Shown: positions 1 to 64,000 of the stretch, one piece after another
Layout: the number at the start of each line of letters is the position of its first letter
Numbering within the stretch: the stretch's first letter is position 1
Source of the DNA: Candidatus Bathyarchaeota archaeon
GTDB taxonomy: Archaea; Thermoproteota; Bathyarchaeia; Bathyarchaeales; Bathycorpusculaceae
Direction: 5' to 3'
Length of the DNA stretch: 64,000 nucleotides
Assembly (NCBI GenBank): GCA_963811105.1
Contig: CAWEPZ010000011.1
Location: 32,001 to 96,000, forward strand
Translations under genes and position numbers: made by a program
The notes under the pieces: model-generated
Database searches by the model: none
Seen by the model: the letters and a program-made list of their open reading frames with translations, nothing else
Told to the model about the DNA's origin: nothing

Positions 1-1123
1 AGCTGAACATTTCTTCTGCTCGCTTTCTAGCATTTTGACCCATCTGAAGCAAGTCTCTTCGTCGAGTAATAGCGCCCTAACATGAGATGTAAGTTGATCA
101 ATGTTTCCCCATTCGGCAAGAAACCAGTTTTACCGTGAACTATCGCTTCACTATTTGCCCCAACATCGTAAGCAACAACTGGTTTTCCAGTGAGCCATTG
201 CTTGTATAACCGAGTAACTCATAGCTTCTGGCCACAAAGACGGCAAAAGAAGCAAATAACTTGATCTAAATATCTCCTGCAATTCCTCCTTATTCCAAAC
301 ATAACCTTGAGTTTCAAAAGTTTCCTCGCAGTTCTGTTTGACCAACCCAAAGAAAGCGGACATCAGGAAACTCTGGCTTAAGATTTTTTGAAACTTGCAC
401 AAAATGGTGAATCCCTTTTTGCCTGTTGATATTGTATAGAGAGAAAAAGCACAGTTTTTGGTTTATTAAAAGAATGTAGGGGTTTGATAACGTTCAAATC
501 AACCCCATTATATATCACATGAACCTTACAAATATCGAAAAATCTTCGCCATCATTTTCTTTAAAAACAGATTATCGCTTACTACAGCTGAAGCATGATT
601 GAGTTTCGTCCTGATATTATTTATCTTAAGCATAGAAAGTTGCGTAAAAGGTAAATAAGCGATAGAAGGTATGAAAGAAGGTATTTCTCCGACAAACTTT
701 GCACGTTTTGCCAAGCAAAGACCACAACTCTTGCTTGGTCCATCACAAGGAGACTCGGTTATCTCATTAAAGAGACAACTTAACGGACAAACAGGCCAAA
801 GAATCTGAGCCTGAGCAATCGTTGGTATCCTTGAAAGCACACCTGCCCAAAAAGCGGAAAAATCAAAATCATACCAATTCATTATCAGGTCTGGTCGAAT
901 TTTTTCAATCTGCCGCTTATATGCACTAACAACTTTGGGGGCCAATACCGACTGCGAAACCCATGGATTCAAAAGACTCCACTTACGTGGGCGGTCACGT
1001 TGTACAAACATTTAGTTACAAGAATACCTTTATCTGAAAAAAAATGGTCTACTAATCGTGCAATTTTAGGTTCTCCACCAGGCCAAGATGGTCAAGTACA
1101 ACACCTGTAAAGAGAATTTTCAT
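1..1123 (-). CDS. GT4 glycosyltransferase, frameshifted, 3' end beyond window edge
   Basis: ATG at 1123 (MKILFTG). Fragments 526..1011 and 151..402 carry WPVCP...C and LLPSLWPEAMSYSVIQAMA (GT4-like acceptor and nucleotide-binding segments). Joined across several single-base indels. Confidence 0.75.
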
Positions 1124-1449
1124 CCTTGAACCCATCCCCTTCATGGCAAAAAACCCATCGTTATCACTTCTCGAGGTTTAATATTTGAGCTTATATCTAT
1201 CAACTACAAAAATCTTTAATTAATGTACTTCATTAGAAAGAACGCAATCATGGTACACCATTCTGATAGAGATTATAAACAGACTTACCCAAATCCTCGA
1301 AAGAATTCAATACTCTTGCCATTTTATGACCTTCGAAATTTAATACTGAAGATATACTATTTAGATTCTTGCTCGGAAAGAAACGCATAAAAGTTAAGAG
1401 GGAATTTTAACCGATTAATTATCGCTAAATAATTCGCGAGTGATAAATA

Positions 1450-2447
1450 TTATTTTTCTAAATGCAACTTTCTTCGAGAATATTTATATGTCTGTTCAAT
1501 TTTCCATTTCAATGACGATCTTTCCATCGTAAGGAAAGGGGGGCTGAATTTTTTGTAGGCTCTTTGGTTTTGTGTCCAGTCATCTTTCAGCAGCTCTTTT
1601 AGAATTTTATTACATTTGGGATCTTCACTTTTAAGTGGGGGGATATATGCATCGGGAAAATACGGAATATCGACAAAAAGCTTTGAAGCAGCTATTCTAT
1701 ATGCTTCTAGTTTTGGATTTAATACTTTTGCAAATCCGGATAACGCAGACTGGTTCTTGATAAGATACTTGCATCTTGACAATAATAAACAATCAAGGAC
1801 AGCATGATCTCCTTTTGAATATGAATCCGTTTTCTCAAGGTTTCTCCAAAACCCTACTTCACCTGTTTCGATAACTCTTTTGTCTGTATAATTCTCTTTA
1901 ATTGCCTGCTTTATGCCTAATTCATCAGACGCAATAAAAATTGTGTCAATATCCCGATGGTTATCGACGAAGTCATTAATTAAGCTTAGAAAATCGTCAT
2001 GGGAAACAGGATTAGTTTGCTTATAGTCTTTGTTCTTATCGGTTCCTCTATAATGTAAACCAAGTGCCCGATTCATATCGCCAAATGATTCCGCATGTTT
2101 CAGGATTCGAGGGGGATACAAAAATACGCATTCCATATCTTGTTGAGATCAGCCCACTGATTACCCAAAACACTCGCAAAATGGTATCTCAGATCTCTCA
2201 AATCGATATCTTTTTTTGTTTGATTATTTTTTGTTTTATAACTTAGATCAAATATCCCAGGTATAACATTGAAATCTGGTTCGATCCCGTAAACCAAGGA
2301 AGTTATCTTCCAATCTGGAAAAATTTGATCTTGATAGAGTTTGGGGAGAACTTCAAATACGCCTAAGACAATTTGCCCAAAAATACCTTCTGTTAAAAGG
2401 TGTGGCGGAGTAAAAATGATCCAATTTTCGGTTGCCATTTCAAACAA
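1450..2447 (-). CDS. NodZ/GT23-like (fucosyltransferase-type) glycosyltransferase, one frameshift near 2110
   Basis: Motifs LGLHYRGTDK, IFIASDE and AVLDCLLLSRCKYLIKNQSALS. Overlapping ORFs 2100..2447 and 1450..2136. Confidence 0.65.
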
Positions 2448-2628
2448 ACCTTAACAAATCTTTTTTTACCATGTTTGAACCCGAAGTCTTTAAAATTTTA
2501 GTCCACCGGGGTGGTCGAGAAAAAGTGGAAAATGTTTCCAACTTATTTATCCAACATTGATCATTTCGAAAAAAATGAAAATTGATTTGACACATGCTTC
2601 ATATTGAAAATTACTGGATAAATAAGTT

Positions 2629-3793
2629 CTATCTTGCTCGGCCGCCTTTCTTTAATGAGGTAATTATTTTCTCGAATTCTTGTTCGGTCATGAACGGAAA
2701 CATTGGAAGTGAAAGAATCTTGGAATACAATGCTTCTGCTTGCGGAAAATCTCCTTTTCGGTATTTTGTAGTTTTTTTGTAGTAGGAAAAAATGTGTAGA
2801 GGGGGATAGTGAACTCCTGTTGTTATGCCCTCTTTTTTCAGAAAATCATAAAGTTTGTCTCTTTTCAAAGGGTACTGTTTTTCAACTTTGACTTCTAACA
2901 GATGGAAAACGCCTTGTCGATAGATGTCAGATTCTGGATCATGGAGCATTTCAATGCCGTCGATTTTTTCTAACTCTTCTTTATACCTTTTTGCTATTTT
3001 CCGTCTAGATTCAATGATAAGGTCAAGTTTTTCCATTTGTTTAAGTCCGATTACAGCCTCAATTTCGCTCATCCTAAAATTGAAGCCTAAATCAGTAACG
3101 TCGTAACGCCAATGAGCGAACTTTTCCTTTGGAGTCTTGCTTTGACCATGATTTCTTATTAAGAGAGCTCTGTCTTTAACTTTTTCACTACTTGTGACAA
3201 GCATCCCTCCTTCTCCCGTCGTCATATTTTTTGTAGCATAAAAACTAAAACAACCTGCATCTCCAAAACTGCCAACTTTCTTATCTCCAAATTTTGCACC
3301 GACAGACTGAGCGCAGTCCTCCACCATTCTTAAGTCTATGTTTCTTGACCAATGGACCGATCTGTTTCATGTTGCATGGAAAACCATACAGGTGAACGGG
3401 TATGACACATTTGATTTTGTCATTTTCTTCGAGTTGGGTTGCTAACTTTGCCGCATCAAGTTCGCCGTCTTCTCCTACGTCGCAGAACAAGACTTCAGCC
3501 CCTAGCCATCTAACAACATTCGCGGTTGCGACGAAAGTATTTACTGGAACCACAACCGAGTCGCCATTTTTTATTCCTAATCCATCCAAAGCTAAGTACA
3601 AAGCGGAGGTACAAGAATCAGTAGCTACACCATATTTAGACGATATATAATTTGCAAAGGCTTCTTCAAACTTTATCGTTTTTGGACCCATGGTCAGCCA
3701 ACCAGATTCAAGAACTTCTCGAATTGAATCTAATACCTCAGCGCCTATAGTATTTTGAGGCTTGTACAATGGAATATGGTCTACAATATTCAA
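2629..3793 (-). CDS. DegT/DnrJ/EryC1/StrS PLP-dependent sugar aminotransferase, frameshift near 3330
   Basis: ESGWLTMGP, SCTSALYLAL, PVHLYG, EDCAQS, FSFYATKNMTTGEGGM, GFNFRMSE and LSLPMFP. The N-half lies in ORF 3281..4723. Confidence 0.9.
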
Positions 3794-4723
3794 TACCTCC
3801 AATGATAGATTTATTATCTTTTTAACTTTTACTAAGTTTTCTTGTACAAAGGTGTCGGTTTTCGGAGCATAAGTTAGGCTTCGCTCGGGCCAATTCTCCC
3901 GAAGACCATTGACAGTCGGAGAAGTTTTGAGCTCACAGATTTCGCCCTTGATAGCAACGAAAGTAAGATGATCCGGATGATGAATTCCAGGCTTTCCAAA
4001 ATTCATATGTGCTGGATTAAAGCATTCGTAAATAGAAGAAAAACCTGCTTTGCTGAGTAAGTTGATTAAGGATGGCCGGGTGAACCAGAAACTAGTCATA
4101 TTATCTATTGAGTAAAAGAGACGTTTCGCTTTCTCCTCTGCTGTGGCATTTTCAGGGTGTTCCCGGAATATGGTGCCCCAGTATTCGTCATTGTTATACT
4201 CTACCCGCTCGATTGGCTCAAGAGCTACCCGGACATCAAGTACTATAAGTCTATTTACCATCTCATACATAGTTTTGATAAGGTTAATTGCATCAATAGC
4301 GGGCAAATGATAGAAAACGCCACTGCAAATAATTGCATCAAATTTTCCATAAGACGCAACAGATATTTTTCTAATATCATCTTGTCGAAACTCTAAGTTT
4401 TTTAGGTTTAGAACTTCTTTGCTGAATATGGCTTTCTTAATATTGGCTTCTCTTGCTTCCACGCCAATTGTGTCTGCCCCATGTAATGCAAATTCGATGG
4501 AGAACATCCCATCCGAACATCCTAAATCGAGAATGCGGGATTCAGAAATTGGCTTCTGAGATAGATCGTTCACAATTTGGACTATTTTCCTAAGTCTTGT
4601 CTGGGGTATCCCCTGATTTCCTTTAGTCCAGATGCCAAAAGGAAGAGGAATGTCAAAGTTCCATTCGCCATATTTAAGTTTAAGTTCATCAAGTTCTTGC
4701 TGAATCTGTTCTTTGGTGTACAT
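3794..4723 (-). CDS. Class I SAM-dependent methyltransferase, reads in frame into the DegT gene
   Basis: ILDLGCSDG motif I and FDAIICSGVFYHL. No stop codon before the DegT domain. Confidence 0.8.
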
Positions 4724-4803
4724 TATTCTGGGCTCTCCTAACTTTATCCGTTTAGGTAATTATTTTAATCTTTCTTCCATAAGAATAATATGTCGAAAAC
4801 TTA

Positions 4804-5978
4804 TCATCTTAAGTTTTCTTTGACAAAGTCTTCGAATTTTCGACCCAAGTAATATCCAAATCGGCGCCTGTCTTTTTGGCGAAAAATGGAAACTTAGAAA
4901 TGGAAACGAAAGAAAAGCTTTCACACCACGAATCTCATAGGCCCTAAGTGGATTTGACAAAACTGAACAGTGAGAAATAGCCAAGCGCAGATGCCCATCA
5001 GTTTATAGAAGAATAATCGCTCGGAAATGTTTCCATCAAAATACTTTAGGTATTCTTGAATAAATCGATCAGCGGTTTTTTCACCAAAGTCTGCTCGCGC
5101 GCGAGTATATGCCATTGCAACATCATATGCTGGATCCCCTATTTCGGCATCTTCCCAATCCATCACAACCATTTTTGAGTTTTTAGTCATGACTATATTG
5201 AAGTGTGCACGGTAATCGCCATGAAGAAGACAGTATTTAGTCACAAGAATTATTGGAGATATTTGACTCAAGCCAACGAATCGCCAATTCAAAATCTTTC
5301 TTTAATCTTTTGTTATGACTAGGATAGAGATTCAGAAATCTCTTAAGGTAAAGAAGACACCGCTTTGCAAATCCAAACGGCCTTCAGGGGATTTGAGAGT
5401 GCCAATACTTAAGGTGTTTATATCCAATCTATGAAGCCAAACAAGATTTTTTGCAAATTGATCCATATTATTTGAAAAGTTTTGACTCAATTCCTCTTTT
5501 TCCATTACTATGAAAGGAGAACCAAAAAAATTTAAATCACTTTCGTAAAAAAAAGCTTTCGGAACTGGAAACCCAACACGTTTAAGACTAGTCAAAATCT
5601 GAAATTCTTTTAAGCATCTTTCGAGATTTTCATTAGTGGTATATCTTCTTAGAATTGGATCTAAAGACTCTGCCGTAAGCTTTAAAAATAAGGGAACTTT
5701 GTTGCTGAAAATCCCCATCCTGATATGATAAGCAAAAAGGAATAAACATGATTACCCTTATCACGTTTACTTAATTTTCTTACATCTGATATCTTAATGG
5801 AAGTGGCTCCATCTGGAAGAAAGCCTAATTTATCATGAGGCACAATTGCAGAAAAGTATTCTGCAAGTTTCTTTGAAAAATAAACCTCGCTCAATAGTAT
5901 TCTCTTCTCAAAATTAGTTAGATTTGCAAGAATTGTCTTATTTTTATTAAGTATCATTTTAAGAAAGGAAAATTCCAT
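4804..5978 (-). CDS. APH/choline-kinase-like phosphotransferase (paralog 1), multiply frameshifted
   Basis: GFPVPKAF, PFIVMEK, LLHGDYRAHFN, VMDWEDAEIGDPAYDVA across ORFs 5682..5978, 5332..5718, 4921..5292 and 4760..4984. Collinear with paralog 2. Confidence 0.8.
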
Positions 5979-6311
5979 AAGGATCGAAAATGGAACCTAA
6001 AGCCCCAAAAAATAGCACTTCAGAATCAAATCTCCAATCATTTCAATTGTTACGTTTCGTCAATCGTTAATAGACTAAAACGTGAAAACTAATACATTAT
6101 GGAGAGTTGGATTGTTGAATATGAATTTTGCTTACGACCATACGTTTCACGAGTCGAAAGATATCGACTCGCAATGGATTTTACGAAATGCCAAAAAACC
6201 ATCTTCAAAGGTAAAGCTTTCTTAGACAGAATTTCAATTCAATAATTTCTATTTCAAACAAAGATTTTTCTTAACCAGTCACAGTACCGTGTGAATTTAA
6301 TAATAAATCCG

Positions 6312-7144
6312 CTACACAAGTCGTCCTAAATTAAAAATCAAATTTGCAATTTGTTTGATCCTTGCTGATTTGTTCAACACTATGAAAGGATTAAGCATAT
6401 TCTTTACCGTCATAATAATGTCATAAGTTGTTCTGATAGTGTTTCGACCATCCAGTACCCTCTTACTTTTCCCTGCATAGTAGCTCCAATTTATTAAATA
6501 GCTCAAAGTCATTCGCTTTGATGGAACAATGTGCATAACCTCTGCATCAGGCAAAAACAAATAATGACAGCAAGATCTTACTCTCCTAATCACCTGGTCC
6601 TCGTCACTTGAATAGAGCTTTCCTTTCATTCGTCCCAGTTTTGGATCGAAAAAGCCTATTTTGTTAAATACGTCTTTTTTAAAAATCATGTTTGCGCCCC
6701 AAATACGCTGGCCATAAATATTTCCCACTCCAGCATAAAACCCAAAATCTTTTAGGTTCCACCAACTTGGCGGTGTTGCCTTATAAAGGGTATTAGGGGA
6801 CCACCCATTAAGTCGGCTCCAGAAACAGTTCCCTTTTGAACGGCTTCGTACCAATGTTGACTCGGCACAGCGTCATCATCTACGAAAGCAACATACTCTC
6901 CTTTTGACTCATTTATCCCAAAATTTCTAGCATAAGCACATCCGCTCTCTTTATCGAATCTTGTAAGTTTTAAGATCGGAGAATCACCCTTAACTCTCAG
7001 AGGAGGATCAGATCCATTATCTATAAGCAATATTTCAAAAGGTGTGACAGACTGATTAAGCAGGCTACGCACCGTTTCCTGAGTGTATAATTGTCTGTTG
7101 TAAGCAACGATTACTACGCTAATTCTGGTTTCCATTTGTAACAC
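6312..7144 (-). CDS. GT2 glycosyltransferase, one frameshift
   Basis: ISVVIVAYNR, IDNGS, ARNFGI, VAFVDDD, then WGANMIF...IGFFDPKLGR in the overlapping frame. Confidence 0.85.
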
Positions 7145-7509
7145 ATTAGTTTAATGATTCGTAACACATACTTTTAATGATTTAGTAAAAAAAACATCAC
7201 TCTAAATTATGAACTTTCAAAAAATTAACTTCTTTCAATTCATGTTTTTTCTCGCGACCAATGTGCGGCTAATCGAATATTTTGAAACTCACCATATCCG
7301 GATAAACAACCCGAAAAATCTGTTCCTAAAGCAGTATCTGTTATGTCTGCGACAACTCAAAAGTCTACCGGTTGTATAGAACATTTCTGAAGTCTTTATT
7401 AGGCGTACTCTGAAATTCTGCCTTTTTGTGTTCTTCTTATTGTCGACTTGTATTACACGTTTTTTAACGCACTGGCTGATCTTTGATGCTTTGAGATTTT
7501 TTATCCTCT

Positions 7510-8235
7510 TTAAAAAGGATAACAAGATTCTTTTCGTTCTTTTCTATTAAATTTGTAGGATTTTGTAGCATTATTTAATTCTTCAGCACACCCAACTCTG
7601 AAATTATCGTGTAACTCAATAACGATGACCTTTGTTTTTTTGAGCCACTTTTCATAGTTAGCACTAAACAATTCTTTTTCAGCTCCTTCTACATCTATTT
7701 TGAAGATGTCAATAGTGTCTATTTTGCCCAGATCGACTAATCTGTCGACAGTTAAGGCAGAAACGCATTCAGGATTCTTATCTTTTGAAGATTTCACAGT
7801 TTGGAATGCCCATTTTTCAGCGGTCGCATCAAGAATTTGCAAATCTTCTTCTCTGTGCCATAAAGCAGCCCGGATAGGAATGATATTTCGATAATATCTT
7901 ACGTTTCTAAGTAGCATTTCAAAATTGCTTTCTTCAGGTTCTACTGCGAAAATTCTGGCCAGGGGGTAAGTAATGGCGAAGAAAATGCTGGCATATCCAA
8001 CATTTGCCCCACCATCGATTATTGTGCTTGGATGTAGATTCAGAAAGCCCAATCTATAATTTTTTCGAATAAAAACTTGGGCAAAAACTTCTTTATCAGT
8101 TGTGTTTATTCTAATTCGTAAAATATGAGTGCAAAGCTTCCAAAATAGGGAGATGCTAGAAAGCAACCCAAATAAACGCCTGTGCATAAGGAAAAAAGAA
8201 AACCACAATGAAATTGAACCACGAACGCGCATCAA
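7510..8235 (-). CDS. FkbM family methyltransferase
   Basis: IIDGGANVG, AVEPEESNF, KIDVEGAE and VIELHD. Confidence 0.9.
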   Translation of the reverse strand: MMRVRGSISLWFSFFLMHRRLFGLLSSISLFWKLCTHILRIRINTTDKEVFAQVFIRKNYRLGFLNLHPSTIIDGGANVGYASIFFAITYPLARIFAVEPEESNFEMLLRNVRYYRNIIPIRAALWHREEDLQILDATAEKWAFQTVKSSKDKNPECVSALTVDRLVDLGKIDTIDIFKIDVEGAEKELFSANYEKWLKKTKVIVIELHDNFRVGCAEELNNATKSYKFNRKERKESCYPF

Positions 8236-8272
8236 CGTGATATAATACGTTTGGGTTTCTGCCTTTTACATT

Positions 8273-8340
8273 TTAACGTTTAACTGTTGTTTCGAGGAAG
8301 TTTTCGAAATATTTTAGACAAAGGACGTCGCCTTCGGCTG
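8273..8340 (-). pseudogene. 3'-terminal relic of a third APH-like phosphotransferase paralog
   Basis: Translates as AEGDVLCLKYFENFLETTVKR*, versus AEGDLLWLKYFENFLKETLKR* at the end of 9976..10872. The DNA is clearly alignable. Confidence 0.8.
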
Positions 8341-8487
8341 ACTTTTTCCTGATCATTTTTGTCGAAATCGCCTCGAACGATTTTTTAATGCAATAGCTGA
8401 TTCTGATTGACTAAATTCTGTTCTATTAATGTCAATAAATGAAAACTAGTAAGCACAGATTTGAAACAAACCAATTGTTCAAAAATA

Positions 8488-9432
8488 CTACCAAAGGAAC
8501 CTTCCACTACGGCGCAATGAGCCTCTTACTGACGGATCCCATAGCGGTCCAATGTCTCTATCCTTGATTCTTCGCGCCTCTTGTATTGAGTATCTCTTTT
8601 GAAGCAATTTGCGCAGATTCTTGAGAATCCAGACGGCAATTCGTACACTATCAATCTGTGAATTTCTAAAGTCAGCGTAGCAAAAACCAATTATCGCTAC
8701 GGTAATTCTTGGTGTTTCTTCCAATAGAGTAGATATTTCAAAATTCTTTATGAAAGAACTGAGGCGATTCTTGAAATCATGAAATCTGAAGAGCCTCGCT
8801 CCTTTGCCTTTACGTAGAAGACCTGGGCAGTGATAGACTGTTGCATCCGAATCCGATATACCCACAACCTTGTAACCCAATAACCAAGTCCTCCAACCCA
8901 GATCTTGGTCATCATAACCAACAAAATAGTCATCGTCGAACCCACCTAATTGGTGCCACACCTTGTTTCTCACAATAAATGATGCACCAAGAGCATATAG
9001 CTTCACTCTTTCCATAGAAGACGATCCCCAAGCGATTTGTGAGATGATATTAGCCTCTGCAATTCCTACATTGGAATCAGACTCCATTGCATCAACAAGT
9101 CTCTGAAGCCAGAGTGAGGTAACTTTCACATCTGGATCGAGAAATGCAAAGTAGTTACTTTCTTTATAGCTGGCGCCCAGGTTTCTTGCTTTGCATAAAC
9201 CTAAATTCTCAGATAAAAAAACCTTGGTAAGCCGATGATCATCAAAAGCGTTCATAAGGGCTCTGCTTTTATCCGTCGACGAATTGTCAATGAATATCAC
9301 TTGAAAATTCGAATATTTCGTTGCAAGAACTGAAGCCATAAGATCTTCAAGATATTTCTCATGATTGTAATTAACAATAACAATTGAGACTGATGGTACT
9401 CTCGGCATAAGAACCTCAACCTTGGTAAACAC
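8488..9432 (-). CDS. GT2 glycosyltransferase
   Basis: VSIVIVNYN, IDNSSTD, ARNLGA, FLDPD and GGFDDDYFVGYDDQDLGWR. Intact ORF. Confidence 0.9.
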   Translation of the reverse strand: MFTKVEVLMPRVPSVSIVIVNYNHEKYLEDLMASVLATKYSNFQVIFIDNSSTDKSRALMNAFDDHRLTKVFLSENLGLCKARNLGASYKESNYFAFLDPDVKVTSLWLQRLVDAMESDSNVGIAEANIISQIAWGSSSMERVKLYALGASFIVRNKVWHQLGGFDDDYFVGYDDQDLGWRTWLLGYKVVGISDSDATVYHCPGLLRKGKGARLFRFHDFKNRLSSFIKNFEISTLLEETPRITVAIIGFCYADFRNSQIDSVRIAVWILKNLRKLLQKRYSIQEARRIKDRDIGPLWDPSVRGSLRRSGRFLW

Positions 9433-9975
9433 TGTAAATTACTCTTAGTTAAAGTGCGCCAGAATGCCCCGTCCTTTATGTTATGTGGTAGATGGCCTAT
9501 AATTGTTGATAATATCATTTTGCAGGACCGTCACGCAGAGTAACTAAAAGGGTAGTCAATGCGCCTATTAATTGCAGTATCTAGCAAATTTTTATTTGAT
9601 AAATTGGTGAATGTTATCCGACAAGCGTTATATTCGAAAAAAATAACTCGGGTCTATATTTAATACCTCCTTGCTCGCGAAGTATTATATTGGGCTTCGT
9701 ATGCTGCTCAAGAGTTACGAATTAACCTAAAATGAAAAAGCGGTAAGAATGCCAAGTGCATTAACTGCTTTGTTTTGAAAAGCAATTCAGACGTTAGCAT
9801 ACCTAATTATGCGCTGTCTGGTGTACAAGCTATGGTCGTTAGGCAATATTCATTGGGAAGAATAACTTCAATAAAAAACAAGACACGAAAATGAACTCTG
9901 GTACAAAGGCGACAAATCGCGCTATATTGTCCCAATATTACTTGTCGAAGAATGTTGGCAAGATTGTAGACTAAT

Positions 9976-11176
9976 CTAGCGTTTTAAGGTTTCTTTGAGA
10001 AAGTTTTCAAAATATTTTAGCCAAAGGAGGTCGCCTTCAGCTGCCAACTGTCGAGCGACAAGGGGCCATCGAATAAATGGAAATCCAAGCAGAATAAAGG
10101 GTCCGCTAAGAAACGGAAATGTAGGTAAAATTTTGCGTCGGTGATATTTGTAGGCGTAAATGGGATTTGATAAGCCCGAGCTGTAGTAAATGGATGTTCC
10201 TAAGATTCCAACCATCTTGTAGAATTCAAGTCTCCGACTAATATCTCCATGGAAGTTCCTCTTGTATTCTGAGACAAATCGTTCGGCAGTTTTCTCAGCT
10301 GAATTTGGATTTTTCGGGTTACTGAAAAATTTAACAAAGTGATATGCATAACCAACATCATATGCTGGATCGCCTATTTCAATCGAATCCCAATCTAACA
10401 CAATCATTCTAGAATCTTTAGTTACACAGACATTACCTGGGTGGTAATCCCCATGAGCTAGACAGTATTGTGGGCAAGAGTTGTTTGAAACATTTGAATT
10501 AAGCCACTGTATAGCGAGATCAAAATCTTTTTTGAGTTTTTTGTCATGTTTGGTTTCAAGATTCAGATAGTGCTTGAAATGAATAGGCCAACGTCTGGCG
10601 AACGCATATTCATTCTTGGGAGGTCTAAGAACTGATATTCCTAGCTCGGCCAATTTGAGATTATGAAGATTCGCGAGGGTTGAGGCAAAACAATCTACTA
10701 TCTCATTAATGCTTTTTTGAACCACTTCTTCTTTCTGCATTATTACAAAAGGGTAACCAAGAAACCGAGAATCACACTCACAAAGAAATACTTCTGGGAC
10801 AGGAAAACCAATACGCCCAAGACTTCTTAGAAGCCTGAAATTCTCTAACGCATTTCCTAAGGTCTTCATCATGAATATACGCTTTCAAAACAGGATCGAT
10901 ATTCTCAAGGTAAGTTTTCAAGACAAGATTGCGTTGTTGCGGGGTTCCTCCGTCCACATAAGTAAGAGATATAGAGAATACGTCACTCCAAAACCCTCCA
11001 CCTATCTTTAGGACATTCGAAACCCTAATTGTATGCGCACCTTTGGGTATCAGGTTCGAATTACCGTTACGTGAAGTGGCACGAAGATAGTCCTCGAGTC
11101 TTGAGCCAAGTGCTCTTCCTGAACGGACACGCGCGTTGTAACGAAGTGAGTTGACAATTGTTTTCCTGAACAACAA
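9976..11176 (-). CDS. APH/choline-kinase-like phosphotransferase (paralog 2), one frameshift near 10830
   Basis: KIGGGFWSDVF, LVLKTY, GFPVPEV, HGDYHPGN (Brenner-type motif) and LDWDSIEIGDPAYDVG. Confidence 0.85.
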
Positions 11177-11261
11177 AGAATCACACCAAGAATGGAAGAT
11201 GACTGAGTATAGTACTAATAAAATTAAAAATAGATTGTATAATGTTCTATTCTGTCATAAT

Positions 11262-12276
11262 TTAGACAAGTGAGGAACTGCTTGTTGCTTCATTCAACGA
11301 ATTAATCTCGAAAAATCGGATAAAGTGATCATAAAGAAATTTTGGCTTATATTCAAAACCTTCTGCCCATTTAATACTCATTTTATAACATTTCGTCTAC
11401 ATCTATTGAGGTCGGACATAGAGTCTTATTTGTTGTTTTAAGTTCAGGTGTGACTTTCAAAAGATGAAACTTCTGAAGAGTTGATAGATGTCTTAATAGC
11501 AAATCAAATCTATGATATATAGATGCTATTTCAGAGGACTTCTTGCAGGAGGCTGAGCAAGATTTGCAGGATTGAGTTTAAAGTTGTTATGTTTAGGGTA
11601 GTAAATTAAATCCCAATCGAGTTGGTTTACCATTGTACTAGGATGAATTGTCAAAACAGAAATCTTACGCTTCAGTGTAAGTCGTTGAAGGTGAGAGTGC
11701 TCACGTATTCCACCTTGCCAATTAGCAAGCAGTATTGTAAAGGGATAAAACGTAATTCCGCGATAGCTGATCGGCTCGATGGAGATGTTTGTTGAGAAAT
11801 CATAAGTTATGCCGAGAGTTTTCATAGCTTCAAGATGAGGTGGAGTCCAGCAGTACCCAGGCGCCCGAAATGCAACTATTTGTTTTTTGGGGAAAAGAGC
11901 TCTGGAGTGCATGAATTCCACCGGAGCCTTCAATTTCACCAGTTAACGGATTGATATGAGCGGTTTCTCGAATAAGGGAAGTTTGATAGGCTTCCTCGTA
12001 ACTTTCAACGTCGGTGAATTCAAAAAGGGTAGGGTGAATAGAATGACTGGAAGAGTGATAGCCAATTTGATGCTCGTTTAGCAAGTCTACGGTCGCTGGA
12101 AAGTTGGATAGTTTTTCAGCCATGTTTCCAGTTATGAAGAATAAACCGGTCAGCTCATGTTTTTTCAAGAGCTCCAAGATATTATGCAAGCCTGGAACCG
12201 AGTTTTCACTTATGAAGTCTTCAGTATCGAAGGTCAAGAAAAAACTATGCAGAAGCTTTACACCTCCAAAGTACAA
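11262..12276 (-). CDS. Polysaccharide deacetylase-like protein, frameshifted
   Basis: LTFDTED, GLFFITG, IGYHSSSH, AFRAPG, YDFS and LTIHP. The real start may be CTG at 12252, 8 nt after GGAGGTG. Confidence 0.75.
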
Positions 12277-12325
12277 ACATTCAAACAGTCTATAGCATGC
12301 GATTTTTTACGATTGCAATTTCAGA

Positions 12326-13409
12326 TCAATCGCGAATCAACATATTTTCGTATTTCAAGCATTGATTATGATAGAATGAATATGCCAGTTTAGAATGTGT
12401 AACACAAAGTGGAAATTGGAGTCTTATTCGTATGAATTTTGCAACTAACATTTCAGGCGAGATTTTCGGGTTGCTCCAATGTTCCAGCCGATTCTTCCAT
12501 ACATGTTTAAAATTTTTCAGTATCCACGTCGAGGCGCGAATGTTTCCTAAAATTTCTGACAGATTTTTCTTTCTCACTGAAAACACTGATTCAACCGCAA
12601 TTGAAAAATAAAGAATGAACAAAGCTTTTAACAAATCTCTTAAATTGAAATATACATCAAACAGCAAACACATTTTGGCTCTAAGAAGAGAGAAAGTCAC
12701 AGATTGGTTATTCCAAAATTTCTTTGTAGTGGCTCCGCCAATATGGCGTATTCTTGAACTTGATACTGATACCACTCGTTTTCCCGCGAGCCACGTTTTC
12801 AGAGACAGCAAAGTATCGTCATAATTGTAAGGTATTTCAGGATCAAATAATCCTATTTCATCAAGAAATTCTTTTCTGGCAATCATTGAGCACCCTGTTG
12901 CAAACGACACTTCAAACGTAGGAATAAACTCAAAATCGCCTTTTTTTCCAGCGCCTATTGGGTACAAGAAAAGGAGATAATCGCTCCAAAGTCCGCCTGC
13001 TCCCCGAAGTTTCTTCCCATCGATTGAAAGTATAGTACTTCCCGCCAATCCAATGGTTTTGTCTTTTTCCATAGTACTCGACCAAAGCAGCAAGCCAATA
13101 TGGATCCGCAATTGTATCATTGTTTAGAAAAACGATATAGTCTCCTCTTGCATGACTAAAACCAAAATTATTGCCACCACTAAACCCTAAGTTTTTGGTG
13201 CTTCTGAAAATTCTTAATCGTTTGTCATTTCCAAAGGTTTTTTCGACTATTTTCAAGCTTGAATCAGTGGATGCGTTGTCTACGAAGATTACCTCAAAAT
13301 TTGGGTATTTTGTGCCTAAAACAGAAGAAAGACATCGCTCCAAATAGTTTTCTCCATTGAAATTCAAAATAATAACTGAAACAAGAGGGGTATTTTTCTG
13401 AACAAGCAA
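12326..13409 (-). CDS. GT2 glycosyltransferase, one frameshift
   Basis: VSVIILNFNG, VDNASTD, NLGFSGGNN, FLNND, then ATGCSM...GLFDP...YDDTLLS. Confidence 0.88.
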
Positions 13410-13618
13410 ATTTTTAGCCTCCGTTAGGTTTAGTCAAGTTAGCAATCTTAAGTTCTGTCAAGATTTCCAGTTAATTTCATGATTTCCAATCTCAGAAATG
13501 AAGATAAAGATCTAATCACAGATATTAATCACAAGATACATGTTATCGAAAAACTGAGTTTCATGACTTCCAATAATCAATAAATAGTCTCGAAATGCGC
13601 TTTTGCATTGAAATTAGT

Positions 13619-14785
13619 TTACAGCACTGATTTGTAAATATCAGCTATAGAGGTGCAACATTTTGAATATCATGTTTTTCCACGGCTTCAATACCATTTG
13701 CTGCAATCATCTTTCGAAGATCTTTGTTTTTTATTAAACTTATCAATCTGAGGCTAATTGATCGGCATCGCCAGGTGGCGTAAGCAAACCATTTTCGCCA
13801 TTAGAAATTATTTCTTTCATAATTCCAAATCTGGAGCAACTAACTGGAGTCCAGCTGCCCAAGCTTCAAGAGTAGTTATATAGCTACCCCTTGTTCCAAT
13901 AGAGATATCACTATCCCACAAAAACTTTCTCACATCTGACTTCATGCCAACCAAAGTAACTGACTCTTCAAGATTCAGATCTTGAACTAAGCGATTTGCA
14001 TATTCATAAAGTGGACCGTATCCTACAATTTTGAAAGTTGCTTCAGGCACTTCTTTATAACTTTGGCAAAGGCTCTAATCGGAGTCATTGGATCCTTGGG
14101 TTTACTTAGTCTAGACACCATCACTATTCTAGTTCCAGAACCATTTCCATTTGAGGTTGGACGTTTGAATAATCTTGTATCAACAAAATTAGGTATTAAT
14201 CGACTTTTTTCACCCAGTCTAATTCTCTGCAATACATTCAGAGTCTCTTTGGAAAACGTAGTAATAACATTGGCTTGCCTAAGCACATTAAGCGTTGCTG
14301 GAGCTCTCATAGGCATTGAAAACGGATCATTAGGATTCACTGAATCACCATGAAGGGTAACCACGAAGGGGCGATGAAAATGTTGGCTCAAAAGAAGCCC
14401 AATAGTTGGATAAAGTGGCTGCCAAAATCCATGAACATGAAAAACATCAACCTTATCGATTCCTCGAATACTTGCAGCTTCTCTGTATAAGTTCACAGTC
14501 AACAAGTTATCCAAGAGTTTGAATCTCCGATTAAACAGCTTGTAAGATGCGTTTCTGAGAAAACTAGGAAAGGTTCCCCTAGACTATGTACTTCCAAGCT
14601 GTTAATTTTCTCAAAATTCTGTGTTCGAAGGCGCGCAAGAAAGGGACATGCGCTTTATCGGTAATCATAAGAAAATGCATATTTTGATCTTGTTGAGACA
14701 GAAAGTCCGACAAACTCAGTATATAACGCTCTACTCCTCCAGACTCAATGGGAAAGAAGTTTTGCCAAATGTGACAGACACGCAC
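13619..14785 (-). CDS. GT4 glycosyltransferase, frameshifted
   Basis: FFPIESGGVERY, HVHG, IPNFVDT, VSRLSKPKD, IVGYGP and TLEAWAAG. Confidence 0.85.
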
Positions 14786-14839
14786 TTTGATATCCCCCTT
14801 TCAAGAACCTCTTTGATAAACCGATGCTCGCGGGAGAAC

Positions 14840-16034
14840 TCACATTATTAATTGCGCTCAAAACTTTTCCCGTTGTTTCTCAGCTAACGAAATAGCTTGT
14901 TTTCGGTTTTCTATTCCCATTTCAATAATCTTTTTTTGCCAAATTCCATTAGTTGCTCTAATTTAGCTGCTAAATCATTACTATCAAGATAAGTGTATTC
15001 ATGAGGAAGCAGATCTCCTCGACAACCAAGAATGTCGGAGAAGACGACAAGGCCAGCCATCGCATAGTCGTACTTTCTCTCGTTGGAGCCTCCTTTATGA
15101 ATCCCAATGTTTATGCCAATCCAAGATTTGCTGAGAATTCTCATATAATCCAATTTACTGGGAATATATTTATAATGTTCCAACTCTGATGTTTCTAGGA
15201 ACTCGTTGCGGTTTCATGCCAATAACGTAGACCTTGATTTTATTGTCCAGTTTTGACAAGGCATTGAAAATTGCGTTAAAACTTATGGCACTTTTTGTTC
15301 CCCAACGGTTTCGGAAGACTATACATATACTAGGGTTTTTGTCTTTAAGCTCGGCTCAAATTCTTTGATTGGGTAAATATTTGGATAAAAAATGACGTTC
15401 TTTGGCACCCATTTCCACGTATCTAAGTCGATCCCTTTCGCTGCAGGCTATAACCAAATCTGCGATTTGAAGAATTTCGCGTTCTAACTTGTACATTAAC
15501 CTCCTTGCTATAAAGTTATCTCCAAAGCCATAATGCTCACTGGCAATATCTTGAGAAACATAGATAATTGTGCCTATTTGTTTGAGCAACTTCAGGTCCA
15601 GGGTTCTTATGCTCATAAATTCATCAATTAAGAAGATTTTTGGCGAGTTCATATTTCTCAAGAAAGGCATTATATTATCTGATCGAGCAGTTGAGGCAAA
15701 ATACTGGTCTAAGGTTTCGGAAAGCACTGAGATGAAGCCTTCGGTAACAAGTGCATCCCCCAATTCCCTTTTAAATAGTCGTCTTAAAACTCTATCATGC
15801 AAGTCTTTAGGGCTTTTCAACATCATAAGCAAATAGTTAAATAAAACTCCGGAAATGGAAGTCGCCAATTCCACTTTGTCATGACTCCATTTTTCAGTAA
15901 ACCTTTTTCTCTCGTTTCTTATAATGTAAAAAATATTGATTTTTGAATTGGCTCTAAAAATCTGAGACAACAAACCTTGCCTTTGGCGAAATCTCCTTCC
16001 ATCTATCTCGAATAATAACCAAAGTATGGGACAT
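14840..16034 (-). CDS. GT4-like (GT-B) glycosyltransferase, frameshifted; 3' end approximate
   Basis: ADLVIACSERD and GSNERKYDYAMAGLVV. ATG at 16034. Confidence 0.6.
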
Positions 16035-16169
16035 ACGCAAAACCTTTTATCTAGTTTTAATCAGAGCCAATTGGCTCTTATCAGGTGTAAAAGAGAAATG
16101 TTGATTTTGAGAAATTCTGGATTTCGCGGTGTTCAAAATAGCTTCCAATTTGATCAATGAGTAAGGAGT

Positions 16170-16410
16170 TGACGTTTACATCTAAGCCTTAGATCAATTG
16201 AAAACGCGGTAACATTTTCTGGGAGCCACAAGATTCTTTTTGTTACGATAGCATGAGTGGCTTATTCTTGACTGAGGACTAGGCAAGTTGGTTTATTGTA
16301 GACTGTAGACCAATTATCTAAAGATGATTAGCTCAAAATCTCGGTACGTCTGAGCGAGAATAGCGTCTAATATCTCTTGGAGGCATTTATCACCATTTTA
16401 TACAGGGTTT
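16170..16410 (-). pseudogene. Decayed GT2 N-terminal fragment
   Basis: PV*NGDKCLQEILDAILAQTYRDFELII...DNWST and CYRNKKNLVAPRKCYRVFN*SKA*, with in-frame stops and no C-terminal half. Confidence 0.7.
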
Positions 16411-16498
16411 ACTTCTGCATCTGCACCGCCTGTGGCTAGTTAACTTGTGATGCTTCTTGGTGTAGATTTTATTCGAACGAGTTTTCAGTTGTCTATCA

Positions 16499-17407
16499 CT
16501 AAATCAAGAAAACTCTTTCTCTTATGCACATGTCCCAGAAGTTGAGACGTTCATATAAAGATCTAACGTAGATAAATGGTAACAGTGCGAAGTCTTCCTT
16601 CGTTTTGTACACATTGCGGAATAAATTTGCAAAGGTTATTGGGGGAAAAATTATTTTACACAGATCTAATGGATAAAAGATCCTCCACATGAAGAGAGGT
16701 TTATCTTTGAATTTCTTGTAAAGTAGGACTCGGTCTCTAATCCTTTTGGACTGTTGAACAAATTGTGCTGGCTTAAGAGTTATTTTCTGATGATACACGA
16801 TCATTTCGGGGTCGAAACATATTCGACCAAACTTCTGTGCTCGCATAGCAAGATCTCTGTCGTCAAAATAAACGAACCTCTCATCAAATCCTTTAATTTT
16901 TTCAAGAATGTTTTTCTTGTAGGCAATGTTGCAAGTCATGAATTCTCCTCCTTTCTTATTCTCCGTAACTCCATCAGAACGGGTTGGCTTGTATTCCTCG
17001 GAAACGTAGTAAGTCTTACCCTCTACGCCGACGCAGTTTCCTACTTCAAATCTTCTTAAACCAATTTCGATCCAGTTTCTAGAAAGCATGCAATCGCCAT
17101 CTGTGAAGAAAACATACTTTCCTGTTGCCTGATCTAAGCCTCTATTCCTGCTCTTGGCAATTCCAAGCCATTTTTCGTTTCTACAATATTTTATACGTTT
17201 ATCATCGAATCTTTTAATTTTTTGTCTAGTTTCATCATTGCTTAAGTCATCAATAACTAAAAGCTCGAAATCATTGAATGTCTGATTCAAAATAGATCCT
17301 ATACAATCGTCAATATACTTCTCTACGTTTCTAACACACATTACTATGCTAACAGCTGTTTTCAGTTCTCTCAAGTGTAAACTTCCCCACAGTTGCAAAT
17401 TGCGCAA
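16499..17407 (-). CDS. GT2 glycosyltransferase
   Basis: VSIVMCVRN, IDDLSND, SRNRGL, FFTDGD and GFDERF. Intact ORF. Confidence 0.9.
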   Translation of the reverse strand: MRNLQLWGSLHLRELKTAVSIVMCVRNVEKYIDDCIGSILNQTFNDFELLVIDDLSNDETRQKIKRFDDKRIKYCRNEKWLGIAKSRNRGLDQATGKYVFFTDGDCMLSRNWIEIGLRRFEVGNCVGVEGKTYYVSEEYKPTRSDGVTENKKGGEFMTCNIAYKKNILEKIKGFDERFVYFDDRDLAMRAQKFGRICFDPEMIVYHQKITLKPAQFVQQSKRIRDRVLLYKKFKDKPLFMWRIFYPLDLCKIIFPPITFANLFRNVYKTKEDFALLPFIYVRSLYERLNFWDMCIRERVFLI

Positions 17408-18093
17408 ATTACATTAATAAACTCACTTGACACATAAATCAAGTAAGTTAGTCGGCCAACCTGTATTTTGTTTTATTCGAAGGAGATTCCCTTTTGAGAA
17501 CCCTTCAAGTTTTTCAAAGTAATTTTACGAAAAATAGCGCTCTATTAACAATCCCATGGTCTCAAGCGACCTAACAATGTTACATCAGATAGTAATAATA
17601 CCAACAGAGAAATTTCTATCATTACAAAAAGACCATTATGTACAAATCTTTAGTCAATAAAACTTGATAATTACGTTTAGCTGTTGATTAAACGATTTTG
17701 AGAACCATCTTTTAGTCTATAGCGTATCTGAATTTCTAACCAGGTCTGCATTTGCCTGCACCGGGAGCGGAGACTGCGAATAGCGGCTATATCTGAGTGT
17801 TTGTATTCCATGGTGCCAAAATAGTTAGTAAAGCGCTAATCATTCAGTTAGAGGAGGTTAACAGGTCAAATTTGCTCAAAATCAGAAAAATATCTTATCT
17901 AGGGAGATTTTAGGCAATGCGCACCGTTCTCTTCCCATTCCTAAAGGTAATTAAGATACTAACATTTTTCCGATTTCTTTAAGCTTCCAAAAAACGTATT
18001 CTCTACGTGAAAATGCCAATCATTTGAGTCTGCCAGCAATTTGATTAAAACGGAAGGCTTCTTTCTTGGGGAATCTTAAATTGTAAATTAGAG

Positions 18094-19158
18094 TTATTCT
18101 CGTAGGCATTTGTATAATGAAATATATTTGTCGGCAATGTTTTCCCAGCTATACATTGTCGCTTTTTGAAATCCATTACGTGATAATTCTTTTCTTAGGT
18201 GAGGATCTTGATATAGAGCAATAACTTCCTTTGATAATGCGTCAGCATCTTCAGATTTGAAAAGCCGACCATCAATCCCATCAGAAATGATTTCTTGAAA
18301 AGCTTGGAATATTGGAGGCTATTACGGGAATTCCTGAAGCCATGGCTTCAAGGATAACTATGCCAAAACCTTCATGCCTGGAAGGAAAAACGCAAATATC
18401 TGCAGACTTGTAATAACTGGGAAGCATCGAGTGCTCAGCCCAACCATGGAAAACCACATGTTTTTCAATCCCTTCTTTCTTTGCCAGAAGAGCAAAATGA
18501 CTAACATCGCCTCTCCCTACAAGATGTAATTTGATGTTTGGAAGTTCAATCCTAAGTTTGGCTATTGCTTGAATTAAGATATCAACGCCTTTTAATCTCG
18601 CGAAGTGGCCAACATACAAGATGGAAGGATCACCTTCCAAAAGTATTCTGTCATTATTGCCGGTGAACATTTTCAGGTCTACTCCATTAGGGATAACTGC
18701 AACTTTGTCACGATTTAATCTGTACCAAACGACGACATTATTACGCATAAATTCTGAGTTTACGACTATTCGATCTGCCAAGTTGCAGTAGCTTAAATGT
18801 ACTCATCCAATCAATAAAGAAACAGGTTCATGCCATTGTTCTGCTATCCGTTCCAGTTAAGGAATACCATGAATATTAAGAACTGTGCGAGTTTGCCTTA
18901 ACTTCGCAAATCTCAGCAACATAGAACTCCCATTGATACCAAGCAGGATTTGCATTGAAATGAATAATATCAAATTCCTTTTTAACAAATTGACTGAACA
19001 CATTGAAGTAAATTATGGAAAATCCTTATTTGAACTTTATTCCACGTAAGTAAGTTAACACCCACCTTTTTCTTCAAAGCCTTGGGTAGGTAATAAGCGA
19101 CTTTGCCTACGCCTCCTCCTCGGATTATATCCGGTTCACCATAATATAAGATGTTCAA
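18094..19158 (-). CDS. GT4 glycosyltransferase, frameshifted
   Basis: IPNGVD, YVGH...KGVD and PSRHEGFGIVILEAMASG. N-terminus (GGGVGKVAY) reconstructed from TTG at 19158. Confidence 0.88.
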
Positions 19159-19255
19159 ATGTAATCAACCAAACAGTGAATAATCTTGTATTCAGATTCA
19201 ACGATGAAGTTTGTATGCAAATCAGAGATTAATCAGATTTGCGTTATCCATAAGT

Positions 19256-20830
19256 TTACCTGCTTTTTGTTGCTATATAAGAGAACCTGAATTATAAACT
19301 ACATCAAATTTGTCCAGTATCTGTTGGGATGTTGTTTCAACAGAAATATTGCTTATATTGAGAGTCTTGCTAAACCGATCGAAAATAATATGGAATCATA
19401 CATCGTAATATTTGATAGTCTAAAACGCGGTGCAGATTCGTGTCGATTTCGGTATTTCCTTGGATTTGCGGAGACAATATACCATTTGTAGCCAAGATCG
19501 GCGATTACTATGCTTTTTGAATTCCAATCGTATTTCTCGATCATGAAGTTTGCTGTCGCAAGGTCCTCTTTTGTTTGAAACGTTATTGGAAAACTATCAA
19601 ACGAATAGTGAATTGGAACGAAAACAACAAAAATCAACAGAACCACAACCAAGTATTTCAGGTATTTTCTAAACTTGCTTTCAAACAGATAAGCAATTCC
19701 TAATGAGATAGGAACAAAGAATAGCGGTATTGCACGTGAACCTAGAATGAAAAGTGCAACCCCCAAACCTGAATAAATAGCTCCAGTTAAGAAAATAGCT
19801 TTGTCTATTTCTCTAAGTTTTCTTCTAATTACTAGGAAAACGAAACCTGCAATACATAAGATACCAAATGCGATTGTTACCGCTCTAGAAAACAATGAGG
19901 AATAGCATCAGTTGGGACAGAAGTGGTCGTAAGTGTAAGCTCCAACAAACTAGAATATTCGCTTGGAAGCAATAAAACACTAATAATACTATTCCTAAAA
20001 GAAAATACAGCAAAAGTAATTTGCACTAACAAATAGATGACCAATGTCAATATGAAGAATTCAAAATATTGTTTACTTCTGCCAATAATGCTCCGAATTA
20101 GCAAATAGATTACAAAAAAAAGGGGAACAAACGCATGAGTAAATACTATACTTGTAAACAAGATGAGCATAATACAGGATAGTACCAGCACTCTTTTCTT
20201 GTGTCTCCAACATGAACAAGATGAAGAGAAGCGCAAATGCGAGTGAGAAGGGAACAGCTTGATAATTCAAGAAATAAAACATTACAACAAAGAAGGCTGC
20301 CACTGCAAGAAAACCGCTGCGATTATACATCTTTGAAGCATAAACATACAAACCTGTGATATTAGAAATCCTATGATCGTGAAAAGCAGAAATTCATAGA
20401 TTGTCAACGTTGAGTCCGCTCACTGACGTTGTAATGCTTGCCAAAAGAAAAAAAGAGGGCCACTGGTAATAGCTGTGGATAAATTGTGAAGTGTTCAAAT
20501 TATTTGTTCTAATGAAATTTTCTGTCAGCGACCTCTAAAACAAGTTGAATCGCTAGTTGGCATAGTGTAGTAGAAATAAAATAATGAATACAGGACTATG
20601 ACAAAGCCTATAGCCATTATCCATTTCAAATACTTGTTTTTGAAGCTAATAGCCATCAGAAACATTGATGTTAACAATAAAGGAATACTAAACCAGTACA
20701 AAATTGAAACATGGTTAAAAATTGAGTCGCTCACAGAGTTAAGTGATAAAGGGAAGCTCAGTACCATGAATAGAGCCATTAATGATAGACCAATAAGAAA
20801 AGGAAGAATTAGTAGTTTGTTCTTTTCCAT
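19256..20830 (-). CDS. Polytopic membrane protein of the glycosylation locus (possible GT-C/polymerase-like), frameshifted
   Basis: Consecutive hydrophobic ORFs 20525..20941, 20073..20351, 19877..20236 and 19353..19895. C-terminal soluble part ends ...FDVVYNSG. Confidence 0.6.
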
Positions 20831-21338
20831 CTCTTTCACGGCATCAATTTTGCGATTTATAATATTTGTATTTAAGTTCCATCTTGGGACAAATTTCTCA
20901 GCTAAGCACAACTTACAGTTCACTGTTCTCGAAGACTTCAACTGCTTCTTTTTGATTTTGTTTCAATATTTCCCGTCTGGAAATAGCCTTTGAGTTTCTG
21001 CAGCAGTCAAAAGAAGGAAGCCATCAGTATTCAAGACTTCTGTTTGTTTGTTACTAACAATTTGTATAATGCTTTAGCGTCGTAGCCATCAATACACAGC
21101 CATAAGCTTGTGTTCTTAGTAACAATTGAACAAATAGAAGTAAGCTTCGAAAACACAAAAGTAATTCGGATTTGAATCATGAGTCTTATAAAGGGTTATA
21201 TCCAAAGGGGATCTATGACATTTTGGTTAATTCAAACTCTACAGACTAAGGATCTTTTCCCACAATCACAAGAGTTCTATTACTATAACGCGTACATTCA
21301 TACAACGACAGGTGGAACAGGAAAATGCTAGTTTTTAC

Positions 21339-22550
21339 TCATCTTGGCTTATTATGAAGATATATGGCGTACAACTCAATGTATTTGGTGGTTACTTTGT
21401 CCATGTTGTAGACATTTCGAGCAAACATTCGAATACTGGCACTTAATTGATCCAAGGAATTAGTATTCTTCAGCGTTATTAGTTTATCTGTTAGGCTTTT
21501 GAACCCGTCTGCAAGTATGCCGTATTTTCCATCTTCAGTAAGTTCGGAGGAGAACGGGAGTTTTAGCATTAGAGGAATTTTGCCCAGACACATACTCTCA
21601 AGAAGTGTCATTGGACAAGCTTCGTACATGCTTGGAATTGCAACAAATTTACACAATCGAAAGCTCTTCATCAATTCTGGTTTTGTGGTAAAACCCTTAA
21701 ACTCTATATTTCTCAATCTAAGTGAACTTATGTATTCCTGCATCTTATGAAAAAGGGGACCGTCTCCGTGGACAATTATTTTGAATTTTGTGTTGTTCTT
21801 TTGAAGGAAGTATGCCATTTTTATTAAATTCAAGGCACCTTTTCGCCAGAAAAGACGGCCCGCGAAGAGTATTGTATTACTTGACTCCTCTAAACCTGGT
21901 TCACTTTCATACTCCTTTTTAAGGGTTTCAAGATCAACACCATTATGTATGCAAAGGATCTTTTTGTCATAGGCTTCTCCCATCTCGTTTAAGAGATCTG
22001 ATTTTAACGACTTGGAAACAGCTACGGCAGTAGTTGAATGATCAAGCTCTTTTCTGAAAGTAAATGACCATGCAGGATAGCCCAGTAAATACGTTAAGAA
22101 GTCGCTTCTGCTCCCACCTCTAAGCAAAGAATAAGCAACAAGGTTCTTCTCGACTTCCGGACTTGTGTGAAAAGTTACTGCTAACGGTGCTAAGTCTTTG
22201 AGGACATAAGATAAAGGATATGTTGAACCGCTTTGACCATGAATTACATCAGGATTTATCTCTTCAATGGTTTTTCGAAGCCTTTTCAAATTGGCTAGTT
22301 GAAACATGGTATGTCTGGGAGGCAGATCTGGATACGGAAATCTTATAACGGTCACCCCATCTTCGTCTTTCCTAAAAGAATGTTTTTCCTTTGTGCCATT
22401 TGAACGCAAAATATTTGTTGTAGGATAACCGGTAATTACAGTTACCTTTACGCCAGTTTTGGAAAGTCCCTGAGCAAGACCTTTCATGAAGGTACCTATT
22501 CCTCCAATAATAAATGGGGGATACTCATTAGACAACAAAAGGATATGCAT
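21339..22550 (-). CDS. GT4 glycosyltransferase
   Basis: EYPPFIIGGIG, IHNGVD, FAGRLFWRKG and PSMYEACPMTLLESM. Intact 403 aa. Confidence 0.93.
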   Translation of the reverse strand: MHILLLSNEYPPFIIGGIGTFMKGLAQGLSKTGVKVTVITGYPTTNILRSNGTKEKHSFRKDEDGVTVIRFPYPDLPPRHTMFQLANLKRLRKTIEEINPDVIHGQSGSTYPLSYVLKDLAPLAVTFHTSPEVEKNLVAYSLLRGGSRSDFLTYLLGYPAWSFTFRKELDHSTTAVAVSKSLKSDLLNEMGEAYDKKILCIHNGVDLETLKKEYESEPGLEESSNTILFAGRLFWRKGALNLIKMAYFLQKNNTKFKIIVHGDGPLFHKMQEYISSLRLRNIEFKGFTTKPELMKSFRLCKFVAIPSMYEACPMTLLESMCLGKIPLMLKLPFSSELTEDGKYGILADGFKSLTDKLITLKNTNSLDQLSASIRMFARNVYNMDKVTTKYIELYAIYLHNKPR

Positions 22551-22559
22551 GTTAGGTAA

Positions 22560-24044
22560 TTACCTTGTTTCGATTCATTCTGTATCTGCAAAGAACCAAA
22601 TTCATAATATTTGGAAAATTGCGACTATTAGTACGAAGATAATAAGACACTTTTCTAACCTGCGTAACGCACCAAGTCATTTTTTGCGGAGAATTCATTT
22701 GATTTTTTTAAGCTTATTTCTGTGAAACAAAGACGATTAAAATTACGAAGTACTCTGGTGCATCAAAATTCTGTGGATTTCCATCGATCTCTTTGACTGG
22801 CCTGCTTCTGGCATTTCTCTTATGACGGTCTCACGGAAGACAACTGTTCAAACTTCTGTTTGTCAATACCATGCAATACTCTGAACACTGACAAAGAACA
22901 AAACTAATTGAACTTTAGCAAAAGCTTGAACCATCCGTGAAAAAACCAGTCCTAGAAGCCCACAATAATTGCCCCGATCAAAAGATAATTAAGTGGAGCA
23001 AACGCAGTCAAGAGGAAGATGCCAATTATAGAAATAAAGAAGAAAAATGGCAAAACAATAAGCATCAGGAAATGGGCGGGCATTATGACTAATCCGAACT
23101 TGCCATACTTCCGACTTAATATCATATTCTTTGTAGGAAAGCATATTTTCGATTAACGTTGCACCTCTCCTGATCTGTTGTTTAAATGAATCACGCATTG
23201 TCTCGGGTGCAGGTTCGAAATACACGGCACGCGGTTCATAAACAGTTCTGTAACCTTCCTCTGCAGCTTGAAATGAAAAACAAGCAGTCTATGCAACCTT
23301 TTTTCAAGATTCCTTCTTTTTCACTATATGCTGGCATATACTCCTTCTTGTGGCAGCAATTTCGCCTTTAATGTCAAATGGAGAATCGATTTTACCTTCC
23401 GCCTCTCGGACGAAATCATAAAAACTACGGTAGGATGCTTCAATTTTGGGTCGATGACCCTGCATCGACATTATTTATTTTCATGGTTCCATTAACGGCG
23501 CCGACCTTAGGATTTGCGAAATGGTCAACAATCAATCTAACAGCGTTCGGTGCATATTCGGTCTCTGCTCCCGTAATGAGTATTATTTCACCGGTTGTTT
23601 GAAGAAACCCTTCAACGACGGCCGAGTTAAACCTTTTCTACTTCCCTGCTTGACAATTTTTTGAGAATAGGAAACAGTTTTAGACAAAGCCTCTATTTGT
23701 TCAACTGTCCCGTCTTTTGAACCCCCATCCACAAAAACAACTTCAAGCTTCTTGGAAGGATAAATTATTTCTTGTAGATTTTCAATTTTTTGCTGAATGA
23801 TTTTTGACTCATTATAAACTGGCACAATAATAGAAACGGTCGGTAGATTCTGCTTCTTGAAAGTGAGCAATTATCAATATTAGTTTTCTTCTCTAACGTA
23901 AACCAAACAGAGTAGGTAGTAAGAAACGTAGAAACCAAGGAAAATGAGCAATACTAGCGAAAGTTACAATTTCAAGGATTATCATACTCAAAACTATCAC
24001 CTGTATAATAACAAATGTTGAAAACACTTTCGGCAATCTGATCA
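22560..24044 (-). CDS. Membrane GT2 (cellulose synthase/IcaA-like), multiply frameshifted; ends approximate
   Basis: N-terminal TM segment, VSIIVPVYNE, VDGGSKDG, QQIRR (QxxRW-like) and C-terminal TM segments. Confidence 0.7.
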
Positions 24045-24172
24045 TTTGTCGAATAATCCACGCATTCTCCATAATCAGCATTCAGAATAACATATATAGT
24101 TAATTTAAAAGAAAATGAAATAATGTTAATTTTATTGCTTCACTTTAATATGGACAATATCAAAGTCACTTT

Positions 24173-25268
24173 TTATCGTTCAGTAAGAAGCTTCTCTATG
24201 TTTTGTTTAACTTCTTGTTCATTCTTCTCAGAGAAATACCAGTCGGTAGTCTTTTTGAATCCTTCTTCATAAGATACTTGTGGGTTGCCAACCGAGTATT
24301 TTTCTAGTTCGTGTTAGATCTGCTGCTCTTGATGCGACACCTTGTGGTTTTGAGGTATCATGTATTATTTTGGTTGGGTGCCAGTTAATTAATCTTAAAG
24401 ACCAAGTCTGGCTGCTTGCGTTAAGCGTAATTCTGTCATCTCTGCCCGCGTTAATTGGAGAACCATCATCTATTTTTCTCTGAGGCCAACACCAAGGCGT
24501 CAACAATATCTTGGACATAAGTGAAAGTTTCTGTCTTGTTCCCCAGTTCCCCATATCAGATAAGGATCCATTCTATGAAAGCTTTAGCGATTAAAGCAAT
24601 AATCGCATGGGTTTCATTTTCCCGTGGACCATATGCAGTAAATATTCTAACTGCTGACGTTTTGATTCCATATTCCTCATGGTATGCCTTTAACGCCATT
24701 TCACCCATGAGCTTTGGCCCAACCATATTCTATATCTGCAAAAGCTTTGTCTCTAACGAATGGATTAGCTTCATCTTCTTTTAAAAGATGGGAGGAACCT
24801 GCTTCTTCTTGAAGGAATGTAGGATAAACACAAGCTGAACTTGCAAAGCACACCTTTTGTACGCCTGCTTTATTTGCTTCCTCAAATACGAGTTGGTCTA
24901 ATATCATGTTGCTGCAGCATTCTGCAGGATGAGTGTCGATATATCCTCTTCCACCATGCAATGCAGCCAGATGAAAAACCATTCAACGTCTTGCATCATT
25001 GATTTAACAAAAGTCTTGTCTTTAAGGTCCCCTTGAAAAACAGACAAGTTGCCAGAATGCCAAGTCTTTGATCCGGCTTTTTAAATGGATAACATAAATT
25101 AGTTAGTTTTCCACTCGAAAAGTCATCTGCAACCTTAACAGCAGCCCCTTTTTTTAAGAAGAGAATCAACTAGATGGCTCCCAATAAAAGAAGCGCCGCC
25201 AGTTACTAAGACACTCTGTTTCACCATAACTCGCCAACCTTACGATCTTTTAAGCTCTGTGATTTCAT
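24173..25268 (-). CDS. NAD-dependent NDP-sugar epimerase/dehydratase (GDP-mannose 3,5-epimerase-like), frameshifted
   Basis: VTGGASFIGSHLVD, VFHLAALHGGRGYI, FASSACVYP, YGWAK (YxxxK) and KPQGVASRAAD. Confidence 0.85.
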
Positions 25269-25558
25269 GAGATATCGTATATTTAAATAATACTGCAATT
25301 TTACAAATATTCTGCTCTCGCAATAGCACGAATCCAAGTATCTTCGGCACTTAGCCAAGCATCTTTCAGCGCACACATTGGAACATTATTGCAGATTTGA
25401 GAAATATCATTCAATATAGCCTATTTCTTTTTTAACACTTGCCAGCATTTTTCTTTTTCGTTCTTGAGTAATTCCTCTTCTTCAGAGTCCAGCCTTTTTT
25501 TGGGTAATGTGGACTTGAGCAAAGATCGTGAAGAGTGAAAATTCACGAGTTACTAGGT

Positions 25559-25880
25559 CTAGATATTTATCACTTTGGCTGGATTTCCAGCGACAACGGA
25601 ATTACTAGATATATCTTTAGTAACTACGCTTCCAGCACCAATAATCACATTGTCTCCAACATGTACATTTGGCAGAATTATATTTTCTCCTCTGCCCCAA
25701 CAAAACAATTATTTCCAATCGTTACTACTCCAATTTTTGTGTAGTCTATATGATTTTTAGTACTGGCATCATGTGCAAGGATTATTACATTGAAGGTTAG
25801 ATAACAATTGTCTCCAATAGAGATACCGAGGAAAAGCTAGATATCTCAAACTGAAGGTCCGATGTAGCAGTTGATACCTA
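25559..25880 (-). pseudogene. Hexapeptide-repeat (left-handed beta-helix) sugar acetyltransferase remnant; not in the ORF track
   Basis: IGDNCYLTFNVIILAHDASTK...IGNNCFVGA / IILPNVHVGDNVIIGAGSVVTKDISSNSVVAGNPAKVI*. In-frame stops in the 5' part. Confidence 0.75.
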
Positions 25881-26743
25881 ATCTCAAACCATTCTTAATG
25901 AGCCATTTAATGCGCAACTTTTGAGGAAGAGCAAGCAACGTGCTAATGACCAAACTATTCTCCTGCCTGCCACAAATACTAATTCCATTTTGCTATTTAA
26001 GATTTCGAGGAGCACAAAAAAAATCGTTACCTTGGTTTCTTCTAATTTTGAATTGTCCATCTGCATTTCTTTTTGCCTCCTACCTTAGTTGCGTGGATCC
26101 ATTGAATGTTCACGAATTCAAAGACAAAAGATATTTTTGAGTTGTATTGACCTATTTACTTCAGCATTTTCTTGAGGGATTCAACAAAGAGTCACGATAC
26201 TTTTTGACCCGAAAGAAGAAACTAAGTACAATTTAAGGCAACGATCTTCACTGTCTTTAACGAGATTTAGAAACCTACATAGAAAGATCCTGAAACATGC
26301 CATGATAGTTAAGGAAAAGGAAACTTTGCTTCTTAAAGTCCAAGTTGCAGGCAACCCTAAAAGATCCTTCAATTATTCGCACTTTTTCCTTAAGGATCTT
26401 TCAGGGTCCCAGGTTGCTCAACAAAATTCAGCCTGCTTTAACTCCAATGCGGCAAAACTTTCAACGATCCTTATTCAGGCTAATTATCGATTATTCTTTT
26501 TTCGAGATAGCAGGAGTACTTCTCCTGTAACAATAATCAACATGGATTTTTTTCCTCAGGCTAAGTAAAGAATTCTATAAGTTTCTCTTTCAAGGCTGGA
26601 TAATCGCAATTAACAATATTTAACAACTATTCATAAGGGCTATATCAAACGGCGCATTATTACTTATCAAGTCTTAATTGTTAAGACTTAATGTCTCGTA
26701 TTAATAACTTATGGAAAAACAAAAAAATTAAGGTGTAAACTAA

Positions 26744-28803
26744 ATGAAAAATATTAAAATAAACAAAATTAAAATCAACAAAATTAAAACGTCTGGTTTT
26801 TAACCATATTCGTATTATATTCTCTCCACTTGGCATTTGCGGCCATCGTAAAGGGAGTAGCTCGTCTATCTTCGGAAATACAGTAATAGGCACCTACATT
26901 GACCAAAACGACCCTAACGCCCAATCCATCTCATACTTCAAATCCACAACCACCGGACAAATAACCAACATCAAAGCCTACATCAGTGGAGCATCATCAG
27001 GAAAAGCCACAGCAGCACTATACGCAGTCAACGGAAACACACCAGGCACATTACTAGCACAATCCAACTCGATAAATATAGGCACAACATTCTCATGGGT
27101 TGACTTCCAACTAACCACACCATACACAGTAACCTCAGGCACAACCTACGGACTCGCAATAATGGGCAACGTCCCAGTAAACATTCAAATAGTTAGTGGA
27201 ACAGGCCAACGTACCGGCGGGCCAGGAGATAGTTCTTACGCAAATGGCTTCACCAATCCCTTTGGAACCATATGGTTCAACGACCTAACCGGCGCTATGA
27301 CCATCTACGCAACAATCACAACAACACCAACAACCCACACCAACACCCACCCCATCACCTTCTCCAAACCCAACAGAAATTAATTTCATCGTTATGAATG
27401 GCGGTTCAGGATATACAACTCCACATATCACGCTCACGGGTGGCGGCGGTATTGGCGCAACAGCAATTGCAAGAGTCTCACAAGGAAAAATAATCCAAGT
27501 CGCATTATTAAATCCAGGTTCAGGATACACCTCTGCACCAACAGTATCCATAAAAGACCCTAAGCCACAAGCTCACGGAGCCATTGTAATCGGAACCTTC
27601 AACGGAGCACCAAATCCAACCCCCACAAACACCCCAAATCCGACAATCACTCCTACACCAACACCCACTTATCTACTTTTGGAAACACAGCAATCGGCAC
27701 CTCCACAGACCAAAACGACGCCAACGCCCAATCCATCTCATATTTCACATGCACAACATCCGGGTCAGTAACCGACATCATAGCATACATCAGCGGAACA
27801 TCCACAGGAAAATCCATAGCGGCACTATACGCCGTCAACGGAAACTCAGCCAGGCACCTTACTAGAGCAATCCAACTCTGCAAACATAGACACAATTTCT
27901 CATGGGTAGACTTCCAACTGCCAACACCATACACAGTAACTTCAGGCACAACCTACGGACTCGCAATAATGGGCAACGTCCCCGTAAACTTAGTGATAGT
28001 CAGCGGAACAGGCCAACGCACAGGCGGCCCAGGATACGGCTCCTACACAAAAGGCTTCACAAACCCATTCGGAACCATATGGTTTAACGATCCAACAGGC
28101 GCCATGTCCATCTACGCAACAAGCACAAGCTCATCAACCAACACCCACACCAACGCCCGCACCACTACCGCCTCCAGCTACTACTAACTTAGCTCCTCTT
28201 CCTGATTTTTGGGACACTGGTGGGGCTATGGCATTAATAACCGATACACTGTCTATCCCGTAACTAAAGATGGAAAAGTAGCGGTAGGAAATGCACCGAA
28301 ATCCAGATACTTCTGTCTGGGCTAGTAGTGACGATAGAGAAAACGATGGCTCTGCCTTCGGTATTCATGTTGGCGACCAGATTTTCATATAGAAGTTTGG
28401 TTTTGGACGACAGCCAGCAGCGTCGGTGATACAATTAATACTCATGGCGGCTGCATAGATTTAGATGTTTATGGAACAAACGAAGCTATACGGCATATAT
28501 GGTAGACGTGTCACTGGGTACTATGGATCCCAACGGCGTTAAACCAATATTACACTGGCTGAGGCCAAGATAACCCAATGTTGTTTCCGTGGGGAACAGG
28601 CACCTGGACCAAAGTTTCGATAACTTACGTTGTTCCCGCATTGAGAGCCTTACGATGGATATAGTTACTTTCCGATGTCCAGCAGGAACCATGTTCACTC
28701 CATAATTTGCTATTCTAGTAATCTATGGAGGAGCTGGTCTTGGGCAGGTCAATTGGAAAATGGCATAATTTACTTCGCTGATCCGGTGATATACGTTAGT
28801 TAA
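26744..28803 (+). CDS. Secreted multidomain protein A: signal peptide, repeat domain, GSGYT module, PT linker, repeat domain, putative carbohydrate-binding C-domain; frameshifted
   Basis: Reconstructed across frames; ends ...WAGQLENGIIYFADPVIYVS* at 28803. Paralogous to 31916..33804. Confidence 0.7.
26871..27313 (+). repeat. ~440-bp domain repeat, copy 1 of 4
   Basis: FGNTVIGT...GAMTIYAT; aligns at nucleotide level with the other three copies. Confidence 0.9.
27678..28121 (+). repeat. ~440-bp domain repeat, copy 2 of 4
   Basis: Shares e.g. ggcacaacctacggactcgcaataatgggcaacgtccc with copy 1. Confidence 0.9.
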
Positions 28804-29001
28804 GTTCTTAACTTAACTCTCGTCGTAATTAGTCGTTGGGTTGATTTTTTTTATGCGCTATATCTTTTTTTCTTTTGAAAGAAGACCAAAACCTTTTTTG
28901 CTTCAAGTTGGCTTTTTGAGTTTTGGAGATGCCGGGAGCAGCATCAACCTAATTTTGTGGGTTTTTTGAAACCTTGATCCCTAAAGCGGTTTTATTTGTA
29001 G

Positions 29002-29876
29002 TTAATAAAAAGTTGTAGCTTGAGGCGTTGACGAGTCTCTCAGCGATGAATGCGAAAGCGCCTGCGGCTTCGTATTGAATTGTTGATCAAGTTGCGCGCG
29101 CGGGGATAGAAAGATGAACCGATTCTCCACCAAATCGACTGAGCGGCTCGAAGAGGAGCCAACATAGTCTGAATGAGTATAAACGGCATTTTTGGAAAGA
29201 ATGCCATGGAAGCTTGCGCAGTTAATACATCCCATTTTGGGGTAGATGCTCACTTGTTCAATTCTGAATTGTGCATATTGCTGACAGTTGATGAGGCCCA
29301 AATGAGTAAAATGGTAAAAACTGTCTTGTGATAAGGTTCTAGAAAGGCTACAGTACCTAACATTTGCCTTGTTTTTCAATACGCGATGAACTTCTGAAAG
29401 CGGGATCAATGGATAACGCAAATGCTCTTAATACTGCTGTTGATAGCACAAAAATCTAGGCTTTCGTCTTCAAATGGCAATGAATGTGCATACCGCCTCG
29501 TCTTTGTACTTCGGGAGAATTGATCTAGACCTATGTACTTGAACCCAGCTTTTTTCATTGAGGTCTATAAAAAGTAGCCCACAACCCAAGTCGAGCATAA
29601 AACTTTATTTTCTCTCATTAGCTATTGGAAAATAGCTTCCTAGCCCCGCGGAAAGGCGGATATATTTTCAGGTCTGATACAGAAGAGCAAGTTGGCATGA
29701 ATTCGACAGTCGAAATCAACTCTAACTGAACACGTCTTTTTTCGTCTAATTTGCGGTCGAGTTCAGCCGGTTGTTCAAAATTCGGATATTCGATATGGCA
29801 CTGCGAGCATTTAGCACACTTGGCTTGATCGAGTTAGCCTGCCCTTCCAGTTTCGGACACGCTTAGAAGTTGCCAT
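29002..29876 (-). pseudogene. Class I SAM methyltransferase (type 11-like), heavily disrupted; ends approximate
   Basis: AHSLPFEDESLDF.LSTAV..HLRYPLIPLSEVHRVLK reconstructed around 29380-29490. Many indels. Confidence 0.65.
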
Positions 29877-30008
29877 GAATCCGCTGTACCAAGCAAAAAC
29901 TCCTCTCAAAGCCTTCTTAATTAGTCAAAGCATCACTAAATACTTACAATGACAAACTTGTAAAACCAAGTATATAGTTTCTTTTCGAATTACCTTTTGA
30001 TCTACTTC

Positions 30009-31209
30009 TTATTCAACAGATATTAGGAAATTCTCCAAATCCTTCAGCAACTTTTTGCCATGTATATTTTTCTTTAACAATTTGCCGCCCGATTTTTCCC
30101 CACTCCTCAAGATTTTCCTTCTAATGTACGCATATTCTATTCCTTTCGCAATTTCAGTCGGATTAACCGAAGAGACATAAATGCCACATTTCGCTTCCCC
30201 CACAACCGATCTATGGGCTGGAATATCTGTTAAGATAATAACCTTTCCCATAGCCAAGCATTCCAGTAATTTCAGAGGACTTTGATGTCTCCAATACGGA
30301 TGATTTGGCAATGGAACTATACTCACATCACACATGCTAATAAACTTCGGGACTTCTGATTGGTCGACTGGATCATGGATAATAACGTTTTCTGAGAGAC
30401 CTTCATTTAAGAATTAACGCTTCTCAGCTGAGCAACAATGGTCCTGTTCCAAGGAGAAAAAAGACTATAGCAGGGTATTCTTCTGTATTAGTATTCTAAT
30501 GGCCTCAATAGTTTCAGCTAATCCACGAGTAGCAGTAAAAACTCCGTGATAAAAAATGACAAATTTTCCAGTTAATCCAATTTTTTCTCTCAGTTTTTTT
30601 TTTCAAAAATTAGATTTTCAGGAATTAAATGAACTATCTGAAACTCCAGAAGTCCACACTCCTATTTTGCAAGGATTTTCCGACCAAATTCGTTGCAAAT
30701 CTCCCTTCTTCATCGATGAAGTAATGATCGTTATACCATTAAACGTTTTTTTACACTAATAGAACAGAAAGCGAGAACTTAAATTGTGTGTAAACCCTGA
30801 AATCCCACTATAAGCTCAACTGGAGTAGTTCGTATATCCAGAACAAACTTAACCTTCCCTAAACTTGGAAATAAGAAGTGCTGGTAGCGCTCCAAGAATA
30901 TGAACACCAGGATCAAGAATAACAAAATCCGTCTTTGAAGTAATGATGTATACAGCAGGAAAAATGAATACAATGGCAAACATAATAGGTGAAATTAATG
31001 GCACAGATCTTATTGGAATCGAGACTATGTGAATACGTGGCTCTATGTGATACCCGTTCTTTGATCGAACCGCTACTAAAGTTCGATTGGTTCCAAGTTC
31101 TCAAAGCTCTCTTAAGATATTCAAGAGCGCCATTTTATGAAGATAGGCATCCAAAATTGTAAAGCTCACCCAAAGGGTCGACACTTTTTGTGAATTCACA
31201 ATCTTTCAC
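30009..31209 (-). CDS. GT4 glycosyltransferase, multiply frameshifted
   Basis: FVLDIRTTPVE, FYHG and CDVSIVPLP...QSPLKLLECLAMGK. Confidence 0.8.
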
Positions 31210-31915
31210 CTTTTTTATAGCCCATCCAACTACTTCGCCCACACCAAATCGCTTGACAGATTGGCCGCATCTTCGAAATGATTCTTATCTTCACGGAAAA
31301 TGGCGTAAATCAGATAAGAATTAACGTAATTTTATAAATTCAAGGTTTAGCTATTCGAATAAATCTTCCCATGTTATAGCTTCAATTAGGAAATCCCTCC
31401 ATGATAGGAGCGGATGCGAATAATGAGAGGTGTATTTCAGACCTAATGTTTGCTAAGGCTTTGTCTCTTATCCAGAACCCAGTATTTAAACCGAGCAGAA
31501 TGAAACAAACTTACAGACAGTTTCAGGAATATCATATAACCTTTTCTTTAAGAATCCAAGTTAATTCGAAGTAAAGGATCCACAAAGAAAATTTGGCAAG
31601 TTATGTTGCATGTTCAGAGCGTTTTATTAAGTAGCATATACCTAACCAAGAAAATGCAGGTTTCTCAGCGGTTCTTTGACACTCAATAGCTCACAAATTG
31701 ATAAAGACAAACTAAGTCAAATTAGCCGAAGAGTACCTGCATTAATTCCCTCACATGGAAATGCTAAACAGCAAGTTAAATTTTGCAAATCTTGCGAGGT
31801 TGGCTTTGCAAGACATGTAATAAAGCTTGGCAATCAACACAAATAGTCTTCTCAAGAAGCTATAAAATAGATTAAGCCCAAAGGGATTCTAAAATTCAGG
31901 AAGAGAAGAAAAAAA

Positions 31916-33804
31916 ATGAAAACAGACAAATTAAAGAAAACATCGCATTCGTAAACTTCAGGAAACTCAGAAAGCCAACGACTCTATGCGTCATCGCACT
32001 CTTCATGCTTAGCACACTATCAGCTTTTTCGCTAACCTCAGTCCAAGCTGCAACAACACTGCATTTGGGAATACAGAAATCGGCACCTTCAAAGATCAGA
32101 ACGACCAAACGCCCAATCCATCTCATACTTCACAGCCTCAACAACCGGACCAATAACAGACATCACAGCCTACATATCCGGAGCATCAACAGGAAAAGCC
32201 ACAGCAGCACTATACACAGTCAACGGAAACACACCAAACACCCTACTAGCACAATCTAACTCTGTAAACATAGGCACAACATACTCATGGATAGACTTCC
32301 AACTAACAACACCAACCACAGTAACTGCAGGAACAACCTACGGACTCGCAATAATGGGCAACGTCCCCGTAAACATCGCTATAGTCACAGGGACAGGCCA
32401 ACGCACTGGTGGTCCAGGAGACAAATCCTACACAAAAGGCTTCACCAACCCATTCGGAACCATATGGTTCAACGACTTAACCGGCGCCATGTCAATCTAT
32501 GCAACTGGCACAACCTCAACAACACCAACACAACACCCACACCAACCCAACACCAACACAACACCAACCCCAACACCAACACCCACACCCACCAAACACC
32601 AACTCCATCAACTGTGTCTAATTTTGGGAATTCAGCAATCGGCACCTACAAAGATCAAAACGATCAAAACGCCCAATCCATCTCATACTTCAAAGCCACA
32701 ACCACCGGACCAATAACTGACATCATAGCCTACATCTCCGGAGCAACAACAGGAAAAGCCACAGCAGCACTATACGCAGTCAACGGAAACACACCAAACA
32801 CCTTACTAGCACAATCTAACTCTGTAAAACATTGGCACAACTTACTCATGGATAGACTTCCAACTAACAACCCCAACCACTGTAACTGCAGGAACAACCT
32901 ACGGACTCGCAATAATGGGCAACGTCCCAGTAAACATCGCATAGTCACTGGAACAGGCCAACGTACCGGTGGCCCAGGAGACAAATCCTACACAAAAGGC
33001 TTCACCAATCCTTTTGGAACCACATGGTTTAACGACTTAACCGGTGCCATGTCTATCTACGCAACAAGTACAACTTCATCAACACCAACACAAACCCCAA
33101 CACCTACTCCAACCACAACACCAACACCCACACCAACAACACCTATACCCGCCCCTACCTTGCCTACTTCATCATCGACTAACTTGGCTCCGCTTCCCAG
33201 TTTTTCAGTAAGCTCTGGTTCTTATAGCGTCAATGGCAATCCAACATATATTAAATATCCAGTCACCGTAAATGGCCAGACTGCAATAGAAATGCTTCGT
33301 AATCCAGCTACTGCTGTCTGTAGCAGCAGCGACGACAGAGAGCTGAATGGACAGTGGATTGACATAAATCCAGGAGACAGAATCGTTTTCACAGCTTGGT
33401 TTATAACAACAGCCAGCAGTCAGGGAGATACAAGCAACGTTCATGGTGGATGTCTTGATATAGATATGTATGGTGGAAATAATCCGAATGGTGTGAATAG
33501 GATTTGCGGCATAATGGCTTCTGATGGTACTGATAACTACTATACAAATGGTATACCGTCTCCAACTACTTGTGTTCCTTGGGGAACTGGAACATGGACC
33601 CAGGTAACTATGGATTTTGTTGTGCCATCTACTTATGCAGCGGATGGATATAGTGGTAGTGGCGGATATGCAGCAGGTACACCAGTTGTCCCATCAGGGT
33701 TTATTCCTGTGATTTACGGAGGTTCTAATTCCTGGATAGGTGGATCTCCTGAAAACGGGATAATATATGTATCTAACACCGAAATATACGTTATTAGCCC
33801 ATAA
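31916..33804 (+). CDS. Secreted multidomain protein B: signal peptide, two repeat domains with PT linkers, putative carbohydrate-binding C-domain; frameshifted
   Basis: Signal-like LCVIALFMLSTLSAFSLTSVQA. C-domain TNLAPLP...SSDDRE...VPWGTGTWT...ENGIIY is shared with protein A. Confidence 0.75.
32064..32506 (+). repeat. ~440-bp domain repeat, copy 3 of 4
   Basis: Direct alignment to copy 4 with mostly third-position differences. Confidence 0.9.
32623..33066 (+). repeat. ~440-bp domain repeat, copy 4 of 4
   Basis: FGNSAIGTYKDQND...GAMSIYAT. Confidence 0.9.
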
Positions 33805-33821
33805 CTTCGCTTGAACCATTG

Positions 33822-33846
33822 TCCCCTTTTTTCCTCTTTTTTCTTA
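33822..33846 (+). terminator. Oligo-T archaeal terminator
   Basis: Pyrimidine and T tracts just after the stop at 33804. Confidence 0.5.
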
Positions 33847-34274
33847 GTTACTTTGTTTAGGACAAGAAATTATTAAGAGAACTTGTTAATCCAAATCAAC
33901 AAGGACTACAATTTTAGCAATAAAGTTGTTGGTCCTGCGCTTTCAAATCCACAACCATTAATTGCCGTCGTCTTCCTTTCCTCCCACTTCAAAGCCAACT
34001 TCGTCTCCACCTTCTTCTTTCATAAATACTAATGGAAGATCCATAAATCAATCTTTATTTGATCTAAACATGTCTTTAGAAATTTCTTCCTGAAGGGAAA
34101 GATAAGCAAGAAATTTATATTGAAGGTATTTTTCTCCTTTTTTCACTTCGTTTCTAAACTCAGTATTTTGAGATTTTATTATGAAATATACACAATTTGT
34201 TAAGAACAAAGGAATATGTTATTTTTTTCTAATCCTTAAAGCCACCGTCAAATGTAAATTTAATGCATTCGTGG

Positions 34275-34905
34275 TCAGGTTTCCACATATTTTACAATTT
34301 CAAAGGCTTCGGCTGCTGCGACGCCGACTTGGCTTCCTCTGAAAGTAGCAAGATTGACAGTTGATTCGTACGCTAAATATCTTTTTTCGTTTTGGGACAC
34401 ATGACATTTTAGGGCTTCCCATTTCTTGTCAACGCAACCGGTTATGTTTACGAAATATGTGGGTAAGAAAGCCGCTGGTCTTACTCTGGGTGTTTCAAAA
34501 GCGAGAACCTTTGGAACGTTCCTAAAAGCTGACATTGCTAGCCAGCCTACTCTTCTGTGATCCTGGTGAGTATCGTTAATTGAATGAGTTAGCACAATAT
34601 CGGGTTGGTATTTGAGGGCGTAATTTTCTAAGCAGTTTATGGCTTCGAATGAATCTGGTATCTCGGTGTCAGGAAAATTCTCAAAATGAATGTTCTTCAA
34701 CGCCTAAAACATTCATGGCCTCTGTGCTTTCCCTCATCCTTACATTGGTGTCGGTGATTTTTCCGCCTCTTGTCATATACAGGGCGATTACTTGCGCTCC
34801 TGCCTGCACAGCTTTATAGATTGTCCCGCCGGACCCCAATTCAATATCATCAGGATGTGCACCAACCGCCAACACAACCTTCTTTGCAAACACCAACTTA
34901 ATCAT
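34275..34905 (-). CDS. PIG-L/LmbE (BshB/MshB-like) N-acetylglucosaminyl de-N-acetylase, one frameshift near 34695
   Basis: GAHPDDIELG and DTHQDH metal-binding motifs; KWEALKCHVSQ; AEAF. Confidence 0.9.
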
Positions 34906-35040
34906 CAGCCACCCAAATTGAAGTTAAAGACTATTCAAAACTCAAGATAATAACCTTTGCTCAAAACTACGCAATATAATTAAAAAAACAAACTATCGTG
35001 TGGCTTTAGCCTCAATTCGGCAACCAGCTGGCAACTTGAT

Positions 35041-36302
35041 TTAAGGAGTGAGCCGGTATGGATTTAATGTGCTGTTGTCTGTTTTAGACAGTATTTTTCT
35101 TGAAGATCTGGCGCACATCATGAAGAATGGGGAAAGATCGTCCCATGCGAACCAAGCGCTTTCTTGAACGCCACGATATGATGTTAACCATTGCTTAAAT
35201 GTGAGGCTTTTTTCGTAATGGTACCGAAAACTCGAAACAAGATCCCTATCTTCAACAAACCATTTTCTCCCCTCAACAAGCGTCACTTGAAGGAACTGGC
35301 TGGCCAGTGAGATCCAAATATTGGGCGCGGGCAACATCTAACCCATTATCTCCCACAAAGAGCCGAAAAGTCGAGCCTATACGTGGATTAATATCGAGCA
35401 CCTTGTAGCGTCCATCCCGCATATCATACCTATATCCGATGTCAAGAATCCCTCTGTAACCAATACTTTTCATAAAATCTCTCGTCATCTCATCAACCAC
35501 CTGGTTTTTCAGACAAACACCAAGTGAAGTCACCCCAGTATGAATTGGAGATTGACGAATTTTTCTTCCAGTCATTCCAAAAAGACAATCCGATTTCTCA
35601 TCAAAATAACCATTAAACATCCAAATCGAATCATCCCCACCCGGAATGTACTCTTGTAGCATAAAATTTGGGTTCGAAGAATCTTCACATTGACTATAAA
35701 ATCTTGAGGAGTTCAGCTTTCGTTTTTGCCACGAACATTCTTTTTCCAACTCGCGGCGACCCCCCACGATAAAGCTCCTTTAAAACAACAGGAAAAACTG
35801 CATCCTTCACATATTCTTCAACATCCCCCATAGAAAGCGGAAAGCACGCCTCGGGAGTTGGAACACCATGTTTTTTGGCGAGAAAATACATCTCTTTCTT
35901 GTTGGCAAGCGCGTAAAACAAGTTGCTTAGAAGGTTTTGGAAAAATGTACCCTTCACTCAACGCGTCGGCGTTTTCTGCAAGCCAACCTGCACCACTATC
36001 TGTTGTATGAATCAGAAGGGAGCGCTTTCCAATTTTCTTGGCAACATCCAACAAGTATTGAACAGAATCTTGAGGAGGTGCGGCGTCTACATCATACAAG
36101 AATTTTTTCTGACAATATCGAGAGAACAGACCTGCAGACCTTGGATTTGGATCAACACCATGGACCGCAATTCCAAGCCGCCCAAGACTGCGCACGACGC
36201 CTAATTGACCATAATGGTAAGTATACAATACCACAACTGGAACAGAAGTGTCGCCTACAGAAAACTCTGCACTATTGAGCGCTTTTCTCGCCTCACAATC
36301 AA
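35041..36302 (-). CDS. ATP-grasp carboxylate-amine ligase (D-aspartate ligase-like family), frameshifted
   Basis: LGVVRSLGRLG, LANKKEMYFLA..HGVPTP, FPVVLK, MLQEYIPG, RKIRQSP, YKVLDINPRIG. TTG start overlaps the reconstructed comB stop (TTGA). Confidence 0.85.
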
Positions 36303-37031
36303 TTTGTCGCTTTAACTATCTCATCGTTCTTAACGGCGAGTACCAAATTCAAGTCGTTAACATGCCTGAGAATAAAATCAAGATCTCTTAGTTTGACCAG
36401 ATCTTCGCAAATACTCCGCACTTTTACCCTCTCCGCAAACCGTAACTGGCTTATCCATCCAACGATTCACAATCTCAACGGTTTTATCATCTTCCGGCGA
36501 GAATCCAGCTTTCATAAGACCAGCTGCAATCCAAGCACAACACAACTGATCCTCCTCACGAAACTCCCCCCGAGTGGGTGCACCAAGAACTACTACCCGA
36601 CTGTAAAGTCCAACGAGATGATTGACGGTTGAATCATAATTTCGAAGACACGCCACATAAACTGAATTACAATCCTTCAACGAATAAAGCAGCGGTATCC
36701 CTGATGAAGAAACCATAATTGCAGGCCGCGAGATATCTTTACGGCTTTCAATTTCCACCGGACTATTATTAATGTCGAAGCCATAAGGCATGCTGCCGCC
36801 CATTTCACCGACCATCAACGGATTATCAAGCCTCTTTGCCAGAAGAAATGCCTCTTCAACCGAAGGAGCAAAAAAACACCTTCGCCCAGATTCCACAGCT
36901 GTGGCCGCCACGGTTATTGAACGAATAACATCGATAACAACAACTGCGCATCCCTCACCGAAAGGATGAAGACTCTCAGATAGGCAATCGATAGCAACTG
37001 ATTTTCTACTCAAAACCCTGTTCTCCTTCAC
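36299..37031 (-). CDS. comB: 2-phosphosulfolactate phosphatase; frameshift near the C-terminus
   Basis: VVIDVIRS, GE..G....GFDINNSP, SSSG, ACLRN and FREEDQLCC. Alternative frame continues DLDFIL...ATN* to 36299. Confidence 0.88.
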
Positions 37032-37034
37032 ACA

Positions 37035-37886
37035 TTATTCCACAGGAAGATGTGGACGCAGATTCTCTTTACTGAAAGCATCTGAATGCAGTCCTCGCCG
37101 ATAAATTTCCACCCTCAACAACTCTTCAAGCCGAACGTTACATAGATGAACTTCACTGCCGAAGTGATCCAACAAAGCAAACTGACTCGGCTTGTTTGGC
37201 GCTTCAAACATAACAACGCCGTGCCCAAACGCATCAGCAAAACGATCCGCAAAACCCACATTAAGATTGCCCTCATCATCAAACAGACCAACACCCTTCG
37301 CGCTCTCCCGCGCCTCCACAACCAACTGAACAGCACCAGCCTCAAGCCACCTTCTACCTTGACTAATCAATGCCTCAACCACATCCTGCGTAAAAGCACC
37401 TGTATGCTTCTTACCAAGCTCAAACTGCACTTCTAAGCCACGGTCGTTTGCCATCTTTACAATCTCCTGAGCGTCCAACGAAATATCCGTGAAACCCTCC
37501 CCGCACTCAATCCGCGTAAACCCAAAATCCGCCACAAGATCAAGATACTGAGGCAATTTACCCTGCACGTAAGCAACCTCAAAAGGACCCCCACCAGTAG
37601 TCGTCGGCACTCGGTATTTCTTGGCAACTGCGATTTTCTGACGCGTAACATGCTCGTCTGCAATCATCCAGCACGCCATCGAAATCTTCAGAATCGACAT
37701 GAGATGGTGACTTTGTTCAAGATGACCCGCCAACGTTACGGCATCATACCCAGGGTCAAAAGGACTAGTAGCCGAACGAATTTCATCAACACCAATAGAC
37801 TTTAAGTAGTCATCAGTATGCAGTCGCCCTTCTCGAGTAATATTTGAAGAGGGAAAAAAATCAGCCAATTCTTTCACCCATATCAA
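37035..37886 (-). CDS. comA: Phosphosulfolactate synthase (ComA family, divergent N-terminus)
   Basis: GGGPFE, QFELGKK, LEAGA..LVVEARES, FEAPNKPSQ, HLCNV and E..RRGL.SD. Confidence 0.9.
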   Translation of the reverse strand: MIWVKELADFFPSSNITREGRLHTDDYLKSIGVDEIRSATSPFDPGYDAVTLAGHLEQSHHLMSILKISMACWMIADEHVTRQKIAVAKKYRVPTTTGGGPFEVAYVQGKLPQYLDLVADFGFTRIECGEGFTDISLDAQEIVKMANDRGLEVQFELGKKHTGAFTQDVVEALISQGRRWLEAGAVQLVVEARESAKGVGLFDDEGNLNVGFADRFADAFGHGVVMFEAPNKPSQFALLDHFGSEVHLCNVRLEELLRVEIYRRGLHSDAFSKENLRPHLPVE

Positions 37887-37963
37887 TCATGCGTTAGTTG
37901 AAATTACGATTATAAATTCATAAAGCATAAGCTTCAAAAAACGAAATTGTTATATGAACACTA

Positions 37964-38203
37964 ATGACTCACGATTCAACCTTTAACCGAAAATTCCTCA
38001 TCATTTTCCACGGCTTGGGCTTAAGCTGCATAGGCGGCGCAATATTCCTCCAAATCTTAGCATTCTCAAGCATACTCTACCAAGGGTATTTCAAAGCATT
38101 TGAGAATAATCCAGCAATACTCTCATCTGAAATAATTCTAACAGGCTTTGCACTAATCTACTTTATTTACATATATCAACTATTGATCCGGTCAGTAAAA
38201 TAA
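37964..38203 (+). CDS. Small two-TM membrane protein
   Basis: 79-aa ORF with two hydrophobic segments, divergent from comA. Confidence 0.6.
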   Translation: MTHDSTFNRKFLIIFHGLGLSCIGGAIFLQILAFSSILYQGYFKAFENNPAILSSEIILTGFALIYFIYIYQLLIRSVK

Positions 38204-38366
38204 ACACTATCTAACAGAAAACAATAGGCACTATTTGTCTTGTTACACAAGCTGATAGGCAAATAAAAGTAGCCGGTTTGCAACCCTTCTTGTCAAGAAG
38301 TCGCAATGTAATAACAAATCATGGACGCTCAATAAGCGATAAGACCAAACGATTCAGCTTTGCACT

Positions 38367-40212
38367 TCAGGGGAGCTTTGGTCGCTTCCTAACAAATTTG
38401 AGAACAAGAAGGGCTATGGTTGTTGTCACTGCAATAATTGCCACCGCCAAGCCAACGTATATTATGGGGAAACCTTGGTCAGCACTTGCAGCCACTAAAG
38501 CGTTTATTGCGTAAGTTTGGCTGACCCCGCCTGTACCAACAGTCTTAATGTCAAATGTGTGGTTTCCATCAGCTAACCCGTTAAATGTGTACTGTGTCTG
38601 AGTTCCTATATTTGTCCAAGCACCATCGTCAAGTTTAACTTCATAATGATCCACCGTCGAACCTGCATTAGTTGTTTTCCAGCTAATTTGAAGCGACGAC
38701 GACTTTACTTCACTTCCATTGCCAATGGAAGATGTTAACTCTATTGCTGGCGCCCTAAGAATCGGTGTACTTGTTGGAGTCGGTGCAGGCGTGGCAATCG
38801 GGTTTGGGGGAGGTGTTAAGATTGCTGGAGTCGCTATTGAAGTTGGAGGAGGCGTAGGCATTAAAGTTGATGTTGGCGTTGGAGAAGGCGTCGGTGAATC
38901 AGTTGGAGTAGGAGTAGGCGTTGGAGAAGGTGTCGAGGTTGGTGCTGGAGTAGGAGTTGATGTGGGGGTCGGAGTTGGTGAAGGTGTTGGAGAAGGCGTG
39001 GGCGAAGCAGTTGGAGTTGGAGTAGGCGTTGGAGTAGGTGTAGAGGTTGGCGCTGGAGTAGGAATTGATGTGGGGGTCGGAGTTGGTGAAGGTGTTGGAG
39101 AAGGCGTAGGCGAAGCAGTTGGAGTTGGAGATAAGGCGAAGATTGCTTTGAGGAAGCCGTCGCCGTGAACTTGAACTGTCGATGTGCTTTGTTCTGAATT
39201 GAGAACGTAGACTCCTTCGTCTGGATAACCGCTGCATTCCCAATGGTCGAACTGATAACCTTGGGGAACGTTTGCGGTAGCATTATAGTTGCCTGAAGAA
39301 AGGACCTGGGTCTGCCCAGAATTGTAGATTGTACCGTTGAATGTAATAGTTGCCTCAGGCAAGTCAGGATTTGTTTCGAACAACACTGTTCCGTTAGGAT
39401 TATTGACCAGCACGTCGCTGCTTGAAATCGCTACGGCGACGTCATTTGGTGCTTTATAATAGTAGGTTGTCCAGTTGGTTGAAGCGCTAATTTGACCGTC
39501 AACTGAAACCCAGTTATTAAGTGAGAAGTGGAAATCGAAAGCGGGGGAGCCTCCAGAGACTGAGGTGTACCAGATTTCCTCATAATTCGCATAGTTAAGG
39601 GATCCCGCGTAGCTATTTGACAAAACCAAGTAGTTTCCACCGGTTGGCGCATTTAAAGACCAAATCTGACTGGACCCTTGATAGGCAGCAAAACTGCTGA
39701 TACCACTCTGAGTGGTAATGTCAAAAGTGTATGTAGCTCCCAGTGATAACAGCAAGTGCGTTTGCAGTGTAATGGAAAGTCAGATTGTTCGCCGGTCCAG
39801 TTGTCCATGAATAGGTTAATCCCCAAGTGCCATAATTATTGGAAAATCCAATCTGATCGTAGCTTCCAGCGCTATCCCATGCAGAAAGTAGGACGTAGTA
39901 AAATTCGTCTGATCGAGGCGTTGAATAAGGTATTGTTATTGTCATGCCTATGGTTTGCGCAGAGTGGTTTGTGAACCAAGTGCACGCGCTCCCGGCATAC
40001 CAGAGGGGCGCTCCTGGATATGCTGAGAGAGAAGGTCCTAAGGGTGGAAATATATTATGTCCGTCTGCTGTAGGAAAAGTGCCGCCGATTGACCAGGTGC
40101 ACTCGCTTTTTTCGCTTTCTGCAGTATTCTTATTGGAACTAATGGAGGCTACACTCAAAAATGCGGCTGGGAATAGGACGAAAACAATGATCAAAGCAAA
40201 TAATTTCAGCAA
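38367..40212 (-). CDS. Membrane-anchored surface protein: signal peptide, beta-rich N-domain, PT linker, Ig/FN3-like domain, C-terminal TM; frameshift near 39750
   Basis: ORFs 39721..40212 and 38367..39755 overlap. [10 protein letters not shown]...[13 protein letters not shown], then TM plus RKRPK tail. Confidence 0.8.
38875..39130. repeat. 108-bp tandem repeat (~2.3 copies) encoding a Pro/Thr/Ser linker
   Basis: gg(c/t)gaa(g/t)cagttggagt recurs at 38893, 39001 and 39109. Confidence 0.85.
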
Positions 40213-40456
40213 CTCTCGCCTCGTCTTTCCTTCTTTTGGGTTGTATCTGCTTAATCCTTGCTAAATCCGACCGAAACAACAACTCTCACACTGCACAAAA
40301 TCTAACGTGTTCATAGAGAGGAGAGGTTAAGCAGGATGCGATGTCAAAATGTTATAATTTATATGAACAACTTTCCGGATGCCAGGGAAGTAAAAGACTA
40401 AGAATAGTTTAAAGCCACGGCGCTTTATCGATAGTTGGGAAGAACAAATAGAGAGG

Positions 40457-41341
40457 ATGTTTACTAATTTGGCTCCGCCCAAATCACAAAGCGATCGTCC
40501 GCAGAAGCTTGTTGATGAATTCTTCGATACAAACGCAACTTATTGGAGGGACACTTACAAAGAAAAGGGCATTTCCGGAACCATTTATCAACGGCGACAA
40601 GCCGTAGCGCTCAGTTATGTCGATGGGTTATCGCTTCCCAGAACCGCACGTGTTCTAGAAATTGGTTGTGGGGCAGGGTTCATGACTGCAGCTCTCGCAA
40701 AACGAGGATTTGTAATAAAAGCTATTGATCATGCTCAAACAATGGTCGATCTAACAATAGAACATGCGAAACAAAAGGGCATTTTGAATCAGATCAGCGC
40801 CTGCACTGGAGATATCCACGAACTATCTTATGAAGACCAAACGTTTGACTTAATTATTGCCTTGGGGGTGATCCCCTGGCTTCATGATTTAAAAAAGGCA
40901 TTGACCGAGATCGTAAGAGTAGCAAAGCCAGGCGGATATGTTGTCGTGACCATGGACAACATTCAAAGAGCAACAACTATTCTAGACCCCAAAACTTTTC
41001 CCCCAATCGCACACATCCGATGGCTAATAAAGAGGAAACTTGAGAGAGCAGGGTTGCTTAGCTCATACAATCTTTGGGTCAATGCTCCACCTTACAGTCA
41101 ACACTCACCAAAAGAATTCAAAAAAAATCTTTACCACGCTGGTCTAACTGTTATGAAGAGCACAAGTGTAGGGTTTGGACCATTCACTTTTTTTGGCCAT
41201 CGTTTATTCTCGGAAAGGGTTGGAATCAAAATTCACCAGAAGCTACAGGAATACGCTGACAGCAGTTACCCATTTTTCCGCTCAACCGGATCACAATACA
41301 TTGTCCTAGCAAAAAGGAAGTTGCCCAAAACAATTCCTTAA
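40457..41341 (+). CDS. Class I SAM-dependent methyltransferase
   Basis: VLEIGCGAG, GDIHELSYEDQTFDLI and EIVRVAKPGG. Confidence 0.9.
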   Translation: MFTNLAPPKSQSDRPQKLVDEFFDTNATYWRDTYKEKGISGTIYQRRQAVALSYVDGLSLPRTARVLEIGCGAGFMTAALAKRGFVIKAIDHAQTMVDLTIEHAKQKGILNQISACTGDIHELSYEDQTFDLIIALGVIPWLHDLKKALTEIVRVAKPGGYVVVTMDNIQRATTILDPKTFPPIAHIRWLIKRKLERAGLLSSYNLWVNAPPYSQHSPKEFKKNLYHAGLTVMKSTSVGFGPFTFFGHRLFSERVGIKIHQKLQEYADSSYPFFRSTGSQYIVLAKRKLPKTIP

Positions 41342-41458
41342 ACGGCAAACAGTGAAGTTCACTATAATTTTTTTTCATTTCTTTAGGTTGTTTTGTTTTA
41401 GAACGCAATGCTATGGCTCGAAGATTTTTCTAAGGTGCAAGGTTCAAGAGAAGTTAAT

Positions 41459-42052
41459 CTATTGGGTCATATTCAAAAATAAACTCACAAACCGGTTATG
41501 ATACTGTGAAGTTCCTAATGTGGAATTGAATATCCAAAGCTCGACAAAAAGATTATAGTAATATCCTGTTTTGTCTGCATTCCATGCAGATGTTTGGTTA
41601 ACTGGAAATTCTACTCCGTTAATAGTTATGCCGTCGAGCTTAGACATATTATCTGGGAAGGTTAGTTGGTTAACTTGGAATGTTAGGGGTGTTTCCCATG
41701 TTGCCCCATCACTGATAAACGATTTGTATTCATATAAAGCGGGTAGTGAGCTGGGTGTTCCAAGTGTTGCACTAGGTAGGGATTGAGTCTCATTTGCTAG
41801 CTTTACAAAAGACGTGTAGTAACAAGAGGATCCCAGGTGGTTGACTACACCTAAATAAACCGAATATGTTACGCCAGCTTTAATGTCAAACGGAATACCT
41901 TCCAGCATATGGTTTGGTCCAAGAACATAAAGCTCAGAAAAAAGCTGACCTGAAGGCGGCTTAATCAACAAACCAATCGTCGGAGATGCGAACAACAAAA
42001 CTCCAATCAAGCCAGCTGCGACAAATATAATCCGATAGTTGTCAATGTTTAT
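41459..42052 (-). CDS. DUF1616-like membrane-anchored protein
   Basis: N-terminal TM, FSELYVLGP, YLGVVNHLG and LFVELW. The frame is open upstream to ATA at 42052. Confidence 0.65.
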   Translation of the reverse strand: MNIDNYRIIFVAAGLIGVLLFASPTIGLLIKPPSGQLFSELYVLGPNHMLEGIPFDIKAGVTYSVYLGVVNHLGSSCYYTSFVKLANETQSLPSATLGTPSSLPALYEYKSFISDGATWETPLTFQVNQLTFPDNMSKLDGITINGVEFPVNQTSAWNADKTGYYYNLFVELWIFNSTLGTSQYHNRFVSLFLNMTQ

Positions 42053-42053
42053 T

Positions 42054-42557
42054 CTATACCACCTCAGGCTTCATTCCAAATAATTTCTTCATGTAAGAGC
42101 GTTTAAATCGTCGCCAAACAAACAACAAAGAAACCAAAAAAACAACAGTACCAACAAACGAAAAAATCACAGTCAACCAAAAAATATTTCGGGATTCAAC
42201 CAAGCTAACATCACGCAAATGAAGCGCATCTCCTTTAACTTGAACCGCTATTTGAGAGGCATTTTCTGCCATAGATGTAATATTGACTACGTTGTTTCCA
42301 CTGTTGAAAGCGTTTTGAGCATCTGCTAAGAGCTCTCCTGCAGTGTTTAGTTTTGCTAAGAGTTGGGTAACGTTTGCGCCAGCTTTTTCAGCGTCCAAAA
42401 CAGCATTGAAAGCCTGCCCTACTGTAATGTTTGTCGCCTGCAGCATCGCCGAAGTTTGATCAGTTTGAGCTAAGACACTATTGACACCGTAAAAGCAAGA
42501 GCTAAGCGCCAGGAAGCTGAATAATGTGATAGCAAAGAGTTTGCAGCTATTATTCAT
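42054..42557 (-). CDS. Hypothetical secreted protein with C-terminal TM anchor
   Basis: Signal peptide, helical AFNAVLDAEKAGANVTQL segment and C-terminal TM. Confidence 0.75.
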   Translation of the reverse strand: MNNSCKLFAITLFSFLALSSCFYGVNSVLAQTDQTSAMLQATNITVGQAFNAVLDAEKAGANVTQLLAKLNTAGELLADAQNAFNSGNNVVNITSMAENASQIAVQVKGDALHLRDVSLVESRNIFWLTVIFSFVGTVVFLVSLLFVWRRFKRSYMKKLFGMKPEVV

Positions 42558-42882
42558 TTGTTGTTACATCCAAGCCAATTATTATTTTACATTAGTGTGG
42601 GTTTGAGATTTCAGGAGAGTCATTTAAGGGCTTTGAGATCGTACCTTATTTATTGTAATAACCAACGAATTTTGTTACAAATTTCTCGGAGCATAGGGCG
42701 TTTTTTATTAGTGTAGCGTTTTAGAAAATTCTTCGATGCCCGAACGCACTAGCACCCGACAGCCACACTATAAATAACAACACACATAGTTGCTAAAAAC
42801 AAAACTCCAATTGATAGCTCATTGGCCCCAAAAGATCCCGATCCTTCAAATTAACTTGCTTGCTGTAAAAATTCGGTTTTCA

Positions 42883-43191
42883 CTAGTAGAAAAGATTCTC
42901 TAAAGTTTGCTTTTTTGAATTGACCTCACCAATTATTTTCTCAGCATACCTGTTTTTCTTTGAATATACCTTGTAATTTTCAAGAAACTCTTTGCCCTTT
43001 TCTGTTAAAGAGTAGCACTGGGTTTCATCCTCGAAACAAATCAAAGAGGCACCACTTATCTCAGCCAAATACTTCTGCAACACATGAAAGCTCAAATTAG
43101 CCTGATACATTATCTGAGTCTTCTTAGGCTTTCGAGTAGCCACCGTAAGAATGTCAGCTATAATATCTAATTTACTTCTATAACTGCCCAA
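42883..43191 (-). CDS. Archaeal winged-helix transcriptional regulator
   Basis: YRSKLDIIADIL, KKTQIMYQANLS and YSLTEKG. Confidence 0.85.
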   Translation of the reverse strand: MGSYRSKLDIIADILTVATRKPKKTQIMYQANLSFHVLQKYLAEISGASLICFEDETQCYSLTEKGKEFLENYKVYSKKNRYAEKIIGEVNSKKQTLENLFY

Positions 43192-43692
43192 CTCTATTCC
43201 CCAAAAACTCTTTTAAAAATCAAATTCTTGCTCACCAATCAGGCTCTTGCTCGCCGATCAGAGCTTACCTCTAACGAATCCCTCCTTGACAGGAGCAGAT
43301 ACGAATAGCAATCTGCTTAATCCAAGCGCACCATAGTTCTCCTTACATCTGTTTGACTTATTCTAAGTCCAGTTTAGTCCGCGAAGAAAACAAACCTAGA
43401 CTATGAATAGAACAAAATTAACTTGTTCTACAACACCAATCTTTATTTTCTATCGCAGACATCAACGAATAGAAAAGCGACTTACCTTACATATAACTTT
43501 TATTCAAAATAAAACTATAGTAATTCGGAAATTGAAAAACAGAAAAAATATTTTTGAACACAGTTTACAAAGAAACCATAGACTTAACAGGTTTCTTTCA
43601 GGATTAGATGTTGCTTTCAGCAATTTACGTTTTAGAATTTCATATTTCACATAAAAGAAGACAAAAAAAACAGAAAGCGGCAAAAATTTGTC

Positions 43693-44424
43693 TTAGGAAA
43701 ATTTGTTACTGTTTTCATTTATAAATTCTAACATTATGCGTTTAAAAATTTCTGCTCCATTTTTAACGCCTAGTTTCTTCTGACCTAGTCTTTCTCGATA
43801 ATTAATGGGAACCTCCACGATACCAAAACCTTCACGTTCTACATGATGATTAAGCTCAACCTCTACATCAAACCCCTTGGACTGCACCTTCCAGTTTCTA
43901 AGAATTCCCGCTCGCACAACCCGTAACCCAGTCAGCGGATCAGTTAATGAGACGCCATTTAACAAGTTGTGGGTAAAAGCTATGAGCCTGTTACCGACAT
44001 AAAAAATGCTACTTAAAGCTGATTTTTCTTCGTAACCAATAAACCGGTTACCGCAAACCATGCCAACATCAGGAGACTTCTCCAAAATTCGAATCATCTC
44101 AGGAACATAGCCTGCTGGATACGTGTAATCTGCGTCCGTTAACACAACATAATCAACCTTGGGATTGATGTGTGCGATGGCTTTCGCTACTGCGTCACCT
44201 TTACCTAATCCATCTTGGACAAAGATTTCAGCACCCATATTTTTAGCTACTTCTACAGTTCGATCTGTGCTTCTTCCGTCAACTACAAGAACGTGAGGAT
44301 ATTCAAGAGTATCCATAAGCTCAGCAATCGTGAGCCCTATACCTTCCTCCTCATTCAACGCAGCTATAATAATCTGCGTAGAAGGGATACCCTGTGTTTC
44401 TCCTTTTGCCAAAATAATCAGCAC
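43693..44424 (-). CDS. GT2 dolichol/polyprenol-phosphate glycosyltransferase-like
   Basis: AALNEEEGI, VDGRSTD, GKGDA, TDADYTYP, DPLTG, GFDVEVE and YRERLG. Confidence 0.88.
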   Translation of the reverse strand: MLIILAKGETQGIPSTQIIIAALNEEEGIGLTIAELMDTLEYPHVLVVDGRSTDRTVEVAKNMGAEIFVQDGLGKGDAVAKAIAHINPKVDYVVLTDADYTYPAGYVPEMIRILEKSPDVGMVCGNRFIGYEEKSALSSIFYVGNRLIAFTHNLLNGVSLTDPLTGLRVVRAGILRNWKVQSKGFDVEVELNHHVEREGFGIVEVPINYRERLGQKKLGVKNGAEIFKRIMLEFINENSNKFS

Positions 44425-44519
44425 TCATTAACTATGCTATCTGATTATGAACCCTTATATAAGAACATATGGAAATAATGGAAATATATCAACACTTTCA
44501 ACTCTAACTTTCTATCCTG

Positions 44520-44731
44520 CATCAATCCTTCAGCATCTCCGTTTATGTATGTCGCATAATTCTGTTCCGGAGTCGGCACAAACATGATTAGTACTTTTTG
44601 AACGGATAATTTCCGTTTTGGCTTTGCTGATTCTTTTTTGGATCCGACAAAGTAAAGCCCCCACCAATAAACCAGAGAAAGACAACTACAGGCATTACCA
44701 AGAAAAATGCAACTCTATTTCGTCTTGGCAT
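44520..44731 (-). CDS. Small single-TM hypothetical protein, probable frameshift; not in the ORF track
   Basis: MPRRNRVAFFLVMPVVVFLWFIG...; 3' end uncertain. Confidence 0.4.
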
Positions 44732-45031
44732 GAACTACTACTGACTCATAACCTTAATAAGATTTCATAAAATGCATCAATATACACCCAATTGTAATTA
44801 CAGGCCCTTTCATCCCCAAAGTTAAAACTTAACTCAGAACATTTTTTCAAAAACTCATAAAGAAATAGAAAACTTTTCCTTTCTTGCAGCAGCGTTTACG
44901 TGTAGTAAATGTCAAACCTGTTTCAAAGTAGCACTTTCTTTAGTCCGAGTATTGCGCCAAGTAATCTTGCAAGTTTTTCTATTCTCTTGTGTTCCTAAAT
45001 TGCAGTAGAAAAAAAAGAAAAAAGTTTAGGT

Positions 45032-45475
45032 TTATTGAATACCCCATTTCTTGACAACTTTTACCAAGATGAAGATTACAAGGGCAACTATGAGGAAGGT
45101 TATTAGCGCAATTAAGAAGTCGCCGAGCGCAAATATTTGACCAGTGTAGCCAGCCGGAGGATTCCCTTGAGCATCAAACGTAGTCGAGGGAACAGCATAC
45201 TTTATAGTTGACAAGTTGCCAAGTCCAGGAATAGCAAGTCCTATCGCGGGAAGCAGCAAGTCTTTAACGAGGCCCTGAATCACACCGCCTAAATAAAGAC
45301 CTATGATGAAAGCAACAGCGAGGCCGAAGACCTTGTACTGCGAAAGAAAGTCTTTGAATTCGTTCCATAAGCCTTTAGGCGGTTTAGGCGGAGGAGCTTT
45401 CTCCAAAGCTGCACTAATTTTCTTTAACTCTGCAATTATTTCATCTTCTTTGTCCAAATAATAAAACCTCTGCAA
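45032..45475 (-). CDS. mscL: Large-conductance mechanosensitive channel
   Basis: EFKDFL...VFGLAVAFIIG...LVKDLLLP and GDFLIALITFLIVA. Confidence 0.88.
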   Translation of the reverse strand: MQRFYYLDKEDEIIAELKKISAALEKAPPPKPPKGLWNEFKDFLSQYKVFGLAVAFIIGLYLGGVIQGLVKDLLLPAIGLAIPGLGNLSTIKYAVPSTTFDAQGNPPAGYTGQIFALGDFLIALITFLIVALVIFILVKVVKKWGIQ

Positions 45476-46228
45476 TTAGGTATATATTTGAACTTTTAAT
45501 AATAAAACTTTCCATTTTTCCAAATATCATTAGATACTATAGTCTATTTTTATCATTTGTTCTTTTGCCATTACTTTGAGGTCTAAGACTACTAATGTTA
45601 GTCTTTTTGACATATTCTTGGCGCTGAAATATACCTTTTAAGTCTTAGAGATGCCCCTTTTGCTGAGGAGAAAGGAGAGCTTCTCACAATGAAGCAGACA
45701 AGATTTCGCTCAATCTGCCCGCAACAATTAATTTCATAAAGGGGTGAAATAATAGCATAGCTAACTCTTAAGACGAAAATTTTAAATAATTTGTAGACTT
45801 ATTATTAGTTGAGGGAAAGAGTCAAAAGTCTATCTTGAAAAGCTAAAAGCTTCAAAAATGAAGATAAATAAGCAAGAACGAAGCTAAATGGCAACCGTTC
45901 AAATTTACGCAAATAGCATTGAGTACTCTGCTATCAATAACATCAATAAAGAGGGAAACAAACGATAAATAAAGAGCCTCTTTCCTTCACCCCTCTTTTT
46001 CTTATAAAACATGATTAAGACAATTGCTACCTCCAGAAGCCAAAACTTGGAAAGTTTTTCAGAAAAATTGAAAAAACTAAAAAACAGTAAGTCAATAAGT
46101 TGTAACTTTTTTATCATTATCTTCTTTTGTACAAAGCTAAAAACAAACTACGGGTCCATAGCCAAATGTTTATTCTCGATTAGTTTTTCATCTATGTTAA
46201 GGAATTCGACCTTTCAGTGCATTTTATT

Positions 46229-46834
46229 TTAATCTTCCACTATTCGATGTCTCCATCCCCAGACTACAGTGATGAAAATTGGAATCAGCGCAACGATTGT
46301 TATTGCAAAATTAAGGTCAGGACTTAATCCGAAAGGAAACTTTACGTTAGTTATTATTTCTCGCACGAAGAATTCCCAAACTGCAACGTATGATATTATT
46401 ATGGAAATGACCAGAGCTAAGAGACCAAATTGACGGCTGTTTTTTATTTCAAGTATGTCAATGTGTGCTTTTTGGGTTTCCACAATTACAGCAACATGAT
46501 CTTCAAGTTCTTCAATTGCGTCGCGAATCAAGACTTTCACCTCTTTTGAAACTCCAAGTGAGACTTCTTCGAGGTAATCCCATTCGTGGGCTAAGTCGAG
46601 GATTGTCAGTTTTTCTCCTTGGAGGTTTTTATATGTTTTCCAAAGCTCTTGTTCATTTTGATTAAACGCTTGTTTTTTCATCGTTGGCGTTAATCTATTG
46701 TCGATGGCTCTAATTTTCAAGACAACGCCTTTGAGTTTTTTAGCCGTCTCTTCGTCGATTTCTACGAGTTCGTTGATTGCTCGGTTTATTTTTTCATAGT
46801 CGTTGTGGATAATGTATTCTCCGTTCTCAGTCAC
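46229..46834 (-). CDS. Hypothetical protein: helical domain plus two C-terminal TM segments
   Basis: Intact 201-aa ORF with AGGTGA RBS before the GTG. Confidence 0.65.
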   Translation of the reverse strand: MTENGEYIIHNDYEKINRAINELVEIDEETAKKLKGVVLKIRAIDNRLTPTMKKQAFNQNEQELWKTYKNLQGEKLTILDLAHEWDYLEEVSLGVSKEVKVLIRDAIEELEDHVAVIVETQKAHIDILEIKNSRQFGLLALVISIIISYVAVWEFFVREIITNVKFPFGLSPDLNFAITIVALIPIFITVVWGWRHRIVED

Positions 46835-47361
46835 TCGCTTTCACCTATTGGATCATTCTCATTTGTCCAAATAAGTGCTTTTGCATTGTTGAAATGGTTT
46901 TGGTTTTCTATTTCTACAAGACGCAAAGGTAACTTCAATTTACTCGGCAAGGTAAACAAGCTGAAGTGATATTTGACGTTAATTTGACTGGGATGTTTGA
47001 TCTAGCTATTTCTTGTTCTTCTGGTTTTTTCGGGAGTTTAGAAGTAGGCAGGCAAAAGAATAATAAAATGCATATTGCTCAGAGTTGATGCCTCGAAGAA
47101 GCTGCACTATTTGGCTAAAACCCACAAATGAATGCAAATAAATGGCAAAAAAAACAAACCTGCAAACATAAAATAAAAGGATCTTCGAGATGAAAGCTAC
47201 CTGGATGTAGACAAACTTGTTCATTACCATTTACTTTTTTGCATATAGATTGCTTGAAATTCTACATTATATTCTTTGTATATCTTAGCAGCAAGAAGCC
47301 AGTCTATGAACTTAGCATCTGTAAATAGGGAGTTAGAGTTTCTATGTGCGCAGACATGATT

Positions 47362-47892
47362 CTAACTGGAATTAGGAGAGGAAGTTGAAGATGTCAGCTT
47401 ATGATTTTTGTTCTTTCGACTCACCAAAAAAATTATTAGGATACTCCCTAATATGGCAATAACAGCAGGTATTAGCAGGTAGCTCTGGGAGATTCCTGTA
47501 GAATTGTTGTTTCCAGATAAGTCGGGGTTTGTCGCGTAAGAGAAAGTGACTTGGATTGGGTTAGGTAGGTCGTTTTCGAAATTCAATGTGTAGTTTCCAT
47601 TTTGCAGCGCGATGAAACTGAATGTGGTAGTCTTGTCGATCAAGCCCAAGTTAACGACTTGGGCTCCGTTGGGAGCGCTCACCCAAAAGCGAACAGTGCC
47701 CGTAGTAACGATTGAGCCATTAAACATAGTTCCGGTGGGCAGCATGAATTTTAGTTGTGTTGATGAGAATGAAAGGATGAAGGTTGGAACAGTTACAGCA
47801 AACGCTGGAAAAACAATCCCTGAAACAAACAGCACTGCTATTAATGCGGTGCAGAATAATAATGTGATATTTTTCATATTTCCACTTGACAA
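47362..47892 (-). CDS. Secreted emp24/GOLD-like beta-domain protein with C-terminal TM
   Basis: Signal peptide, FWVSAPNG, FSFIALQNGNYTLNFEN and TM. Confidence 0.65.
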   Translation of the reverse strand: MSSGNMKNITLLFCTALIAVLFVSGIVFPAFAVTVPTFILSFSSTQLKFMLPTGTMFNGSIVTTGTVRFWVSAPNGAQVVNLGLIDKTTTFSFIALQNGNYTLNFENDLPNPIQVTFSYATNPDLSGNNNSTGISQSYLLIPAVIAILGSILIIFLVSRKNKNHKLTSSTSSPNSS

Positions 47893-47963
47893 ATCGTAGA
47901 TAAACTAGCAAAGGTCTTATTAATAATCACCTTGAAAAAAGGTTGAAAAAAAAGCCTGCCAAG

Positions 47964-48479
47964 TTACCAATCAGGCATGATTCTGATTGGAGAGACTATG
48001 GATGTGAATGAGTCCACGATTCCCGGTATGCGCTGTATCAACAGTGTCAGCGTTTCAAGTTCTTGAGGATCAGTCGCCTTTACTGAACAAATTACATCAA
48101 ATGGTCCAAGGACGCTGTCAGCTGATAGCACTTCAGGGATTCTTAGCAGTTGCGTTCGCACTGTTTCTAAGCTCTTTGGTTCGGTGTTGAGGAAGACGAA
48201 GGCGTAAGGCTTCTCACTGAGTTTAGGACCTTCGGATACTGTGATGAAACTTACTGTTTTAGCTATCCAATCTTCATCCTCGCCAAGCATCCGTATTGGA
48301 TTTAGCCATTTTTCAATGAATTCATATATATCTCTTAGATCTGGGAATTGAATTAGTATATCAACTGGGCCGAACAGCAGAAATATATTTTGTTGATCTA
48401 AGTTAAGGCTGAACAATAATTTTTTTAGAACTTCACTGTAGGAACCTGGCTTGCATTTTAAACCCATGTAGACTTTCAT
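47964..48479 (-). CDS. Tandem Lrp/AsnC ligand-binding-domain protein (no HTH)
   Basis: Two copies of the L(F/L)GP(V/F)D(I/V) motif. ATGA overlap with the nfnB stop. Confidence 0.75.
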   Translation of the reverse strand: MKVYMGLKCKPGSYSEVLKKLLFSLNLDQQNIFLLFGPVDILIQFPDLRDIYEFIEKWLNPIRMLGEDEDWIAKTVSFITVSEGPKLSEKPYAFVFLNTEPKSLETVRTQLLRIPEVLSADSVLGPFDVICSVKATDPQELETLTLLIQRIPGIVDSFTSIVSPIRIMPDW

Positions 48480-49924
48480 TGTGTGCACCTCAATTCTTGA
48501 TTGAAAAGGGTTTGATTCCCCTTTTTTGTTAAGTAATCGTCTATCGCTTTTGCAGCGCGTTTGCCCGTTCCCATCGCGCTGATAACCGTTGCTTCGCCTG
48601 TCATGATGTCTCCGCCTGTATAGACGCCATCTATGCTTGTTTTTCCTGTTGTTTGGTCGGCGACTATAGTGCCCCTTGTTGTTGTTTTTAGATTCTCTGT
48701 AACGCTTTGAATTATTGGGTTAGGTGTTCTGCCTATTGCGACTATTACTGTGTCAATATCTATCAGGGTTTCTGATCCCTTAATTGGGACTCCTCGTCTC
48801 CTGCCTGAATCATCTGGTTCACCGAGTTCCATGGAGACAAGCTCTATTTGCTTCACGTTGCCCTTTTCATCGCCAAGGAAACGCGTTGGTGTAGCAAGGA
48901 ATTTGCAGGTAATGCCTTCTTCTTCGGCATTTACTAATTCTTCGGCTCTTGCAGGTAACTCTTCTCTTGATCGCCTGTAGATTATACAAACATGCTCAGC
49001 TCCAAGCCTTAATGCGCATCTTGCTGAATCCATCGCAACGTTACCTCCACCAATAACAGCCACTTTTTTGCCGACTTTGATAGGCGTGTCAGATTCAGGG
49101 AATCGGTAGGATTTCATCATGTTAACTCTTATAAGGAATTCATTGGCTGAATAGATACCTCCGAGGTTTTCACCTGGAACGCCAAGGAACAGTGGCAGTC
49201 CTGCGCCTGACCCGATGAAGATTGCATCGAACCCTTTCTGGAATAATTCTTCAATAGTGAATAGTCGACCTATCAATGCGTCTGAATGAAATTTTACGCC
49301 GAGTCTTTTCACGTAGTCTACTTCTGCTTGAACTATTTTTTTAGGTAGTCTGAATTCTGGAATGCCATAGACAAGAACGCCGCCCGCTAAGTGCAGTGCC
49401 TCGAACACTGTTACGTCGTGGCCGAGTTTCGCTAAGTCAGATGCTGCCGTTAGACCTGATGGTCCAGCTCCGACTACAGCTACTCTTCTGCCTGTCGGTT
49501 TTGTTAATATTGGAAGAGTTAGCCCCTTTTCTCTTGCGAGATCTGCAACGAATCGTTCCAGCCTTCCAATTGATATTGGGTCACCAATTTTTCCGAGTGT
49601 GCAGTTTTTTTGGCATTGCACTTCTTGCGGACATACTCTTCCACATATAGCGGGTAAACTGTTTTTTTCCTTCACTTTCTTTATTGCGGCATCGTACTTT
49701 CTTTCTTTTATCAGTTTAATGAAAACTGGAATTTCAACTCCGACTGGGCAACCTTCAATGCATTGAGGTTTGGAGCAGTTTAGGCATCTTTGAGCTTCAA
49801 GCAGAGCCTGGTCTTCAGTATAACCCAATGCAACCTCGTTGAAGTTAGAGGCGCGGCTCTTTGGGTCAAGTTTCTCCACTGGCACAGCTATCTTTCTAGA
49901 TTGTGGTCTCAGTGTTGCCTGCAT
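48476..49924 (-). CDS. nfnB: NfnB/SudA (GltD-like) large subunit of bifurcating transhydrogenase
   Basis: EAQRCLNC..P.C..GCPV, CGRVCPQE, GAGPSG, YGIPEFRLP, GGGNVAMD and GGDIMTGEATV. Adjacent to nfnA. Confidence 0.92.
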   Translation of the reverse strand: MQATLRPQSRKIAVPVEKLDPKSRASNFNEVALGYTEDQALLEAQRCLNCSKPQCIEGCPVGVEIPVFIKLIKERKYDAAIKKVKEKNSLPAICGRVCPQEVQCQKNCTLGKIGDPISIGRLERFVADLAREKGLTLPILTKPTGRRVAVVGAGPSGLTAASDLAKLGHDVTVFEALHLAGGVLVYGIPEFRLPKKIVQAEVDYVKRLGVKFHSDALIGRLFTIEELFQKGFDAIFIGSGAGLPLFLGVPGENLGGIYSANEFLIRVNMMKSYRFPESDTPIKVGKKVAVIGGGNVAMDSARCALRLGAEHVCIIYRRSREELPARAEELVNAEEEGITCKFLATPTRFLGDEKGNVKQIELVSMELGEPDDSGRRRGVPIKGSETLIDIDTVIVAIGRTPNPIIQSVTENLKTTTRGTIVADQTTGKTSIDGVYTGGDIMTGEATVISAMGTGKRAAKAIDDYLTKKGNQTLFNQELRCTQ

Positions 49925-50811
49925 TTACATATTCCTCCCGGTGTTTTTTCGTGGTAATCGAGTGCCAATCTCTCTTCAGGTGGGTAAATTTTCAGGCGTC
50001 TTATCAGCTCATCAAAGTTAGTGCTATGAGCATCGAATTCTGGGCCGTCAATGCATGCAAATTTTGTTGCGCCTCCAACAGATACTCGGCACGCACCGCA
50101 CATGCCCATGCCGTCAACCATTATGGGGTTGAGGCTGGCTACTGTTTTGATTCCATATGGACGGGTAACCTCTGATGTGGTTCTCATCATTAAGGGCGGA
50201 CCAATCGCGTATACTACGTCAAACTGGTACTTTTTTGAGATTAAGCATTTTAGTACTTCGCTGACAAAGCCCTTATGTCCTTTTGAGCCATCGTCGGTGG
50301 AGATATAGAGTTCGTCTGAAACCTGTTTCATTTCCTCTTCCAAGATGAGTAAGCCCTCGTTCCTGGCTCCCATAATTGAGACGACAGTATTTCCAGCTTC
50401 CTTTAACGCCTTAGCTATCGGGTAAGCTGCGGCTGTGCCAACGCCTCCACAAACAATGGCTACTGTGCCATAGTTTTTGATGAGGCTTGGATGCCCGAGC
50501 GGTCCTGCCAAGTTCATTATTCTATCTTGTTCTTGTAGGCAGGCGAGTTTTTTGGTCGAGAGGCCGACTTCTTGGAATATTAGCGTGATTGTGCCTGTTT
50601 TGTTTTCCCAATCGGCCAGAGTGAGCGGTATTCTTTCGCCTTCGTCGTCTACTCTTAGAATAACAAATTGACCTGCTTTTGCTTTGGCTGCGATTTCGGG
50701 GGCATAGACTTCTATCTTCTTGACTTGTGGGGATAACTGGTGTGTGTTAAGTATTTGGTTTGTTTCCGTTTCTTCGAGAAGGTTTTGGTTGATTAATTCG
50801 TATGTGCTCAT
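49909..50811 (-). CDS. nfnA: NfnA/SudB (PyrK-like) small subunit
   Basis: GQFVILR, GERIPLT, GPLG, GGVG, TDDGS and DGMGMCGACRV...FACIDGPEFD (Asp/Cys-ligated 2Fe-2S). Confidence 0.92.
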   Translation of the reverse strand: MSTYELINQNLLEETETNQILNTHQLSPQVKKIEVYAPEIAAKAKAGQFVILRVDDEGERIPLTLADWENKTGTITLIFQEVGLSTKKLACLQEQDRIMNLAGPLGHPSLIKNYGTVAIVCGGVGTAAAYPIAKALKEAGNTVVSIMGARNEGLLILEEEMKQVSDELYISTDDGSKGHKGFVSEVLKCLISKKYQFDVVYAIGPPLMMRTTSEVTRPYGIKTVASLNPIMVDGMGMCGACRVSVGGATKFACIDGPEFDAHSTNFDELIRRLKIYPPEERLALDYHEKTPGGICKCRQH

Positions 50812-50824
50812 TGAGCTTCACTCC

Positions 50825-50993
50825 ATATATACAATATATACAGTATATACTAATAAGGCTTGCGTTGCATCAACCAATTTGACTTAAAATCATAGATAAG
50901 CGAAGAATCCAAAAATATTAGCTAGATCAATTAATGGAAAAGCTCTGAAAAGAACACCTTTATTCATTGCTGAAAAGTATATATCATATATAC
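50825..50993. promoter_or_regulatory. Divergent nfnA/phoU control region with repeated RTATATAC boxes
   Basis: Three boxes at 9-bp period (50825, 50834, 50843) and a perfect inverted pair GTATATAT-c-ATATATAC at 50977..50993. Confidence 0.55.
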
Positions 50994-51041
50994 ACCCTAA
51001 TCAAACTAATAAAGAAGAGTGAAACATACAGCGGGTTAACT

Positions 51042-52058
51042 ATGGAAAGAAAAGTAATGTCATTGGGAAAATCATCTCTGGTAATATCGCTTCCAAAGGA
51101 ATGGATGCAACTAAACGATCTAAAGAAAGGCGACGCAATCTCCTTTTCAATTCAAGGCGATCGGTCCCTAATTATTTATCCAAGCAACAAAAAGAAAACA
51201 ATACCTAAAGAGATAACGCTTAACATCGGCGAGAATGAAGAAGAAGTCCTAATTACTCAAAAAATTATAGGCGCTTTCTTGAATGGTTATTCAGGCATAA
51301 CGATTGTTTCCGACAAAATTTTTTCTATTCAACAGTCAAAGGCGATTAGAAGCATAGCTGGAAGTCTCTATATGAGAGTGATGGAGTCCGACGCAAAGGG
51401 AGTTTACATTCAGAGTCTTGCAGATGAGTCTAAAGCTTCACTTGAACAAGCGGTTCAGAGGATGCATTTAATTTCTCAATCTATGTGTTCTGATGCTTTC
51501 AAATCGTTAAAAAATCACGATCTAACTTTAGCAAAAACTGTTTTTTCCCTTGATGATGATGTTGACCATTTTTCGTTCTTTATCCTTCGCTTAATTCGCA
51601 ACGCTGCCCAAGACCCCGTGTTAGCAAACGAGCTTCGCATAGATCCATTGGACTGCTTAGATTATCAATCTCTAGTTTGCAGCATTGAACGCGCTGCAGA
51701 CTACGCGGCAGATATAACTAAACACATAATAATGCTGGATGGAAGAAAGCAGACGATTCCAAATGACGTATTAGAGCTAATGGTCACGGCTGGGAACGAA
51801 GCGATTGACTTGTATACAAAATCAGTTTCGGCGTTTGTTTCAAAAGATGCCGCGTTTGCTGTTGAAATAATGAAGCGCGAGGAGAGAATTGAGAAATTGG
51901 ATATTGAAATAACTTCAAAGTCATTTACTGGAGAACAAAAAACTGCCGAACTGGTTTGCGGCTTATGCTCTATACGTGATGATATCAAAAAGATCGCAGA
52001 TTGTGCTGTCAATATAGCGGAAATTGCGGTAAACCGAGCCTACAAAATCTTGACTTAG
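51042..52058 (+). CDS. phoU: Archaeal AbrB/SpoVT-PhoU family regulator
   Basis: MERKVMSLGKSSLVISLPKEW (AbrB-type domain), DDDVD, IERAADYA and IKKIAD (PhoU repeats). Confidence 0.85.
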   Translation: MERKVMSLGKSSLVISLPKEWMQLNDLKKGDAISFSIQGDRSLIIYPSNKKKTIPKEITLNIGENEEEVLITQKIIGAFLNGYSGITIVSDKIFSIQQSKAIRSIAGSLYMRVMESDAKGVYIQSLADESKASLEQAVQRMHLISQSMCSDAFKSLKNHDLTLAKTVFSLDDDVDHFSFFILRLIRNAAQDPVLANELRIDPLDCLDYQSLVCSIERAADYAADITKHIIMLDGRKQTIPNDVLELMVTAGNEAIDLYTKSVSAFVSKDAAFAVEIMKREERIEKLDIEITSKSFTGEQKTAELVCGLCSIRDDIKKIADCAVNIAEIAVNRAYKILT

Positions 52059-52085
52059 TTTTCTAAAGCAAATGATAGTTGTGAA

Positions 52086-52106
52086 TGGCCTGTTCGGGAT
52101 TTGAAC
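52086..52106 (-). repeat. Degenerate copy of the tRNA 3' end (17/21 match)
   Basis: tggcctgttcgggatttgaac versus tggaccgggcgggatttgaac at 52396. Confidence 0.5.
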
Positions 52107-52395
52107 AGAAATGGGTTCAAAGATTGCTTGGAGTTAATAGAGGCGGGAAGGCAAAAAGGATAAGGGCGAAGGACAACATGTCAGTGTAGGAGAGTCAATC
52201 AAAATAAAAAACAAAGCAAAAAACAAAGCGAAAAATGAAACTAAAAAAGAAAACCAAACAAAAAATAAAGGAAAAAAGGATTGGCAGCAGAGATAAAAAA
52301 GAAACAATTGATGCCAAAATGGGTCGCATGACTCTTAACTTTCCTTTGCTAGTAGATTCTTTGAAAATCAATCCACTTTAGTCCAGTTCTCTTTA

Positions 52396-52470
52396 TGGAC
52401 CGGGCGGGATTTGAACCCGCGGCTTCCGCGTTGCGAACGCGGCGATCATACCAGGCTGATCTACCGGCCC
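52396..52470 (-). tRNA. tRNA-Ala(CGC), no intron, CCA not encoded
   Basis: GGGCCGG...CCGGTCCA acceptor with G3:U70. Anticodon arm CCGCG-TTCGCAA-CGCGG. T-loop GGTTCAAATCC. Confidence 0.97.
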
Positions 52471-52562
52471 TCCGTTGATGCATTTCTGAAAAAATACCCT
52501 GACAAGTGCATTTAGAGCTTTCGGTTAAAAATTTAATCTTAAAAGAATCTTAGGATTGAGGG

Positions 52563-52739
52563 TTACTCTTCGCCGTAGCCGTGTTCTATTCTGCCATGGG
52601 TTCTGCTGTATTCAGACTGATGTTGTTCTTTGTTGGCGCCAAATGTATTCATGTGTTTTTCCAGGTCTGCTTTTGTTAGAAAGATGCAGGCGCAGTGAGG
52701 GCACTTGTGAAGTACATTGTTGTTATGTTCTTCCGTCAT
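52563..52739 (-). CDS. 58-aa C2H2-like zinc-finger protein; below the ORF-track cut-off
   Basis: MTEEHNNNVLHKCPHCACIFLTKADLEKHMNTFGANKEQHQSEYSRTHGRIEHGYGEE*. Confidence 0.75.
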   Translation of the reverse strand: MTEEHNNNVLHKCPHCACIFLTKADLEKHMNTFGANKEQHQSEYSRTHGRIEHGYGEE

Positions 52740-52775
52740 GTTTGCTTCTCTCTTTCGACTTATTCGAATTTCATC

Positions 52776-55700
52776 TTAGTGTATGTTTAGGTGAATTTTT
52801 TTGCCATCTAACTCGGATTCGTGCCAGTCTGCGTCAACTTCGTCAGACCGGCTACTATGCAAATACACTTTGCGCGTTCGCACAAGTCCAGCCATTTGAT
52901 CCAAGTAAGGCTCAAGCAACGCCATGCTTTCCGCATCCAATTCGGCAATATGAACCGACTGCAACACGTCTGTGGGCACAAAACCCATCTCTTTACGGAG
53001 CGCTTGGACACGACGGGCTAAATCACGCATTATTCCCTCGCCGAGCAACTTATCATCTCTTTGCCCGCTTACAAAGACTGTTACATCGTTTTCTTGGCTG
53101 GAAACCCAATTTTCACCACCCACATACTCTGGAACCGATAACCCATATTCTGCAACTTTAACGTTTACTTGTTCCAAAAACAAAGCCTCCAGACACTTCA
53201 ATGCGTCCAGTGTTTTTTGCGGCGCAACTACGATTACTTTGCTAAGCGGCCATCTTCGTTTGAGTTTTCCCTGTTGCCTTGCGGCGTATGCTATTGAAAC
53301 AACTTTCAGTAGAAGGTCAAATTTTTCTTCAAGAGTTTTGTTGCGGATTTTTTCATTCGGAGTTGGCCAAGCGGCGAAGTTGATTGATTCAGGCAGTTGT
53401 GGTTCAAGTTGACGGTATACTTTCTGGTAGAGTACCTCACTGAGGTATGGCGTAATTGGGTTGAAGAGGAGCGTCACTGTTTTTAGTGCATGATGCAGGA
53501 GAGCATAAATGGTTTGGCGTCGCTCAAGAGTTTCCGGTTCATCAGTCCAAAGTTCCTTGCGTATCATGGGCACATAGAGTCTGCTTAGGGTTTCAATTAC
53601 GAAATCGTCCAAAACAGCCACAGCAGCGTTAAATTCACATCGCTCCAGCTTGCCTGTGTAATCTTCAATTTTTTCCTGCAGCACAGATAAGAGCCAAAAA
53701 TCAGCCGCTTGAAGCTTACCCGCAGCAAAAGCCCAGTCCAACGTGTATTTGCTCGGAGTAAACTCGTCGAAAGTGGCATTTTGCATGAAGAACCTGCTCA
53801 AGTGGTATAAGGTAGATAGGACTTGGTATGGGCGCCGGTTAAGTTCTTGCATGTCAAAATTCATGAAGTCAATTGGCGAGCACTTGCGCGTCATGTAAAA
53901 GCGACATAGGTCAGCACTATTCTTTTCAAGAAGCTTTTTGGTTTCAACTACATTGCCTAGGCTTTTGCTCATTTTTCTGCCTTTAGAATCTTGAGTTAAA
54001 CCTTGAAATAGAAAAGCCTTGTAGGGCGATTCCGGTTTGCCTGTTAAGACAATGTATTCAAGCAAAAGCGAGTTTGCCCATCCTCGGGTTTGATCTATGC
54101 CCTCCGTTAAGAACGCGGTTGGCACAAACTTCTCAACTTCCTCATCTGTGAAGCGAGCGTATGGTGAAGCGCCACTGTTATGCCAAGTGTCCAAGACAAA
54201 GTCTTCCCGACGCATGATTCCACCGCATTTTTCACATTTAAGAGTGACTCGGTCAACCCATGGCTTATGCAACTCAAAATTCTCAGGAATCGCCTCCTGA
54301 GCATCTTCAATTAGTTCTTTTTTGCTTCCGATTATGCGTTTGTTGCCGCATTTTTCGCATGCCCAAATTGGAAGTGGCGTACCCCAAATCCGTTCTCGAC
54401 TAATGCACCACGGCTTACCTTCTTTCAAGAAGCCTAGGAAACGGTTTTTTGGCTCTTCAAAGAAGTACTCAACTTTTTCTGCAGCCTCAATCACTTTACT
54501 GTTTAATTTGTCTGTTCGCAAAAAGTATTCTTTTCTTGCAAGCCAAACCAGTTTATGGTGCGAACGCCAACAAGTAGGGTACTCATGTTTTACTTTTGTG
54601 AATTTGACAAAGGAATTACGGTTGCGTAGTTCCTCTACTACAAGCACGTCAGCTTCTCTGGCAAAAACCCCCACAAATAGTCCGGCATCTTTAGTGAATT
54701 TTACTTCGTCATCAAATGGCGCGTAGATTGGTACGCCTCTGCGTTGGGCCGCCCAAAAATCGTCTTCGCCGTTGCCAGGAGAAAGGTGAACCACTCCTGT
54801 AGCTGTGTTTACGTCTACAAAGTCTTCGCCTATTACCTTGTGGACAAGGGGATGTTTGGTTTCGTTTTCAGCCTGCTTGGGAATTAGATCTTTTAGGGGA
54901 TAGTCGTAGCCTGTGCCTTCCAAGCTTGTTCCGGGCATAGAATCTGTAATATGATATTTTATTATATCAAGTTCCTGCATGATTGGTTCGACACGTTGCT
55001 TCATCATGATCCAGATCTCGTCGCCAACTGCCACTTTTACGTATTCAGCATCTGGCTTAACAGCAAGCATAGTGTCGGTTATTATGGTGAAGGGCATAGT
55101 TGTCCAAACGAGGAAAAATTCGTTTTTGCTGCCTGTAACTTTGAATTTGAAGTAAAATGAGGGGTCTTCAACCTCTTTGTAGCTGCCTTCGTAGCCGACT
55201 TCAGCGCTGCTAAGACTGGTTTGGCATCCTGGACAATAAGCAACAACGTAATGTCCTTCTTCAAGCAGGTTTTGATCCCACGCGCGCTTGAGGATTTGCC
55301 ATTCCCGTTCAATATAACTGTCTTTGTAGGTCCAGTAAGCCTTCTCCTGATTGATAAAAACTCCGAGGTTGTTGTCAGCTTCAAGCCACATCGAATGGTA
55401 ACGCATAATGGCTTTTTTGCATTCTTCAACAAAACGTTCCATTCCATACTTCGCGATGGATTCCCGCTTGTTTCGTACGCCCAAAAGCTTCTCAACCTCC
55501 AACTCCACAGGCAAGCCTTGACAATCCCATCCAGCCCAAAACGGCATATAGTAGCCTTCCATGGTTTTCCATCGGTAACGAATATCCTTCATCACCCGAC
55601 CACGGGCGTGACCTATATGCGGAATACCGTTTAATGTGGGCGGTCCTTCGACATAACCTAAAATGCCCTTAGCATCCTTTTCAAGCAATTCAAGTTTCTG

Positions 55701-55805
55701 GCGGATTTGGTTTTTTACCCAGAATTCACGCATTTCTTTTTCTATTTGAAGAGGAGCGTAATTTGTAGGCAAACCTGTTGAATCGTTTTCTTCAGTGGCA
55801 GTCAC
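52776..55805 (-). CDS. ileS: Isoleucine--tRNA ligase (archaeal/type 2)
   Basis: EGPPT..G.PHIGH, GWDCQGLPVE, WTTMP, TGVVH, WCISRER.WGTPLP, EGIDQTRGW and KMSKS. Confidence 0.97.
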   Translation of the reverse strand: MTATEENDSTGLPTNYAPLQIEKEMREFWVKNQIRQKLELLEKDAKGILGYVEGPPTLNGIPHIGHARGRVMKDIRYRWKTMEGYYMPFWAGWDCQGLPVELEVEKLLGVRNKRESIAKYGMERFVEECKKAIMRYHSMWLEADNNLGVFINQEKAYWTYKDSYIEREWQILKRAWDQNLLEEGHYVVAYCPGCQTSLSSAEVGYEGSYKEVEDPSFYFKFKVTGSKNEFFLVWTTMPFTIITDTMLAVKPDAEYVKVAVGDEIWIMMKQRVEPIMQELDIIKYHITDSMPGTSLEGTGYDYPLKDLIPKQAENETKHPLVHKVIGEDFVDVNTATGVVHLSPGNGEDDFWAAQRRGVPIYAPFDDEVKFTKDAGLFVGVFAREADVLVVEELRNRNSFVKFTKVKHEYPTCWRSHHKLVWLARKEYFLRTDKLNSKVIEAAEKVEYFFEEPKNRFLGFLKEGKPWCISRERIWGTPLPIWACEKCGNKRIIGSKKELIEDAQEAIPENFELHKPWVDRVTLKCEKCGGIMRREDFVLDTWHNSGASPYARFTDEEVEKFVPTAFLTEGIDQTRGWANSLLLEYIVLTGKPESPYKAFLFQGLTQDSKGRKMSKSLGNVVETKKLLEKNSADLCRFYMTRKCSPIDFMNFDMQELNRRPYQVLSTLYHLSRFFMQNATFDEFTPSKYTLDWAFAAGKLQAADFWLLSVLQEKIEDYTGKLERCEFNAAVAVLDDFVIETLSRLYVPMIRKELWTDEPETLERRQTIYALLHHALKTVTLLFNPITPYLSEVLYQKVYRQLEPQLPESINFAAWPTPNEKIRNKTLEEKFDLLLKVVSIAYAARQQGKLKRRWPLSKVIVVAPQKTLDALKCLEALFLEQVNVKVAEYGLSVPEYVGGENWVSSQENDVTVFVSGQRDDKLLGEGIMRDLARRVQALRKEMGFVPTDVLQSVHIAELDAESMALLEPYLDQMAGLVRTRKVYLHSSRSDEVDADWHESELDGKKIHLNIH

Positions 55806-56342
55806 TTTTCATTCCCGTACCGCAAAATAAGCTGAAAGGCTAATTAAATGTATTAGTAAGGATGAACTTACTAAATTTAGTATATTCACAGTCAAGGAAA
55901 CTCGTAAATGATATAGCCCACGAATATTTTTCAAACATAGATTTAACTTTTCACCATTTGAATTAATAAGCCAAATTTCATACATTGAAAGTGCATTATT
56001 AAGGTTTTGACAAGATTTCAAGGTTAACTTTTTAGTCTTTTCAACGAGGGGCTAAGCTTGTTTTATGATTATGAGTACTGGTAATCCTGTGAGATACAAG
56101 CTAATTAAATGATTGAATCAGATTTCCTAGCTTCAAAAGATTGTTTAGAATATTGCAGAGGTTTTCAGGTCAGGCAATATTTGGAAGAAGTGGAACTTTT
56201 TCAAACAAACTAAAATTCACCAAATCTATTTTACAATTTTTCCATTACTTGGGACCCAAGTTTGTTCGCCTTCCGTCTATAATCACAAATGGATTATTTT
56301 CACTATTTTCAATTTCTGGTTGTCGTAATAGTTTTTTTGCCA

Positions 56343-56660
56343 TTAATCTTCGTAAAATTCGGAAATACCAAGTTCAGATGTCTTTGGGCCATCTGTGAAA
56401 ATCTTTCCTATTATTCTGTTTGTGTTTTTATAGTAAATTATCGTAGCAAATGTAAGCAATAAAGCTCCAGTGCCTGAACCTACCAAAGACAAAGCGTCTG
56501 CCAAATGGTTGCTAGCAATCCAAGAAATAAGCGAATATGGATTTGCCCAAATGCGAATTGAAATACCGATTCCCCAAACCAAGAATCCTGTTCCGATTAA
56601 ACCTAATAGTACATTATTTTGTTTATTGGGCGCATGTTCATTCCGTTTGTTTTGCCTCAT
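56343..56660 (-). CDS. Small two-TM hypothetical protein
   Basis: 105-aa ORF with two hydrophobic segments. Confidence 0.5.
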   Translation of the reverse strand: MRQNKRNEHAPNKQNNVLLGLIGTGFLVWGIGISIRIWANPYSLISWIASNHLADALSLVGSGTGALLLTFATIIYYKNTNRIIGKIFTDGPKTSELGISEFYED

Positions 56661-56919
56661 CGTTTTTTGGTTTAGTATTCGATATATTTCTTATCAGCGA
56701 TAACAAGTTTAAAAAAGTATGGCAGTTCTGTAGGGGCAAGAATACACTAATCTTCAACAAGAAATGAAAATAGTTTAAGCGATGTTAGAATATATTAGAA
56801 TGGGCAATGAAAGGAAAAGGCTTTGCGGAAAATACAATTATTCTTTTGGTCTACGAGAAATAAGACGCGAAAAGAAGTTGAATAATTACTAATAGCAATT
56901 CTCTCGGGTTTCTTGGCTG

Positions 56920-57537
56920 TTAGTCTAAAGGTTGGTCACAGTAAGGACAATGCCTGACAAGTTTTGGTTTTGACTGGATATACTCTAGCATAAAAAGCGG
57001 CGTACTGAATTCTTTTTTACAGTTCGAGCAAGTTAGTTTTCCGTTCATTGGTTTGCTGGTCTCGATTTTTTGGCTGTTTGTTTTGTTTTGTTCAACAGTT
57101 GGGTATATCGTTTTTTGTGTTGTTTGCTCGGTGATTTTGATTATTGGTTGTTTTGGCGGCTCATTCTTTTGCTCTATTTTGTATTCTTTGCTTTTATTAT
57201 TCATTTTCGGTGTGTTAGTTACTAGCGTGGCTCTAACTAGCGTTTGGTTAGTTGGTTTAATGTTGGAAATGACGGGCATGTAGGTTGTCTGAGGTTTTGT
57301 GATTTTTCGTTTTTTGATAAGATTTACGGTTAAGCCAATAATGACCACAACGGCCGCGCCTGCTACTGCTGCATAAGTGGCAATGTTATGAGCCGTTTCG
57401 TTGCTTATTATCCAGAACATAGAGAACATAGGATTTCCAAAAAAATTGGTTAAATTTCCTACAGCATAAAAAATCAAACTACCTACAATAACAATTAGCG
57501 CTATACGAAGTTTTTGCTCTTTGATTTTTTCTAACAT
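56920..57537 (-). CDS. Membrane protein with low-complexity linker and C-terminal Zn ribbon
   Basis: Two TM segments and CSNC...CPYC. Confidence 0.75.
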   Translation of the reverse strand: MLEKIKEQKLRIALIVIVGSLIFYAVGNLTNFFGNPMFSMFWIISNETAHNIATYAAVAGAAVVVIIGLTVNLIKKRKITKPQTTYMPVISNIKPTNQTLVRATLVTNTPKMNNKSKEYKIEQKNEPPKQPIIKITEQTTQKTIYPTVEQNKTNSQKIETSKPMNGKLTCSNCKKEFSTPLFMLEYIQSKPKLVRHCPYCDQPLD

Positions 57538-57693
57538 TTTTTCGCCGAAGTTTTGGATTGTATATCTTACGGAATGGTCTTCTTCTTAACGGTTTAGCAA
57601 TGATAAATAGAAATTGATCGATTTATTAGCGTTATGAATTATGAATTCCTTTCTTATAATGGAGCTTAATGATTAGAATTAGAAATTGCTGTT

Positions 57694-59241
57694 TTACCTT
57701 TCTGTCTTTATGATGGTATATCCTTTGTCTTCTACTTTTTGTAAAATAATATTCAAAATATCTTCATTATTGGATGAAGAAGAAACAACTGTTATAGTTG
57801 CTGGGGGCGTTATGCCCTCAACAATTCTTAATAATGCTCTGCCAACTGGATCATTAATTGCCGTTTTTTGATTCGCTTCATATTCTATCTTTAAAACTTC
57901 AAGGAGCCTCTTTGCAGAGTCCATGTCTAATTGTTCAAGTTGACTAATTGACCGTCGTATCTTACGCATTTTAGTGGGCTCTAAAACCTTCTCTGAAGGC
58001 TCAACAACAACTATTTTCTCTGTTAATTGTAGTGTTTTCTTCAAAGATTCTCGAGGATTTATCGGCGTGGACATTGCGAGTACCTCGTCACAGTTATAAA
58101 TGGCTAAAGCAGTGGGCAAAGACTCTAAAGCAAAAGTGTAAGCTGACATAACCAAATCAAATGCCAACTTGTCTGCTTCCTCAGCATCTTTAGCGGTCAA
58201 ATCAGCAACCAAAATAGCATTCTGTCCCTGAGCACCCGTAAACTCTTTGACAACAAGTTTTCCAAAAAGAAACGTATGCTTCCAATCAACATCTTTCCAC
58301 CTGTCTCCTGGCTGATACTCACGGCTCCCACGGTACTCTACCCCCGTCTTAGCTGACTTGTCGGAGCGCTCAGAAACAACGGAACCAATCATGCTTGAAC
58401 CGGATGCAGTGCGCTCAAGATACTTAATGGCAAGCCAACGAGCATACTTAGCCCTCGGAATAATGTGCAAATCAACAGGTTCCAAATCTTGACCAGTAAT
58501 AACTAGTCCGCGCGAATCAACCGCCAGTGCATGGAGCAAAACTTTGTTTGGTCCAGCCAAAGGTGGTGTGAAATTTAAATTCACATTCACTTCGCTATTG
58601 GTTGGCAACACAAACTCTGAATGCTCAATGTTTACCCAGGGAGCCAGAGACGAGAGAGAAACAAAAACGGGCATATTACATTTTGTCTTGAGTGGATACA
58701 AATTATTTGCAGTTTCTCCTACTACCACCCTGTTCCATGTTTTTGATTCCTCAAAAGGTGCTCTAGGAATTTTGCGAAAAGCACTTACTAAACCAACTGC
58801 AAAATAAGCGCCTAAAAGAGCAGCGGTCAACATAAGAGTCAGATTCCAAAGTAGGGCTGAAGCAACAAACACAGCGATCAACCCAGTGCTCAATACCTTT
58901 AAGATATCGGAGGCAGTTCTGCCAACTTTCTTGAAAACGAAACTCTGAGCCGAAGCAGTTTCTTTAAGGCTTTCGTCTAAAAGCAATAATCCGGGAACTA
59001 TCAACAACACAGCAAAGACCCCACCAAAGATAGTAGTAAATGCTAAAGGAGCAAGAATTAGAGAGCTAAAAACCAAAATCAAGCTTATGCTTCTTTTAGG
59101 TTGCCTGTATGCTAAACCAAGCTGAATCGCTAACAAAGCGAGAGCCAAACCCAACTGCGGAAGCGGAGAGACCAAAATAGCTAGCAAAAGCATTGATACA
59201 AAGTATACTTTAGCAACTGTTTTTATCGTAACTGCAACCAT
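57694..59241 (-). CDS. DUF58 family protein with N-terminal TM segments
   Basis: EYRGSREYQPGDRWKDVDWK...LVVKEF. Directly after moxR. Confidence 0.88.
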   Translation of the reverse strand: MVAVTIKTVAKVYFVSMLLLAILVSPLPQLGLALALLAIQLGLAYRQPKRSISLILVFSSLILAPLAFTTIFGGVFAVLLIVPGLLLLDESLKETASAQSFVFKKVGRTASDILKVLSTGLIAVFVASALLWNLTLMLTAALLGAYFAVGLVSAFRKIPRAPFEESKTWNRVVVGETANNLYPLKTKCNMPVFVSLSSLAPWVNIEHSEFVLPTNSEVNVNLNFTPPLAGPNKVLLHALAVDSRGLVITGQDLEPVDLHIIPRAKYARWLAIKYLERTASGSSMIGSVVSERSDKSAKTGVEYRGSREYQPGDRWKDVDWKHTFLFGKLVVKEFTGAQGQNAILVADLTAKDAEEADKLAFDLVMSAYTFALESLPTALAIYNCDEVLAMSTPINPRESLKKTLQLTEKIVVVEPSEKVLEPTKMRKIRRSISQLEQLDMDSAKRLLEVLKIEYEANQKTAINDPVGRALLRIVEGITPPATITVVSSSSNNEDILNIILQKVEDKGYTIIKTER

Positions 59242-59271
59242 TGGTTCTTCAGCTGTTTAGCATTGGTTTAA

Positions 59272-60216
59272 TTATATTTTTGGAACTGCGACGTTTTTGA
59301 GGACTCTATTCACTATGTCAATAGACTTTACGTTTTCCATTTCGGCTTCGGGTTTAACGTGTATTCTATGAATCATAACTGGAACGGTTAACTTTTTCAC
59401 GTCATCTGGTAACACATAATCTCTTCCCTGCAAGAAGGCAAACGCTCTTGCCCCTTTGTAAAACGAAACACTTGCTCGGGTACTGGGACCAGTGAGAATA
59501 TCTGGATCCTCACGGGCAAACCTTACCAACGAAACGATGTAATCTCTAACTTCATCAGATACGTGGACTTTCTTCACCGCTAACTGAAGACCCGCAATCT
59601 CCTCAAGTGAAACAACGGCTTTAACGTCGGACGCTTCAATATAATCTAACTTAGAAATAACCTGCTCCTCATCCACTTTACTTAGGTAATCGCTCCAAAC
59701 CCTAAACATGAACCGGTCAGCTTGCACCTCGGTCAATGGATAAGTTCCCTCAGACCCATAGGGTAACTGACTTGCAATTATCATAAAAGGTCTGGGTAAA
59801 ACATGCGTTTCTCCTTCAATTGTTACTTGTCTTTCTTGCATGGCTTCGATTAAAGCAGCCTGAGTTCTGGGCGTTGTTCTGTTTAACTCATCAGACAAAA
59901 CCACGTTGGCAAATAATGGCCCTTTCAAAAAGCGGGACTTCCCATTAGGTGTGTAAAGATTAAATCCTGTTACGTCTGCAGGCAACATATCTGGCGTAAA
60001 CTGAATTCTCTTGAACTCTCCTCCTATGACACGAGAAAAGGTTTTCGCAAGGAGAGTTTTGGCTGTTCCAGGTAAACCTTCGATTAGAACATGCCCCTCG
60101 CTTAATAATGCGACAAGAAGCATTTCTTTTATTTCTTCTTTACCTATAACAACGTTTGAAACTTCGTCAAGAATTCTGCCTGGTATTCCAGTTATGTCTT
60201 TAACGTTTGTCGCCAA
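59272..60216 (-). CDS. moxR: MoxR family AAA+ ATPase
   Basis: GLPGTAKT, RIQFTPDMLPAD, DELNR, AMQERQVT and GTYPLTEVQADRF. Confidence 0.95.
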   Translation of the reverse strand: MATNVKDITGIPGRILDEVSNVVIGKEEIKEMLLVALLSEGHVLIEGLPGTAKTLLAKTFSRVIGGEFKRIQFTPDMLPADVTGFNLYTPNGKSRFLKGPLFANVVLSDELNRTTPRTQAALIEAMQERQVTIEGETHVLPRPFMIIASQLPYGSEGTYPLTEVQADRFMFRVWSDYLSKVDEEQVISKLDYIEASDVKAVVSLEEIAGLQLAVKKVHVSDEVRDYIVSLVRFAREDPDILTGPSTRASVSFYKGARAFAFLQGRDYVLPDDVKKLTVPVMIHRIHVKPEAEMENVKSIDIVNRVLKNVAVPKI

Positions 60217-61105
60217 CCCTCGCTCCCTTCCGCCACATTGAATTTAGAGATAAAACCAATATCACTGCTATTAAGCTTAACGTGCCATAAGACGAAGAGA
60301 CCGCTCCATATACGACTGCAATAGTAGCCTTAGCATCATCTAAAGGCTCCTTAGGTAAATGAGATTGATCAGCAAACGCGGCAGAGCTCCCTCCTTGCAC
60401 ACCCATAACATTGTTGATGAACTGTAAATTATCATCTAATCCAATCATTCCGTTAATCATGAGGCTTGGGTCAGCAACTGCAACTACGACGCCTTGGCCT
60501 AGTGGGCTATATGCTACGACAGGAAAAGGCCCGTTAGGTTCATTATTGTTCCATGAACCATCACCATTGACGTCTAAAAAGCTGAACGTGGAAGAATAAG
60601 CTACCACGGTGGACTCAGAGGTGTTATTCAAACTGGAGGCATGATTAAAAACTATGCTGCTTACATTTGCTCCAATTGAGGAATTTGAGAAATCCGTAAT
60701 TTTAGGAAGCCACTTATCCTTATAATTGTACAAGGGATCCAGCATTGGCACACCAGTAAACCTCATTTTCAACCCAACACTGTTTAGAACTTGATTCCCA
60801 AAACCGTAATCGTCAAGAATCGCCAAGGTTCCGCCATTCAAAACATAGTTTTTCAGTTGTGAAAGTTCAGAATCAGAAAACGTTTCATATGGTACTATAA
60901 GAAGGGACGTTCCTTTCGGATTAGCGGGCAAATGATCAAACGTATTTACCAAAGTGAGCTTAGCTTTTGAGCTAAGCGTTGAAAGCCCGTTCCAGGATGG
61001 ATTTTCAACCCTGAAATCTCCGTTTGGCGGGAAGAACCAAATCAAAGTTAACATTGAAACTACGATGATCAAGGTTAAGCCAAGTAAGAGTTTATTTGTT
61101 TTCAC
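60200..61105 (-). CDS. DUF4350-like membrane-anchored protein
   Basis: NPSWNGLS, GGTLAILDDYG and ADPSLMINGMI, in the usual position before moxR. Confidence 0.75.
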   Translation of the reverse strand: MKTNKLLLGLTLIIVVSMLTLIWFFPPNGDFRVENPSWNGLSTLSSKAKLTLVNTFDHLPANPKGTSLLIVPYETFSDSELSQLKNYVLNGGTLAILDDYGFGNQVLNSVGLKMRFTGVPMLDPLYNYKDKWLPKITDFSNSSIGANVSSIVFNHASSLNNTSESTVVAYSSTFSFLDVNGDGSWNNNEPNGPFPVVAYSPLGQGVVVAVADPSLMINGMIGLDDNLQFINNVMGVQGGSSAAFADQSHLPKEPLDDAKATIAVVYGAVSSSYGTLSLIAVILVLSLNSMWRKGARVGDKR

Positions 61106-63062
61106 TCTTCAGTATCCTCCCAATTTTGTCTGCGTAACCTTGTGCTTTTACTAAATCTTGCTCTTCAGGCATATGTGCGGAATAAATTGATCTTTCAGTC
61201 AATACCGTCAAATCTCCAAACGGATAAGCTGAGTTCCCAAGACGATCTTCAGTTAGATGCAAAAACTCGCGCAAAGTCATATCTTGGTTCATTACAGTTC
61301 CTGTGAATGACTCGATACTTCTTAGGGCTTTAATGTAAGCCTCCAAAACTTTACCCTTAACTCCTTCGAACTTGAACTCCGGATTAAGAGAAGGCTCCGC
61401 CCTAATTGTTACTGAACTCTGCAGCTTCTCCAAATTTTTATCTGCAACCAGTTTTCCTCTATTTTTCTTCGTTTTGGACCCAGCAAACCTCAAGTATAAA
61501 ACTCCACATACCGAGAAGGAAGCCGCAAGAGAAACTGCGGTACTTACCGAGTTTAAAACGAAAACACCGATATTTTTCTGCGCTAATTCTTGCCAAGATT
61601 CAGCTGGCTTCACTGAAATCTTGATGTTTTGAGTGCCAGCAAAAATTGCACTTAAAGGTATGTTCATCGTTGAGTTGAAGGATCCATCATCCATCGTTGT
61701 AACCACGTCTGAAACGTATGCGAATTCTAGCGTAACAACTGCATTTTTCAATGGCCCTGATGCTGAACTTGCAATTCCAGAAACATGGACCTGCGACGGA
61801 AGAAAAACAAACGAAGGCACATTAACGCTCAGTTTCGAAGCAATCTTTGTGACTAATACATTTGCGCTTTGGTTTACCCCTGAGTATAGTCCTTCAGGAT
61901 CAATGTTTGCAGCTAAGCTGTGAACCCCCATTGCCGTCTGAGAATTGAGAATACTTTCGATAGTGAATAGTCCTAATTCGTTAGTTTTGACCTGCCCAAC
62001 TATTTCCTCGTCAAAAAGTAACCTCACTACTCTTTGTTTTAGGGGAGACCCATCTTGGGAAGTTACTACTCCATTAACAGTGTAACTCAGACCTGGATAG
62101 GCGACGTTAGGTGTGGTTATGTTTAGGAGTGTTTGGTAGAATAATATGTTGATGGAGAGTTTTGTGCTTAAACCTGCTAAATATGTTTCCTTATCAATAC
62201 TGCTTGCAGGTGCATAAAGGGCCTGAACGGTCATTGTATTTACGTATTGATATGGAACATGAAAAATTGTATTGTATTGTCCATTAGAATCAGTGTTGAC
62301 GTCTGCAACTTTTGTTCCGTCTATAAGCAACGCAACCACTCGGTTTTGCATAACTTGTCCTGCCGCATTAAGCAAGCCTGAAGCTTTGACTGCTCCGCCG
62401 ACAAATACTGTTGTCGAATCAAGGTTAAGCGACAGCTGAGTGGAAACAAGTTGTTTGGCCTCAATCTCAGCAGCTTGTTTTTTGGTGCTCTGTAAAAGTT
62501 CATGGTACCGGTTAATCAGGTCATTTAGTTTTTGCAGAAGACCCTCAAGCGCATCATATGATTGTTTAATGTTGCTTTGAGCTGGGGCTGCAAAAACTCC
62601 TAGCCGTTGACTCACGGTTGCGGTTGCATCCTGCAGTTCACCTAAAAGTATCTGTACTCTTGCAACCAAAACGCCCGCGTTATTGAGCACTCGGGAAGCT
62701 TCACTTAATCGGTTTTGATTAAGTAGAGAAGAAGCATTGTCCAATGTGGTGCGAAGGTCCGATAAAGCGCCGATAAGTTGCTGAGTTATGTTGTTGTATC
62801 GATTTATGATGTAGCTTAAGTCTGCAGGCACGGCAATGTGGCTTAGCTGTTGAGTTAGCCTGCTTGCATTGTCGTATTGTTCGGAAGCAATAAACGACAG
62901 AATGCCTGCGTATTGGGATAGAAAAGAGTAAGGATCCATTGTGCTTTGGGCATTTAAAGGGTCCTCATGTGGAACATGTGCAGGTCCGGCGTTAACTGAA
63001 ACAGCTGATAACAAAAAAGAAAACGCTAAGATAAAGATGAAAGCGACTACAACAGGCTTCAT
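61092..63062 (-). CDS. Large secreted/membrane protein with Ig-like repeats and DUF4129-like C-terminus
   Basis: Signal peptide, coiled region, TDSNGQY-type beta repeats, TM and MTLREF...ERSIYS. Confidence 0.75.
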   Translation of the reverse strand: MKPVVVAFIFILAFSFLLSAVSVNAGPAHVPHEDPLNAQSTMDPYSFLSQYAGILSFIASEQYDNASRLTQQLSHIAVPADLSYIINRYNNITQQLIGALSDLRTTLDNASSLLNQNRLSEASRVLNNAGVLVARVQILLGELQDATATVSQRLGVFAAPAQSNIKQSYDALEGLLQKLNDLINRYHELLQSTKKQAAEIEAKQLVSTQLSLNLDSTTVFVGGAVKASGLLNAAGQVMQNRVVALLIDGTKVADVNTDSNGQYNTIFHVPYQYVNTMTVQALYAPASSIDKETYLAGLSTKLSINILFYQTLLNITTPNVAYPGLSYTVNGVVTSQDGSPLKQRVVRLLFDEEIVGQVKTNELGLFTIESILNSQTAMGVHSLAANIDPEGLYSGVNQSANVLVTKIASKLSVNVPSFVFLPSQVHVSGIASSASGPLKNAVVTLEFAYVSDVVTTMDDGSFNSTMNIPLSAIFAGTQNIKISVKPAESWQELAQKNIGVFVLNSVSTAVSLAASFSVCGVLYLRFAGSKTKKNRGKLVADKNLEKLQSSVTIRAEPSLNPEFKFEGVKGKVLEAYIKALRSIESFTGTVMNQDMTLREFLHLTEDRLGNSAYPFGDLTVLTERSIYSAHMPEEQDLVKAQGYADKIGRILKSENK

Positions 63063-63322
63063 AAGGTTACTCCAATTAGTATTTGCAGTACCTTCAGCGC
63101 AACTATAATTATGAAAATTGCGAAAAGTAAATATCCAATTAGATTAGTTGTTTTTTGAGTCTTCATGTTAAATGGTGAATGCAATAGCGTTAAGATGAAA
63201 TATTCAACAATATATATCGAAACAAATAGGTCTAAGCCGCTTGCGGTATAAAACGAAAGAGCAAAAGTGGTTAAGGCATACGAGAGGGCTAAAGAAACAA
63301 TGTATCTTTCTGTGGTTTTCAG
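63059..63322 (-). CDS. 87-aa membrane protein with probable CTG start; not in the ORF track
   Basis: Open frame LKTTERYIVSLALSY...LDLFVSIYIVEYF...KVLQILIGVTL* fills the gap exactly, with CTGA and ATGA overlaps on its two sides. Confidence 0.75.
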   Translation of the reverse strand: MKTTERYIVSLALSYALTTFALSFYTASGLDLFVSIYIVEYFILTLLHSPFNMKTQKTTNLIGYLLFAIFIIIVALKVLQILIGVTL

Positions 63323-64000
63323 ACACTTCGCCCCGCCAACTTTAGCTCAACAACACATTTACGCCCGCTATATTGCTCGTTATCAACGGTAACCGGCTTA
63401 TCCAAGACCTCAGCAACCACAGAAGCAACGATTGAAGCAACCGGGCTGCCTAAGCTCTCATAAACCCACATTTTCTTGTATTCCAAACGCGGGTTAGAAA
63501 TTTCAACTCGAATTTTCTCTTCATCCATGGCCACTTTGGCGCCATCTGCCAAATTAATTTTGTTAACAAGAACAAGCGTAAGAGCTGCTTCTAAATCGCC
63601 TTCTGATGCATCAGATTTCGCTGTTACCATGCCTGCAACAGCCGATCCCGGTGTGGTAACTAACAAACCCATGTCTTCTGGGTTAGAACCATACTTAACA
63701 ATAAGCCGCTTGGGCAAAACTACGTTCCCAAGTTTAGGTGGATGAGGATTTGAATGCAATGGGATAAGAGCCTGTGGCTTCCCAGAAGTCATTGAAGATG
63801 GCAAATAGATTGCTTTTGACTTTAAGCCCAACTCTTCCACAATCGCGGAAATGTTTTCAATTCCAGACTGTAAGAGTATCTCGCTTGCTTCTGGGGTGAT
63901 TTTCGGCTGGCCTCTCCCTAGCGCAAGTGATATTGCGCCTAAAATGATAGTTGATAATCCAAGCGCTGTGATGGGGGTTGATTGTAGAATAATGAATGCC
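63319..64000 (-). CDS. Conserved archaeal membrane protein, 5' end beyond window
   Basis: Frame open to the window edge. TM followed by KAIYLPS, LVTTPGS and LGSPVASIVASVVAE. Confidence 0.75.
   Translation of the reverse strand, partial: AFIILQSTPITALGLSTIILGAISLALGRGQPKITPEASEILLQSGIENISAIVEELGLKSKAIYLPSSMTSGKPQALIPLHSNPHPPKLGNVVLPKRLIVKYGSNPEDMGLLVTTPGSAVAGMVTAKSDASEGDLEAALTLVLVNKINLADGAKVAMDEEKIRVEISNPRLEYKKMWVYESLGSPVASIVASVVAEVLDKPVTVDNEQYSGRKCVVELKLAGRSV

Follow-up and report, generated by a model that had tools for sequence, protein, structure and literature searches.

A conserved ComA–ComB–ATP-grasp cassette in a bathyarchaeal surface-glycan locus: a candidate pathway for conjugating sulfolactate to glycans

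ComA and ComB are usually taken as markers of coenzyme M synthesis, and the established chemistry of the two families is the conversion of phosphoenolpyruvate (PEP) and sulfite to (R)-3-sulfolactate. What, then, are their genes doing beside an ATP-grasp ligase gene in a surface-glycan locus of a Bathyarchaeia genome? The locus lies in the window, by which we mean the whole 64,000-nucleotide stretch of DNA that was analysed; its host is a Candidatus Bathyarchaeota archaeon from soil or sediment, with a genome of 3.49 Mb that is 96.65% complete. The first-pass annotation had read the three genes as a pathway for sulfolactyl transfer, and had pointed out that no comC, comD, comE or mcr gene accompanies them in the window. 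That absence extends to the genome as a whole: profile searches of all 3.49 Mb gave no match to mcrA (PF02249), comC (PF02615) or comD (TIGR03845), and for comE (TIGR03846) nothing beyond ordinary TPP enzymes that score under the family cut-off, so that no coenzyme M pathway was found for this comAB pair to serve. The family search for ComA and ComB also gives matches in the B. subtilis control genome. We consider it about an even proposition that a conserved four-gene cassette, comprising a class-I SAM methyltransferase, ComA, ComB and the ATP-grasp ligase, conjugates sulfolactate to a glycan building block in polysaccharide and surface-glycan loci; the sulfolactyl-transfer interpretation is partly supported, and neither of the two computational results that would have contradicted it (a ligase gene not conserved beside comAB, or a full coenzyme M pathway in the genome) was obtained.

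Three of the four genes lie together on the minus strand. The first, comA (37035–37886), is an intact 283-aa ORF encoding a phosphosulfolactate synthase homologue of a ligase-linked subclade; it matches PF02679 over profile positions 13–243 of 243 (E 9.3e-47; 159.9 bits against a cut-off of 25.2) and the structure of M. jannaschii ComA (1qwg) over residues 38–273 (E 2.5e-34). It shares motif blocks with 1qwg, and by homology the subclade enzyme is predicted to add sulfite to PEP. Its partner comB (36299–37031) encodes a 2-phosphosulfolactate phosphatase homologue (PF04029, E 4.4e-29; 101.7 bits against a cut-off of 26.4) and starts at 37031, 3 nt from the comA stop, just as had been claimed. 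A single surplus base around 36391–36393 interrupts the comB frame near 36390: when aligned with the intact orthologue of locus L007, residues 1–209 read in frame −3 and residues 207–236 in frame −1, ending at 36305. Repair of this frame places the stop, a TGA, at 36299–36301, and the minus strand reads TTGA at 36302–36299, in agreement with the overlap proposed between the comB stop and a TTG start of the ligase. The use of that TTG, at 36302, would require one further shift in the ligase frame before ~36255.

The ligase, an ATP-grasp enzyme of the carboxylate-amine type (35041–36302, minus strand), is spread over four frame pieces that correspond to residues 12–138, 111–194, 195–340 and 335–413 of P0002, an intact orthologue of the typical length of ~413 aa. 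Directly downstream is a gene for a PIG-L family de-N-acetylase (34275–34905, minus strand), which is split by one extra base near 34693–34695; PF02585 matches both of its pieces, which are 89–90% identical, in two frames, to the intact orthologue of L005. The fourth cassette member, the methyltransferase gene (40457–41341, plus strand; PF08241, E 5.5e-22), is intact and divergent from comA. Its orthologue directly adjoins comA in L005, L006 and L045, relative to which tblastn synteny reveals an insert of ~2.5 kb between the two genes of the window (37887–40456). This insert contains two minus-strand ORFs: one of 462 aa with an fn3 domain by Pfam (38367–39755), and another of 163 aa (39721–40212).

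The first-pass annotation had left it to a neighbourhood survey to establish whether the ligase keeps company with comAB elsewhere. Our forward survey took the best 80 of 370 confirmed ligase relatives, on contigs from one genome per species and with 10-kb flanks; two class samples, of 301 genomes each, complete the scope. In 74 of these 80 loci, from several phyla, comA and/or comB lies beside the ligase (both genes in 71, comA only in 1, comB only in 2 at a contig edge, neither in 6), and because the arrangement recurs so often it is not a chance juxtaposition. The spacing is tight as well: among the same loci, 57 of 75 ligase-family ORFs of 380–560 aa are situated at most 400 bp from a comA or comB match. 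The relationship also holds in the opposite direction. Among 301 Terriglobia genomes, 17 of the 19 comA genes of the subclade (147–167 bits) are accompanied on their own strand, at a distance of up to ~2.2 kb, by a ligase scoring 500 bits or more, and a divergent ATP-grasp occupies the ligase position next to the subclade comA of genome G391, whereas none of the nine canonical comA genes (271–286 bits) has a ligase nearby; nor do any of the 44 weaker ligase matches in this sample lie beside comA. In all, 14 of the 301 genomes carry comA beside a ligase. Within the window's own genus, the close ligase orthologue is 0.8–3 kb from comA in all four genomes that have one. A quick IQ-TREE run places the ligase-linked ComA proteins together in one clade (SH-aLRT 100), which a very long branch separates from 12 canonical sequences. 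Bathyarchaeia probably took up the cassette from bacteria.

The methyltransferase cluster is present in 42 of the best 80 of 370 loci, and the methyltransferase is fused to the ligase in L040, in L063 and in 11 of 120 homologues among the matches listed, with both domain orders represented. (An apparent ligase–ComA fusion, a 1072-aa ORF in L064, was rejected as an artefact: its middle 350 aa are rich in R, P and G and represent an out-of-frame methyltransferase read in a high-GC long-read MAG.) The ligase, for its part, is not dependent on comA: 6 of the 23 Terriglobia ligases that score at least 500 bits have no adjacent comA, and five of those genomes lack comA altogether, as do four of the five genomes with comAB-less ligase loci. 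The ligases without comAB adjoin genes of the opine-dehydrogenase type.

An accessory gene of the LarA family is located between the methyltransferase and comA in 8 of the best 80 of 370 loci, and is absent from the window. Its best matches are the nickel-dependent malate racemases LarAH5 and LarAH6, at 174 bits against an equivalog cut-off of 500. Malate is the carboxylate analogue of sulfolactate. The accessory product would, judging by this similarity, interconvert (R)- and (S)-sulfolactate, and the presence of a racemase-like gene fits a free sulfolactate intermediate. The conserved methyltransferase, the racemase-like gene and the ligase relatives without comA did not figure in the first-pass annotation, for which the frameshifts were simply faults to be corrected.

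The glycan setting of the cassette, which had been described for the window and comprises there genes for GT2, GT4, DegT, FkbM and class-I methyltransferases, and APH, recurs across phyla in three architectures. The loci of Terriglobia contain genes for Wza, a Wzc-like protein, NusG, UDP-glucose dehydrogenase (UGDH), a priming transferase, a Wzx-like membrane protein, Wzy and GT4; those of Ignavibacteria and Bacteroidota contain a GT2 synthase, GH9 and GNAT; and those of Bathyarchaeia contain GT2, DUF1616, PIG-L, a Gfo/Idh/MocA oxidoreductase and GT4. We suggest the following sequence of events. ComA would join sulfite to PEP and ComB would remove the phosphate, yielding (R)-3-sulfolactate; the ligase would then use ATP to attach sulfolactate to a glycan building block, most likely by way of an acyl phosphate formed from the sulfolactate carboxylate. 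For this archaeon, the best candidate acceptor would be a free amine that the neighbouring PIG-L deacetylase would uncover, giving an N-sulfolactyl sugar. More speculatively, the methyltransferase may modify the same product, possibly on the 2-hydroxyl. The outcome would be a surface polysaccharide with a permanently anionic decoration that contains a C–S bond. The tie between the ligase and sulfolactate is one of guilt by association, and is best treated as a prediction from sequence.

The identity of the acceptor is where the earlier proposal of an amide to an amino sugar only partly survives. A PIG-L gene directly downstream of the ligase makes the amine plausible in the 13 Bathyarchaeota loci that have one, but these are the only loci among the best 80 of 370 with PIG-L within 10 kb, and DegT is within reach in just 4 of the 80; no amine source is thus apparent in the bacterial loci, and an amine acceptor is plausible only in the archaeal ones. 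The DegT aminotransferase that had been suggested as an amine source does exist in the window (2653–3748), but some 31 kb from the cassette.

Could the cassette of this particular genome be a decaying pseudogene array, with extra bases that are genuine and no product formed? Single extra bases do break three adjacent genes (comB, the ligase and PIG-L), with at least five insertions in 2.1 kb, and few parts of the genome have so little long open frame as the island around them, C11:1–80000, where 0.34–0.45 of the sequence lies in stop-free frames of 200 aa or more, compared with a genome median of 0.647. The concentration of the breaks in this island also fits real gene decay, as do the 2.5-kb insertion that parts comA from the methyltransferase and the patchiness of the cassette in the genus, where comA is found in 5 of the 25 genomes searched (this one included). 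On the other hand, comA and the methyltransferase are intact, and six of the eight aligned frame pieces are 81–91% identical to intact orthologues, with no in-frame stops seen within the pieces; for the ligase, this range applies to three of its four pieces. The two lower values reflect a 30-residue tail (63%) and, for the third ligase piece (68%), an alignment extending beyond the point where the frame is broken. Furthermore, contigs from four runs of four studies omit exactly one base at each of five break sites, namely 36391/36393 in comB, 35283, 35702–35706 and 35913–35915 in the ligase, and 34693–34695 (approximately) in PIG-L; these contigs represent related populations that are not demonstrably the source strain, as no run matched more than 0.28 of the sampled words. 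None of the matches listed is an RNA data set carrying the locus. Sibling long-read MAGs have breaks in different genes of the same locus, which points to error. Because the related contigs omit one base at five sites, we consider that the breaks in comB, the ligase and PIG-L are probably consensus errors of a long-read metagenome assembly, and that decay of the cassette in this genome is unlikely, if still a serious contender. A practical warning follows: consensus errors in long-read MAGs can conceal conserved operons from ORF-based annotation.

An AlphaFold model of the ligase orthologue P0002 (pLDDT 84.4) has the three-domain ATP-grasp fold; Foldseek relates it with probability 1.00 to biotin carboxylase, PurK and L-amino-acid ligases, and TM values to RizA (4wd3), BL00235 (3vot) and PurK are about 0.54–0.62. 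Identity to any solved structure is 12–18%, and the best PDB profile match has an E value of 3.5e-5. Pfam matches of the ligase fall below gathering thresholds (PF02786, 19.3 against 19.8 bits; PF15632, 17.9 against 29.1 bits). Across the PDB, sequence and fold searches returned only generic ATP-grasp and class-I methyltransferase relatives, and the ESM Atlas offers the ligase only the label ‘carboxylate-amine ligase family protein’. Many homologues are named ‘D-aspartate ligase’, a name that consists of JGI labels only.

A rival reading is a reversed polarity, in which the ligase would activate a carboxylate other than that of sulfolactate, for instance on an amino acid or on a uronic acid in the repeat unit, and sulfolactate would act through its 2-hydroxyl as the nucleophile that forms an ester, as in D-Ala-D-lactate ligases, or else serve as the aglycone for a glycosyltransferase. 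(R)-sulfolactate resembles D-lactate, which counts in favour of such a scheme; ester-forming ATP-grasp enzymes are a minority, which counts against it. The scheme also gains from the lack of any amine-generating gene found near the bacterial loci of the best 80 of 370, and from the ligase sequences: when 58 ligases adjacent to comAB were set against 12 whose loci lack it, no position proved at least 85% conserved in the former and at most 35% in the latter. The substrate could not be deduced in this way, and the result would fit a substrate that stays constant and is not the small acid. As to a carboxylate for activation, a UGDH cluster is present in 14 of the same 80 loci, mainly of the Terriglobia type, but this is a small share, and among Bathyarchaeia UGDH appears only in L013, ~8 kb upstream, and neither beside the cassette nor in the window ORFs scanned. 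Finally, excerpts from PMC11800379 describe how the C-terminal ATP-grasp domain of Cj1438 activates the sugar's own carboxylate; however, the ligase here is not a TupA-like ATP-grasp by Pfam, a scan of P0002 at E ≤ 0.001 having returned PF02786 as its sole entry. Overall, we judge the reversed polarity improbable.

The cassette could also make a soluble small molecule instead of a decorated polymer: an N-sulfolactyl amino acid, an osmolyte, or a bacillithiol-like glycoside made by GT4, PIG-L and the ligase, with sulfolactate in place of malate. In keeping with the last of these, GT4 genes adjoin the cassette in archaeal loci, and the best NCBIfam match of PIG-L is the bacillithiol deacetylase BshB1, albeit below its cut-off (92.6 against 182.5 bits); moreover, the comA–comB–ligase triad has no clear polysaccharide neighbours in L022, L023, L063 and L072, among others. 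Yet the bacterial loci have no PIG-L, and in many independent Terriglobia genomes the cassette is part of one co-directional cluster, with the priming transferase on one side and the Wzx-like and Wzy genes on the other; we judge a soluble product slightly less probable than the reversed polarity. Least probable of all, in our estimation, is that the subclade ComA and ComB make no sulfolactate, adding instead another nucleophile to PEP, or acting on another 2-phospho acid, to supply the ligase with a different hydroxy acid: a change of substrate is possible because both proteins score below NCBI equivalog cut-offs (ComA at 163.7 bits against 280 for TIGR03849, intact ComB orthologues below every such cut-off), the ComA branch is very long, and searches of the genome revealed no route from sulfate to sulfite (no ATP sulfurylase, PF01747, and a single marginal PAPS-reductase-like match of 22.8 bits), but ComA aligns to 1qwg across the whole barrel, ComA and ComB go together as a two-step route predicts, and the malate-racemase-like neighbour fits a C3/C4 2-hydroxy acid with an anionic β-substituent.

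Returning to the preferred reading of sulfolactate conjugation, we found no such pathway in the openly accessible papers searched; the first-pass annotation, too, had known of none. Judged by titles and abstracts, papers on phosphosulfolactate synthase that touch on polysaccharides describe no glycan pathway, and those that touch on Acidobacteria are unrelated, as is one on pseudomurein. Terms of the ‘sulfolactyl’ type yielded only ‘3-sulfolactic’ in metabolomics or ligand lists; the relevant passages of PMC6018796 concern suyAB and comC only, and the excerpts of PMC11796062 deal with transporters. In a broader and more tentative form, our proposal is that a mobile four-gene cassette installs sulfolactyl groups, optionally O-methylated, on extracellular or surface polysaccharides of Acidobacteriota, Ignavibacteria, Bacteroidota and Bathyarchaeia that live in soils and sediments. 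If so, glycans would have a new class of modification, one with a carbon-bonded sulfonate; sulfolactate would have a third biological fate; and sulfite would have a direct path to the pool of recalcitrant organosulfonates in soils and peat. The ligase relatives partnered with opine dehydrogenases would attach other small acids by the same logic. Carbon-bonded sulfur is an important pool in soil organic matter. Were the product indeed a sulfolactyl glycan, a microbial source of that sulfur would be identified, a sulfonate acyl group would join the known glycan substituents, and the comAB genes of non-methanogens, whose present annotation is misleading, would be explained.

How does the cassette compare with known systems? 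Steps 1 and 2 of coenzyme M biosynthesis in methanogens employ a homologous synthase and phosphatase, presumably with the same product, (R)-sulfolactate; here, however, comC, comD and mcrA were not found and comE gave only matches below cut-off, and a separate ComA clade is linked, within glycan loci, to an ATP-grasp ligase and a methyltransferase. Bacillus subtilis YitC and YitD synthesize sulfolactate for spores, in which it accumulates free, and so provide a parallel for ComA and ComB homologues that produce sulfolactate outside methanogenesis; unlike that pair, the present genes have a ligase and a methyltransferase as conserved partners in a polysaccharide context, and where the YitBCD operon has a PAPS-reductase-like member, none was seen among the neighbours here and the ligase is conserved instead. 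The LarA-family malate racemases are the nearest relatives of the accessory gene, at scores far below their equivalog cut-offs. Further relatives are ATP-grasp enzymes of the D-aspartate-ligase and COG3919 types and the L-amino-acid ligases RizA and BL00235: with these last two the ligase shares its three-domain fold, the D-aspartate likeness being a matter of JGI labels; in contrast to D-aspartate ligase, the cassette resides in an archaeal host among glycan genes, with no peptidoglycan context. A precedent is the C-terminal domain of Cj1438 from the HS:2 capsule locus of Campylobacter jejuni, an ATP-grasp in a polysaccharide locus that, according to excerpts from PMC11800379, adds a small polar group to a capsule sugar by forming an amide. 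The ligase described here differs in giving no TupA-like Pfam match, and in having partner genes that would supply the acid rather than the amine.

In the window, an intact 283-aa comA (37035–37886, minus strand; Pfam ComA, E = 9.3e-47) is followed on the same strand by comB, which starts 3 nt past the comA stop (2-phosphosulfolactate phosphatase family, E = 4.4e-29), then by an ATP-grasp ligase gene, recognized by homology to an intact 413-aa orthologue (P0002), and finally by a PIG-L family de-N-acetylase (family match; both minus strand). Upstream of comA, and on the opposite strand, a Pfam scan placed a class-I SAM methyltransferase (40457–41341). These two genes are parted by ~2.5 kb (37887–40456) with a G+C content of 0.458, above that of its flanks; this insert, which contains an ORF of 462 aa with a single fn3 domain (38367–39755, minus strand) and a 163-aa ORF of no family, is missing from three other ligase loci (L005, L006, L045). 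The cassette region has a G+C content of 0.45, versus 0.37–0.41 for the flanks. Most of the ORFs scanned between ~1,450 and 45,500 are glycan genes, encoding DegT, GT2, GT4, methyltransferases of the FkbM and class-I types and an APH-type kinase; the closest relatives are Candidatus Bathyarchaeota/Bathyarchaeia MAGs. The DegT/DnrJ aminotransferase at 2629–4723 (minus strand) is split over two frames, and its N-terminal part shares an ORF with a class-I methyltransferase domain, as the result of either a methyltransferase–aminotransferase fusion or an indel that joined two genes. Just outside the glycan locus are an MscL mechanosensitive-channel gene (45032–45475, minus strand) and a tRNA (52396–52470, minus strand), the sole Rfam match of the window.

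Several of these genes are broken: an intact ComB orthologue aligns to the window in two frames, while the alignment of the P0002 ligase falls into four pieces and that of PIG-L into two. The TTGA overlap between the comB stop and the ligase TTG start, reported by the first-pass annotation, is present at 36299–36302; a ligase that starts at this TTG would require one further frame change before ~36255. We compared window positions 34200–38000 with Logan contigs from four public runs in four studies, which are 88–99% alike to the window. These contigs omit exactly one base at 34693/34695, 35283, 35702–35706, 35913–35915 and 36391/36393, the frame-break sites, so that the window has +1 insertions there when set against any of the related populations covering them. 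The breaks are probably assembly errors; real gene decay in this genome is rather unlikely, although the breaks cluster in an island (positions 1–80000 of the contig, window 1–48000) where 0.34–0.45 of the bases fall in stop-free frames of 200 aa or more, versus a genome median of 0.647, and the Logan contigs come from related populations that only possibly include the strain of the window. What counts for error is that six of the eight aligned pieces retain 81–91% amino-acid identity to intact orthologues (lower values belong to a 30-residue ComB tail, 63%, and to the third ligase alignment, 68%, which extends beyond its frame break), and that sibling long-read MAGs have their breaks in different genes within the cassette locus (comB and PIG-L in L006; comB and ligase in L045; ligase in L012 and in genome G023). 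The island itself is among the poorest stretches of the genome for long open frames, reflecting either a poorer consensus in a strain-variable glycan island or many decaying genes.

Of the homologues found with the largest ligase fragment as query (E ≤ 0.001), 3,904 are longer than the fragment; the best are ~413 aa long and 68–86% identical across it. A contig scan of one genome per species confirmed 370 ligase relatives; the best 80 of these 370, kept with 10-kb flanks, come from Acidobacteriota (the majority), Bathyarchaeota, Ignavibacteria, Bacteroidota, Chloroflexota, Pseudomonadota and one Methanomicrobiales MAG. When these 80 loci were searched by tblastn with the ComA and ComB of the window, both genes were found beside the ligase in 71, comA alone in one (L033), comB alone, at a contig edge, in two (L008, L077) and neither in six (L015, L016, L044, L069, L075, L082). 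The ComA sequences recovered are 57–93% identical to that of the window across phyla. A reverse survey, in which 301 evenly sampled Terriglobia genomes were searched for comA and then with a ligase profile, separated comA into two score classes: 19 of the ligase-linked subclade (147–167 bits, profile positions 12/13–243) and nine canonical (271–286 bits). A ligase of at least 500 bits lies within ~2.2 kb on the same strand for 17 of the 19, whereas none of the nine canonical genes has a ligase on its contig. The linkage suspected from the window alone is thus conserved for this ComA subclade (comA and/or comB in 74/80 loci in the forward direction). In the two exceptions, a divergent ATP-grasp adjoins comA and the close ligase is on a different contig (genome G391), or a 515-aa ORF without a Pfam match occupies the ligase position (G597). 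Counted from the ligase side of the same 301 genomes, 17 of 23 matches of at least 500 bits adjoin comA, and none of the 44 weaker matches (one from an unpublished genome, G621) is near one.

Within the window's genus, 25 genomes were searched, counting that of the window; five of them have comA, and all four genomes with a close ligase orthologue have it 0.8–3 kb from comA. In a set of 301 Bathyarchaeia genomes, comA was found in 23, nearly always in the canonical form; the subclade form is confined to the window's genome and one other (G177), which has the comA–comB–ligase triad. Canonical ComA (204–298 bits) is frequent in one Bathyarchaeia family (f35, 18/43 genomes; e.g. loci L085, L089, L096), without an adjacent ligase.

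The window's genome (3.49 Mb, 15 contigs, 41% G+C, 96.65% complete) has a single comA; mcrA, a comC-type dehydrogenase and the alpha subunit of sulfopyruvate decarboxylase were not found in it, and searches for the beta subunit gave only ordinary TPP enzymes, far under the cut-off. The first-pass annotation had regarded a full coenzyme M pathway relying on this comAB as fatal to its proposal, and none was found in the genome. Nor was a sulfate-to-sulfite route that could supply ComA: ATP sulfurylase (PF01747) gave no match in this genome, and a PAPS-reductase-like match is only marginal (22.8 bits).

ORFs from the 80 loci were grouped into clusters, whose representatives we compared with Pfam. 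One class-I SAM methyltransferase cluster adjoins comA in 42 loci; methyltransferase–ligase fusions exist with either domain leading (L040, L063), and methyltransferase domains are present in 11 of the 120 ligase homologues listed. A 1072-aa frame resembling a ligase–ComA fusion (L064, 9803–13021) was rejected: in this high-GC long-read MAG, the middle third of the frame is rich in R, P and G and is a methyltransferase gene read out of frame. Eight loci (L021, L037, L043, L049, L051, L059, L083, L084) have a LarA-family gene, which in loci of undisturbed order is situated between methyltransferase and comA; in NCBIfam it matches nickel-dependent malate racemases best, though far under their cut-offs. 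Malate being the carboxylate analogue of sulfolactate, this candidate sulfolactate racemase, named from sequence, fits a free 2-hydroxy-acid intermediate.

The glycan setting noted at the outset extends well beyond this archaeon. In Terriglobia the cassette lies within one co-directional cluster (Wza, AAA/PEGA ATPase, Wzc-like ATPase, NusG, UDP-glucose dehydrogenase, epimerase, priming sugar transferase, methyltransferase, comA, comB, ligase, polytopic Wzx-like membrane protein, APH-type kinase, GT4s, FkbM methyltransferase, Wzy). Its neighbours in Ignavibacteria and Bacteroidota (L024, L029, L054, L079 and similar) are a GNAT (Acetyltransf_6), a GH9 hydrolase, a GT2 synthase and another ATP-grasp, which is very divergent (21% identity); these look like synthase-dependent, cellulose-like polymer loci. 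The Bathyarchaeia order is GT2, a 157-aa ORF, DUF1616, methyltransferase (divergent), comA, comB, ligase, PIG-L, Gfo/Idh/MocA oxidoreductase, a 303-aa ORF without a family, and GT4s. The same four genes in three different polysaccharide assembly contexts argue for a modular decoration.

An AlphaFold model of P0002 (pLDDT 84.4, pTM 0.86) is a three-domain ATP-grasp; among solved structures, its fold comes nearest to those of biotin carboxylases, of PurK and of RizA and BL00235, two L-amino-acid ligases (TM 0.46–0.62, 12–18% identity). The best match of the ligase profile in the PDB has an E of only 3.5e-5, NCBIfam has no family for it, and the name 'D-aspartate ligase' given to homologues is a JGI label only. 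Ligases also occur apart from comAB: four of five genomes with comAB-less loci have no comA anywhere, as do five Terriglobia genomes with high-scoring ligases in the 301-genome sample. In L044, L075, L082, L103 and L104 the ligase adjoins an ornithine-cyclodeaminase/mu-crystallin family dehydrogenase (with a methyltransferase where seen, L044). In L015 and L016 its neighbours are PIG-L, a methyltransferase, an Asp/Glu racemase and an enzyme of the octopine-dehydrogenase family. Amides of the opine type are present in some O-antigens. The comAB-less loci may be sister cassettes that serve other small acids; it seems that different genes can partner the ligase family as sources of small polar acids, which fits sulfolactate as donor acid. 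A comparison of comAB-linked with comAB-less ligases gave no residue position that follows the partner.

In a quick maximum-likelihood tree with a midpoint root, all 55 ligase-linked ComA sequences group together in a clade (SH-aLRT 100) that excludes the 12 canonical ones. Eleven Bathyarchaeota sequences, the window's included, and one Methanomicrobiales MAG form a group of 12 (SH-aLRT 98) nested among Ignavibacteria, Bacteroidota and Acidobacteriota, which suggests, as a lead only, that the cassette ComA may have moved from bacteria into these archaea.

The gene content, order, conservation and context of the cassette, and the lack of a coenzyme M pathway, are direct observations. By family chemistry, ComA and ComB would make (R)-sulfolactate, and the ligase would form an acyl phosphate that is then attacked by a nucleophile. 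Context suggests that the acid may be sulfolactate and the target a glycan building block, that the nucleophile in this archaeon could be an amine released by PIG-L, and that the methyltransferase may act on the same product. PIG-L lies within 10 kb in only 13/80 loci, all Bathyarchaeota, and DegT in 4/80, so an amine acceptor is without support in bacteria; a reversed polarity, with sulfolactate as ester or aglycone, is nevertheless improbable. We think it quite improbable that the product is a soluble conjugate of the bacillithiol type instead of a polymer decoration, the Terriglobia cassette lying amid polysaccharide machinery. Changed ComA chemistry deserves little credence: although ComA and ComB both score under NCBI equivalog cut-offs, the window ComA aligns over its full length with the solved Methanocaldococcus ComA 1qwg (E = 2.5e-34), with conserved motif blocks common to both.

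The first-pass annotation knew of no described pathway of this kind, and we found none in the open full texts searched. In these texts, mostly judged by title or abstract, sulfolactate and phosphosulfolactate synthase were not tied to ATP-grasp enzymes or glycans; the term 'sulfolactyl' was unused in the open texts, and an earlier description may exist elsewhere. We rate the cassette as known enzyme families in a widely conserved pathway, undescribed in the literature searched. Its nearest known counterparts include steps 1 and 2 of coenzyme M synthesis and the Bacillus spore sulfolactate genes, a known sulfolactate system; both are without a ligase and methyltransferase joined to the sulfolactate supply. 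The C-terminal domain of Cj1438 is a glycan-decorating ATP-grasp amidoligase (PMC11800379), likewise without the combination of sulfolactate supply, ligase and methyltransferase that distinguishes the cassette.
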